NCBI GenBank assembly: GCA_951406725.2
Contig: OX597839.1
Coordinates: 17,794,001 to 17,858,000, forward strand
Source of the DNA: Octopus vulgaris
Lineage: Eukaryota
DNA length: 64,000 nt
Direction of reading: 5' to 3'
Shown: positions 1-64,000 of the stretch, piece after piece
Layout of the letters: each line of letters starts with the position of its first letter
Position numbering within the stretch: the first letter of the stretch is position 1
Notes under the pieces: generated by a model
What the model saw: the letters and a program-made list of their open reading frames with translations, nothing else
What the model was told of the DNA's origin: nothing
Database searches by the model: none
Program-made: the position numbers and the translations under genes

Positions 1-198
1 TAAATGGCTTATAAACACCTTCAATGCTGCAACTGTTTTCGTTCCAGCACACGATCTCAGATCAAGTCACTTGCTATGCAAGTACATCTCTGTAACTATA
101 TATATATTTATATATATATATATATATATGTATATTGGTAAAAACAGTAAGATAACAAAAGAAAGAAAGAGACCTCAATATTATGTAAATAGAGGAAA

Positions 199-592
199 TC
201 TTTATATATAAAAGTGAGGTTGTGTGTCTGTCTCCTACGATTTAGATTCCTAACTACTCCCACATTTTGCGGTGCAGTTTAACCAAAACCGGGTATCTTA
301 TAGTCGTGATTCATATCGAGACCGTCTGGGTATTAGCGCGCGTCTACGATGAGTCTACGATTTAAAAAAATTTTACCATCAATTTTTCCCATTTTTAATC
401 CATTTTTGACATATATAAGGGAAGTAACTCTCTAAAATTTCTTATTAAATCTCAGAACGTAAAAAGCTACAGTAACACCCCTCCCCCTTTGTGGTTAGCC
501 ATATTGAGATGGCTATTATACTTTACATCTCTAAAAATGCTTATATAATTATTTCCCTTACAAACCCGAGCAACGCCGGGCGATACTGCTAG
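199..592 (+). mobile_element. Non-autonomous Helitron, family A copy 1
   Basis: Starts A|TCTTTATATATAAAA, ends with hairpin CCCGAGC-AAC-GCCGGG then CTAG|T; between A and T, no TSD; homologous to 1814-2450. Confidence 0.85.
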
Positions 593-666
593 TGTATGTA
601 TATATGTATGTATGTATATATGTATGTATGTATATATGTATGTATGTATATATATATATATATGTA

Positions 667-1064
667 TCTCTTATTATAAAAGGCAGATTTTATCTGCCTC
701 CCTTTGGGAGTTATACAAATCTACAATATAGGATTTCTTCAATTACAATTTACCTAGCATTTTTGAGAGTACAATGCATCGCGTCATGCCAGGTCCAGTT
801 TTTTAAATTTAAACTCCAATTAAGCAAAATTTACAGAAAACTCACATTCTGGTGTGTGTGTCAAATGCTTTTCTTAGTCTGGTTTACAGCACACGCAAAC
901 GCACACACACAGTGGGCAACGAATAAAATGAAAGTAAATAGCGACAGAGTGATTTGAGGAAGACTAAAGTGAAAGTATTCTGTCTATGACGCTGATAGAT
1001 ACATGAGTAAAATGTATGGGGAGCTAAGAGTGAGTGAAAATGTTCTTGGAAGAGAGTAATTAGT
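667..1064 (+). mobile_element. Probable 3'-truncated non-autonomous Helitron
   Basis: A|TCTCTTATTATAAAAGGCAG start and TATACAAATCTACAAT motif resemble the 5' end of family B; no 3' hairpin/CTAG, right boundary approximate. Confidence 0.45.
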
Positions 1065-1074
1065 AATAAAGTAA

Positions 1075-1376
1075 ACATACACTCATACATACATACATAC
1101 ATACATACATACATACATACATACATACATACACACATACACACACACATACATACACACACACATACATACATACACACATACATACATACATACATAT
1201 ACATACATATACATACATACATACACACACACACATACACACACACACAGTATTGAAGCTTGAGAACAATCAGATACATTTGCAACACATCTGTTGAAAA
1301 TATTATTGTTCACACACACATATACATATATACATACAGACAGACAGACAGATAGACACACACACACACACACACA
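1075..1376. repeat. (CATA)n/(CA)n/(CAGA)n microsatellites
   Basis: Directly visible; source of VCMY-type pseudo-ORFs. Confidence 0.95.
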
Positions 1377-1430
1377 TGATCCAGCATGGCCACAACCTCA
1401 AGGCTGAAACATATAAAAGAATAACAGAAT

Positions 1431-1795
1431 ATAAATGTGTGCAAAGTACAAGAAATATTAATGCAGTATATGGGGATTGGACAATAAGCGTAAGGCAGTG
1501 TCAATGGTGGTTCCAGAAATCCCGAGCCATAAACTACAGCCTAGAAGACGAGCCTCATCCTGAAAGATCTGTAGAACTCGACAAGGACATCCTGAAAACC
1601 CTGGTGGAACAAAATCTCATCGTAACTGTTGAGGAACTAGCAGAGAAGCTTGGATTTGGTCATTCAACCATTCATTGAGACCTGTGTGCTATCGGAAAAG
1701 TCAGCAAATTGGGTCAATGGGTTCCTCACGAACTTTCCGAGTCTAATTGCATGCAGAGAGTGAATGTATGCTTTTCTTTGCTGTCATATCTCACC
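1431..1795 (+). pseudogene. Mariner transposase N-terminal fragment (HTH region to WVPHEL)
   Basis: STRNINAVYG..ISVRQCQWWFQK..SLEDEPH..TVEELAEKLGFGHSTIH*DLCAIGKVSKLGQWVPHELSE; WVPHEL is the mariner linker motif; in-frame stop 1676-1678; no catalytic domain. Confidence 0.9.
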
Positions 1796-1813
1796 ACTAC
1801 TGCGCTATGTATA

Positions 1814-2450
1814 TCTATATATATAAAACTGTAGTTGTGTGAGTGTCTGTCCCCTTCGATTTAGATTCCTAACTACTCCCACATTTTGCGGTACAGTTTA
1901 ACCAAATTCGGGTAGCTTATAGTCATGATTCATATCGAGCCCATCTGAATATTAGCGCGCGTCTACGATGAGTCTACGATTTTAAAAATAATTTAACATC
2001 ATTTTTTATTCCATTTTAATGCATAATTTTTCGTGTGTCGATGGCGGCGGAGTTGGCGTCCACGCTCACACCTGCACCTGTGGGGAAGGGAGTGTAAGGA
2101 AATCAACGTCGTAATGCGTTGTCAAGGAGACCAGTGTTCTTTTAGAACAACGACTTCATGGCTTGAAGACACCAAAACAGAAATGGCTAAGAAAGCGTCT
2201 ACATGAGTCTACGATTTAAAAAAAAATTTACCATCGTTTTTTTTCCATTTTAATGCATTTTTTCGCTATTATATAAGGGAAGTAACTCTCTAAAAATGTC
2301 TACGATGAGTCAACGATTTAAAAAACAATTTACCATCATATTTTTTCCATTTTTAATGCATTTTTTGCTATTTTTGGGCTATAACTCTCTAAAAATGCTT
2401 ATATAGTTATTTCCCTTACAAACCCGAGCAACGCCGGGCGATACTGCTAG
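1814..2450 (+). mobile_element. Non-autonomous Helitron, family A copy 2 (longer variant)
   Basis: A|TCTATATATATAAAA start; identical 3' end CCCGAGCAACGCCGGGCGATACTGCTAG|T; three internal copies of the GTCTACGATGAGTCTACGATTT module. Confidence 0.85.
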
Positions 2451-2575
2451 TAACAAATAAAAAATATTTTTATAAAACATATAACTAGATCACAAAAAGT
2501 ATATATAATGATTATTCATTTTTATACTTTTTGTGATCTAGTTATATGTTATATAAAAATATTTTTTTTTTGTTA
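2451..2575. repeat. AT-rich foldback inverted repeat
   Basis: AACATATAACTAGATCACAAAAAGTATA (2476-2503) is the exact reverse complement of 2523-2550; arms extend imperfectly to about 53 bp. Confidence 0.9.
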
Positions 2576-2640
2576 TTCATGTCTTTGCTTCTGTCTGTCA
2601 TTGTTTGAATTGCATAATAGTGGTTTTATCTCTAATTTAA

Positions 2641-2672
<32 letters not shown>

Positions 2673-2884
2673 GGCTATGGCTCAGCATGGTTGCAGTCCA
2701 ATGACTGAAGCGAGCTAAAGGTAGAAGATGATATAGTTCAATGAAAAGGGATTTAGTTTTTATGACTGGGCACAGGAAAATCCCAAAACAAATGAAAAAA
2801 ATGCTTATGCAAATCAAAGATAGGAATACATCTTTATTCAGAACTCAAACTGAGAAAGGGCGGAGGGTTTTCTACAAACTTTAA

Positions 2885-3105
2885 CCCTTTAGCATTTATA
2901 CCGGCCATATCCAGCCAAAAGTATTCTGCCTGTTTTATGTTCAAACTGACCATGTCTGACCTCTCACACCAACCCTACAATATCATTTTAAAAATTAACA
3001 GCTACCTCATCAAAATCTCATAGTTACAAGACAATGTATGATTAGTTCAAAACAAAGTGGATGAAAAAGCATTAATTTTGGTAGAATAATGCAAACACTA
3101 AAGGG
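2885..3105. mobile_element. piggyBac-type MITE
   Basis: TTAA|CCCTTTAGC...CACTAAAGGG|TTAA; related decayed copies near 10655-10870, 49457-49686, 51618-51760, 54518-54735, 55075-55253. Confidence 0.8.
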
Positions 3106-3918
3106 TTAAGTATTTTATCTGGGACACTAACAATTCTGCCTGCTCATTGCCTTATAAATAAGTAATATTAATTTCTAACATACGCACAAGGCTACATACT
3201 CTGCAAGGAGTTGATGATACTGACCTGTTTATTAAACTGGTACATTTGGGGAGGGGGGAAGATGTATGTATTTATGTATATTTACCAATGTTCTTTAAGC
3301 AGCATTTTGTCCATCTTTACATTCTGAGTTCAAATTCCACTGAGGTCAACTTTGCCTTTCATCCTTTCAGGGTTGATGAAATAAGTACCAGTTGAACACT
3401 GGGAGTCGATGTAATCAGCCTCCTACTTCCCAAAACTTGCTGGCCTTGTGCCAAAATTTGAAACCAATATTACTAATAATTTGCTAAAATGGTTTAAAAT
3501 TAGTCTGAAACTCTGGCAGTAGCTCTATGAAGAAATAAGAAATTATGGTAATTTCTGTAGAAGAATGGTGACCAGTGCAAATCAGTAGACTATTAACCTC
3601 ATCTTCTGTGTGTCATTTTTGTATTATTATTATTGTTTTGTGTTGTTGTTTTTTTTATCTACACAAATAATAGTAATTGAGATGAATTAGAAACAATCAC
3701 TGTGTTATGTCTATTGATTGGGTAATTTCCGGTTTTACTGTTTTTGTTTTGGTTTGTTTTTTGCCAAGTGCCAAGTTCATATTTATATTGGGGGGGGGGA
3801 GATGTATGTATTTATGTATACTTACATGTGTATGAATGTGTTGGTGTATGTGTATATGCATATATATTTATACACGTATGCGTGTTCATATACATATAGT
3901 AATATATATTCATTCATA

Positions 3919-3962
<44 letters not shown>

Positions 3963-3964
3963 TA

Positions 3965-4016
<52 letters not shown>

Positions 4017-4194
4017 CATGTGAGTGGATATGTATGTATATATACTCATATATATATGCATATAATATGAGAACAAATGGAATTATTAAGTGGTGTGTGC
4101 AAAACTCTAGCCTCTTGACTCAATTTTGTAAGTTTTGCCTGATTAGAAATATATGAATTTGCATACACACACACACACATATATATGTACATAC

Positions 4195-4225
<31 letters not shown>

Positions 4226-5062
4226 CATGTATGTTTCGTATCTGCTATATAATTCCATTTCAATCTTCATAAACTATAACTGTTTGCAAACCAGAACCAC
4301 CTTGGTATAAAAAATTTCCAACTTATCCCTAATTCACACTCTACCATGAAACATTAAGATTAAATTAGGATCTTCTTCGTCCTAAGTAAAACAAAGCAGA
4401 CAAATCAATGAGAGTGAGTATATTGTTTAACAAGAATGTAAAACATATTTAACAAAGTCGGGGAACTCCCCTCCTCAGCTGTCAATCAGATATCAATGTG
4501 ATTTTGACACCTTATACTCATTTTTAAAACACAATTCACACAATACACATAAATACACTCTCACACTTATATATATGTACATACATATATGCACATCTCT
4601 GTGTATTCACACAGCATATTATATCATATCAAAACTGGTTGATTAATTTTGAATAAGTTAGGTTTGCGTAGTTAAAAATCTGATAAGAATAAATAGATTA
4701 TTTATGGTTTATGGATGTTTTTTTCTTAATAATTGGATCTCTTGAGATGAGCTCAAATGTTTTCACATTTGAGAAGAAGAAAAAAAACAAATAAATGACT
4801 AATTGAATAAATAAAGAAACTAAATTAATATATTTCTTTGAGAAATTGTTGTTTCTTTCTTGAAGCAATTTCTGTTGCTTTCTTGATTTTACATTATCAT
4901 TTTTTTTAAAGATTATTGCTAACATTTATACTGCAGTGAACTAATGACAAAAGATAGCTGTTTTACCAATCTTTACTGCTTCTGGTGTATATAATTGTCG
5001 TCTTACTCTTTATATGTGTGTGTATGTATATGTGCATGTGTGTGTGTGTAATGTATACATGA

Positions 5063-5457
5063 AAGAGGTGCAAGTGCAGATGTGTGGTTAACAACTTTTC
5101 TTCCAAATCACATGGCTTTTGGTTCAGTCTCAATGCATGATACATTGGGTGAGTATTTTCTACTATGGCTCTAGGTCAACCAAACCACAGTGAGTGAATT
5201 TGATAAACAGAAACTGAAAGAAGCTCATCATGTGTGTATGTGTGTGTGTATCTCTTTGTCTTGACATCATGTGATAGTTGTAAATGAGTGTTACTATCAT
5301 ACAAGCACTGTCATTCATTTTCAATACTCTGCAAAAGCATGTTTGGTCATGGGGAAATATTACCATGCTTCAAAACAGGCAAAGGATTGGTGACAGCAAG
5401 GGCATTCGGCTGTAGAAATAGAAATTCTGTCTCCATAGAAAAGTGGGTGTTAGAATG
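5063..5457 (+). mobile_element. Old chimeric SINE (SINE-A head + RTE-type tail)
   Basis: Degenerate A/B-box head and AAACTGAAAGAAGC core, then AAGGGCATTCGGCTGTAGAAA tail; same layout at 30905-31316, 41340-41690, 47995-48490. Confidence 0.65.
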
Positions 5458-5872
5458 ATCATCATCATCATTGTTCGAGACAATGGAATTTACCATGCTA
5501 CGCCAGACTTCACGGTCCATCATAGCATTACGGAGGTCCCGTTGCTGGATGCCTGTATCCCTGGAGATTACATCAGGGTAGGAGAGTGTGCACCCTCTGG
5601 TATCGCGAGTAGATGGCTTCCAGAGGAGAAGAGTAGAAATTGCCTCGTTTTCAGCTCTACAACAATGTCCAGCAAACTGGACTCTCCTACCTTTCACAAG
5701 AGATGACACAGGTGGTAGTTTCCCATATATTTACATTTTGGTTGGATGACGCTTCCACGAGAGATTTTAAGCTCTCATAAGGAGGCGAGTGTAGATTCCA
5801 TCCAACCGCCTCTCAAGCTTCTTTGATAACGTCCAGGTTTCTGTGCCATATAGTAGAATTGGTTTGACTGTT
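5456..5872 (-). mobile_element. RTE-clade LINE 3' fragment
   Basis: Minus strand VKPILLYGTETWTLSKKLERRLDGIYTRLLMRA*NLSWKRHPT..RRVQFAGHCCRAENE..LLLWKP..AMMDREVWR, then (GAT)n tail; two stops. Confidence 0.88.
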
Positions 5873-7315
5873 AAAATGATATTGCCACTACTATAAACAA
5901 AGACAACAATATGTGTGTGTGTGCGTGTGTATGTGTGTCATCATTTAACATCTGTCTTCCATGCTGACATGGATTTGACAGTTCGACAGGAACCAGCCAA
6001 GTAGAAGACTACACTAGGCTCCTGTGTCTGTTTTGGCATGGTTTTTGCAGCTGGATACCCTTCCTAACACCCTGTATATTGAACCACCCTGTATATTGAA
6101 CTGAGTGCTTTTTACATGGCACCAGCACAGGCAAGGTTAGTTTTGGCATAGATTTTACATGTGTGTGTGTGTATACAGGGGTTGGACAAAATAATGGAAA
6201 CACTTTAAAATTTCAAGTGGATGATAAAATGATGATGATGATGATGATGATGATGATAAAAGACCTTGATCATGGAAAGGTTGGGAGCCACTGTTCTGGA
6301 AGGTCAATGTTGTTGCATGGCCATAGTCCAATGACAGAAACAAGTAAATAAATAAATAAAAGAAATATAACAAACTCTCTTTCTCTCTCTCCTCTCTCTC
6401 TCCTCTCCTTCTCCCTTATTCTCTCTCACCAATTTGCTTATTTTTTACTTTAATTCTCATTTAAAATCACTTTCCTTTTCTACTACCTTTATTTTTTCAT
6501 ATTCTATGGATTTCCATTCTTTCCTTTTATTCATGTTTCTTAAAGATTATCCTGGTTTAGATGTCTTAATCCTGAATCTCCCTTTAATCTACTTATTTAA
6601 CCATAATTTCCTCTATGTCTTTTTATAACCCACCAACTGACTGTTACTATGTTATTATCTAACTATATACATCCCATCCAGCTCTCGTGACCACCAACCA
6701 CTCCTTGTAAACATCACTTTGTTATTAAAACCTATTAAAATGTTTTCACCAAAAGTTAAAGCAAATCAAAGCAACAATTGATTTCATTGTTAATTGTTTG
6801 TTTCTTTTTAATAGAGAACTAATTTTAAATTTATTCCAAGGCATTTCTTGCTATATACTGCCAACAGTAGTATATTGTATTGTAAGTTCTATGAATGCAA
6901 TAGTGCTGACTATACAGGGTGGGTTTTTTTATAGTTGGGGTGTTGGACGTTCTTTTTTTTTTTTTGGTTCCTCCCCTCCCCCGTCTGATAACACAGCTCT
7001 GTGCAAAAAGGCATTGTGTCCAAACTCCATGATATCGATGTTTTCTGGTGCCTGATTATATAGCCATGCAACGTATTGATTCACAGCTTGAAATAAGCAC
7101 AAAAACTCTAACAAAATTATTTTCCTTTGTGCATGAAAGGGATTAATTTGGAGTGGCTAAGAATGTGTGGGGTTTTTTCTCTTTCTTTTTTCTTCTTCCC
7201 CTTTTTTCTTTTGATAACTATCTTGGTAAATTTAATAATAATAATTATTATCATCAACATTATTCTTATCATCATCATCATTATTATTATCATTATTATT
7301 AATTTTTGTTGCTGC

Positions 7316-7351
<36 letters not shown>

Positions 7352-7611
7352 ATGCCTTTTTTGCTTGTTTTTTTTTTTTGTTTTCTTTTTAGTAGGGGTT
7401 ATTTTTGTTGTTGAATCATCTTAATTTCTTTTTATACCAATTAAATAGTTTCACTTTTGCCATATTTGGATTGATTCCAACTACGTACACTGGTAGCAGA
7501 GAGGAAAAAAAAAGCCAATCCTATTTTTGTAAGCTCTTAGATAAGATTTAAAAACAATTTCTTTTTTATATTCCAAATATTTATCACTAGCCATTTTGTG
7601 ATCAGATTTTA

Positions 7612-7952
7612 ACCCTTTGCCTTTCCTATTTATCATATGTAATACACAGGACATCTTTCCATGACATCCATGCAGCATATATGATACACATTCCCAATTT
7701 TTTACAACCACCAGAGTAATTTGGAATATATGAAAGGAAGGCTTTATATTACTCAGAATTTTTTGAAATAAGGACTGGCTAAAAGTTAGACACAGGCCTG
7801 GTTGTGTAGTAAAAAGTTTACTTCCCAACCACATGATTCCAGGTTCAGTCCCACTGCATGGCACCTTGGGCAAGTGTCTTCTACTATAACCTCGGGCTAA
7901 ATAAAGCCTTGTGAGTGGAATTGGTAGACAGAAACTCAAAGAAGCCCATTGT

Positions 7953-7994
<42 letters not shown>

Positions 7995-8237
7995 AACCAC
8001 CAATTGACAACTGGTGTTGGTGTGTCTATGTCCTTGTAACTTAACAGTTTGTCAAAAGTGACTGATAGAATAAATACAAGGCTTTAAAAAAAATAAATAC
8101 TGAGGTGAATTCATTCAACTAAAAAGTTCTTCGAGGTAGTGCCCCAGCATGGCCAGAGTCTAATGACTGAAACAAGTAAAAGAAATAAGCATGGGTGTTT
8201 AGGACAAGTTTATGAAAATGCTTTGAATGGGCAAAGG
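7612..8237. mobile_element. piggyBac-type MITE interrupted by a SINE-A copy (about 7790-8187, +)
   Basis: TTAA|CCCTTTGCC...GGCAAAGGG|TTAA ends; uninterrupted relative at about 62278-62520. Confidence 0.7.
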
Positions 8238-8392
8238 GTTAATAAAATTCACCCTAAAAGGGTTTTAGTTACAATGTTGAATTTAGAGATAGTAAATTAC
8301 TTAACCATTTCGTTATTAAATTGTGATGTAATCTGGAGAATCTGTTGAATGGTTAAAGTTTTGGACAAAGTGTTTTGCAATATTAACTATTT

Positions 8393-8596
8393 CTTTTATT
8401 TGTTTCAATCATTGAGCTGCAGCCATGCTGTAGTACCAGCAGGGTTTAGTCAAGCAAATTGACCCCACTACTTAGTTTTTAAGCCTAGCACTTATTCTAT
8501 AGATCTGATTTGCCAAACTGCTTAGTTATGGGGACATAAACAAACCAACACTGGTGTCAAGCAGTGGGTGGGACAAACACAATGACATATACACAT

Positions 8597-8632
<36 letters not shown>

Positions 8633-8795
8633 ACACACAGGGATTTCACACAGTTTCTATCTAACAAATTCATACCCAAGGCATTGATCAGCTGAGAGCT
8701 ATAGTAGAAAACACTTGAACCCTAAACAAAGTGGGCTTGAACCCTAAATAATCTGGTTGCAAAGCAAGTTCCTTAGTCACACAACCATGCCTGCT
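8393..8795 (-). mobile_element. SINE-A, diverged copy
   Basis: Homologous to 39173-39579 with many substitutions. Confidence 0.75.
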
Positions 8796-9073
8796 TGCTA
8801 AAGGTTTGAACAAAATACCTTTGCAGTATTTGTTCTAGCTCTTTGCATTCCTGCTGGAGTCAACTTTGCCTTTCATCCTTCCATGGGATCAATAAAGCAC
8901 CAGTCAAGTTCAGGATTGATATAATTACTTGTTCCATTCCTCACTCCTTCCATATTTCTGGTTTTTGTACGGAAGTAAAAATTATCATATTTAGCCAATG
9001 TTTCAGACATAACATAAAACATTCTTATCTCAAATTATGGAGAAAGGTTCAAATTTAGATGTGATTTTATTAA

Positions 9074-9294
9074 CCCTTTCGTTACCAACCTGGCTGAAAC
9101 CAGCTCTGGCTCTGTAGTACAAATGTCTTGTTTTCATAATTTTTTAATTAAAATCTTCCACCAAACCTTTGTCACAATTTATGTTCCTAACACTAACTTA
9201 ATGATAACTAAGTTGTTTTACTAAATTCTTTGTTATATTTAAAATAATTGAAAGAAACACAGAGCATCTCAAAATAAATACAGTAATGAAAGGG
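9074..9294. mobile_element. piggyBac-type MITE (second family)
   Basis: TTAA|CCCTTTCGTTAC...GTAATGAAAGGG|TTAA; related internally duplicated copy at about 9826-10205. Confidence 0.8.
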
Positions 9295-11114
9295 TTAAAG
9301 CCGATATTTTTGTATCATAGACCAGAGGTGATTACTTGCAAGTTGTTTAAGAGATTGAGGTAATGCAATGCATTAAAAAAAAAAAAGAGTGTGTTAGCAA
9401 AATATGTGTGTTTGTGTCAGTGTATTGTTGTCTACTTATTACATGATCGTTGCAAATGAATGTTATCATTCAAGCAGTGTCTTTCATTCCTCTTTCATAA
9501 AACCATGTCTGGTCATAGAGAAATATCACTTTACATGGAAATAGGAAACACATCTAGATACATGAACTTTACCTCAATGAAAATTCTGTCCAACCCATGC
9601 AAGCATGGAAAAGTGGATGTTAAAACGACGATGATGATGATGATGGTAATAGCTGTGTAGAGAGATTTACATATTTCTGGGTTAAATTGTATTGCATACA
9701 ACTACGAGCATTTGTGCTCTATCATAGCTCTGCATTGACTAAAGCCTGGTAGAGAGATATATATAGTTATAGATAAAGTAACTGAGTGATTGATCAATCA
9801 ATTTATGAAGTGATTGAGTTAGAATTTAACCCTTCTGTTACCATGTTTCTGTTAAAATTATATTGCCTTTGTTTCCGCTCATTTCGAAAATGAAGAATTT
9901 AGCAAAATAATTTTGTCATTATTAAGTTGGTATTTGAATCATGAATAAACATAAAATCTTGATGGAAGGTTTTAATTTAGATAACTTAAACCTGCTTTTT
10001 ACCATATTTCTGTTGAAATACACTGCATTTGTTTCAATTGATTCTTTTAAATGTTGATAAATTTAGTAAAATAACTTTGTCATTATCAAACTAGCATTTG
10101 AAATATATCAATAGGAAATTTTCATGGAAGGTTTTAATTTTGACCTCTTTAAAACAGCAAGTTTGTATTATAGACCCAGGAGCTAATTGGTATCAAAAGG
10201 GTTAAGCAATGCTGGTTGTCCCAATTCAGAGGCTTTCACTTGCTTTCACCTTTTGACATGTTAGCAGCAATAAAAAAATGTAGGACTTACTCATAATCAC
10301 AAAGTATTTGATAAAAAAAATATTGATTGGTTGTGAAAGGTTTTTTTCTTTTTTTTTTTCTCTCTGCTGGTGTTTGGGGTGAAGAAGTAATATATTTTTT
10401 GATTGGTTGTAATTAGTCTTCTTTGAAAAGAACAGGAAAATATAAGATGTTGATTGTTACATTGTATGGAGGAGAAGCGGGTAATTGGAAAAAGAGAGCA
10501 GGAAGAAAGATGTAGTGGGGTGTGGGTCAAGTGTGGAACAAAATGTAATGAATTTATGAAGGTATATGTGTGTAGTGGTAGGCTAGATTAAATTTTGAAC
10601 CTGTAAAAATGTGGTTCATATTTCATCAGCTTAATCTCATATTGTACCCTCCTTTAACCCTTCAGCATCCAGATTACTTTATCAAATATTATGCTTATTT
10701 ATTCATTCATTTCAATTAATTATGTATTATGTTGTAGCTCCATCATTTCAAATTAAGTGATTGTTTACTTTTAGAATGACATTGTAGAGGAGGTGTGAAA
10801 GGCCAGATCTAGCTGGTTTCAACTTAAAACAAGTAGGATATTTGGGCCAGATATAACTGGTTTAAATTCTAAACAGTCAATCACATCACTCACAATAACT
10901 CATCCAAGTTTTCAAATTTTATATTCCAAATCAGTTTTTGTTAACATTTAACATAATAATATTTAATTAAGGTTTACAGCTCAAAGAAATTTACTCTCAG
11001 GGTTAACTTCAATGAGAAATGCTAAGTGTAATGGAAATAGACTACGTATGAGTAAATAACTTACTACTAATACTGTGAGCTTTTACTGTTTTTTAATAAG
11101 GCACACCTGAAAAC

Positions 11115-11622
11115 ATGTGGTTGCCAAGCGAGCTTCACTCAGAAGCTCACTTTAAACCACATGGTTTCAAGTTCAGTCTCACAGCATAACACTTTGGGCA
11201 AGTGTCTTCTACTAAAACTCTGGGTGGACCAATGCCTTGTGAGCGAGTTTGGTAGATGCAAACTGTGTGGAAGCTTGTCATGTATGCATGTGCATCTGTA
11301 TATGTGTGTGTTTGTGTATGTGTTTATGTATGCACATATATACATGCATACATACATATATATATGCACACACGTACACACACACACACACATATATATA
11401 TACATATATGCGTGTGTCTTTCTGTTTGTGTTTGCCTCACACCACACCACTTGACAGTGCTGGTTTGTTTACATCCCTGTAGCTTAGTGGTTTGTCAAAG
11501 AGATTGACAGAATAAGTACCAGAATAAAAAGGAAAACGTATAAGCTCTGGTGGTGATTTGTTTGGCTGAAACCTTTCAAAGCAGTGCTCCAGCATGGCCA
11601 GAGTCCTCTGACTGAAACAAAA
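11115..11622 (+). mobile_element. SINE-A, diverged copy
   Basis: GTTCAGTCTC B-box-like motif, TTGGGCAAGTGTCTTCTACTA core, CCAGCATGGCC...GACTGAAAC tail. Confidence 0.75.
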
Positions 11623-13079
11623 GGTTAATGATATGAATGAAAATTTGTGTATTGAAAGATTAGGGTACTTATTTGCTTTTCAAGATGTCCCCAGATTGAA
11701 CAAAATATCTTGCTTTGCACAAGTGTATGAGTAACTGAATGTCAAGAATTTGTGAGGTTTATTTATGAAGTACCAAATTTTCCATTCATTATAAAAAATG
11801 ATAATTCCACACGAGTTTTTGATAAAGTGGTGTTTATACACCTCAACAGATTTCAGAAGCTCTGTATGTGTTAATCATATAAAAGCTTAAATGGGTTAGC
11901 TGTTAAACCAATATAATGTTCATTGGTTCATTCACTGGTTACATATCAGAAAGATAAACAATGGAACTTGTTAGACATCTACCATTTGAGGGACCTCACA
12001 TTAGAGTTATAGTTACGCAATTGCTTAGTGGAATGGTCTGTGAGATAACAGGGTATATACAATATTGGTGCATCAATATTGGCACATCAAATAAAAATAT
12101 TTTGTGTTATTCCAATCCATTTGGATTACATCTTTTACATGGCTTGTTGAGATTGCCATTTGTTTATCACTGAGATCAATAAAATAAAAAACCAAGGCAA
12201 AGGAACTTTCAAAGTCAATGCTCCAGTATGGCTGAAGTCCAAAGAGTAAAACCAGTAAAAGTTGAAAAGAATAAACCAGAATCTTCATAGGTTAGAAATA
12301 TATATTTTAGCTATTCATGTACGTCATTAGGCAAGACAAGTGTCCACTCCTACTTTGCAGTTGAGTGGTTCAAGTTATCCAATAGTAAAATACAAAAAAG
12401 AAAAAGCAAAGCGTCTCGCCCATAAACCATCCTACATTTCTTGAGCGGACAAAATCGATGATAAATAGCAAAAAGTAAAAGCAGAATAAAGATTCTAGCT
12501 TCACTAATTTTTAATCTGCTGTGTATACATGTATGTTTGTGAGTGTGTGTTTGTATATGTGTTTGTGTATGCATATGTGTGTGTGTGTGTATATATCTAT
12601 ACACACATACATATACATATATATATGCGTAAGTGTATATATATATATATATATATACACATACACACACACACATATATACACATACACACCCACACAT
12701 GTACATATATAATGTATAAATAAATGTGTGTGTGTGTATAATATACATATACTGTTAGAAGAAAAGATGCATTTATAACATGTGTGTGCATATATCTATC
12801 TATTTATCTATCTATATATATATATAAGAGAGAGAGAAAGAGAGAGAAAGATTTGAGGCAAGGATACTCAGTATAAAATAAAGATTTAGTGATAGCAATG
12901 GGTAAAAATTGAGTAACAGCAAAGAGCAGTAACATGAAACAACAATGAAAAATCTTTGTTTATGTGTGTGTGTTTATGTGTATGTGTATTGATAAGGATT
13001 TGAACTGTAGAATTTGAAAGAATACAACTAAATACTACAAGGTGTTTTATCTAATGTCCTACTGTTTAATCTGACTTCT

Positions 13080-13360
13080 GGAATGAAGGAAAGAAAGGAG
13101 GGAAAGAAGAAAGATCAAAAAAAGAAATAAAATAAAGAAACAGAAAGGAAAGAAATATAGAAAATAGAAAGAAAGAATTAGAGAAAGAATGAAAGAATGA
13201 ATGAAAGAAAAAGGAAGATAGGATAAAAATGTGAGAAAACAGAAAAAAGAATGAATGAATAAAAAAGAGAAAGAGCAAAAGAAAGAGTGGGAAAGAAACA
13301 AAGAAATAAGAAGAAAGTGAAAGAAAGAAAAAGAGAGTGAAAAGAAAGAAAGAAAGAAGT
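13080..13360. repeat. Degenerate (GAAA)n polypurine tract
   Basis: Directly visible. Confidence 0.9.
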
Positions 13361-14112
13361 AAGAGTAGTGTTACAATTTGTGTTCCTACTTCATCAAAAG
13401 TTTTAATAGTCACTCAGAAATTTTATTAAAGTATTTCTGATTTAATGAAAAAAAATGTAGAAATAAAACAAATAAAAACCAAAGATAATTCTGTAAATTT
13501 TTCACGATATATACAGTTAAAAATTACTGTTGAAATTGGGATTTCATTTAATCTTCTACTTCTGCTGCTGCTCTAAGACATTTCTTGGAAGATAGGAGAA
13601 GAAGAAAAAGAGGAAGAAAAAACAGCAGACAATCAATTAGCTTCATTCAATTAGAAATTCTTACTAAAGACATGTTAAGTTTAGTTATCTATAAATGATG
13701 TGTGTGTGTGTGTGTCCTTGTTCATATGTATATATGTGTCTGTGATGAATTTATCTATTTGCCACGTTCATATTGCAACATATGTTGTTTTATGTGTATG
13801 AAACTTTGAGTACAGACTGTACACGATATTAGACATAGAGATTTTCTGAGAGGAAAAATGTTTGAGCGTTTGAATTAAATTTTTTTCCCTCATTTTCTTC
13901 TGGGAACATCTAATAGCCTCTTTTATAATTCTTATGTATATAAACTCTCACTCTGCTCCTGGCATCTGATGAGTCAAACATGTCCTACATGCACACTTTA
14001 ATTCATGATGAGCCGAATCAACCTGTTATTAAAATATATATCCAACTGCTACCAAATGTGTCAAGTGCTGCTTTCTTTTGTTTGTTCACTTACACACTTA
14101 TATGTATGTATG

Positions 14113-14159
<47 letters not shown>

Positions 14160-14373
14160 GTATATATATATATCCATATATATATATACACATATGTATA
14201 TATATATATATCCATATATATATATATATAATCAATTAATCAATTTAGGGTAGTAAAAAATTCGATAGAAATTTATCACTACCAGCGGCCCAGTGGAAAA
14301 GAAAAATAGTCATGAGACTAAAATGTCATGAGACTAAAATGTAAATATATAACAATTTAGGAATGGCCTTAAC

Positions 14374-14422
<49 letters not shown>

Positions 14423-15805
14423 AGGTTTGGAGATGATGTACAGGTATTTTATATTAGAAGAAATGAGTTACTCAGAAATTCGGATGGTTTTATATTTACA
14501 GATATTTATTTGTATATTACATGTTTTTATACATCATATAACTTATATCATATATCATATATATTAGCACTTTCTCCCATTCTAGTGGGGTTTTCAAATC
14601 GAACTAAGTTCCTGTGAAAAAGTCTTGACCATTTTGACCATTTTATAGACCACTACTTAGCATTTTGCCTAGCATGCTAACAATTCTACCAGCTAATGAG
14701 TAAAAATGGGGGTGGGGTGGAAGTAGAAAGAATTTTAGTAGACATCTTTGAAAGTGGGGAATTATGGTGGCATATAGAAACTAGGTTGGTGGGAAAGAGA
14801 AGAGGGTAATTGGCAAAATGAGAAGAAAACTGGGGAAGGTGAGTGGGAGGATGGGGAAGAAGTAAATCCAGTGACAGGGTGTTGTTTGAAAGAAATCCAG
14901 AGTCAATAGGGGCTCCAAAACAGGAAATTCCATCAATTTCAATATGATTAAATAAAGATAGAAAATGTCTGGCAAGACATTGATTCACAAAGGAATTAGG
15001 ATATATATTCTTTTACTTGTTTGAGTCATTTGACTGCAGCCATGCTGGAGCACTGCCTTTAGTTGAACAAATCAACTCCGGGACATATTCTTTGTAAGCC
15101 TAGTACTTATTCTATCTGTCTCTTTTGCTGACCTACTAAGTTACGGGGACGTAAACACACCAACACTGATTGTCAAGTGATGGTGGGGGAACAAACACAG
15201 ACACACACACACACATGCACACACATATATACAATGAGTTTTTTTGGTTTCTGTCTACCAAATCCACTCACAAGGCTATAGTAGAAGACACACGGCCAAG
15301 TTGTCATGCAGTGGGACTGAACCATGTATCTCAATAAATAAATATCTCACAATTGTATGATTGTTCTGTGTTTTTGAAAGCTACTGTGTGTATGTGTATA
15401 TTTGTGTATTCATTTAATTTCATCTAGTTTCAGCTCGCCAACTGTGGCCATGCTGGGGCACCGCCACTCAAATTCTAAAGGGGAGACCCTTTATATGTAT
15501 ATAAATGTATATTATATGTATATAAATATGTATATATACTAGCATCCTTTAAAATAAGGAAGCTTTGCGCTCATCAGGGTTTTACAAAAACCCTTTTTTA
15601 CCATTGGCCTTGAACATCCTTTCTCATGTTTTTTCAAAGACCAGCACCCTTTCTTGTTTTCTGTTTTTTCAAAAGTGGTCAACCATGTGATATATTTGAG
15701 TTTGAAAGATTACATGGAAACCTAAAGTATGCTATACAAGCTTTTCAGTTTATTGTGTTTTCATAGCATGTAACTAATAGTAGTTCAGATTTAAATCCTA
15801 TGTAT

Positions 15806-16282
15806 TCTCTTTACTCACTTTTACTTGTTTCAGTCATTTGACTGTGGCCATGCTGGAGCACCGCCGTTAGTCGAGCAAATCGACCCCAGGTCTTATTCTT
15901 TGTAAGCCTTGTACTTATTCCATCGGTCTCTTTTGCCGAACTGCTAAGTTACGGGGACGTAAACACACCACCATCTGTTGTCAAGCGATGTTGGCGGGAC
16001 AAACACAGATACACAAATATATGCACACACACATACATAAATATATATATATACATGCATACACACACTCATACATACATACATACATATATTTATATAT
16101 ACATATATATGCATATACACGACAGGTTTCTTTCAGTTTCTGTCTACCAAATCTACTCAGAAGGCTTTGGTTGGCCCGAGGCTATAGTAGAAGACACTTG
16201 CCCAAGGTGTCATGCAGTGGGAATGAACCCAGAACAATGTGGTTGGTAAGCAAGCTACTTACCACACAGCCACACCTGCGCC
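15806..16282 (-). mobile_element. SINE-A full-length copy
   Basis: Reverse complement of 36520-36906 consensus; a further decayed copy at about 15008-15325. Confidence 0.9.
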
Positions 16283-17498
16283 TATACACTTTTTTTTATC
16301 CCATCCATAACAGAAGAGTAAATTATGCTTATAAATATGTGTGCATTTTGTGTATTTACATATGTATGTGTGTGGTATCATGATAAAAAGCATCATGTAA
16401 AATGCATCCAGTACACTCCATAAAGTGGTTGGTGTCAGGAAGGGCATCCAGCTGTACATATCATGCCAAAACAGATAACTGGAGCTTGGTGTGGCCCACT
16501 GGGTTGCCAGCTACTGTCAAACAATTCAGCCCAATTCCAGCATGGAAAATGGATAATGATGACTTAGTAGTAGTAGTAGTTTTTTAATTGCCTTTTTTTA
16601 AGGCTAGCATAGATCAAACATAATTTTTTGAGGTACCTTCAACAGAATTTACTCTGTTACAAATATTTGAGCACAGTCTCCTGTCGCAGGATCTTGTCCT
16701 GTTCTGCCACCAGTTTCAGACACCCTGTGATATGGGTTAAGCGTCGCACCCATCTACTCATGATTATTTCATGTAGAATACTGACACTCTCATCTCAACA
16801 CATTGTCTTCTCATAAAATTACAACTAAGTTCTGCTTCTCATTGGCTGCTTCATTATGAAAAGAATTATCATTATTATTATTATTATTATTTATAGAAAA
16901 ATGTAAAGAAAGATATTTTTGAATTTATCTTAACTAAATGTTTAAATAGGGCAGATAAGAGCTGCATTTAAATCGTTCAGAATATGATATCCCAGGAGAG
17001 ACACACGGACAGCTTTCCCTGTATTATAGAAATATGTGGGAGTTTTTTTTTGCAGTCTGTTTTAATTTGAAAGTTTAGTCAAAAGTAAGAAATATTTAAA
17101 AATGTGTGTGTATGTGTGCGCATGTGTGTATATACACACATATATACACAAACATGTATGTATGTATGTATGTATGTATGTATTTCCATATTTATCTGTC
17201 TATATATCATATTATACAGAAGAATAGCAAAACAAACAAAATTGATGATGATGATGATGATATACATATATGTGTGTGTGCACATTTGTTTGTTAATACA
17301 TACTCACACACACATACACGCATACATATGTATATATTTCTGTCTCGCCTTCATTCTGTATATATCACTTAGCTGTCAGCATTGACATTGCAAAGGAGTT
17401 ATGATAAATGAAAATACCTTTGGGGACACAGTCTGTTGTTTGAGTAATGGGCTTCAAAATGAAATGAATTGAGATATTCATTAAACACACACGCATGT

Positions 17499-17536
<38 letters not shown>

Positions 17537-17745
17537 ACACACAAATGCATGCAAACATATTGAAAGAAAGTGGGAGAGAATATTTCCGACCAACACATGT
17601 CTGATGAAAGGAAAATTTTCAATAAATAACTCGAGAGTGTTATGACAAACAACTTAGATAACAATGAGCTAATAAATGAGCACAAATGCAGTCATTTGAT
17701 CTTCGAGAAATAGCAGTCAAATTTCCCTCAAATCACAACTTGTCT

Positions 17746-18062
17746 GTGGAGGCACATGGCCTAGTGGTTAGATCAGTGGACTCACGGTTGAGGGATCACA
17801 GGTTCGAATCTCAGACCGGGCGATGTGTGTGTGTTTATGAGCGAAACACCTAAGCTCCACGCAGCTCCAGCAGAAGGTAATGGTGAAACTTCTGCTGACT
17901 CTTTCGCCACAACGTTCTCTCACTCTTTCCTCCTGCATCTTGCAGTTCACCTGTGACAGACCGGCATCCCATCCAGGTGGGTAACCTATGCGCCAAGAAA
18001 CCGGGAAACCGGCCCTTATGAGCCAGGCATGGCTCGAGAAGGAACAAACAAGAAGTACAAGA
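17746..18062 (+). mobile_element. tRNA-derived SINE-D with V-domain-like segment and 11-bp TSD
   Basis: A box TGGCCTAGTGG, B box GGTTCGAATC, CCTGTGACAGACCGGCATCCCATCCAGG segment; TSD ACAACTTGTCT at 17735-17745 and 18063-18073; homolog at 46774-47087. Confidence 0.9.
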
Positions 18063-18363
18063 ACAACTTGTCTCTTTACACAACAAAATGAACTTTTTTT
18101 TTTCATTTTAAATTCATAAGATGTAGTAACGAGATATTTTACACTATGTGCAGGAGTTTGTATGTGTTCACAAGAGATGTGTGTGTTAGCAATGATAGTG
18201 GACTGTTGGCAGTCTTTGCATTTTGTTGTTGAAGTTGAGCAGTATAAGTTCCTGCCACTAGTTGTCTTAAACTGTGTCATGACCACTGGTCAGTTAACCA
18301 GCCCACTCCTTCTCAAGCCTTGCACCTATAATAGAAATGGTTATTATTATTATTTTTATTTTT

Positions 18364-18398
<35 letters not shown>

Positions 18399-18438
18399 TA
18401 TTATTATTATTATTATTATTATTGTTATTATTATTATC

Positions 18439-18639
18439 AGGGCGGTGAGCTGGCAGAAGTGTTAGCATGCTGGACAAAATACCTAACAACATTTCTTCCA
18501 TCTTTACATTCTGATTTCAAATTCTGCCAAGGTCAACTTTGCCTTTCATCTTTTTGGGCTGGATGTGATTATCATCTTACCCTCTTCCCACAAATTTCGG
18601 GTCCTGTGCCTATAGTAGAAAGGATTATTATTAGCATTA

Positions 18640-18677
<38 letters not shown>

Positions 18678-18880
18678 AGGGTGGTGAGTTAGCAGAAGCA
18701 TCAGCATGCCAGGCAAAATTCTTTCGTTCATCTTTATGTTTTGAGTTCAAATTCCGTTGGGGGTCAACCTTACCTGTCATTCTTTCAGAGTCGATGAAAT
18801 AAGTACCAGTTGATGTAAATTACTAGTCCTGTTCCCCCAAATTTCAGGCCTTGTTCCCATAGTAAGAAAAATTATTATTA
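18439..18880 (+). mobile_element. Two head-to-tail SINE-B copies with (ATT)n tails
   Basis: GGCGGTGAGCTGGCAGAA head, GAGTTCAAAT B-box-like motif, GGTCAACTTTGCCTTTCATC core. Confidence 0.8.
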
Positions 18881-19170
18881 TTGATGTCTCATCAGTGAGT
18901 GTACCATTGGCTGCAGTTGTGTGAGTCAGGACTGGCACAATCATTAGCATGTGTGGACTAAATGCTCAGTGACATTTTGTCTGTTTTTATGTTCTGAGTT
19001 CAAATGCCACCAGCAGCATTTCTCAACCGAAATTACCCGGAACCCTAGGGTTCTGTAAAGGTTCCTAGGAGGTTCCATGAGAAAGAGAGAGATAAACTAA
19101 CACTAATTTCATGATTGTAATATTACTATACATGCACATTATGTGTGCATGTACATAAATCATATATAAT

Positions 19171-19810
19171 TATCATCATCATCATCGTTTAACATCCGTT
19201 TTCCATGCTAGCATGGGTTGGACGGTTCGACCAGGTTCTGGGAAGCCAGGAGGCTGCACCAGGCTCCAGTCTGATCTGGCAGTGTTTCTACAGCTGGATG
19301 CCCTTCTTAACACCAACCACTCCATGAGTGTAGTGGGTGCTTTTTACGTGCCACTGGCACAGGTGCCAGGGGAAGCTGGCAATGGTCACAATCAGTTGGT
19401 GGTTTTTACGTGCCACCGACACAGAAGCCAGTCAAGGCAGCATTAGCCCATTTAAAAGTACCCTTGAATCATCGGACGATACGCTGCACTTGAGAAGACA
19501 TATTGAGTCAAGTAAAATCAAAATCAAAAGCAAATCAAAATCGAAATCAAAATGGAAATTGTAGTTGTGGCCGATGTCAGTGCCGTCTGACTGGCACGCA
19601 AGCTGGTAACACATAATAAGCACCATTCAGGTGTGGGTCGATGCCAGTGCCACCTGACTGGCTCCTGTGCTGGTGGCACTTAAAAAGCACTATCCGAACA
19701 TAATCGATGCCAATGCCGCCTGAATGGCTCGTATTCTGGTGGCACATAAAAGGCACCCACTACACTCTCAGAGTGGTTGGCGTTAGGAAGGGCTTCTAGT
19801 TGTAGAAACC
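19171..19810. mobile_element. Head-to-head pair of SINE-C (RTE-tailed) copies
   Basis: Minus copy about 19171-19445 with (GAT)n tail; plus copy about 19445-19810 ending GGCGTTAGGAAGGGC..TGTAGAAAC. Confidence 0.8.
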
Positions 19811-19825
19811 TTGGTGATTATGATG

Positions 19826-19889
19826 AAATATATATATATATACACACACGTATACATATATATATATATATATATATACATACATATAC

Positions 19890-19945
<56 letters not shown>

Positions 19946-19947
19946 AT

Positions 19948-19980
<33 letters not shown>

Positions 19981-20111
19981 TACATACATATATATATATA
20001 TACATACATATATATATATACATACATATATATACATGCATACATATATATATATACATGCATACATATATATATATTCATACATACATATATATATATA
20101 TATATATACAT

Positions 20112-20200
<89 letters not shown>
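19826..20200. repeat. Long (TA)n/(TACA)n microsatellite
   Basis: Directly visible. Confidence 0.97.
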
Positions 20201-20202
<2 letters not shown>

Positions 20203-20739
20203 ATTTACCACATGAACTACAATGAAAAAAATATGAGAAAGATATGGTGTATAACTTTTCTTCTGCAGGGGTTCATGGAGACATAATTCATTTTAAGAGT
20301 TATGCAAAAGTAAAAAGCTTGAGAAATACTAGCCACCAGATTTATCTTTGCCTTTCATCCATTTGGGGGCCAATAAAGTAAGTACCAGTTGAGCACTGGG
20401 ATTGATCTAATCAACTAATGCCCTCCCACAAAATTGCTGGACTTGTGCCAAAATTTGAAACCATTATTATTGTTGTTGTTATTATTTTGGTTTGGCTCAG
20501 GTTCAGTCTTATTCTTGGTAGGGATTATGTGGGTAGCGGTTTACAACTTGTAACCTTAGGTATCCACAAGTTTTCAGCAGCCTTTCAAGTGCTTAGAACC
20601 CTCCTCATAATCCTTGCTGTCTCTGAGAGACAAACTTTCTGTAGGAGCTCTACCGGGCATTTTATTCCAATCTCCTTCAGTAATTTGTCTATATTTTTAC
20701 TTAGTGACATTTCTTCCAATTCAGTGTTCTAAGTTCTAA

Positions 20740-21590
20740 TCCTTCTGAAGCTACCTTTGCCTTTTATCCTTATGGGATCCATAAAATAAGTACCAGTCAA
20801 GTACTGGGGTTGATGTAATCAACTAAACTAAAATTGCTGGCCTTGTACCAAAGTTTGAACCCATAATTATTATTGTTGTTACCATTATTAAGGTGGTGAG
20901 TTGGCAGAATTGTTAGTAAACTGGACAAAATTGCTTTGCAGTATTTCTTGTTTTTATATTATGAGTTCAAATTCTGCTGAGGTTGCCTTTGCCTTCAATT
21001 CTTTTGGGATTAATAAAATATATAGCAGTTGAGCACAGTAATCAACTAACCCACTTCCCCTTTCCCTTAAAAATTATTGGCTAACATTTGAAAGAATTAT
21101 TATTGTTTCTGAGGCAGCAAACTAGCAGAATTATTAGCATTCTGGATGACTTGCTTAGCAGTATTTCACCCATCGTTGTGTTCTGAGTTCAAATTCTATC
21201 GAGGATGACTTTACCTTTCACTCTTTTGGGGTTGATTGAATAAGTACCAGTTACACACTGGGGTCGATGTAATCAACTTAATCCCTTCCTCCAAATTTCA
21301 GGCCTTGTGCCTACAGTAGACGGGATTATTATTATTATTATTATTATTAAGGTGGTGAACTGGCAGAATCGTTAACATGCTGGGCAAAATGCTTAGTGGC
21401 ATTTTGTCCAATTTTACATTCTGAGTTCAAATTCCATCAAGGTCAACTTTGCTTTTCATCCCTTCAGGGTCGATGAAATAAGTACCAGTCATGCATTGCA
21501 GTTGATGTAATCCACTTGCCTCCCACCCCACCCAAAATAAATTTCACGCCTTGTGCCCATAGTAGAAAAGATTATTATTATTATTATTTA
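20740..21590 (+). mobile_element. Head-to-tail array of about 4 SINE-B copies
   Basis: Repeated AAGGTGGTGAR(C/T)TGGCAGAAT heads directly after (ATT)n tails; similar arrays at 36920-37660 (+) and 60060-60710 (-), single copy 38153-38395. Confidence 0.85.
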
Positions 21591-22304
21591 TCAGTGATTA
21601 TAATTATTCTAATTTTTCTGGTTAGTCAGACATAGACTACTCCAGGAATGTTTCAGTGTTATTCTGATTTCAGCAGCCAGAGAAAGTCACTTCCTGCTCT
21701 ACTTCCTAAAATACTGCTGAGAGAATCAGTTAGTAAATGTACAAAATTGTATACTAATTTCGTTTGAAAACCGAAAATCGTTTAGCAACTAAATATTTCA
21801 GAAATGTTACCAATATGATGAACAGCAGTTTAGCTAATATTAAAATTCTGTAATGCAGCGTCAACAAATTTTTGTTTTCATTGATGTCAGCCTGCAAGTC
21901 ATACATCTTCATCTGTGGCACTCCTAGTTAATTTTCTTGGAGAAATTTGAGAAATCCATTTCGTTTTATCAATCTTCCAAGTCTGTAATTGTTTCAAGTT
22001 GGAAGTTTGACAATCTTGTAGCACTCTTAGGCACATCTCAGTATGTGTGTATGATTGTTATCAGTGTTTGTGTGTGTGTGTGTGCGAGAGAGAGTTAGAG
22101 AGAAAATGTGTGTAGAACTAGATTATAAATAATAGCTAAGATACTTATATAAACATTATTAGATGGTATATCTTTGTAGAGATTATGTTGGAAATAAGTA
22201 CCACTTTGTGATCAGTCATCCTGCTAGAAATAGCAGTCAACTCTCCCTTAAATTTCACCCTAGTGAGTCTATACAACAACAGAAACAACATGTGCATTGA
22301 AAAT

Positions 22305-23390
22305 TAATAATAATAATAATAATTTCATTTATTGGCCACCAGAGCCAACATATAGGGGACAGTACAGTAAACGTGGACAGTGGGGTTTTATACAAAACAG
22401 CAAGTACACAATTAAAACAATAACATTCGCACCAAAAGCAAATCATCTGGTGCGTGAAATATGCTCAATTTGAAAATCACTTTCAAATTCAATGTTTTGT
22501 GTTACAAGGGCCATCAGTTTCTCGTCCCTTCTTATTTGAGTATGAAGTTGAGTTTTTTGTGTCAGTATTGTTTTATTTGTTTGCTTGACTGTAGTGGTGA
22601 TGGTCTTGTTGTTTTGTATCTGTGTTTGCTGTGAGTGTGATATCTGCAGTTTTAGATGTTTGTGTGAGTGTCTGTTCTTGTGTCTGTTTAGGTTGTTTGT
22701 GTTTGGGGGATTCTAGTGATTTGATGGTGTTGGTTGTGTTGGTTTTATTGGGGAGATGTTTGCATGGGTGGTGTCTGTATTTCTTATTGTGGGTGTTGTT
22801 ATTCTTTATAGAGTTTTTTTTTGTGTGCTTTCTTTTATATTTTTTGGGCCTTTTATGTTTTCTATCATTTTCACTACTGGAAGATGAGGGATCTGTGGCT
22901 GTAAGTGTGTCTGTCTGTGTCAATGTTTATATTCTTATTTATGTGGGAGAGCTTTCCTCATTTCCCCCAGGGTGGGTGGTGTTTCGTTTGTTGTTGCTGG
23001 TGTTGGTTGTGATCCTTGCCCTGGCATAGGCAGCAGTGGATCCCTTGTACTTTTTATCAATGCAGCCATTTGCCCTCAGTCATTATGTGCAATACTGTCC
23101 CGTTTTGGAGACAGATGTGGTCCAGGATTCTTTCAAAGTTTTCAGGCTTGATCTGGAGAAGTTCTCCAGATCCAACCTGGTAGTCCTCCCTGGCAGTCTT
23201 TGTCACCTCCATTGGGATGGTATCTGACCCTTGCTTGTTTATGCATCCCAGAAGCCACCGCATGTCAAGTCCTGGTGGAATCCTGGGAATGCAGACATAT
23301 ACTATTCTTTTTCCCATATGGGATGGGTACATAAATGATCCTGCTGGTTTGGTAGGGGTCATTGAATGCTGAACCCAAAACAACACTGTT
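22305..23390 (-). mobile_element. Decayed Tx1/L1-like non-LTR derivative: ORF1-like region + 3' UTR, no RT seen
   Basis: Broken minus-strand frames (YMGKRIVYV-like start, ..GTVLHIMTEGK, eroded Cys/His knuckle-like stretch, K/T/S-rich tail), then 3' UTR ending GGCCAATAAATGAAAT(TTA)n. Clade call is from recalled resemblance, not an alignment. Confidence 0.55.
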
Positions 23391-23607
23391 GCAAAGTGAG
23401 CTTCTCATCCACACAGCCATGCCTACACCAATAAATCTAAATATATGTATTTAATATGGTAATATATGAAAATATTATTGGGATATAAGTATGGTGTAAT
23501 AACAACTTATGCTTCTGAGATGTAAAAAGGGAACAATAGAATTAAAAGAATTTCAGGTCTCTTCAGCAGATGTTGTCTAGGAACCATATTAAGAACTCTT
23601 GGTGTAA

Positions 23608-23991
23608 TCCTCTATATATATAAACGGCAAAACGTCTGTGTGTGTGTGTGTGTGTGTGCGCGTGTCCTTTATATAAATCCACAATTTTTCAGTTAGAGGG
23701 CTCGCACTTTCTATGGTCATTCAAAACCATCCAAGGGTGGTCATGCACATCTTTACATTTCCCCAGTCACCCTGCAAAACCATTAAAAAAATCAATAGAA
23801 GTTACTTTTTTGTGAAGTTTCTATCCAAAACCCAATCAAAATGCCCAAAACTTGATAAGCCAATTGAATGCCAGCTAGCTGTATGTGATTGGTTGGAGAT
23901 TTGGACAGTACTCGCATGTATGTGCGCATGCACGCAGCTGTATATGCATGCACTAGCACTATGACCCAGCGTTGCCGGGTCATAGTGCTAG
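23608..23991 (+). mobile_element. Non-autonomous Helitron, family B copy 1 (palindromic 3' end, loop GTT)
   Basis: A|TCCTCTATATATATAAACGGCAAAA ... ACTAGCACTATGACCCAGCGTTGCCGGGTCATAGTGCTAG|T; homologous to 54736-55070. Confidence 0.85.
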
Positions 23992-24332
23992 TCCCATACT
24001 AAAATGCAGTCATGGTTAAAGTAGCCAGGCTAGCTATTCTACAAGATGCCATTACAATAAGATGGATGAAGATGCTTAGGGCATGTGCTACATATGCCCA
24101 TGAGAGTCTTTCTCCAGTTGGAGCATGAGACCTGGCTGTTGCCTGATGGATAAGGGCCTGGTCTAGCCTAAGAGCAACCCTTCTGAGAAAAAATCACTCG
24201 TTACTTAATTCTCCAAGGGGAGTGGAAGATAACTAAAACTATTAACTAATGGTTGGCAGATTTTATCTCTAAACAAGAAACCAATATTTTGATTTCTTGT
24301 GTTAGAAGTCAATACTATGACACTGTCAGCAG

Positions 24333-24625
24333 TCCAGTATGAATGCTAGAAGTCACCAATGACAGTCATGCAATCTCTGAAGAATTGACAATGCAATCAG
24401 CTTATAAGATTTTCTTGATATAACTGATATTTTTTATTCTTAATGAAATGTGCATAAGATTATGTAACTAAATATTTTATGAAAGACCTCTCCAGTATGA
24501 ATATTAATGATTATTAATGAGTATTAAGCAATCTCTGAAGATTTGACAATGTAATCAGCTTATGAGATTTTTGTTATATAACTGATATTTTTTATTCTGT
24601 AAGATTATAAGACTAAATATTTTGT
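24333..24625. repeat. Diverged tandem duplication, unit about 158 bp
   Basis: TCCAGTATGAAT and GCAATCTCTGAAGA.TTGACAATG.AATCAGCTTAT..ATATAACTGATATTTTTTATTCT each occur twice. Confidence 0.85.
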
Positions 24626-24784
24626 CAACAGATTCTTATGTTTGTTTTTGCTTTCTATATGTACTCTGTGACCTATTCAACCATACAAAACTTGGACTAT
24701 AACATGAGTCCTTTTCAGAGTCTCCATTCAGATGTACAGAAATAAACATGGAATAATAAATACTGGTTATTTGTGGTATATAGG

Positions 24785-25035
24785 ATAAGGATAAAGATCT
24801 GTCTCAGCTCATATAGACTCATAAGGGCTGGTTTCCTGATTTCCATGACATATATATTTCCTCCTGGACAGGACACCAGTCCATCACAGGATTACTCATT
24901 TTTTCCAGCTGAGTGGACTAGAACAACATAAAATTGTTTTGCACAAAAACACAATGTGTCACATGGTCCAAGAACCGAAACCACAAACTTACAATCCTGA
25001 GCCCAACACTTTAACCACTAAGCCATATGTCTTTC
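24785..25035 (-). mobile_element. Old SINE related to SINE-D
   Basis: Minus strand ATGGCTTAGTGGTTA A box, CCTGTGATGGACTGGTGTCCTGTCCAGG V-like segment, GAAACCAGCCCTTATGAG tail. Confidence 0.65.
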
Positions 25036-25424
25036 CTATTTGTGGTATAATTCAAATGTAAATTGAATTGTATAATGTCTGTGTGTATGTGTTTGAAGGG
25101 AAGAGAGTGAGAGATAGACAAACAGACAGACAGGTTGTAGAAGCAAATTTTTTTTATTCCTAACTGAATTATGTGGATGTGAGCAGTAAGAGTGGCGACA
25201 AGTGTTGGTGCCATGAGATGCATCCAGCACACTCTGTGGAATGGTTGGTGATAGGAACATCATCTGGCCCTAGAAAATAAGACCAATATTAACCATATAC
25301 ATGAGACATGTTCCTTTGACCTATCAACCTATCTAGGAGAAAAGTAGGATAAGTTTAGAGAGATGGTTTAGACATTGATTAGACCATAGTTTAGCTTTAA
25401 CAGAATGCTAAACACATGGATATT

Positions 25425-25735
25425 CATCCATCTGTCAGTCTGTCCATCGATCCATTTATCCATTCATCTATCCATATATCTATCCATGCATTCACCCATT
25501 CTTCTATCTATTTCATTTACTCATCTATACATCCATCCATCTCTCCATTACGTCATCTATTTATCTGTACATACATCCTTCCATCCATCCGGCCATCTAC
25601 CCATTCATCCATCTGTCCATCCACCCAACCCTACATGTGTTCATTCATTCATTTATTCATTCATTCATTCATTCATCCATCTTTCCAATAATCCATCCGT
25701 CTATCCATCCATCCATCCATTCATCCATCCATACC
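25425..25735. repeat. Degenerate (CCAT)n/(TCAT)n microsatellite
   Basis: Directly visible. Confidence 0.92.
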
Positions 25736-25982
25736 ACTTGAAGACATCAGAAAAGTATATGAGCTTCATATCGGAAATAGAAGGAAGTCTTTGAAGATAT
25801 AGACAAAAACACAGTGATAGGCGCTTAGCTTTGAAATGATAATTTCCATAAAAATGTCAGTTTCTGGGAGCTTCTTTTAAAAATTTCAATAGCTTACAGA
25901 GCCAGAGCTGCTTCTCATAAACTGGAACTCCTTCACACACACATACTCATACACACACATGTGTGCCTGTGTGTACATATAA

Positions 25983-26027
<45 letters not shown>

Positions 26028-26583
26028 GGTATCATTGATTTAATGATTTCTATCATTTATTGAATATACAAAGAAGCGAAAAAAGGGTAACTTACCCACC
26101 TACCAGCCCAACCCTACACATACACAAAAAAAACAAAAAAAAAAACAAATAAATAAGTGGGACTTTTAATTCTATGATCTGGTAATATATATCTTTACTA
26201 TCATAATTGTCTCTCCTCTCTCTCTCTCTCTCTGTCTCTCTCTGTCTCTCTCTATCTTTTCCACTTTCTTTCTCTCTATCTCTCTCACTTTCAAAAGATT
26301 TTTTACCTGTAATGTGATTTTTGCATTATACTTTGAGAAGGAGGTGAAAAGACCAAAAAAAAAGCATTAAAGAAAAGAATAAAAAAAAAAATAAATGCAA
26401 AAAAAAAAAACAAGAAAGATATTTCTTCTTTATTGGTATAATTCAGTCTGTTGAATCAACTAATCTATATTGTCAGACCGACATTGCATTTCAATTTATA
26501 GAGACAGAAACTATATTTCATTCGCCTCTTTTTTTTTCTCTTTTTTTTTTGACGTATATTTATTACTCTCAATTTAGGGAGGA

Positions 26584-26646
<63 letters not shown>

Positions 26647-26864
26647 CTTTCTCTCTCACCTTCCCACATAACCCACCTAGCTATCTACTCTGCCTTGCTG
26701 CAAACTATAAAGAAAAAACAAAATGAAATAAAAGAAAGAAAAGGAAAGGAAAGAGACCTTTATGGAACATCTAAAAGATTTTTTGAAACTAGTGATTTTT
26801 TTTATTGATCATTAACATAAATTATATTCGTGTGTATATATGTATGAATGAATATGTATGTATG

Positions 26865-26897
<33 letters not shown>

Positions 26898-28129
26898 TAT
26901 GTATAATTATATACATACATATGCATACATATATGTATACACATATACAGATAGATTATATATATGTATATATAAATATGTGTAAATAATATGGGCATAC
27001 ATATATACACATGTACACGTAGGTATATGTGTGTGCATGAGAGATGCACACATAAGTGTATGAATGTATATGTGTATATATATATATATGTGTGTGAACA
27101 TGTATATATACAAACTTATATAGATATATACACACATACGCCATATGCATTTATATAACTTATATATACCATATATATATATGTATGTATGTGTGTATAT
27201 ATATATATATATATAAATGTATAAGAGATGCGTGTGTGTGGTAAAAGAAAATTGGGCTTTTTGTTGGTATCAGTTTCTACTGGACAAATTTACACACACG
27301 CATGGACACACAGACACACTCACACGCATTTAAAAATAAATCAGTTTTTTTTTTTTTCAATAAAGTAATATGATGGTTCTATCATTGTTAATTTAAGCCA
27401 TCAAAATTTATTCTAAGAGTTCTCTGATAATATATATTCTTAGTTTCTCTTTTTATTCAATAATCCCCTAGACTAAAGTTGAAGTGAAACATTTCATAGA
27501 CAATGCGAGTGATTTCCATAGTTTTAGATTTCCAGTCAAGTCAGACTGCAAGGCCAAATATATTTGTGACAAGCACACAATATCTGTCTGTCTATCCCCA
27601 TAGAAAGTGTTAGAAAATATATGTAATCTTGATTGTACCAAATGTTTATTATCTTTCCCAGCTACTTTTAATTCTTCTGCTTGTTTTTAACCAACTATAA
27701 ATCATGTGCAATATCTTAGCTGAGCAAGTGAATAAAAGAAAACAATCAAATAGTAGTTTTAATGTTACTTATTCCATAGAAAAACACTGATTAAAAATTC
27801 TGCAAATAAATATTGAATTGATAACTGACCAAAAGTCTTGATTGCAAATGATTTTAACGACTATAAATTTTTTAAAATGGTAATTTAATGTCTTATATAG
27901 ATTTCTGTAACTTCTGACTGATGAACTTTGAAAAGAATCCAATAGTTGGAAGCAATGTGACCACACACTGAGAAAACATCTATTGTCTGGCCAAAATGAT
28001 GTTTGTCTGCTAAGATTTTGTAGTTTGATTTACTACAAACTTGAAAATCTGCTTACAATTTCTTTTTGGCACTTCTATCAGTAAATAGATATATATCAAC
28101 TACAAAGCTACTTAGGTTTAAGATATTTA

Positions 28130-28168
<39 letters not shown>

Positions 28169-28736
28169 CAACAATATAACGATAATAAATAAATACATAT
28201 ATATATATATATATATATATAAAAGAAATATCAGCCAGACACAAATTCTGAGTACTTTGATAGAGAGAAAAGACCAAACTTAATTCATCTTATTCAAGTA
28301 TATCAAATCATTTTGTATAGTTATATTTCCTTTTATATTTTATTTTTTATTTCTCTTCTTTTACTCTTAGATTTTTAGGAAATCTTTCAATCGTTTATGT
28401 AATATTACATTCTAATAGAGTAATTAGAAATAACTTCATCACTTGAAGTAATTTAGATTTCTTACAGTGCCATCATCATCATCATCACCACCTTCATCAT
28501 CATCATTGTCATTTAACATCTACTTTTCCATGCTTGCATGGGTCAGATGGAACTTCTTTTAGCAGATTTTCTACAGCCAGATGCCCTTCCTATCACCAAC
28601 CCTCGCCTTCAAGTAAACTTATATTTCCTCATGGACAGACACATTTTTTACAGAACACTGGAAATTAACGACAATGCTTGTGTGATGGTGATGCTCATTT
28701 ACAATCATCACATGATGTCTAGGTAGGGGCAAATGC

Positions 28737-28773
<37 letters not shown>

Positions 28774-29057
28774 CATCTTCATTTAATATCACTGTTCCTT
28801 GCTAGCATAGAATAATGAAAGTTAAATGATGATGATGATGATGATAAATACATATATGAGAGAATGAGTCCTCAACACCACATTAGTTGATAAATATTCA
28901 TTATTTGTGGGTAGACAAAGCTACCATTGGTTTCAAATTCAACTAAAACCAACTTTGCCTTTCATTCTTCCATCATCATCCTCTTGACATTACTGTCTTC
29001 AAGTTCTGGGACTCTTGGAGCTGGTTACCCAGTTTCCATGGTATATAAGCCACCAAG

Positions 29058-29460
29058 GTGAGCTGGCAGAATCGTTAGCACGCCAGACGAAATACTTAGC
29101 GGTATTTCGTCTGCCGCTACGTTCTGAGTTTAAATTCCACCAAGGTCGACTTTGCCTTTCATCCTTTCGAGGTCGATAAATTAAGTACCAGTTATGCACT
29201 GGGGTCGATGTAATCGACTTAATCCATTTGTCCTTGTTTGTCCTCTCTGTGTTTAGCCCCTTGTGGGTAGTAAAGAAATAGGTATTTCATCTGCCGTTAC
29301 GTTCTGAGTTCAAATTCCGCAGAGGTCGACTTCGCCTTTCATCCTTTCGGGGTCGATAAATTAAGTACCAGTTACGCACTGGGGTCGATGTAATCGACTT
29401 AATCTGTTTGTCCTTGTTTGTCCTCTCTGTGTTTAGACCCTTGTGGGTAGTTTAGAAATA
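29058..29460 (+). mobile_element. Young SINE-B dimer with 18-bp TSD
   Basis: GGTATATAAGCCACCAAG at 29040-29057 and 29461-29478; unit 1 29058-29280, 5'-truncated unit 2 29281-29460. Confidence 0.92.
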
Positions 29461-30064
29461 GGTATATAAGCCACCAAGATCACAACATTTCTCTTGAATG
29501 GGACACCAGTCAGTTTAAGAGTTACTTACAGTTGAGTGAATTGGAGCAATGTGAAATGAAATGTTTTCCTCAAGAACACAACACACTGCCTGGTTCGGGA
29601 ATTGATACCATGATCTTTCAATCCTGAGTGCATCACCATAACCATTAGCACTGATAAAATAAAGTAACTGTCCAAGAGGGAGCATTATTGGGAGCATTAT
29701 TAAAGCATTGAATATAAAATACCTCTTGACATTTATTTTGGTTCTTTTTGTTCTGAGTTCTTGGATGGTCAGTTTAATCTGTCATCTAGTTTAACACTAT
29801 CACCTGATCCTTGGTTGATTCGTCAGGGTCTCCTCTGCTGCAAACAGATCTTGTGATTTGATTTGATTGATAGAAACCAAAACAAGCACTGCCAGCTCTG
29901 AAGAGTGCAGGGTTACATCCACTTGAACCACTAGTGTGAAACTAATAGGTAAGATTGGTTGTAATGGACATGTAATACTGTACACTTTGATTAATAAGTT
30001 TCATGATGCAAACAGGAAAATAGAACTTAAAGCATGAGTATATATATATTTTGTAAATAATCAG

Positions 30065-30168
30065 CAGAAATTACAGAGTGACTCCATGGCCAAGAGTTTT
30101 GAGTGTTGGCACATTGATAAGCACCAACACATGAAAGTTTTCATCTTTGAGTCACTCTGTAACTTCTG
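30065..30168. repeat. Short inverted repeat / hairpin
   Basis: CAGAAATTACAGAGTGACTC pairs with GAGTCACTCTGTAACTTCTG (19/20); inner GTGTTGG/CCAACAC stem. Confidence 0.85.
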
Positions 30169-30438
30169 GCTATTAATAATATGTGTGCACATACACCAGA
30201 GCCACTAAACATAATAGGAAGAAAACCCAGTTTGAAATAGATCCATAGTGCCTGGTCGTGGGGAAATGTTATTTTTTTTATGAAACAGGTGAGGGCTGGG
30301 GATAGGAAGGGCATCTAATCATAGAAAATCTTTCTCAATAAACTTTGTGCAACCCATGCAAGCATGGAAAAGTGGGCATTAAAACTACGATGATGATTGT
30401 GTGTGTGCATGTGTGTGTACACATGTGCATGTGTGTGT

Positions 30439-30499
<61 letters not shown>

Positions 30500-31701
30500 C
30501 TTGGCAACACGACAACAGAAGTCTATGTGACCCAGTGGCTCAAATGATGACAGAGGTCCAGAATTACTAACCTGAATAAACCACATCAAGATTTGAACAC
30601 TCAAAATGCAAAATGCCACAATAAATACAACAAAGTATTTTATTTGATCTTCTAGTAATTCTGCCAGTTCAATAGCTTTTTTTAGATGAGACTTAATTCT
30701 GGCTTGAGGTTGTACTATAACACCAACTACATATGAAACTATAACGTCAATGGAGCTTTCCAGCCAGGGTTGAGGAAACTTTTTAGTATCAGGGACTTAA
30801 TCTATAAATGTAGTAACCTGTTGAGGCATATCTGTGGTGAGGACAATAATAAATCTTTATATTACAGTTTCATAGGTATATATAGGCATTGGCATAGCTT
30901 ATAGACACAAGTGCAGCTGTGTGGTTGAAAAGTTTGCTCCCCAAATATGTGGTTTCAGGTTCAGTCCCACTGCATGGTACCTTTGGCAAGTGTTTTCTTA
31001 TATAGTCCCAGGCCATTGAAAGCCTTGTAAGCAGATTTTGTAGACAGAAACTGAAAGAACTCCATCATGTATATATGCATGTGTATGTTTGTATTTCTTG
31101 GTCTTGGCATCATGTGATTGTTGTAAATGGATGTCATTCATTTCCAGTATTCTGCAAAAACATGTCTGGCCTTGCCATGGGAAAATATTACCTTGCTTTG
31201 GACACAGGTGAGGGTTGGTGATAGGAACGGCATCTGGCTGTAGAAAAATCTGCCTCAATAAACTCCATCCAACCCATGCAAGCTTGGAAAAGAGGTCATT
31301 AAAATGGTGATGATGTTGTACCCTATAAAGGATAGATAAACCCAGAGTGGGTTCAATGACTATCTAGCAATAGCATAGGCCTTCAGAAATTCCAGGTTGT
31401 TGTCCATCATGTTGGAAGACCACTGGAAGTGAGGGACCCCTTAACTTTGTTAAAGTGTGTCTCTAGAACCCTCTTCAGACCTAGGCTATGCCTGCTCCAA
31501 TAATCAGTGTTGACTTGATCAGTGAATCTTCTGTAATGGTCAGCAGTCAATGGCAAGATGAGCTGCTACAGATCATACTATCCCAACATGTTTATGCATG
31601 TAAGTGGGGCCCAGTTGTGAAATTACATTCCCACTGAAACTCCAAACACTTGTTAGTCAGAGCCAGCTCAACCCATCCTAGCTAAATCCTGCCACAAGTA
31701 T

Positions 31702-32123
31702 ATCATCATCATCATTTAATGTCCGTTTTCCATGCTAGCATGGGTTGGATGGTTTTGACTGAGGGCTGGCAACCAGATGGCTGCACCAGGCTCCAGTCTT
31801 GATCTGGCAGAGTTTCTACAGCTGGATGCCCTTCCTAACACCAACCACTCTGATAGTGTAGTGGGTGCTTTTTACATGCCACCTGCACAGGGGCCAGTCA
31901 GGCGGAACTGGCAATGACCTCACTCGAATCTTTTTACATGTGCCACTGACACAGGTGCTAGTGAAGCGACGTTGGTAACGATCACGCTTGAATGGTGCCC
32001 TTTTATGTGCCACGGGTACAGAAGCCAGTTGGCTGCTCTGGGAACGATCACAACGATCATGCTCGGATGGTGTTCTTGGCACCCTACTAGCACAGGCATA
32101 AGTGCCGGTAAGGTGACACTGGT
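31702..32123 (-). mobile_element. SINE-C (RTE-type tail, internal GTGGCACGTAAAAAGCACC-like repeats)
   Basis: Reverse complement of 49797-50218; other copies at 32337-32690 (-), 44252-44630 (-), 5938-6150 (-), 16390-16560 (+). Confidence 0.85.
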
Positions 32124-32759
32124 AAGTAGTAATAATAGATTACTGTCGGGGCTGAAGTCATGAACCCATTTTTTTATACAGGTTTTTTAGAAACTTCCTC
32201 AGTTGTTTCAGATTTGAAGGTCATTGAAATTTAGGTTTGCTGCAACCTTATTCTATGTGATGTTCTGGCTTTGAGAAATAGCTGCCAAAATTTCTCAAAT
32301 TTTATGTCAACATTATTTCGAAATAAAACAAAACAATCATCATCATCATCATCATCATCGTCGTTTAACGTCCACTTTCCAGGCTAGCATGGGTTGGACG
32401 GTTCAACTGGGGTCTGGGAATCCAGAAGGCTGCACCAGGCCCAGTCTGATCATGCAGTGTTTCTACAGCTGGATGCCCTTCCTAACACCAACCACCCCGT
32501 GAGTGTAGTGGGTGCTTTTTACATGCCACCGGCACGGAGGCCAAACAAGGCTGGCAACAGCCACGATTGGGTCGTGCTTTTTACGTGCCACCGGCACGGA
32601 GGCCAGTCGGGGCGGCACTGGCAACAGCAACGTTCGGACGGTTCTCTTAAGTGCCACCAGCACTGGTATCACAACTACAATTTCCATTGATTTTGATCGA
32701 TTTCAAATAATATATTTGATAAATAGAGTCCCAGAAGCAAATCTATTTCAGAAAGAGAG

Positions 32760-33150
32760 TTAGTCCCTGCTATACTCTCATGCACATTGGGCAGCAAGTT
32801 AACACCACAAGTTTCTGTTGGCTGTGGTTTTCTCTGCTTCTGGCATTGTGATATTGGCCTTTCTCTTGTTGGTTATGAATGTCCTGTGGTATGTACTCTT
32901 CAGACTTCCTCTCTCTCTTCCCCTCTGGTGGGGTCCACTTGAAATCTCTTTTAGCAGGGTGTTGTTCTGGTAACCAGAGTGTGTAACTTGCTAGTTTTTA
33001 TCTTCATTCTGTGACATTTTTCACTATGTCGTCTTGTGTTGGCTCTTTTAGGAATGTCTTCATTGGTTATGGGACCTTGCCAGTGCATTCTCAGAATCTT
33101 AAACTCATCGATTCTGAGAGTACTTCAATATTTTATTTTAACTACTCAGC
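32760..33150 (-). mobile_element. Decayed RTE LINE 3' fragment
   Basis: Minus-strand frames give KILRMHWQGPITNEDI, LPEQHPAKRDFKWTPPEGKRERG and EAEKTTANRNLW, typical of the RTE ORF C-terminus; frameshifted. Confidence 0.7.
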
Positions 33151-33827
33151 AACACCTTCTACCAGGTGCATTCCTTTGTCTTTGGTTTTTTTGCAGAGTT
33201 TCCTTTTTTATGAGGGAGGGGGTCATATGTAGCTTTAGATATAATATATCTATAAATTTAAAACAATTATGTATGTATTTTTTAAATTATAAATTGGGGA
33301 AAAAGGGGAAAAATGGTAAAAAGATAACAAGAATTATGTAATGTAAAGCTGCAAAAAATTTTTTTGCAAGAATAAAGGAAAGAATAAAGACATTGTTCTT
33401 ATTTTTCTTTACTTTTTTTTTGTCTTTTTGGCTAACATTGTAATCATTATTTTGAAATGATCACCTTTGTGTGAAACACCCAGATTGATTATATTTCGCT
33501 TTTTTCTCTTTCTTTTCTTTTGTTTATCTTTTTTTTGTTAATTCTTTTTCCCGAATTTTTCATTTATTTCTTATTTTTATTTCATTTTATTTTATTTTTT
33601 TGCTGAATAAAAAATAACAAATGTAAGAAAAGAGTCATTTATATCAAATAGGTATTTAAATTGATTCTCAGCTATAGAACATAAAAGTTAATATATCAGA
33701 TTAAAAGGTTAGGAATATTGAAATTCAATAGAGGAATAGTTCTAATTGATTGAATTATTGGAAGGCCTCTGTTCCAGATGAAGCTTAGAGATGAATCAAA
33801 ACATAGACACGCATGTATGAAAATTCT

Positions 33828-33902
<75 letters not shown>

Positions 33903-34036
33903 TACACAGAGGCACATATATAATTATATATGTATATATCTATAGACATATATGCATATGTATATACAAGTATGTATGCATATATATTTACATATATGTA
34001 TACATGTGTGTACATTTCTTGTGTGTGTGTGTGTGT

Positions 34037-34071
<35 letters not shown>

Positions 34072-35106
34072 GAAGATGTATACATGTATTTGTGTATGTG
34101 TGTGTGTTATAAATTGTGTACTGCTAAAAGAAACAGCTCAGTGGTGCGATAAGTGGTAACATTTTACTAAAAGACGAGGAAATTTTTTTTTTTCTCAAAT
34201 ATAATTCAATGAGTGCAAATGAATAAAATAACAAAAGAAAGAACAAAAACAAAACAATAGAAATAAAAAAAAGCAAAGTAAAACAAAATAATTCCATTGT
34301 GAAGTGCTAACATTTTTTTCTTTCTTTCTTTTTTTGTTTCTTTGTTTAAACTTGTTTTATACCAAATAGATCAACTAAAAATTTAAAAAGAAAAATTATA
34401 TAAAACAGAAATATATGTAAAGCGGGAAATATATATATATGTATGTGTGTGTAGTATATACACATTTATACACTCACACACACGTGTAGAGAAATGATCA
34501 AAAAACTGAATTATAGAATTTACCACCTTTTGTGTGTTGTTACATAATAACTGTGGTAATCACTGAGCTATAGATATTGTTGTTTATATCAATATTTGGA
34601 GTGCAAGGGAATTCTTCTCAAAAAACAAAACTGCATGCACATGTGTGTGTGTGAATACATACATACTCCTATATATATATTTTTGTGTTCATGTGTGTGT
34701 ATGTTTGTATATATATGTATCAAACAGGTAGATGTGTTGAAGGAGGGAAGGATACACAAAGACACGTAACAACTGAATGAGATAAAGGAAGACAAGGGGA
34801 AAAAAAATTGACATGCAAAATAGGAATATATTTTTTTTTACTCTTTTCATGCTTGAGACTTTGGTCATGATTTTAGGGTGGATTTCTTCATGCACACACA
34901 CACACACCACACACACAAATTTATATCTGAAACATGCTTAAAAGTGATGGCTATAAATCCAATATTTAGCTTAGGTTATCCAACATTATCTATCTTTATC
35001 TAATCATCCTTTCATCTGAAACTGTGCATAAAGTGGATGGAGACAGAAAGAGAAGTGAAAAAAATAAAAGAACCATGAAAATCATCTTCATGTCATATCA
35101 TCATGC

Positions 35107-35197
<91 letters not shown>

Positions 35198-35211
35198 ATA
35201 TATATATATGT

Positions 35212-35297
<86 letters not shown>

Positions 35298-35437
35298 CAT
35301 ATATATTATATATGAGAGTGTTTGGTGGAAGACGGTATTGATATAAATGTCTCCCAACAAACATTCTCATATATGATAGATGTGTGTATTGGTATAGGAA
35401 ACAATGCATAAATAATATGAATAGCATGTATACACAC

Positions 35438-35472
<35 letters not shown>

Positions 35473-35621
35473 CACTAGATGTGACACATGACCCAGTGTG
35501 CATCTATATACACTCATCTTAATCCCCCATAGGTAATATTTCTACATCAACGTTTGAAAGGGCAGAAATAAAATATCTCCAATGACATTTAAATTATGTA
35601 TGTGCATGTACATAATTTATA

Positions 35622-35673
<52 letters not shown>

Positions 35674-36519
35674 TACATCTCTATCTGTATGTATGTGTAT
35701 GTATATTACATATATGTTTATATGTATATATATTTTTTATATATGTATATCATATGTATATATTATACATATTTTTTGTATATGTGCATTATATATATAT
35801 ATACATATATTTTATATATATATATATTTATACATATATGTATAGTTGTATATTTCGAATATATATACATTATATATGTATTTGTGTATTATATATATGA
35901 TATATATATATATATATTTTGCATGTGTGTGTATATAGAGAGAGAAGGTGAGAGAGAGAGAGGCTGCTCTGTTCCATGTGGGTGGTTTTGCAACAAACCA
36001 AAACAAACAAACAAAATTACTCAAAACCAATAAGGTTGAATTCTTTGCTTTCTTTTTTTATGTCAGCTGAAGAAGTTTACTATTTTTTGGTAAAGTTAAT
36101 TTCACAAAACTTTTAAATGGCTGATAATCTACAGGATAAAGATCAAGAGAATTTTGGAGATGTGAAATTTGCTTGTTTTTTTGTTTTTTTTTTGCTGTTG
36201 TTTTTCTTTTTCTGGCAGCTTCAGTACCACCTCCACTAACACAAAATTATGGTTTCCATAGATATTTGGAAAGATGATTGTGATAATGGAATATCATACT
36301 AGTTGAATGTATTGCAGAATTTTTTGTTGTTGTTATGGAATAAGTTTCATAGTCACACGGTTTCAAGTTCTATCTCTTGACATGTCACTCTCAGTATGTA
36401 TCTTCTACTGTAGTTTTGTGCCAACAAAAGTCTTGGGAGTGAAATTAATAAATGGAGACTACACTGAAGCTCATCATGTGTATGTATGAATATTTACATT
36501 AGACATGAATATTTACATA

Positions 36520-36906
36520 GGCGCAGGGGTGGCTGTGTGGTAAGTAGCTTGTTTACCAACCACATAGTTCCGGGTTCAGTCCCACTGCGTGGCACCTTGG
36601 GCAAATGTCTTCTACTTGTGAGTGGATTTGGTAGACGGAAACTGAAAGAAGCCCGTCTTATATATGTATATATATATATATATATGCGTGTGTTTGTGTG
36701 TCTGTGTTTGTCCCCCTAGCATTGCTTGACAACCGATGCTCGTGTGTTTATGTCCCCATTACTTAGTGGTTCGGCAAAAGAGACCGATAGAATAAGTTCT
36801 GGGCTTACAAAAGAATAAGTCCTGGGGTCGAGTTGCTCGATTAAAGGCGGTGCTCCAGCATGGCCACAGTCAAATGACTGAAACAAGTAAAAGAGAGAAA
36901 AGAGAG
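36520..36906 (+). mobile_element. Young tRNA-derived SINE-A
   Basis: A box TGGCTGTGTGG, B box GGTTCAGTCCC, CCTTGGGCAAAT core, internal (TA)/(TG) tract, GTAAAAGAG-type tail; CpGs retained. Confidence 0.92.
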
Positions 36907-38071
36907 CATGAAACCTAAAGCTGCGAGCTGGCAGAATCGTTAGCACACCAAACAAATTACTTAGCTTATTTCTTCCAGCTTTATGCTCTGAGTTCAAATT
37001 CCACTGAGGTTGAATTTGTCTTTCGTCCTTTCAAGGTCAATAAAATAAGTACCAGTTGAGTACTGGGGTCGATGTAATCGGTTTAACCCCTCCCCTGAAA
37101 TTGCTGGCTTTATGCCAAAATTGAAATCATTGTTATCATTATCATCATCATCATATTACTATTATTATTATCATCATCATCATCATCATCATCATTAATA
37201 TGGCAAGCTGGCAGAATTGTTAGCATGCTGAACAAAATGCTTAGTGGCATTTCGCCCATCGCTACATTCTGAGTTCAAATTCTGCTGAGGTTGACTTTAC
37301 CTTTCATCCTTTCAGAGTCAATAAAATAAGTACCAGTTGAACACTGGGGTTGATATAATCGACTGCTCCCCTCCCCCCAAATTGCTGCTCATATGGTAAA
37401 ATCTGAAACCATTATTATTATTATTATTATTATTATTAAGGCAACAAGCTGGCAGAATCATTAGCCCACCAAGTGAAATGTTCAGCAGCATGTCGTCCAC
37501 CTTTACATTCTGAGTTCAAACTCCACTGAGGTCGACTTTACCTTTCATCCTTTCAGGGTCAATAAATTAAGTACCAGTGAAGCACTAGGGTCAATGTAAT
37601 CAATTGGTTCCCTTACCCGAAATTTCAGGCCTTGTTCCTTTAGTAGAAATTATTATTGTTGTTGTTGATGTTATCATCATCATCATCATCATCAACTAAA
37701 TCATTCAAGGTGATACCCCAACACAGCTGCAGTCCAATGATTTTAAACAAGTAAAAGATAAAACATTTAGAAGGATTTAGTAAATAACTTTTTCTTTTGT
37801 TAAATTAAATTGTTATTTAGAATACAACTTATGAGATTCTTACATAAAACACTGGTGATGGAAGGTTTTTTTATTTATTTTTTAATTTCTTTTATTTATA
37901 AAATGAACTCTTCAAAATGGAAGGTCTCTGGTGAGCTGATATCAAAAAGGTTCGTCAATCTAATTCAAGATGTGCCTTATTGATTGATTCTTTATTGATA
38001 TCGTTGGTTTTATAATGTCTATTACAAAGTTTCTTTAAGAAGAAAGTACGGCAAAACTCTATACGTTATTA

Positions 38072-38123
<52 letters not shown>

Positions 38124-38355
38124 GTTATTATTATTATTATTATTATTATTAAAGGCAGCAAGCTGGCAGAATCATTACTATGCTGGGCAAAATACTTAGT
38201 GGAATCTCACCTGTCACTACGTTCTATGTTCAAATTCCACCAGGGTCAATTTTGCCTTTCATCTTTTTGGAGTCGATGAAATAAGTACCAGTGAAACACT
38301 GGGGTCACTAGTATCCTCCTACAAAATTTCAGGCCTTGTGATTGTAGTAGAAAGG

Positions 38356-38393
<38 letters not shown>

Positions 38394-39172
38394 GATTATA
38401 AGCCCTTATACCTCCAAAATCAAATTTAAAATTATGTATTAGGCTGTCATGATACCCCCACCTCCACTTTTATTTAGAAAAAACAATAATGCAATAAAGC
38501 TTTATTAATTTTTCGATTATTTATTTTTTATTGTATATCAATATATTTTATATGAAATATTAAAAACTAATATATTGTATTATAGTAGATTATCTGCACT
38601 TGCTGTAATTATGTAACACTATGTTATACAAGATATTTTAAGGCTTTTAGCCTTTCCCTGTCCAAAGAATTTTCATTAACTTTGCTCATTTTCAGATTTT
38701 TAGTTAGCCCTTGTTTTAGGCTTTCTGAGTTATATAAATCTTTTCTTTTCATCAGTCCCAAGTTACACTGGGGCTGAAAAAACATTAGGAACGTATATCA
38801 TACATAATAAATGTATATCACAAATGTATACACAGGACAAGCAAAGAGGTTTAGGAGAGGTTAGGCTTCAAAAATGAGATGTGTATTTTACATGGCAATA
38901 TATTGTAGATGGGTTGTAGGCAGAGAGAGGGATTCGTTATATTTTTAAGATTAGGTGAACATTAGAAGTGTCTGAGTATGTAGAATATTGTTGTCATCAT
39001 CATCAACATCATTATCATCATCATTTAATATTTGTTTTCCATGCCAGCATGGGTTGCACAATTTGATAAGATCCAGTGAGTCACAAGTCTGTATCAGGCT
39101 CCAGTATTGTCTTTGGTATGTTTTCTACAGCTGGATGTCCTTCCAGAACCAACCACCTTGTAGTGTGTAGCA

Positions 39173-39579
39173 ACTCTTTTACTCTTTTACTTGTTTCAGT
39201 CATTTGACTGTGGCCATGCTGGAGCACCGCCTTTAGTCGAGCAAATCGACCCCGGGACTTAATCTTTGTAAGCCCAGTACTTATTCTATCAGACTCTTTT
39301 GCCGAACCGCTAAGTGACGGGGACGTAAACACACCAGCATCGGTTGTCAAGCAATGCTAGGGGGACAAACACAGACACACAAACACACACACATACATAT
39401 ATATATATATACATATATACGACAGGCTTCTTTCAGTTTCCGTCTACCAAATCCACTCACAAGGCATTGGTTGGCCCGGGGCTATAGCAGAAGACACTTG
39501 CCCAAGATGCCACGCAGTGGGACTGAACCCGGAACCATGTGGTTGTTTAGCAAGCTACTTACCACACAGCCACTCCTGC
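39173..39579 (-). mobile_element. Young SINE-A
   Basis: Near-identical to 41748-42153, 45679-46090 and 61164-61564. Confidence 0.93.
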
Positions 39580-40479
39580 AACTGTTTTTTTTTCTTTGCT
39601 CTTTTTTATGCCTCCATCAGTAGTGAGGTTGTCAAGTCAGTTGCCAAACAGAAAAAAGAACAGAAAGGGGAAGAGTCCCACTGAAGGAGTACTTGGGAGA
39701 AGGTTATAGTTTTATGCCAGGAGCTGTGAGGCCAAATTATGATAGAGGAAAAAATGCGGGTATCTTTCCAGTGAGTAGGTCCATGGCTACTCCACATTCT
39801 ATAAGAGTGGGTAGTTGTAGTTGGAAAGATGGGGAAAATCGTAGTGATTGGATGCTGGAGCAAATACTCAAGGTACAGGTCAGCATCATACAATCTTCTG
39901 TTGACTGTAATTTAAAATTAAGAGTCTACATTAATATATACTGCTGGAACCCTTGAATATTTCATGGAATTAAAGGTAAACCTATTGGGTTATATCTGAA
40001 AACTTTATATAAAAAACAGGAAAGTGTAGCCTGTGTTGTGTCTGTATAGAAAAACAGTCACTCATCTGCTACTCATTGGAAAGTGAAAGAAATTGGAATA
40101 CGATGATTACTTAATGCACTTTATATATACACTTTACATACTTTATGCACAATTTTATGGACTTAATACACAGCACTCATAAAATAAATATTCACTCTTA
40201 TTTTTCCATTTTCCCCATAAAGAAAAAAAAAATATCCCATACATATGATATAGCCTTTAGTTAAATTGCATGTATCTGGCATGCAAATAAGCATGAATAT
40301 TTCTCGGAATTGCACTTATGTGCATGCATTAAGTTATAGGTGACATAAAAAACTTAGTTCAATTTTAAAAAAGTACACTTTTCACTACCCACTCACTGCT
40401 GTCTCCATCATCACCATCTCCATCACCACCACCACCTCCACCATCTCCATCTCCATCACCACCACCACCACCATCATTA

Positions 40480-40513
<34 letters not shown>

Positions 40514-41747
40514 CCCTCACCATCAGAACATCACCCTTCTGCTAGAATTATATTTTTAACTCTCCTCTTGTACCTTCAACTAACTTTTTTAACCACATAA
40601 TAAATATTATATTCCCCTTACCGCATGTCATGGATGCTTCTCTCTTCCTCATTTTCTTTCTCCTCCTTCTTTCTCTTTATGTCTCACTTTTCACCATATC
40701 TCCTTTTTCTCTCTCCGTTTACTTTCTCCTCTCTTTCCCTTCAACTAATCATGTGTAAGCATTACAATTACGTTCCCTTCTACTGCACGTCATTGAAGCT
40801 TCTTGCTCCCTCTTTTCTTTCATTTTCTTTAATCACATGAAAATGTTACTGATGGGCTAAGTAATGCAATGACAAGCAGAATTATTACAAGATCGTTAGC
40901 TTCCATGTATTTATGAATAGAGATATGCTTGCTATCTCATAGGATATATGTGAACTTAACTGAATTTTTTTAGAGGAAGGTTCAATGAACAAATGATTAA
41001 AATATGAGGCTTGTTATTCTCTAAAAAAAATATGAAGAACCAGTGTATGTAAATATGTATTTAAATATACATGTATATATATGTGTGTGTGTGTAGGTAG
41101 ATAGATATACATATATATATATACACATTCATATATGTGTATGGTCATGCACAGTACTTGCACTTACATGCATATATTTCCATACACAGACATAAAGATA
41201 TTGATATATATTTATATATATATATATTGATATACATAAACAAGTATAAGTATATACACACATACATGCATACATACATACACGCATATTCAGATATGCA
41301 CATGACTGGTTATGGATACATACACATTTTTATATAGTCTCACTGTATGGAACCTTGGACAAGTGATTTCTTTTATAGCTCCTGGCCAACCAACGCTTTG
41401 TGAGTGAATTTGGTTGACAGAAAGTGAAAGAAGTCCATTGTGTATGTGTGTGTTTGTATATTGTGTACATGTGTGAGTGTGTGTGTATGTTTGTATTTCC
41501 TTGTCTTTACAGTGTGTGTTTGTTGTAAAAAGATTGTCAGTCACACAAGCAGTGTCATTCTTTTTCAATAACCTGTGAAAACATGTCTGGTCATGTTGAA
41601 ATATTAACTTGCCTGGAAACAGATGAGGTTGGTGACAAGAATGGCATTGAAGTGTAGAAAATCTGCCTCATCAAATTGCCTCCGATTTTTGCACCATTCG
41701 TCACCTCATTTGAGTTATTTTACACTCACGCTACTTTCCAGCCAGTT

Positions 41748-42153
41748 ACTCTTTACTCTTTTACGTGTTTCAGTCATTTGACTGCGACCATGCTGGTGCA
41801 CCGCCTTTAGTCGAGCAAATCGACCCTGGGACTTATTCTTTGTAAGCCCAGTACTTATTCTATCGGTCTCTTTTGCTGAACCACTAAGTGACGGGGATGT
41901 AAACACACCAGCATCAGTTGTCAAGCAATGGTAGGGGGACAAACACAGACACACAAACATACACACAAATACATATATATATACATATATACGACAGGCT
42001 TCTTTCAGTTTCCGTCTACCAAATCTACTAACAAGGCATTGGTCAGCCCGAGGCTATAGCAGAAGACACTTGCCCAAGATGCCACACAGTGGGACTGAAC
42101 CCGGAACCATGTGGTTGGTAAACAAGCTACTTACCACACAGCCACTCCTGCGC
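41748..42153 (-). mobile_element. Young SINE-A
   Basis: Near-identical to 39173-39579. Confidence 0.93.
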
Positions 42154-45079
42154 AAAAAGTTCTTGACATTTTGATAATAAGTTCCATCTAATCAATTCCA
42201 CTCATGTGACAGATTCGGATTACTTCATGAAAACACTTGACCAAATTTAGTGGAATCAAATTTAGGGCTTCATTATTGCAAAACAAATTTCTTAACCATT
42301 TTAGTATACATAGATATACACATGTGTATGTGTATGAGAACTATGCTAAAGGTACACGTATTTATGGAGTACTCAGCCACTGACTGAGTCCAAGTTAGTA
42401 CTGTTTTTGATGTTTAGCCCCTGGTTAGCCTTGATCAAGCAGACCTATGATCAACCCATCTTTCTCCATATCTAGGCCTACAGTGTCTAATGTGTTCATT
42501 TTATTAAAGACGTAGGCTATATGTGATTTGGAAGAGGTTTAACTGCCATTTCTAACAAATTGACAAATTGAGCAGCCATGTGTTGGCTCTTTGATTCCTG
42601 CTATAAATTGTTTGTATAGCAGCTGCTCTATTTTGTTAGGCAAGGAAAATAGAAAAATATTCCTTTTTATATATATATATATATATATCTATACACGTAC
42701 ATACACACATACCTTTATACAAACACACACCTATATGTGTGTCTGTGTGTGTGTATATATATACACACATATATAGATGTGTATATATATGTGTGTGTGT
42801 GTGTTGTTCTTTGTAATTCTGTTCTTGGTGAAGGTTTTTTAATTTTTTTTTAAAGGAAATTGCTTTTTGTATGTTGAAATATAATAGTGAGATTTTTATC
42901 TGGTAGTGTTTTAGAATTATAAATTGACTGTTTTATTATCTCAATAATTCTGTAGTTATTGACTTATTAAGTTTAAAATTATTCTTTTTTTTTTTTCGAT
43001 TGAAAAAATAAAATACTTTGAACCAAATCTACATATATATACACACACACACACATACATACATATAAGTATGTATATGTAGTAGATAGGTAGGGAGGGA
43101 GGAAGAAAGTTATTGGAAAACTATGGACTTTTATAAATATATATATATATACAAGAAATAAATTACTTGTTTGTCTGATGTCCTAAGTGGTTCGGCAGAG
43201 AAGATAATACAACATAAAGTAAAAATCACTGATTGTTCTTAGCATTTTGTCATAGTGTTTTAAAATTCTAAAAGTTTAGATTTGTAAAAGGAGAGAAAAA
43301 TGTTTGATGCACTTAACATATTAAGTCTTAATTTTAATATATATCATTAAGTTTTTTATTATTATTGCATGTAATAAAATGAAATAAGTAGTAGAAATAT
43401 ATCCAGATGATGTAGACATTTATTTTATTTTAATTTGCATTTGGTGAATCGTTGCATCATTAATAACAGGTTTTCCGATGGATCAGTCATTAATTTATGG
43501 TATTTCTGATGCAAATACATTCAAGGGATTCTCCATTTGAGATTTAGTTCTTGGGCTGAGCACGCATACATATGGTATGTACATGCTCCAACACATTTCT
43601 CACATGCACTCAAATGCACACACACACACACACACACACATACTTAACACATCACACATGCATACATATGCACATACACACACACAAGCATACACACTCA
43701 CACATAAATAGTAATGAAGTATATACACCTGTGTACTAGCATGACATGCACACCTGCTTTGTAAGTGCAATTTTATCCACAAACCCCAAGAGCTGTCTTG
43801 TTTTAAACAAAAGAGCCTTGCCACTTCGTGACTGACTAAAAATTTGTAAAGAAAATAGCTTAAATTCCCGAGAAAAAAATATACATACGTTCATACATAC
43901 AAAAGTTTAGCATTTAAGTACACATGTACATGTCTAGACATCTAACTGTATGTATGAGTATACATGCATAAAACAAAACAGACCTGTGCAAGCACTGACT
44001 CTAAATACTTGCATATACACATTCATATATACACAACCACCATGCGGATGAAATTACAATGAAGGATCTTTGGATCTAGGTTAGAAACCAGCTCTTTCTT
44101 CATCAGCAAGAAATTTTGAAATAAAATTATATTATAATGTATTTATATAGATACATCCATACTACAAGACATCTGAAACAAAGCATGGCTGAGCCTGGGT
44201 TCTTGGAGGGAGACTGCAACTTCTTCATCCATGTGCTATAAACAATCATGATATCATCATCATCACCATCCTTTAACGTCCGCTTTCCATGCTACCATGG
44301 ATTGGACGATTTGACTGAGGATTGGCGAACCAGATGGCTGTGCCAAGCTCCAATCTGATCTGGCAAAGTTTCTACAGCTGGATGTCCTTCCTAACGCCAA
44401 CCACTCCAAGAGTGTAGTGGGTGCTTTTACGTGCCACCAGCACGAAGGCCAGTCAGGCGGTACTGGCAACAGCCACACTTGAAATGGTGTTTTTATGTGC
44501 CACCTGCACAGGAGTCAGTCGAGTGGCACTGGCAACGACCTCGCTCAAATGTTTTGTTCACATGACAGTAAGGCGACGCTGGTAACGATCACTCTGAAAT
44601 GGTGCTTTTTACATGCCCACCGGCATGGAACAATAAAAATTTGCCAGACCCTCTTAAGATTTAAAGGAAAGTGAACAAAACAAGATGCTTTCCTTGACAA
44701 ATATGCTACCAAATAGGTAGCCAGTCAAAATTTATTCTAAATTAAATAAAGTAAAAGAAAGGGAAAAAGAACATACATACACATGTACACACTCATACAT
44801 GTATCACAAAAAATGGAAGAACACACCTAATCAGATGATAACAACTAGAAGCCATCAAAGGTACTGTCAGAATATGTAAACCTTTCCAGAAGTTTAGCAT
44901 GTAATAAGTGCATGTACACATGTGTATACATGCAAATATATATTTGTATACATGAAGATCCTCACACATAGTGACATCCATACCTGTATCAATGCAGGCA
45001 TGTAAACATATGTATGTACAAGCCAGTGTCCTAAAACACATGAATGCATGCATACATACTAATGTATATGAATGTGCAC

Positions 45080-45288
45080 TAGTACACCGGGTGAAATGTG
45101 TAGCCATATTTCGTCTGTCGATACGTTCCGAGTTCAGATTCTGCCAAGGTCGACTTTGCCTTTCATCCTTTCGGGGTCGATTAATTAAGTACCAGTTATG
45201 CACTGGGGTCGATGTAATCCACTTAATCCCTTTGTCTGTCCTTGTTTGTCCCCTCTGTGTTTAACCGCTTGTGGGTAGTAAAGAAATA
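45080..45288 (+). mobile_element. SINE-B (LINE-like tail subtype), 5'-truncated, 15-bp TSD
   Basis: TATATGAATGTGCAC at 45065-45079 and 45289-45303. Confidence 0.88.
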
Positions 45289-45393
45289 TATATGAATGTG
45301 CACACACACACACATATATAATACACTTTCTCCATAGGTGAGAAATTCAAAAGGTAAATCTAGGAAAACATACATGTTTTTTTCATACTCCCC

Positions 45394-45453
<60 letters not shown>

Positions 45454-45678
45454 TTTGAGAAGAGAAGCTAGAAATGTGCACACATCACAGTATTTGACTG
45501 GTATAACAAAACACCTTTGCTTTTAATCGTATGTGACTCTAGCAATGGTTGTGGTAGAATCACATCCAAAAGGCACGGTCTTCAAAGATGCAATTGTATT
45601 AATATTGATTTTATAAAATAATGGTTAGCCTGTTTCTTTCTACTAAGTTAAAACCTTTGGCCTATCATTAAAATGTAT

Positions 45679-46090
45679 ACTCTTTTACTCTTTTACTTGT
45701 TTCAGTCATTTGACTGTGGCCATGCTGGAGCACCACCTTTTAGTCGAGCAAATCGACCCAAGGACTTATTCTTTGTAAGCCTAGTACTTATTCTATCGGA
45801 TCTCTTTTGCCGAACCGCTAGGTTATGGGGACGTAAACACACCAGCATCGGTTGTCAAGTGATGTTGGGGGGACAAACACACACAAACATATGCACATAC
45901 ACATACATATATGTATATACATATATACGACAGGCTTCTTTCAGTTTCCGTCTACCAAATCCACTCACAAGGCTTTGGTTGGCCCGAGACTCTAGTAGAA
46001 GACACTTGCCCAAGGTGCCACGCAGTGGGACTGAACCTGGAACCATATGGTTGGTAAGCAAGCTACTTACCACAGAGCCACTCCTATGCC
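45679..46090 (-). mobile_element. Young SINE-A
   Basis: Same consensus as 39173-39579. Confidence 0.92.
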
Positions 46091-46365
46091 TATCTTCATT
46101 TTTTATAAGTATTTCCATCATCATTGCTCTGATGAACTTCCTGGTTTAATACCTTCCCTCATGACCTTTAAACATGTTACCTGCTTCTCTTCCAAGGCAC
46201 ATCATTTCCTTGTTGAGCTTCCTGTTACTCTAAGTCCTTTCCTCAAACTGCTGGTCTCTTGAACTCACTACCAGCATCTTGTTTTCCTCTGACCTTTGAT
46301 ATTCAGCTCTTTAAACTTTCTGACAAGCAACATCTTTTGAATTTGTGGGCCCCTTTTTTTACCTT
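46091..46365 (+). mobile_element. CR1/Jockey-group LINE 3' remnant
   Basis: IFIFYKYFHHHCSDELPGLIP followed by NSLPASCFPLTFDIQLFK-like text; homologous to the minus-strand remnant at 46560-47200. Confidence 0.7.
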
Positions 46366-46559
46366 CTTTATAGTCCCATATGCTACTGAAGCTTGAATCA
46401 CTAGCATTTGGGACGATATTTTATATAAAAACTTTTTATTATTTAGTTGGTATTTGGAATATAAACTGTACCTAAAACTCAAAACAACTTTTTCTGGAAT
46501 ATGATTTTATACCAAACAAGGCTTGAGACAACTATAGCATAAAGGATTACACAGAAAGG

Positions 46560-47200
46560 AGAAAAGGGGCCTACAGATTCAAAAGATGTTGATTGACAGA
46601 AAGTTTAAAGCACTAAATATCATAGACCAGAGGAAAACAAAAGGATGGTAGTGAGTTCCTGAGAGTATCAGTTCAAGGAAAGAAGCTGTTAGAATAAAAG
46701 AACTTAGGGTAAGAGGAAGCTCAGTAGAGAAACAATGTGTCTGAGAAGAGAAGCATGTGATTCATGTGAAGGTGTGGAGGCACATGGCCTAGTGGTTAGA
46801 GCAGCGGACTCACAGTCGAGGGATCGCGGGTTCGAATCTCAGACTGGGCGATGTGTGTGTTTATGAGCGAAACACCTAAGCTCCATGCGGATCCGGCAGA
46901 AGGTAATGGTGAAACTGCTGCTGATTCTTTTGCCACAACTTTCTCTCACTCTTTCCTCCTGCATCTTGCAGCTCACCTGCGACGGACCGGCGTCCCGTCC
47001 AGGTGGGGAACCTATATGCCAAGAAACCGGGAAACCAGCCCTTGTGAGCCAGGTATGGCTCGAGAAGGAACAAACAAAAACAATAAACACGCGAAGGTCT
47101 TGACAGAAGGTACTAGACTGAGCAATAACCATGGAAACACTTATACAAAAGGCACAGAGAAGATACATTTTGACAGGGAGCCAAAGACTGTAACTTAGCA
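46560..47200 (-). mobile_element. CR1/Jockey-group LINE 3' remnant interrupted by SINE-D
   Basis: Minus strand LQSLAPCQNVSSLCLLYKCFHGYCS ... NSFFP*TDTLRNSLPSFCFPLVYDI*CFKLSVNQHL. Confidence 0.7.
46774..47087 (+). mobile_element. SINE-D copy 2
   Basis: Homologous to 17746-18062; TSD CATGTGAAGGT (46763-46773) vs CACGCGAAGGT (47088-47098), differing by two CpG transitions. Confidence 0.9.
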
Positions 47201-47496
47201 GAAAGAAGAGGACCCATCATGTCAATAACTCAATTCTGAATTCATTCATGCAAGTTTTATTGAATTTTGCTAAATTCCTTCAAATACTTGATTATTTTCT
47301 AAATTAATTGAAACACATGGACAGTCTATTTGATTAGGATTAGGGTAGCAAATAGGTTTTAAACTGGTCTTTAAGGGGAATCAATACAAGAAGGATTTCT
47401 CAAATTATTATTTTATTTTTGATAATTTGAAAAGTCGTTATTTTGTTTCTATTCTGATATTAATGAAAAGGAAATGGCCACATAAGTTACTACACT

Positions 47497-47680
47497 ATCT
47501 TTTGCTGATATCCAAAAGATACTGGTAAAATATCCTTTTGCTGTCCAGAAAGTACTAAAATATCCTTTTACTGATATCAAAATGATAGTAAAATATCCAC
47601 TGGCTGATATCTAAAAGATAGTAAAACATATTTTCACTGCTATTGAAAAGTTACAAAAATATCCTTTCTTTTGATACCCG
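47497..47680. repeat. Degenerate minisatellite, about 30-35 bp x 5-6
   Basis: Units like TATCCTTTTGCTGATATCCAAAAGATAGTAAAA. Confidence 0.8.
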
Positions 47681-48304
47681 ACTATTAATGAAACCTCATT
47701 TCATCGATATCCAAATATCTATCCAATATCTTCTTTTTTCGTTGTTGATAAATTTGTATGAAAATAGATTCATTTTACAATATATTATTGATTTATCTTC
47801 TTGATTATGACCAATATCTGTTTTTGTAGAAGTGGTGGGGGTTTGTTGATTATAAATTTGGATTGAAACATGGACAGCCATGGATTGGTAGAATTGGTTG
47901 AATAAAAGACAAAATGCCTTGCAATAGGGGAATCCTCCCTGTTATGGAAACATTATGCTACATGGAAGTCAGAGGGAAAATATGTTTCATATTACAGAGG
48001 CACAGGCATGGATGTGTGATTGAGTAACTTGTTTCCTAACCATGTGGGCTTGGGCAAGTGTCTTCTACTATAGCCTTGTGAAGGGATTGATAGACAGAAG
48101 CTGAAAGAAGTCCTATAGGTGTGTGTGTGTGTGTGTGTGCATGCGTGCGTGCATGCATGTGTGTGTGTGTGTGTGTGTGTGTACCTTTGTCCTGACATTA
48201 TGTGATGGTTGTAAACAAGCATCACTGTCATACAAGCAATGTCATTTGTTTCCAGTCATAGAAAAACATGGTCTTGGTCACTGTCAAGCATTAATTTGCT
48301 TGGA

Positions 48305-48412
48305 AACAGGTGAGGGTTGGCAACAGATGAGGGTTGGCAACAGGTGAGGGTTGGCAACAGGTGAGGGTTGGCAACAGGTGAGGGTTGGCAACAGGTGAGG
48401 GTTGGCAACAGG
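48305..48412. repeat. 17-bp minisatellite (AACAGGTGAGGGTTGGC) x 6 plus partial, inside a SINE tail
   Basis: Six units with one substitution; single unit in other copies of this SINE (e.g. near 31203). Confidence 0.95.
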
Positions 48413-48496
48413 AAAGTCATCCAGCTGCAAAAAGATCTGCCTCAACAATTCCATCTGACTCATGCAATCATGGAAAAGTGGAAGTTATATGATACT

Positions 48497-48729
48497 TATT
48501 TCTTTATTGCCCACAAGGAGCTAAACATAGAGGGGACAAACAAGGACAGACAAAGGGAATAAGTCGATTACATCAACCCCAGTGTGTGACTGGTACTTAA
48601 TTAATCGACCCCGAAAGGATGAAAGGCAAAGTCGACCTCGGCAGAATTTGAACTCAGAACGTAACAGCAGACAAAATACCGCTAAGTATTTCGCCCGGCA
48701 TGCTAACATTTCTGCCAGCTCGCTGCCTT
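48497..48729 (-). mobile_element. Full-length SINE-B (LINE-like tail subtype), 13-bp TSD
   Basis: GTTATATGATACT (48484-48496) and GTTAAATGATACT (48730-48742). Confidence 0.9.
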
Positions 48730-49796
48730 GTTAAATGATACTGATGAGGATAATTCTATGTTAAAGCAAAATCTTCAGGAATACAACACTTCCATGATGT
48801 GAAGGTGCTTATATTACATTCTGGGGAGATGTATTTTTCATTTCATCCTTCTAGGGGTGGCAGGGGCACTAAAATAAGCACCAGTCAAGAGCTGAGATCA
48901 ATTTAGTCAATCACACCCTTCCTCGGGGGTTAAGATACCATGAAGGGAACCTCTTGAATCAACATGGTGGAGGCCTCTTGAGTCAATAAGGAAGCCTATC
49001 TTTGTTCCTTTGATTTACTATAAACAGCAACCCAATCTCTCTCAAATCAAATCCTACTGTCTTAAAAGAATGACAGAAAGACACATTAAATACTAGAGAC
49101 ATTGACAAGCTATGATTGAATAAACGACAGGATAGCCATTGCCTAAGTGAGGAAAAGAAATTATTGAATTGGAAGATTCATTTAGAGCATTGGATAAAAT
49201 ATATTGCTTATACTTTTGACCCCGTTTATGTTGTGAGCTCAAATTCTGCCCAGGACAGTTTTGTTTTCATCCTTCCAGGGTCAATTATTTAAAGTACCAG
49301 ACAAATATTAGGGGTTCTATATAATCATCTATTCTCTCCCCATTCAAAAATCTAGTCTTTTATCTGCATAAAGAAAGTTGTTTTTTCAATAAATGTGCAG
49401 GGTGACAATTAGTTTGGCATGTAATTGTTCAGGGACTGTGTATTGCAGATTTAGAGGTTAACATTTTAGCATTCAGATCTCTTTGTCAGATGTATTGCTT
49501 ATTTATTCATATTGTTTTGAATTAATAACATGTAATTTTGTAGCTTTAAGATATCAATGGCATGTTTTGTATATTTTTAGAATGACATTGTTGGGTAGGT
49601 GCAAGAGTTTGGATCTGGGTAATTTTAACATAAAACAGGTAGCATATTTGGGCCAGATATGGGTGGATTAAATGCTAAAAGATTAATGTTCAACTGTTAT
49701 CACATGTGAGATGGATCAAGATATCAGCTAAGATTAACATCATCATCATAATCGACACCTGGACATTACTGTCTCAAGTTCTAGGATTTATAAGGC

Positions 49797-50218
49797 TTGC
49801 ACCTGGTTGGCACTTGTGCCCGTGCTAGTAGGGTGCCAAGAGTACCATCCGAGTGTGATCATTGCCAGAGCAGCCTACTGGCTTCCATGCCAGTGACACG
49901 TAAAAGGGCACCATTCGAGCGTGATCGTTACCAACATCACCTTACTGGCACCTGTGCTGGTGGCATGTGTAAAAGGATTCAAGCGAGGTTGTTGCCAGTA
50001 CCGCCTGACTGGCCCCCATGCCAGTGGCATGTAAAAAGCACCCACTACACTCTTGGAGTAGTTGGCGTTAGGAAGGGCATCCAGCTGTAGAAACTCTGCC
50101 AAATCAAGGTTGGAGACTGGTGCAACCATCTAGTTCACCAGCCCTCAGTCAAAATCATCCAACCCATGCTAGCATGGAAAGCGGACGTTAAACGATGATG
50201 ATGATGATGATGATGATA
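49797..50218 (+). mobile_element. SINE-C with (GAT)n tail
   Basis: Internal repeats, GGCGTTAGGAAGGGCATCCAGCTGTAGAAA, CCATGCTAGCATGG palindrome, GGACGTTAAAC(GAT)n. Confidence 0.88.
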
Positions 50219-51769
50219 AGTGATCCAGATTTCAACATTTCTCCTAAACAAGATTCCAGTCCCTCACAGGGTTATTCATTTACAGTTGAATGAACTGAAG
50301 CAATGTGAAATGATGTGTCTTGCTCAAGAACTCAATATTCTGCCCAGTCCAGAAATCAAAACCAAGATCTTGTGATCATAAATGCAACATCCTAACCACT
50401 GGACCACAAGAGTATCAAGAAGATCAATTTAATTAATTACAATCAAAACTTGTAGTCTTACGACTATACTAGAAATCAATATTTCATATTTTTGCTTTAA
50501 AGAAATCTACAACAAAATCAATAAGTCCTCTCCTCTCCTTTCTCCTTTAGAAGCTTTTAAAATTTAGTTCAGAGAATTGGGTTTGGTGGTGGTTGCGGAG
50601 TGGGGTCTAAGACTGGTCACTGGAAGAAATTTGATCCAATACTGATCCAATATTTTTCTCTTTCAGTCAACTTACAGTCAGTATTTCCCAATATAATATT
50701 GATAATTTTCACTGTTTGTTGTTGCTGTTGTTATCATTACTGTTCCTGCTGCTGCTATTGTTGGTATTGTTTGACCCATATATCAACCCTTATTGAATGG
50801 ACTTATGGTCAACAATACAGGTGACAAACTGGCAGAATCATTAGCATATAACATGAAATGTCTAGCAGTATTTTTTCTGGCCACTCACATTCTGAGTTCA
50901 AATCCTGCCATGGTCAACTTTGCCTTTCATCCCTTCACAATCGAAAAATTAGCTAAGTGAAGTAGTGAGTTTAATATAACTGATCTGTCCTTTTCCATCA
51001 AAGGTGCTGGTATTGAATGCTACAACACTGGTGCCCTGCCCAGGAGAGTGTTTCAATTTCAGTCACTTACATGCCATGAAAACTGGGTAACTTGCCTTAT
51101 GAGTCCTAGGGTTAAAAAAATTTTTTTAGATGGTCAACATTAGCATCCCAGCTTGACCATCTTGTCTTTTCCTATGTGCAGGAAACCTAAAATCATATTC
51201 TCCAATGTTACCTTCTATTTTTTGTTTGTTTTTTCAGTCATGGTTGGGTTAATTTTAAGGAAGATTTGGCTGTTATTTCATGCAGATCGAGTGATTACAT
51301 AGAGGTTTCTTGATTGGCTGAGCCATACTCTTTCAATATAATAAGGTTTTTAACACAAGCACAAGACAATAAATTTGGAGAGAGTAGTTAATTATTCTGA
51401 CCTTATTACTTAACTGGTATCATAGTTTATCAACCCCAAAAGGATTGAAAGACTAGGTTGACCTTGGAAAGATTTGAACTCAGAATATAAAGACCTGAAA
51501 CAAATATTGCTGAGCATTTTCCCTATGCTGTAACAATTCTGGCGGCTGTTTTGAGTTCAAGTTCTTATATGGAAAAAGTTTGTTTTTCAAAACTTTCAAG
51601 TTGTTTCTGCTGATGTTTATCCCTTTAGCATTTAAACTGGCTATATCCAGCCCAAATATTATACTTGTTTTCTGGCCAGATCCAGCCTCTCACACCTATC
51701 CTACAATGTCATTCTAAAAGTATACATTCACATTATCAAAACGTCAAATTTATGAGATAAATATATATG

Positions 51770-51823
<54 letters not shown>

Positions 51824-53656
51824 TCTATGTATGTGTGTGTGTGTATGTTTGTGTGTCTGTGTTTGTCCCCCCAACATCGCTTGACAACAGATGCTGGTGC
51901 GTTCATGTCCCCGTAACTTAGCAGTTCGGCAAAAGAGACCTATAGAATAAGTACAAGGCTTACAAAGAATAAGTCCTGGGGTCGATTTGCTCGACTAAAG
52001 GCAGTGATCCAGCATGGCTGCAGTCAAATGACTGAAACAAGTAAAAGAGTAAAAGAGTATAACTTTAAAAAGTGGCCATCTCTATCTTTTCAAATCCAGC
52101 AGCATTTTGCATAGAATTCTTAGTCCTCCAAAGTCATCTTGATATATAAGTCAACATGCCTTTTTGGGGCTGTAAGTTTCAGTCCAAATAATTCAACTTG
52201 TATGCCAGCAAATGATAGAAATAAATTGGTTCAAATAAGAGTTTGAACTCAAAACATTGTCTTAACTAACAAGTCAAAATGAAACTCAACCATCCAATCA
52301 GATTCACCCAATCTGTAAATCTGTAAACTACTCCACTGTCTAGAGCTCCTCCACTGCTCCTATTTCCCAATATAAAATATTTAAATTATCTACAAACCTC
52401 CAATATAAAATTTTAATCTCATTGCTACAGTGCATACAATCAAAAGATTTTGACTTTTTCATCTTTTATGTTGGAAATTTGAGATTTTTCCAATATCTAA
52501 GAATAGGAATTATTTTACAGATGTAGAAACAATACCCAATAGCATTTCTTGGTGTTTTCAACAAAGAAATGAAATCTAATTTATCATCATTAGCTTTTAA
52601 TATTATTCTTTTTCATTCATATTATTTTGTATGTGCGTATGTGCCTGTCTATATATATATATGAATGTGTGTGTGTCTCTCTTTCTCCATCTCTTCCTCT
52701 CTCTCTCTCTTTGTCTCTCTCTCTCTTTGTCTCTCTCTCTCTCTCCATATACACACACATACACACTCTTATATATATGTATTTATCATGTGTGTGTGTT
52801 AATTTCTTTCATCATGCTAATCAAAAGTTCAGTCTGATATTCTTTAGTCTGGTCGAGTTTAGTTTAGTTTTATCTGTATTATACCAATACCCTCTCTATC
52901 TACCTATCTAACTATCTCTCCCCCACTTCTCTCTCACTCCAATTATCTCATTCAGTATTAGAAAAAACAAAAAAAAAACAGATTATTTTTCCTTTTAACA
53001 TTACTTGATTTGAAGTTGTACGTGTTAAAACAAAATTATCAGCATTAGCTGTATACATATTTCACTAAACATTATCTTTATCATGTCAAACAGCGAAAAA
53101 TAGTTCTTTGACAAAATGTCCACTGATTTTTTTCTTTTTTTTTTTATATTATTCTTATACAACAACAGAAATAGAAACAAACTGGCTATCTAACAACTGA
53201 GGCATACATGTTAATATGTCTGTGTGTGTGTGTGTGTGTGATATATATCACGCATGCGTGCACACACACACACACATATGAGTGTATATGTATATCTGTA
53301 TATATCTCACACACGTGCACATATATACATCATCATTTTAATGTCCACTTTTTCATGCTTGCATAAGTTGGACACAGTTTATTAAAGCAGGATTTCTACA
53401 GCCCGTTGCCTTTTTTTTTCTTGCCACTCCTTGCTTATTTCCAAATAAGGTATCTATTCCTTCATAGCTGGACTTGCTCTTGCAGAATATTGGAAATGAA
53501 GGACATTGTATGACAGTGACATTCATTTCCAACAATCTCATGATGTCAAGTCAAAGAGACACTCACTCACACGCACATATATATGTGATGAGATTCTTGT
53601 TGTCTCTATCAAGTTTTGATCAGCCAGGGGATATAGTAGAAGGTACTTGACCATGG

Positions 53657-53858
53657 GACCAAAAGGTGGCAAGCTGGTATTTCGTCTGCCGTTACGTTCT
53701 GAGTTCAAATTCCACCGAGGTCAACTTTGCCTTTCATCCTTTCGGGGTCAATTAAATAAGTACCAGTTATGCACTGGGGTCAATATAATCGACTTAATCC
53801 GTTTGTCTGTCCTTGTTTGTCCCCTCTGTGTTTAGCCCCTTGTGGGTAGTAAAGAAAT
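53657..53858 (+). mobile_element. SINE-B (LINE-like tail subtype), internally deleted head, 16-bp TSD
   Basis: AGGTACTTGACCATGG at 53641-53656 and 53859-53874. Confidence 0.88.
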
Positions 53859-54735
53859 AGGTACTTGACCATGGTGCTATGCACTGGGTTTGAACCTGAA
53901 ACCATGTGGAACCAAACTTCTTAACTGCATTAGGCATGGCTGTATCATATACTGTATTTTTTTGGTCAACTATTGTGGTCAATTAAGACCAACCTAGCAC
54001 TTTGTTCATTTGTCTATCCTCATGTAGGATCTGAAGTCAAATGCCCAATGGTGGCCACATACTGGAAACACGATGAAATGCCCTGCTGTGTTAGTTGTAG
54101 CCTTCATTGGCACACACTTCCATTTGGCTGAATTGTCTTACATTTTCCTAGGCATACAGATGGATGAGTAGATAGAAATATAAGCATTTTACAAATGAAA
54201 GAAAAGAGCACTCAGCACATTGTGGCAGTTAAATATTTGTATTAACAGTTCCACTGTAATCTTCATTATTAAAAGTTTCACAGATGCAAATGAAACAAGG
54301 CTGGTTGTTTTGATGTTTAAAACAAGCAAAGGAGGCAACTCCTATGGTTATCAGCTAATCTAAATTGAAGAGGAATAAAGACAATGTAATGAGGACCAGG
54401 TCTTGTCTTTAAAGACAATGCACGAAAGCAACAGACATGTTTCAGTTTTGTTTAGTCTCATCAATGGGACCAAATCTTGATATTATTGAAGTTGTTTGTT
54501 GTTGTTTTTTACATTTTAAGCCTTTGACATTCAAACCAGCAATATCCAGCTTAAGTATCCTACTTATTTTATGTCCAAACTATCCAGATCTGACCTTTCA
54601 TACCTACTCAACAATTTCGTTCCAAAAATAAACCATAACATGATCGAAATCTTGAAGGTATGAAATAATACATGATCAATAGAAAACAATGTGAATAAAT
54701 AAGCATTACATTTGACAGTAACCTAAATTCTAAAA

Positions 54736-55070
54736 TCTCTCTATATACAAACGGCAAAATGTCAGTGTGTGTGTCCTTTATACAAATCCGCAATTTTTCA
54801 GTTAGAGGGCTCACACTTTCTATGGTCATTCAAAACCGTCCAAGGGTGGTCGTGCACATCTTTACATTCCCCATTGAAAAATCAATAGAAGTGAATTTTC
54901 TATCCAAAACCCAATCAAAATGCCCGAAACTTGATACGCCAATTGAATGCCAGCTAGCTGTATGTGATTGGTCAGAAATTTGGACAGTACTCGCGTGTAT
55001 GTGTGCATGCACGCAGCTGTATATGCATGCACTAGCACTATGACCTGGCAACGCCGGGTCATGGTGCTAG
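54736..55070 (+). mobile_element. Non-autonomous Helitron, family B copy 2 (palindromic 3' end, loop AAC)
   Basis: A|TCTCTCTATATACAAACGGCAAAA ... ACTAGCACTATGACCTGGCAACGCCGGGTCATGGTGCTAG|T. Confidence 0.85.
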
Positions 55071-55946
55071 TGAATAATATTCTACTTGTTATATGTTCAA
55101 ACACATCAGACACCTACCCTACAATGTCATTCTAAAAACAAATTATTATATCATTGAAATCTCAAAGCTACAAAATAATGTATGATTAATTAAAAACAAT
55201 GTGAATAAATAAGTATTGCATTTGACAGAGTAATCTATGAATGCTTTAGGGGTAAACACCCATTACTTTTTGTGTATTTAGTATGCCAATACATCTCGGG
55301 GGTATTTTCCTCTCAGCCTTGTTGCTTATCTTCATAATCCACATTCAAGTCTTTCCCATCTATTTCCTTTTACATTAATTAATCACTTTTCCATGTTGTC
55401 AAACTGATGAGATCCAACAAGTTTGAAACACAGATGTTGTTTTCACCAGTTCAGTTTTTAAGAGCAAGATTCATAACTGGTTGTAATATCTTTATTTTCT
55501 CAAAAAGCATGTGGAATAGTAATATTATCAGAGTAAGGTGGCAAGCTAGTGGAATTGTTAGTATGCCATTCCAAGTATTTACATCCAAGTTCAAATTCCA
55601 CTGAATTCAACTTTGCATTTCATCCTTTGGGGGTTGATTTAATCAACTTAACCTCTCTCCCGAAATAGCTGGCCTTGTGCCAGAATTTGAAACCAGTATT
55701 ATCAGAGTGATCTCGATTTTTTAAAATTTTCTTTAAATTTTAAACGAGTCTAGAGAGAGTATTTATCTTCTAATTGCAATCATAATCTCAACTGGTCAAA
55801 TTTTAAAACTCACCCTATTACAGATGTGAGAACCTTACATACATGTATTTAGCATGCAGAACTCTCCTATAGCCTTTTTCTCTCATACTTTACCTCTCTC
55901 TACTCCTAATTCTCCTAACATGAAGTTGCTATACACGTGCACACGC

Positions 55947-56006
<60 letters not shown>

Positions 56007-56604
56007 ACAACAGAATGAGCAAATTTGGATTAGATGTTTCTACCATTTTCAGTCTTCATTTTGCTGCATCACTCATCCTTCCTCTTTCAGTTTCTGCCTA
56101 CGAAATTCACTCACAAGGCTTTGGTCAGCCCAGGGCTACAGCAGGAACTGAACCCAAAACCATGTGGTTAGGAAGAAAACTTCTTACCACACAGGAATAC
56201 TTACACCTATAACTATCATAACACCAGGCATCAGTAAATCATGACAGTACACTCTTCTCCACTTTGTTACCTTACAAAATTGCTATTGCATTTTCTCGGA
56301 GGCCTGTATAGGATTGACTGAAATCAGATCAGAAGTGGATTAAATGCTTTTTGATATTTAGTTACATCCCTTTATTTTGTGAGTTCAAATCTTGCTTGGG
56401 TCAGATTTGACTTTCATGCTTACAAAATAAAGAACCAATCAAAAACTGGGCTTTATAGCCACAACAGTTCCCTTCTCCTTCCCCTTCCCTCAAAGTTGTG
56501 GCCCTGTCCTTCGGTTATGATTCAATTTAATTATATATACATGCAGTATGTATACTGTTACATATATATATGTGTGTCTATGTGTGCATGTGTACACTTA
56601 TGTA

Positions 56605-56665
<61 letters not shown>

Positions 56666-56759
56666 GGATGTATGTATGTGTATATATGAATGTGTATGTA
56701 TATATAATATGAAATATTTATATGTGTATGTGTCTATATATAAAGACACACACACATGC

Positions 56760-56799
<40 letters not shown>

Positions 56800-56986
56800 G
56801 ATGTATGTATGTGTATATGTGTATATATGTATGTGCATGTGCATGTATATATATATATATATGATATCAATTATTTATATGTGTGTCTATATATAAAGAC
56901 ACACACACATGCATGTTATATATTTATTTATATATATACACACACATATCTATATATCTATATATATATTTATTTCTCTTCTGCAG

Positions 56987-57097
56987 GTCAACAGAATAAT
57001 ACATCAGAATTTATTCAAAACTTTGATAATTTGAAAGAAAATGTGCGACTAGCAAGTAGCTGTGATTGGCAGAATATTGATGTTTCTCATTTCCAAG
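56987..57097 (+). CDS. Candidate internal coding exon of an unidentified gene, 111 nt, phase 1/1: (G)QQNNTSEFIQNFDNLKENVRLASSCDWQNIDVSHFQ(G)
   Basis: Acceptor TATTTCTCTTCTGCAG|G, donor CAAG|GTATTT, length divisible by 3, only one frame open, complex sequence island between microsatellites. Protein not recognised. Confidence 0.55.
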
Positions 57098-57134
57098 GTA
57101 TTTCAATCTACTTATCTTGTATTTTCATTATATG

Positions 57135-57188
<54 letters not shown>

Positions 57189-57492
57189 CATATATGCATA
57201 CATACATGTACATGTGTGTGTGCACTTATATTTCTATAACAGCTCATATATATATGTGCTTGTATGTACAAGCATATATAGATGTGTGTTCATATACATG
57301 TGTGTATGTATATGTAGACACACACATATATGTATATATGTGGTATATACGCATGCACATACATTATATACATAGATATATATATATGTATATGTATATA
57401 ATATATATATGTTATATATACATATAACATATATATATACATAGATATATAAATGTATATGTATATAATATATATATGTTATATATACACAT

Positions 57493-57527
<35 letters not shown>

Positions 57528-58251
57528 GTATATACGTATACATATATATATATATGTTATATATACATATAATATATATATATATATATATGTATACATA
57601 TATATACACACACACACACATAGTTATTAGTCTTTTATGCTTATCTTTCGGTGATTTGTCTTTCAACTGTGCTTCAAAGTTAGTAGAGTTGGTTTTTTTA
57701 TATATTTTTGTCTTATTTTACTTTTCCAGTTTTTGTATCATCAGTCACTCATTTTTTTCCCTCTTCTTCACCTTTTCACCTTCAAATTTGTCATTTCTCT
57801 GCTGTTTTTTGGCTTTCGTTTTTTTTCGTCTTTTTTGTAATCCTCCACCGCCCCTGAGAAAATTTCTTCCCCAATTCACCCTCATCATTTATTCATTTAT
57901 CTTCTTTTTTTTTAATATATTTTTTGTTTGTGTCTTCAAAGTAAATGTCATAGATTTCACACTGACATGGGCTTTTTTTCTTATATATAGGGGCTTTTTT
58001 TTATTATTATTATTATTTTATCTTCTTCACCCTACTTTACTTTCCTCATGCAAATGGAGAGAGAAACAGAGAGAGAGAGAGAGAGAGAGTAAGAAAGAGG
58101 GAAAAAAAGATTTCTCATGACAAAACCCTTCTAAATCAAATATTGCTTAAAGATATTATTATATTATACAATGTTATTTTTATGATTTTTCCATTTTGTT
58201 TCTATTATTTTTTATAGTTTATATATTTTATTTTTATGTTTATATTTATTA

Positions 58252-58309
<58 letters not shown>

Positions 58310-59020
58310 CAATATTATTATTATTATTTCTTTTGTGTTTTGTTTTTGGATGATGGGTAGGAAGAAATGTGAGGTGGGGCAGGTGGGGTGGATATGGTAG
58401 TTCAGTGGTTTGTGGCACCATTGTTAAAGACACAAAGATTCTACTTAAAATATTCATATTTCAAAACACTGTACTTTGGATACAAATATATAAAATATAT
58501 AACAAAAAAAATGGAAATAAAATAAAGGTGAAAATTTTTTTTTTAAACTGTGATAGAAAATTCCTGATGTATTTTAGATAAAATAAATTAAAATTTTCCT
58601 CGGTCTTTTTATTTTTATTTTTCATTTTTTTTGCAAATATAGTTTTATAATTTTATTTTGTTTTTTCTTTCAAAATCTAATTCCTTCTTACAGTATGTAG
58701 TATTTAATACTTGCATATAACTACACAATCTCTAACGTTTATGTAGACGTCATGTCTTTTACTAAGTATTTAGATAGTATATTTATTTAGATGTTAAGTA
58801 TGGGTACTGACCACAAGGTCATGAGTTCAAACTTTTACTGCTACACACATTTTGGTGAGTGACTAAACAAAATACACGAAACACTGGGTAGTATCTAAAA
58901 TTCTGGAATCCAAGAAACTTTCTGCTTACAATCAGACCAACAACAGCTCTTTTATATTTTTGTATTCAGCCTAAACAAGGCAAAAGTTTTATACATCAGA
59001 CTGGAGGAAGGAACCAGCAT

Positions 59021-59505
59021 CCTTCAAAAGGGCTAAGTGATGCCTTATAAAGGGCTAATGATAAACATCTGAAGGGCTATATACAGCCTTTTGCATTGCA
59101 GGGTGCAGCTTTATGAATTGCTGAATGTGGCCCACAAAAGGTCCAAGTGTAGGCCTCTTAAGAGGCTAAGAGTGCACTCATGAAGGGCTAAGTATGGCAT
59201 AATGAAGGACTGTATGTGATCTTCTGTGGAACTGATAAATATACCATACTGAAGGGCTATGTGTAACCTTATGAAAGGTCAATTGTGCCCTTTTGAAGTC
59301 TAAGTATGACCTTCTGAAGATATAAGTGCAGCCTTATGAAAAGTTAAGTGTGACTTAATAAAGAGTTAAGTGTAACCTTATGAAGGGTTAGATGTAGCTT
59401 TATGAAGGGGTAAGTGTAGCCTTGTGAAGGCCAAAGTATGGCCCTCTGAAGCTCTAAATGTGAAATTCTGAAAAGTTCAGTGTGACCTTACTAAGGGTTA
59501 ACTGT
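59021..59505. repeat. Degenerate 22-bp minisatellite, about 22 units
   Basis: Consensus about CCTTATGAAGGGCTAAGTGTRR, period 21-24 bp. Confidence 0.88.
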
Positions 59506-60820
59506 TACAAAGGGTTCATGAAAACTGCACAATGTTATAATTGAAGATATTTTAGTTAATTTAATTTTATTAAAAGCTTAATATTTTCAACTAATTGCAA
59601 ATTTTAGAAGCAGCTATTTATATTTCTTTATCAATAATTGTAATTACTTTAAACAATGTAATTACAAAATTCTGGGAAATATGTGTTTAATTTTATTTAA
59701 AACTTAGAAATTTTATATTTAAAGTAAATGTGTTTAAATATAGAAATTTGAAGAAATTTTGAAACCAAAGAAAATTAAAAAAAGGAAATGGTTTGATGAT
59801 GCACTTCAAAAACTCCACCTTTTCTGTAATTTTTAAAAAATAATTATATTTTCGAAATAATAATAGGTTTAGTAATATAATTTTTTTAATGCAATCTTGT
59901 CAGATACCAGTTGACTTCAATGCAACTTTCTGACATAAAATGGTCCTTACTGCTACATTTATTTTGTCTCTCCTCATGTCAATGAAACTTATGGATGATA
60001 TTCAATGATCTTTCCTTTATATGAAACACTGGTTTCTCTATCATTTACTTCTGATTTAAAATAATGGTTTCAAATTTTGGCACAAGACCAGTAATTTCAG
60101 GAAAGGGCTAAGTTGAATTACATCGACCCCAGTGACTAATTGTTATTTACTTCATTAGTTTCGATAGGATGAAAGCCAACCTCAGTGAAATTTGAACTTA
60201 GAACATCAAAACAGACAAAATAACCACTAAGCATTTTGTCTGGTGTGCTAACAATTCTGTGAGCTCACTGCCTTATAAAAATGATATTAATTCTTTCTAC
60301 TATAGGCACAAGGCCTGAAATTTTCTGGGAGGGGTATGGTCAATTAGATGAAGCCTAATGCTTAGCCAGTACTTACTTCATTGACATCAGCAGAACTTGA
60401 ACTCAGTAAACACAGATGGTTGAAATGCCACTAAGCATTCTGTCTGGTGTGCAAATGGTTCTGCTGGCTTACTGCCTTATATAATAATAATAATAATCAT
60501 TATTTTTTTTAATGTTGGCACAAGGCCAGTAGTTTGGGTGAAGAAGAGGTAGTCAATTACATTAACCCTAGTACTTAAATCGTATTTTTCTTTATCAATC
60601 CTTGGAAGATGAAAGGCAAAGTTGACATCTTTGGCGTCTGAACTCAGAAGGAATGCTGTTCAGCATTTTGTCAGGCATGATAACATTTCTGCCAGTTCAT
60701 CACCTAAATAATAACAAGAAGAAGAAAAAGAGAGTCTATCCATAACTTTATGGTTGCATAGACAGCATTAAGAAAAGTATTGCTCCAATGTATGAGCTGA
60801 AGTAAGAATTGCTGTGTATG

Positions 60821-61101
60821 AGAAGGGGAAGAGTAACTCAAACCCTATCCTTGATTTGTACTTAGTTTATTGAGCTCAAGAAGGATCAAAAGAAAAGTAA
60901 ATTCTTGCAAGATTTGAACCAAGAAGCACGAATGGTAGTAAGTAAATACTACTGACTCCACCAATTCTGCCAATGGTTGTTATCAATAATAATGATAATG
61001 ACAAACTTATTCAAACAAATCACCCCCAGTACTAAATATTTGTTTTTGAAACCTAGTACTAACTCAATCAGTCTATTTTGCTGAACTGCCAAGTTACAGG
61101 G
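60821..61101 (+). repeat. Left arm of recent inverted duplication (partner 63268-64000; may extend further left)
   Basis: 60821-60982 matches reverse complement of 63839-64000; 60983-61101 matches reverse complement of 63268-63438 apart from an insertion. Confidence 0.95.
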
Positions 61102-61163
61102 ACATAAACATACTAACACCAGTTGTCAAGCAATGATGGGGACAAATAAACACACACACACAT

Positions 61164-61564
61164 ACTCTTTACTCTTTTACTCTTTTACTTGTTTCAGTCA
61201 TTTGACTGCGGCCATGCTGGAGTACCGCCTTTAGTCGAGCAAATCGACCCCGGGACTTATTCTTTGTAAGCCCAGTACTTATTCTATCGGTCTCTTTTGC
61301 TGAACCGCTAAGTTACGGGGACGTAAACACACCAGCATCGGTTGTCAAGCAATGCTAGGGGGACAAACATATACACACACTTATATATATATACATATAT
61401 ACGACAGGCTTCTTTCAGTTTCCGTCTACCAAATCCACTCACAAGGCATTGGTCGGCCCGGGGCTATAGCAGAAGACACTTGCCCAAGATGCCACGCAGT
61501 GGGACTGAACCCAGAACCATGTGGTTGGTTAGCAAGCTACTTACCACACAGCCACTCCTGCGCC
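61164..61564 (-). mobile_element. Young SINE-A, followed by a partial older copy (61568-61710)
   Basis: Same consensus as 39173-39579. Confidence 0.93.
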
Positions 61565-62931
61565 TATGTCAGGCTTCTTTCAGTTTCCGTCTACCAAATC
61601 CACTCACAAGTCTTTGGCCAGCCTGAAGCTATAGTAAAAGATACTTGTCTAAGGTGCCATGCAGTGGGATTGAACCTGGAAGCAAACTTCTTACTACCTG
61701 GCCACACCTACCCTTCTTACCACAACAGTCATACCTGTACCTCTTACTGCACACGCACACATTTTCTGTGAATTATTCATTGATGTTCCACTATTCAAGG
61801 AGTTGGTTCATTATCCACAGACTAGTTAAACTGTGTGTGTTTGTCTGCCATCCCACCATTTGACAACTGCTGTTGGTTTGTTTGTGTCTTGATAAAGAAT
61901 TTAAAGAACTAATTATTATTGAGTACTACCCAAAACTTCTGGATTTCGAACAGCAAACATTTTGACAAGAGATTTCACAATTAGAGTAACAGTGGCAGCT
62001 GCTGCTGCTGTTGTTTTTGTTGTTGCTCTTGTTTTCGTTTTTTAGCCTCTGGTCAACCACGATCAAGTTGAACTGAAATGTAATTTATTTTTCAAAACAA
62101 TCTATTTAGGACTACATTATCCAATATGTCCTTCTGCCTGCTTTTTTTTTTATTCAATTTTGATTTATAGACAGTCAAGTGTGATTTGAGGCAGATTTGT
62201 TTACTCCTTCTAGCAAGTCAAATGACAAAGTAAACACTCTCTTATATGTTTAGAATAGTTTGTATATTAGCTGCCTTTAACTCTTTACCTGTCATGTTTA
62301 TCACATTTGATAGACAGGACATATTTCCTTGGAGTCTTTACATCATATATGATACACATGCACAATTTTTTCCAACCACCAGAACAACCTGAGCCTTATG
62401 AAAGGAAAGTTTTATATTAGTCAAAATATGTTAACTAAAAGGGTTAACTAAAAGTCTGAAACCAAGCATGGACATTTATGACAAGCTTAAGGAAAACACT
62501 TTGAACAGGCAAAAGGTTAAGAAGCATGTTAGCTGAGGAAGCCAAAGAGTAAAAGCAGTTGATTGTGAGTTAACTTTCAAAATAATCTAATAAGATGCCT
62601 AGAAAATGTCACCATTGAAACTCGAGACTGTAGTTTTATCAGCTGTATTAGAGTGACTTCATCACTCAGATGTTTTAGTTTTATCAGCTGTATTTTATGG
62701 GAGTGATTTCATCACTCAGATTTTTCTGTTTTTTGTTGTCATGACAACCAAAGGGTTTTTTTATCTTGTTTCAGTCAGTGAATTGTGGCCATGCAATGGC
62801 ACTACCTTGAAAGATTTAGTCAAACAAATCAACACTAGTACTTATTCTATTGGCCACTTTTATCAAACTGCTAAATTATGGGGACATAAACAAACCAACA
62901 TCAATTGTCAAGCAGTGGTGAGAGACACACT

Positions 62932-62973
<42 letters not shown>

Positions 62974-63267
62974 TGCATATATATGATAGGTTACTTTCAG
63001 TTTTCATCTACCAAATCCACTCACAAAGCTTTGGTCAGCCCAGAGCTACAGCAGAAGATAATTGCCCAAGATGCTATGCAGTGGGACTGAACCCAAGACC
63101 ACTTGATTGGGAAGCAAGCTTCTTACTATACAGCCAGTATTCCTGGGAGGGTGATGAGTGTAGAGTCTCCAGGCGCCTTGTCCATAGTGTCCTCTCAGAA
63201 ACAACCATCATTAAACTTTTTGGCTGGATTCCCAAGTGTGATCATTCCAAAAATAAACCATAACAAA

Positions 63268-64000
63268 CCCTGTGACTTGGCAGTTCAGCAAAATAGACTG
63301 ATTGAGTTAGTACTAGGTTTCAAAAACAAATATTTAGTACTGGGGGTGATTTGTTTGAATAAGTTCTTCAAACAAATTATTATCATTATTATTAACAATT
63401 ATTAATTCTTCAAAAAAAATCGTTATCATTATTATTGACTAGCAGCATAGCCCGGCGTTGCCCGGGTATGTAAGAGCCCCTAGTAGGCAACGACTAATCC
63501 CAATCTAGTTCTTTCCCTCTAGGGAACGAAGGCGCATGTGTAGGTTGCAATGTCTTCTCTTTACTTGAATACTTCTATGTATACGATGTTCCTAGCTGTC
63601 TCCCGACAGAAAATGTGTTGCATATAAAAAGCTTAGATTCTTGACCCCATGTCGAATTTATCAATTTTTTTCAGAACTGGGGGAACTTTTCAAAATTTTT
63701 GCTGCGTTAGTTTTGAATTATGACATTGGGCTATGTGTGTGTCAAGTTTCATCAGAATCGGTTGAAAGCCGTGGTCAGGGTGAGGGTACAACCTGACAGA
63801 CACACAGACAGACAAACTGCCATTTATATATATAGAGATAACAGCCATTAGCAGAATTGGTGGAGTCAGTAGTATTTACTTACTACCATTCGTGCTTCTT
63901 GGTTCAAATCTTGCAAGAATTTACTTTTCTTTTGATCCTTCTTGAGCTCAATAAACTAAGTACAAATCAAGGATAGGGTTTGAGTTACTCTTCCCCTTCT
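63268..64000 (-). repeat. Right arm of inverted duplication, interrupted by a Helitron; runs off the window
   Basis: Reverse complement of 60821-61101. Confidence 0.95.
63439..63838 (-). mobile_element. Non-autonomous Helitron, family C
   Basis: Minus strand A|TCTCTATATATATAAATGGCAG ... CCCGGGCAACGCCGGGCTATGCTGCTAG|T; empty A^T site at 60982/60983 in the paralogous arm. Confidence 0.93.

Follow-up and report, generated by a model that had tools for sequence, protein, structure and literature searches.

The Helitron family described here ends in a 41-nt near-perfect palindrome whose three central bases occur in either orientation, GTT or AAC, and this flipped palindromic end is a variant of the canonical Helitron end that is found family-wide and in two species. 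The family (family B) has two copies in the window, which is the whole 64-kb stretch of Octopus vulgaris DNA that was analysed; these copies, the parts of their ends, and the other Helitrons nearby are listed in Table 1.

Table 1. Helitron features of the window and the parts of the family B terminus
Feature	Positions	Strand	Remarks
Family A (two copies) and family C	199-592, 1814-2450; 63439-63838	+, +; -	Ordinary short hairpins, loop AAC
Family B copy 1, non-autonomous Helitron	23608-23991	+	384 nt, 5' TC to 3' CTAG, host A and T on either side
(GT)n microsatellite near 5' end of copy 1	23638-23665	+	Longer in copy 1 than in copy 2
Left arm of copy 1 palindrome	23952-23970	+	Inner CTAG at 23953-23956; reverse complement of right arm except A23968
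Copy 1 loop, GTT orientation	23971-23973	+	Backed by a species A contig with unique flank
Copy 1 right arm	23974-23992	+	Homologous to ordinary family A/C ends; terminal CTAG 23988-23991, host T 23992
Family B copy 2	54736-55070	+	335 nt, junctions A/TC and CTAG/T; shorter microsatellite and internal deletions relative to copy 1
Copy 2 terminal palindrome	55031-55071	+	Loop AAC at 55050-55052; two mismatches (55046, 55063)

The two family B copies lie in the same orientation and differ in 27 of 333 aligned columns, 3 of which are the loop; the non-loop divergence is 7.3% by pairwise alignment. Both begin with TC (at 23608 and 54736) and end with CTAG, with a GC-rich inner stem that ends 12 nt upstream, and both have a host A before and a host T after the insertion, which fits the HLE1 target, between A and T with no duplication of the target, as judged from occupied sites. 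In a source that defines HLE1 and HLE2 (PMC11417382), the HLE2 class (Helentron/HINE/DINE-1) is characterized by T/T insertion and short terminal inverted repeats, whereas the family B junctions are A/TC and CTAG/T (the slash marks the junction between host and element). A search for other inverted self-matches inside copy 1, at a word size of 11, returned none besides the end palindrome. The ends and the target match HLE1 and not HLE2, and the first-pass annotation, which had recognized a Helitron, is supported; family B is a canonical Helitron (HLE1, or Helitron1) that is non-autonomous and non-coding. The longest stop-to-stop frame in the window is 230 aa, and the DNA is AT-rich and rich in microsatellites. 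Copy 2 is flanked on both sides by units of another dispersed repeat (54556-54718 and 55078-55228), which are 74% identical to each other, and the 5' end of family C is 83% like that of family B over 42 nt.

The terminal palindromes lie where they had been reported, but "fully palindromic" proves too strong a description: 18 of 19 mirror pairs are complementary in copy 1, in which A23968 faces C23976, and 17 of 19 in copy 2, which has a G-C pair at the position of the copy 1 mismatch. The palindrome does include the terminal CTAG, yet its last base is the T that follows. Alignment confirmed that the bodies are co-oriented and the loops reverse-complementary; GTT in copy 1 and AAC in copy 2 are exact reverse complements, with the length kept and both stem halves retained. 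At 7.3% divergence, the probability of three given point substitutions producing this difference is about 1.4e-5. The three family A and C ends, which were correctly described as ordinary short hairpins, all have the loop AAC and match at 5, 5, and 9 of the 19 mirror pairs. The copy 1 right arm aligns with these ordinary ends and the left arm does not, which argues that the left arm is the derived part. When the palindromes were folded in 101-nt contexts, four folds gave z-scores between -3.75 and -6.52, and in none of them did any of the 200 shuffles reach the same stability. On the plus strand, the inner boundary of the palindrome reads A/CTAG, which is not a described Helitron junction. (A single Rfam match, to SCARNA7, fell below threshold at 20.4 bits against a cut-off of 65 and was treated as chance.) The window contains two other imperfect palindromes, at 23143-23179 (37 nt) and at 46373-46414 (42 nt, containing CTAG).

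Four of 24 listed sequence sets were aligned to positions 23800-24099 at 80% likeness, and the evidence for the family as a whole comes from the contigs of two species among them (4717 contigs from species A, set X2; 3382 from species B, set X4). One species A contig covers 23964-24099, that is, the copy 1 loop together with its unique flank, with 0 other letters, and the loop of copy 1 is therefore not an assembly error. In species B, a contig over this stretch has 4 other letters, and 2 of them are listed in the flank; because a full AAC loop needs 3 other letters, the orthologous copy in species B very likely has GTT as well, although a loop-only inversion with later decay would also fit. 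In 207 contigs of species A and 233 of species B, the alignment stops just behind the T at 23992 and gives way to a long unrelated flank, which marks the 3' boundary of the element. Another 70 in each species are placed in reverse and leave the alignment before 23952; these are ends with the loop AAC relative to the flank, the body not being visible in them. Family B is thus a dispersed multi-copy family, with at least 277 (species A) and at least 303 (species B) contigs that have long unrelated flanks at the exact end, and the reverse-placed share at exact ends is 0.25 in species A and 0.23 in species B. Further forward contigs leave the alignment at 23989 (14), 23990 (10), and 23993 (43) in species A and at 23993 (43) in species B; all of these loose-end counts refer to the rows listed, with 164 further rows outside them. 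The first-pass annotation had allowed that the GTT loop might be confined to copy 1 or be an assembly error. Both are ruled out, the first by the two orientations being common in the contigs of two species and the second by the species A contig.

Several measures at the level of single letters bear on how the ends are oriented. In forward-aligned contigs, T to A at 23972 is seen in 68 contigs (7.5% of depth) in species A and 79 (4.4%) in species B, and T to C at 23973 in 48 (4.5%) and 61 (3.6%); G at 23968 accounts for under 2% of depth, which is below the listing threshold, in both sets. Orientation was not judged from depth-weighted letter shares, a measure rejected because contigs that contain the palindrome only align whichever way fits. 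Summed contig depth was likewise not accepted as a copy number; a crude copy-number bound of about 700 and about 1,500 rests on assumed single-copy depths. In the stretch of aligned body that was checked (about 150 nt), any variant above about 6% of depth is at a CpG site or is a substitution of copy 1 itself; this stretch therefore shows no subfamily marker. In the loop itself, A replaces G at 23971 in 21.6% and 9.0% of depth, and the corresponding change from C to T at 23970, the CpG partner in the stem, stays below 2%; this excess may represent an ATT-loop subfamily, stem repair, or alignment bias. (The raw WGS sets X14 and X15, labelled as the same species, are no test: neither gave a matched read on this high-copy repeat, although each holds 1,934 million letters, and a label or a filter is suspect.)

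It is barely credible that the two orientations are a sequencing or assembly artefact, or that the reverse-placed contigs come from other Helitron families. Family A ends do match the palindrome in reverse (about 83% over 24-35 nt), and the AAC count could be raised by an unlisted sister family that shares the right arm. However, in control alignments family A ends score just 12-17 and family C gives no match, whereas the end of copy 2 scores 28 backwards against 18 forwards on the copy 1 palindrome. Moreover, an independent contig set reproduces the copy 1 loop and flank exactly, a second species has the same insertion, and copy 2 is itself an AAC loop on a family B body.

To calibrate the ratio of the two loops, families of 800-1000 copies (12 and 29 families) were simulated, compacted to 31-mer unitigs, and aligned with blastn at several thresholds; the simulation assumes a star phylogeny, and unitigs with blastn differ from the contig aligner's own method. 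With 90-98% GTT, the simulated reverse-placed share does not exceed 0.07. With 2% GTT, it is at least 0.36 when AAC is the exact mirror form, and the letter shares of the other forms are far above those observed. These extremes were rejected, and so was a matched-stem or loop-only AAC as the main AAC form, which at a ratio of 0.20-0.30 predicts at least 9% G at 23968 where less than 2% is seen. The closest setting has an exact mirror-image AAC and 50-65% GTT (one example gave a reverse share of 0.27, G at 23968 in 1.8%, and A at 23972 in 3.1%); none of the settings agreed with all of the observed values, in particular 7.5% at 23972 together with less than 2% at 23968. In this modelled reading, which is not a measurement, both loop forms would be common, at about 1:1 to 2:1 GTT:AAC, and the AAC form would be mostly an exact mirror image; here too a sister family with the same right arm could raise the apparent AAC count. 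A ratio near 50:50 had been proposed as the mark of repeated independent switching. The modelled range includes that ratio, and we infer the recurrence of loop flipping.

A second feature of the contigs concerns the tip of the hairpin. Among the 15 skips listed (25 in all), 12 have their right breakpoint at 23966-23973, so that the left arm is removed while the right arm and the end are kept; the joints listed are those with the best support, and a joint whose right side is short escapes detection, which may sharpen the cluster. The binomial probability of such clustering among the listed skips is 3e-6 to 4e-12, depending on the window assumed. Five of the 12 tip joints are present in both species. 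Given this pile-up of breakpoints, switching or breakage has occurred at the tip repeatedly; two go-back joints, which lead from 23967 to 23937 and 23938, break there too. Some tip-broken variants exceed single-copy depth, and hairpin-less family B variants may have been copied further. The part available of a review on palindromes (PMC7999016) held nothing usable on tip-centred deletions.

Long palindromic ends are not confined to family B. A metagenome scan for hairpins flanked by CTAG, using a pattern that cannot match the mismatched stem of copy 1, returned two loci, L001 (554-594) and L002 (15-55). In each, the 41-nt end is nearly palindromic (17 of 19 mirror pairs), with the loop AAC and two arm mismatches that are common to both loci, and the resemblance to family B is confined to this end. 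Long palindromic ends therefore occur in at least one further, unrelated Helitron-like family, with no flip in its two copies. In L001, a second Helitron-like element (594-990) begins with TC directly after the CTAG of the palindromic end, in a head-to-tail arrangement, and ends in an ordinary short hairpin with the loop AGC. Pattern scans for such ends in viral contigs and prokaryote genome contigs found nothing.

The explanation that we tentatively place first, a little short of even confidence, is that a short terminator hairpin became the 41-nt palindrome and that its loop was then inverted repeatedly by polymerase template switching from arm to arm, likely during amplification. In the first step, fold-back copying would turn the stretch upstream of the former hairpin into a mirror image of the terminal 19 bases, the T behind CTAG among them. 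Subsequently, a new strand that has copied the left arm would switch to the mirror arm, either on the other strand or on the displaced one, copy back across the loop, and then return; the centre would be turned round while the body and the CTAG end stay unmoved, and a stem mismatch would mostly be carried along. Both templates would become exposed, as in the circovirus 'melting-pot', when a donor or a circle intermediate is copied by strand displacement. Finally, the 16-bp outer stem would let either loop act as a terminator, and both forms could spread. Short-range template switching can extend stems and invert loops (PMC8794818; PMC5453318 is listed on the same subject), and template switching at a Rep-bound palindrome, with both strands proposed as templates, is described for circovirus rolling-circle replication (PMC2690592). 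Two observations count against this explanation. The end shared by L001 and L002 is unflipped in both, so that a long end need not flip, and in Helraiser a loop change cut activity to the level seen with no hairpin, which fits poorly with free exchange of the loop.

Somewhat unlikely, yet a real contender, is the possibility that one or two early inversions produced a GTT master and an AAC master that were amplified side by side, without recurrent flipping. This needs a single kind of mutation only, and one that is already described (PMC8794818); the agreement of the reverse share between the species (0.25, 0.23) follows if the burst predates their split, A23968 is common to nearly all depth, as would be expected of a mutation in the master, and L001 and L002 exhibit the long end unflipped. 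However, copy 2 matches neither the GTT form nor an exact mirror of it. It is a third state, AAC with the pair matched that is mismatched in copy 1, which requires at least two events or a surviving ancestral form. In addition, no body marker outside CpG sites stands at intermediate frequency in about 150 nt; the tip-centred rearrangements recur (12 of the 15 listed), and the near-even ratio would be a coincidence.

Loops might instead flip after insertion through ordinary chromosome replication or repair, independent of any Helitron activity, given that any long-armed hairpin is a substrate for interstrand template switching (PMC8794818) and that tip-centred deletions would also fit breakage of a chromosomal hairpin. 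We consider this unlikely. At one orthologous locus the two species very likely agree in their loop, the arms of copy 2 keep two unmirrored substitutions, and for a third to a half of the copies to be turned while pairwise divergence stays at about 7%, each locus would have to flip far more often than a base is substituted. The period of amplification is favoured because one ortholog is unchanged, five tip joints are common to both species, and the arms of copy 2 have not been homogenised, a thin basis of one orthologous locus, five shared joints, and one pair of mismatches.

The first-pass annotation had drawn a parallel with parvoviruses, and that mechanism found no direct support. In its strict form, a true rolling-hairpin terminus, the 3' CTAG would fold onto the inner CTAG and prime the second strand, and a RepHel nick at the inner boundary would then lead to copying of the palindrome in inverted form. 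We regard this as very improbable, even though the palindrome reaches the terminal CTAG exactly, leaving a free 3' end that would be base-paired and could prime, and even though in the model most AAC ends are exact mirror images and 50:50 lies inside the fitted range. It needs a nick of the parental strand at the inner A/CTAG, unlike the described Helitron junctions (A/TC, CTAG/T); copy 2 is not an exact mirror; and a 41-nt hairpin is short next to the 125 nt palindrome of AAV (PMC11575299). In Helraiser (PMC4778049, PMC5876387), the 3' end is joined to the 5' end in covalently closed circles, only plus-strand junction oligonucleotides are cleaved, and the hairpin is a terminator; most of the element's activity is lost when the loop is changed. 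A broader proposal, that the palindrome is a working flip/flop terminus, with inversion a regular part of transposition (through a self-priming CTAG or strand switching on circles), both orientations mobile, and palindromic ends arising independently in several families, seems to us doubtful.

Our literature search found no description of flipped Helitron end palindromes; most subscription journals lay outside the search, and Repbase or Dfam may hold the family. The words 'hairpin' and 'palindrom' do not appear in the available main text of an octopus repeat annotation (PMC13282606). Helitron termination and second-strand synthesis are still modelled from one reconstructed element, and a family on the order of a thousand copies, with a marker of strand orientation inside its terminator, offers a natural read-out of which strand served as template for the end. 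Should orientation change as the elements transpose, it would be a record of template switching or fold-back priming within the Helitron cycle; should the flips go back to a single source copy or to replication by the host, family B would be a tidy case of a known type of mutation. Were the working flip/flop terminus to be true, it would be a bridge between peel-and-paste transposons and rolling-hairpin replicons. Family B also suggests that a long stem removes the requirement for loop sequence seen in Helraiser.

Among known systems, canonical Helitrons and Helraiser share with family B the 5' TC, the 3' CTAG, A/T insertion, a GC-rich hairpin about 12 nt from the end, and the lack of terminal inverted repeats; family B differs in that its stem runs through the terminal CTAG (19 bp rather than about 6-8), which places a second CTAG on the other strand, and in that its loop is found in both orientations, whereas loop sequence mattered for activity in Helraiser. 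Template-switch mutations have in common with family B the exact inversion of a loop with its length kept, mirror-like arms, and a variant in which the stem mismatch is matched, but as described they are rare and affect single loci, whereas in family B a third to a half of the copies are modelled as flipped, and at a transposon terminator. The circovirus 'melting-pot' (PMC2690592) likewise has a palindrome beside a rolling-circle Rep nick site and both strands as possible templates; its setting, however, is a viral origin whose stem is 10 nt long and whose loop contains the nick, and the available text describes maintenance of the arms rather than inversion of the loop, and does not extend to Helitrons. 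Flip/flop of AAV2 (PMC11575299) resembles family B in having a terminal palindrome with two mirror-image centres, and in family B, too, the 3' end could fold back. In contrast to the 125-nt T-shaped hairpin of AAV2, which belongs to a linear genome with a dedicated resolution site, the family B palindrome is 41 nt long, lies at one end of an integrated element, and has no recognisable inner nick site.
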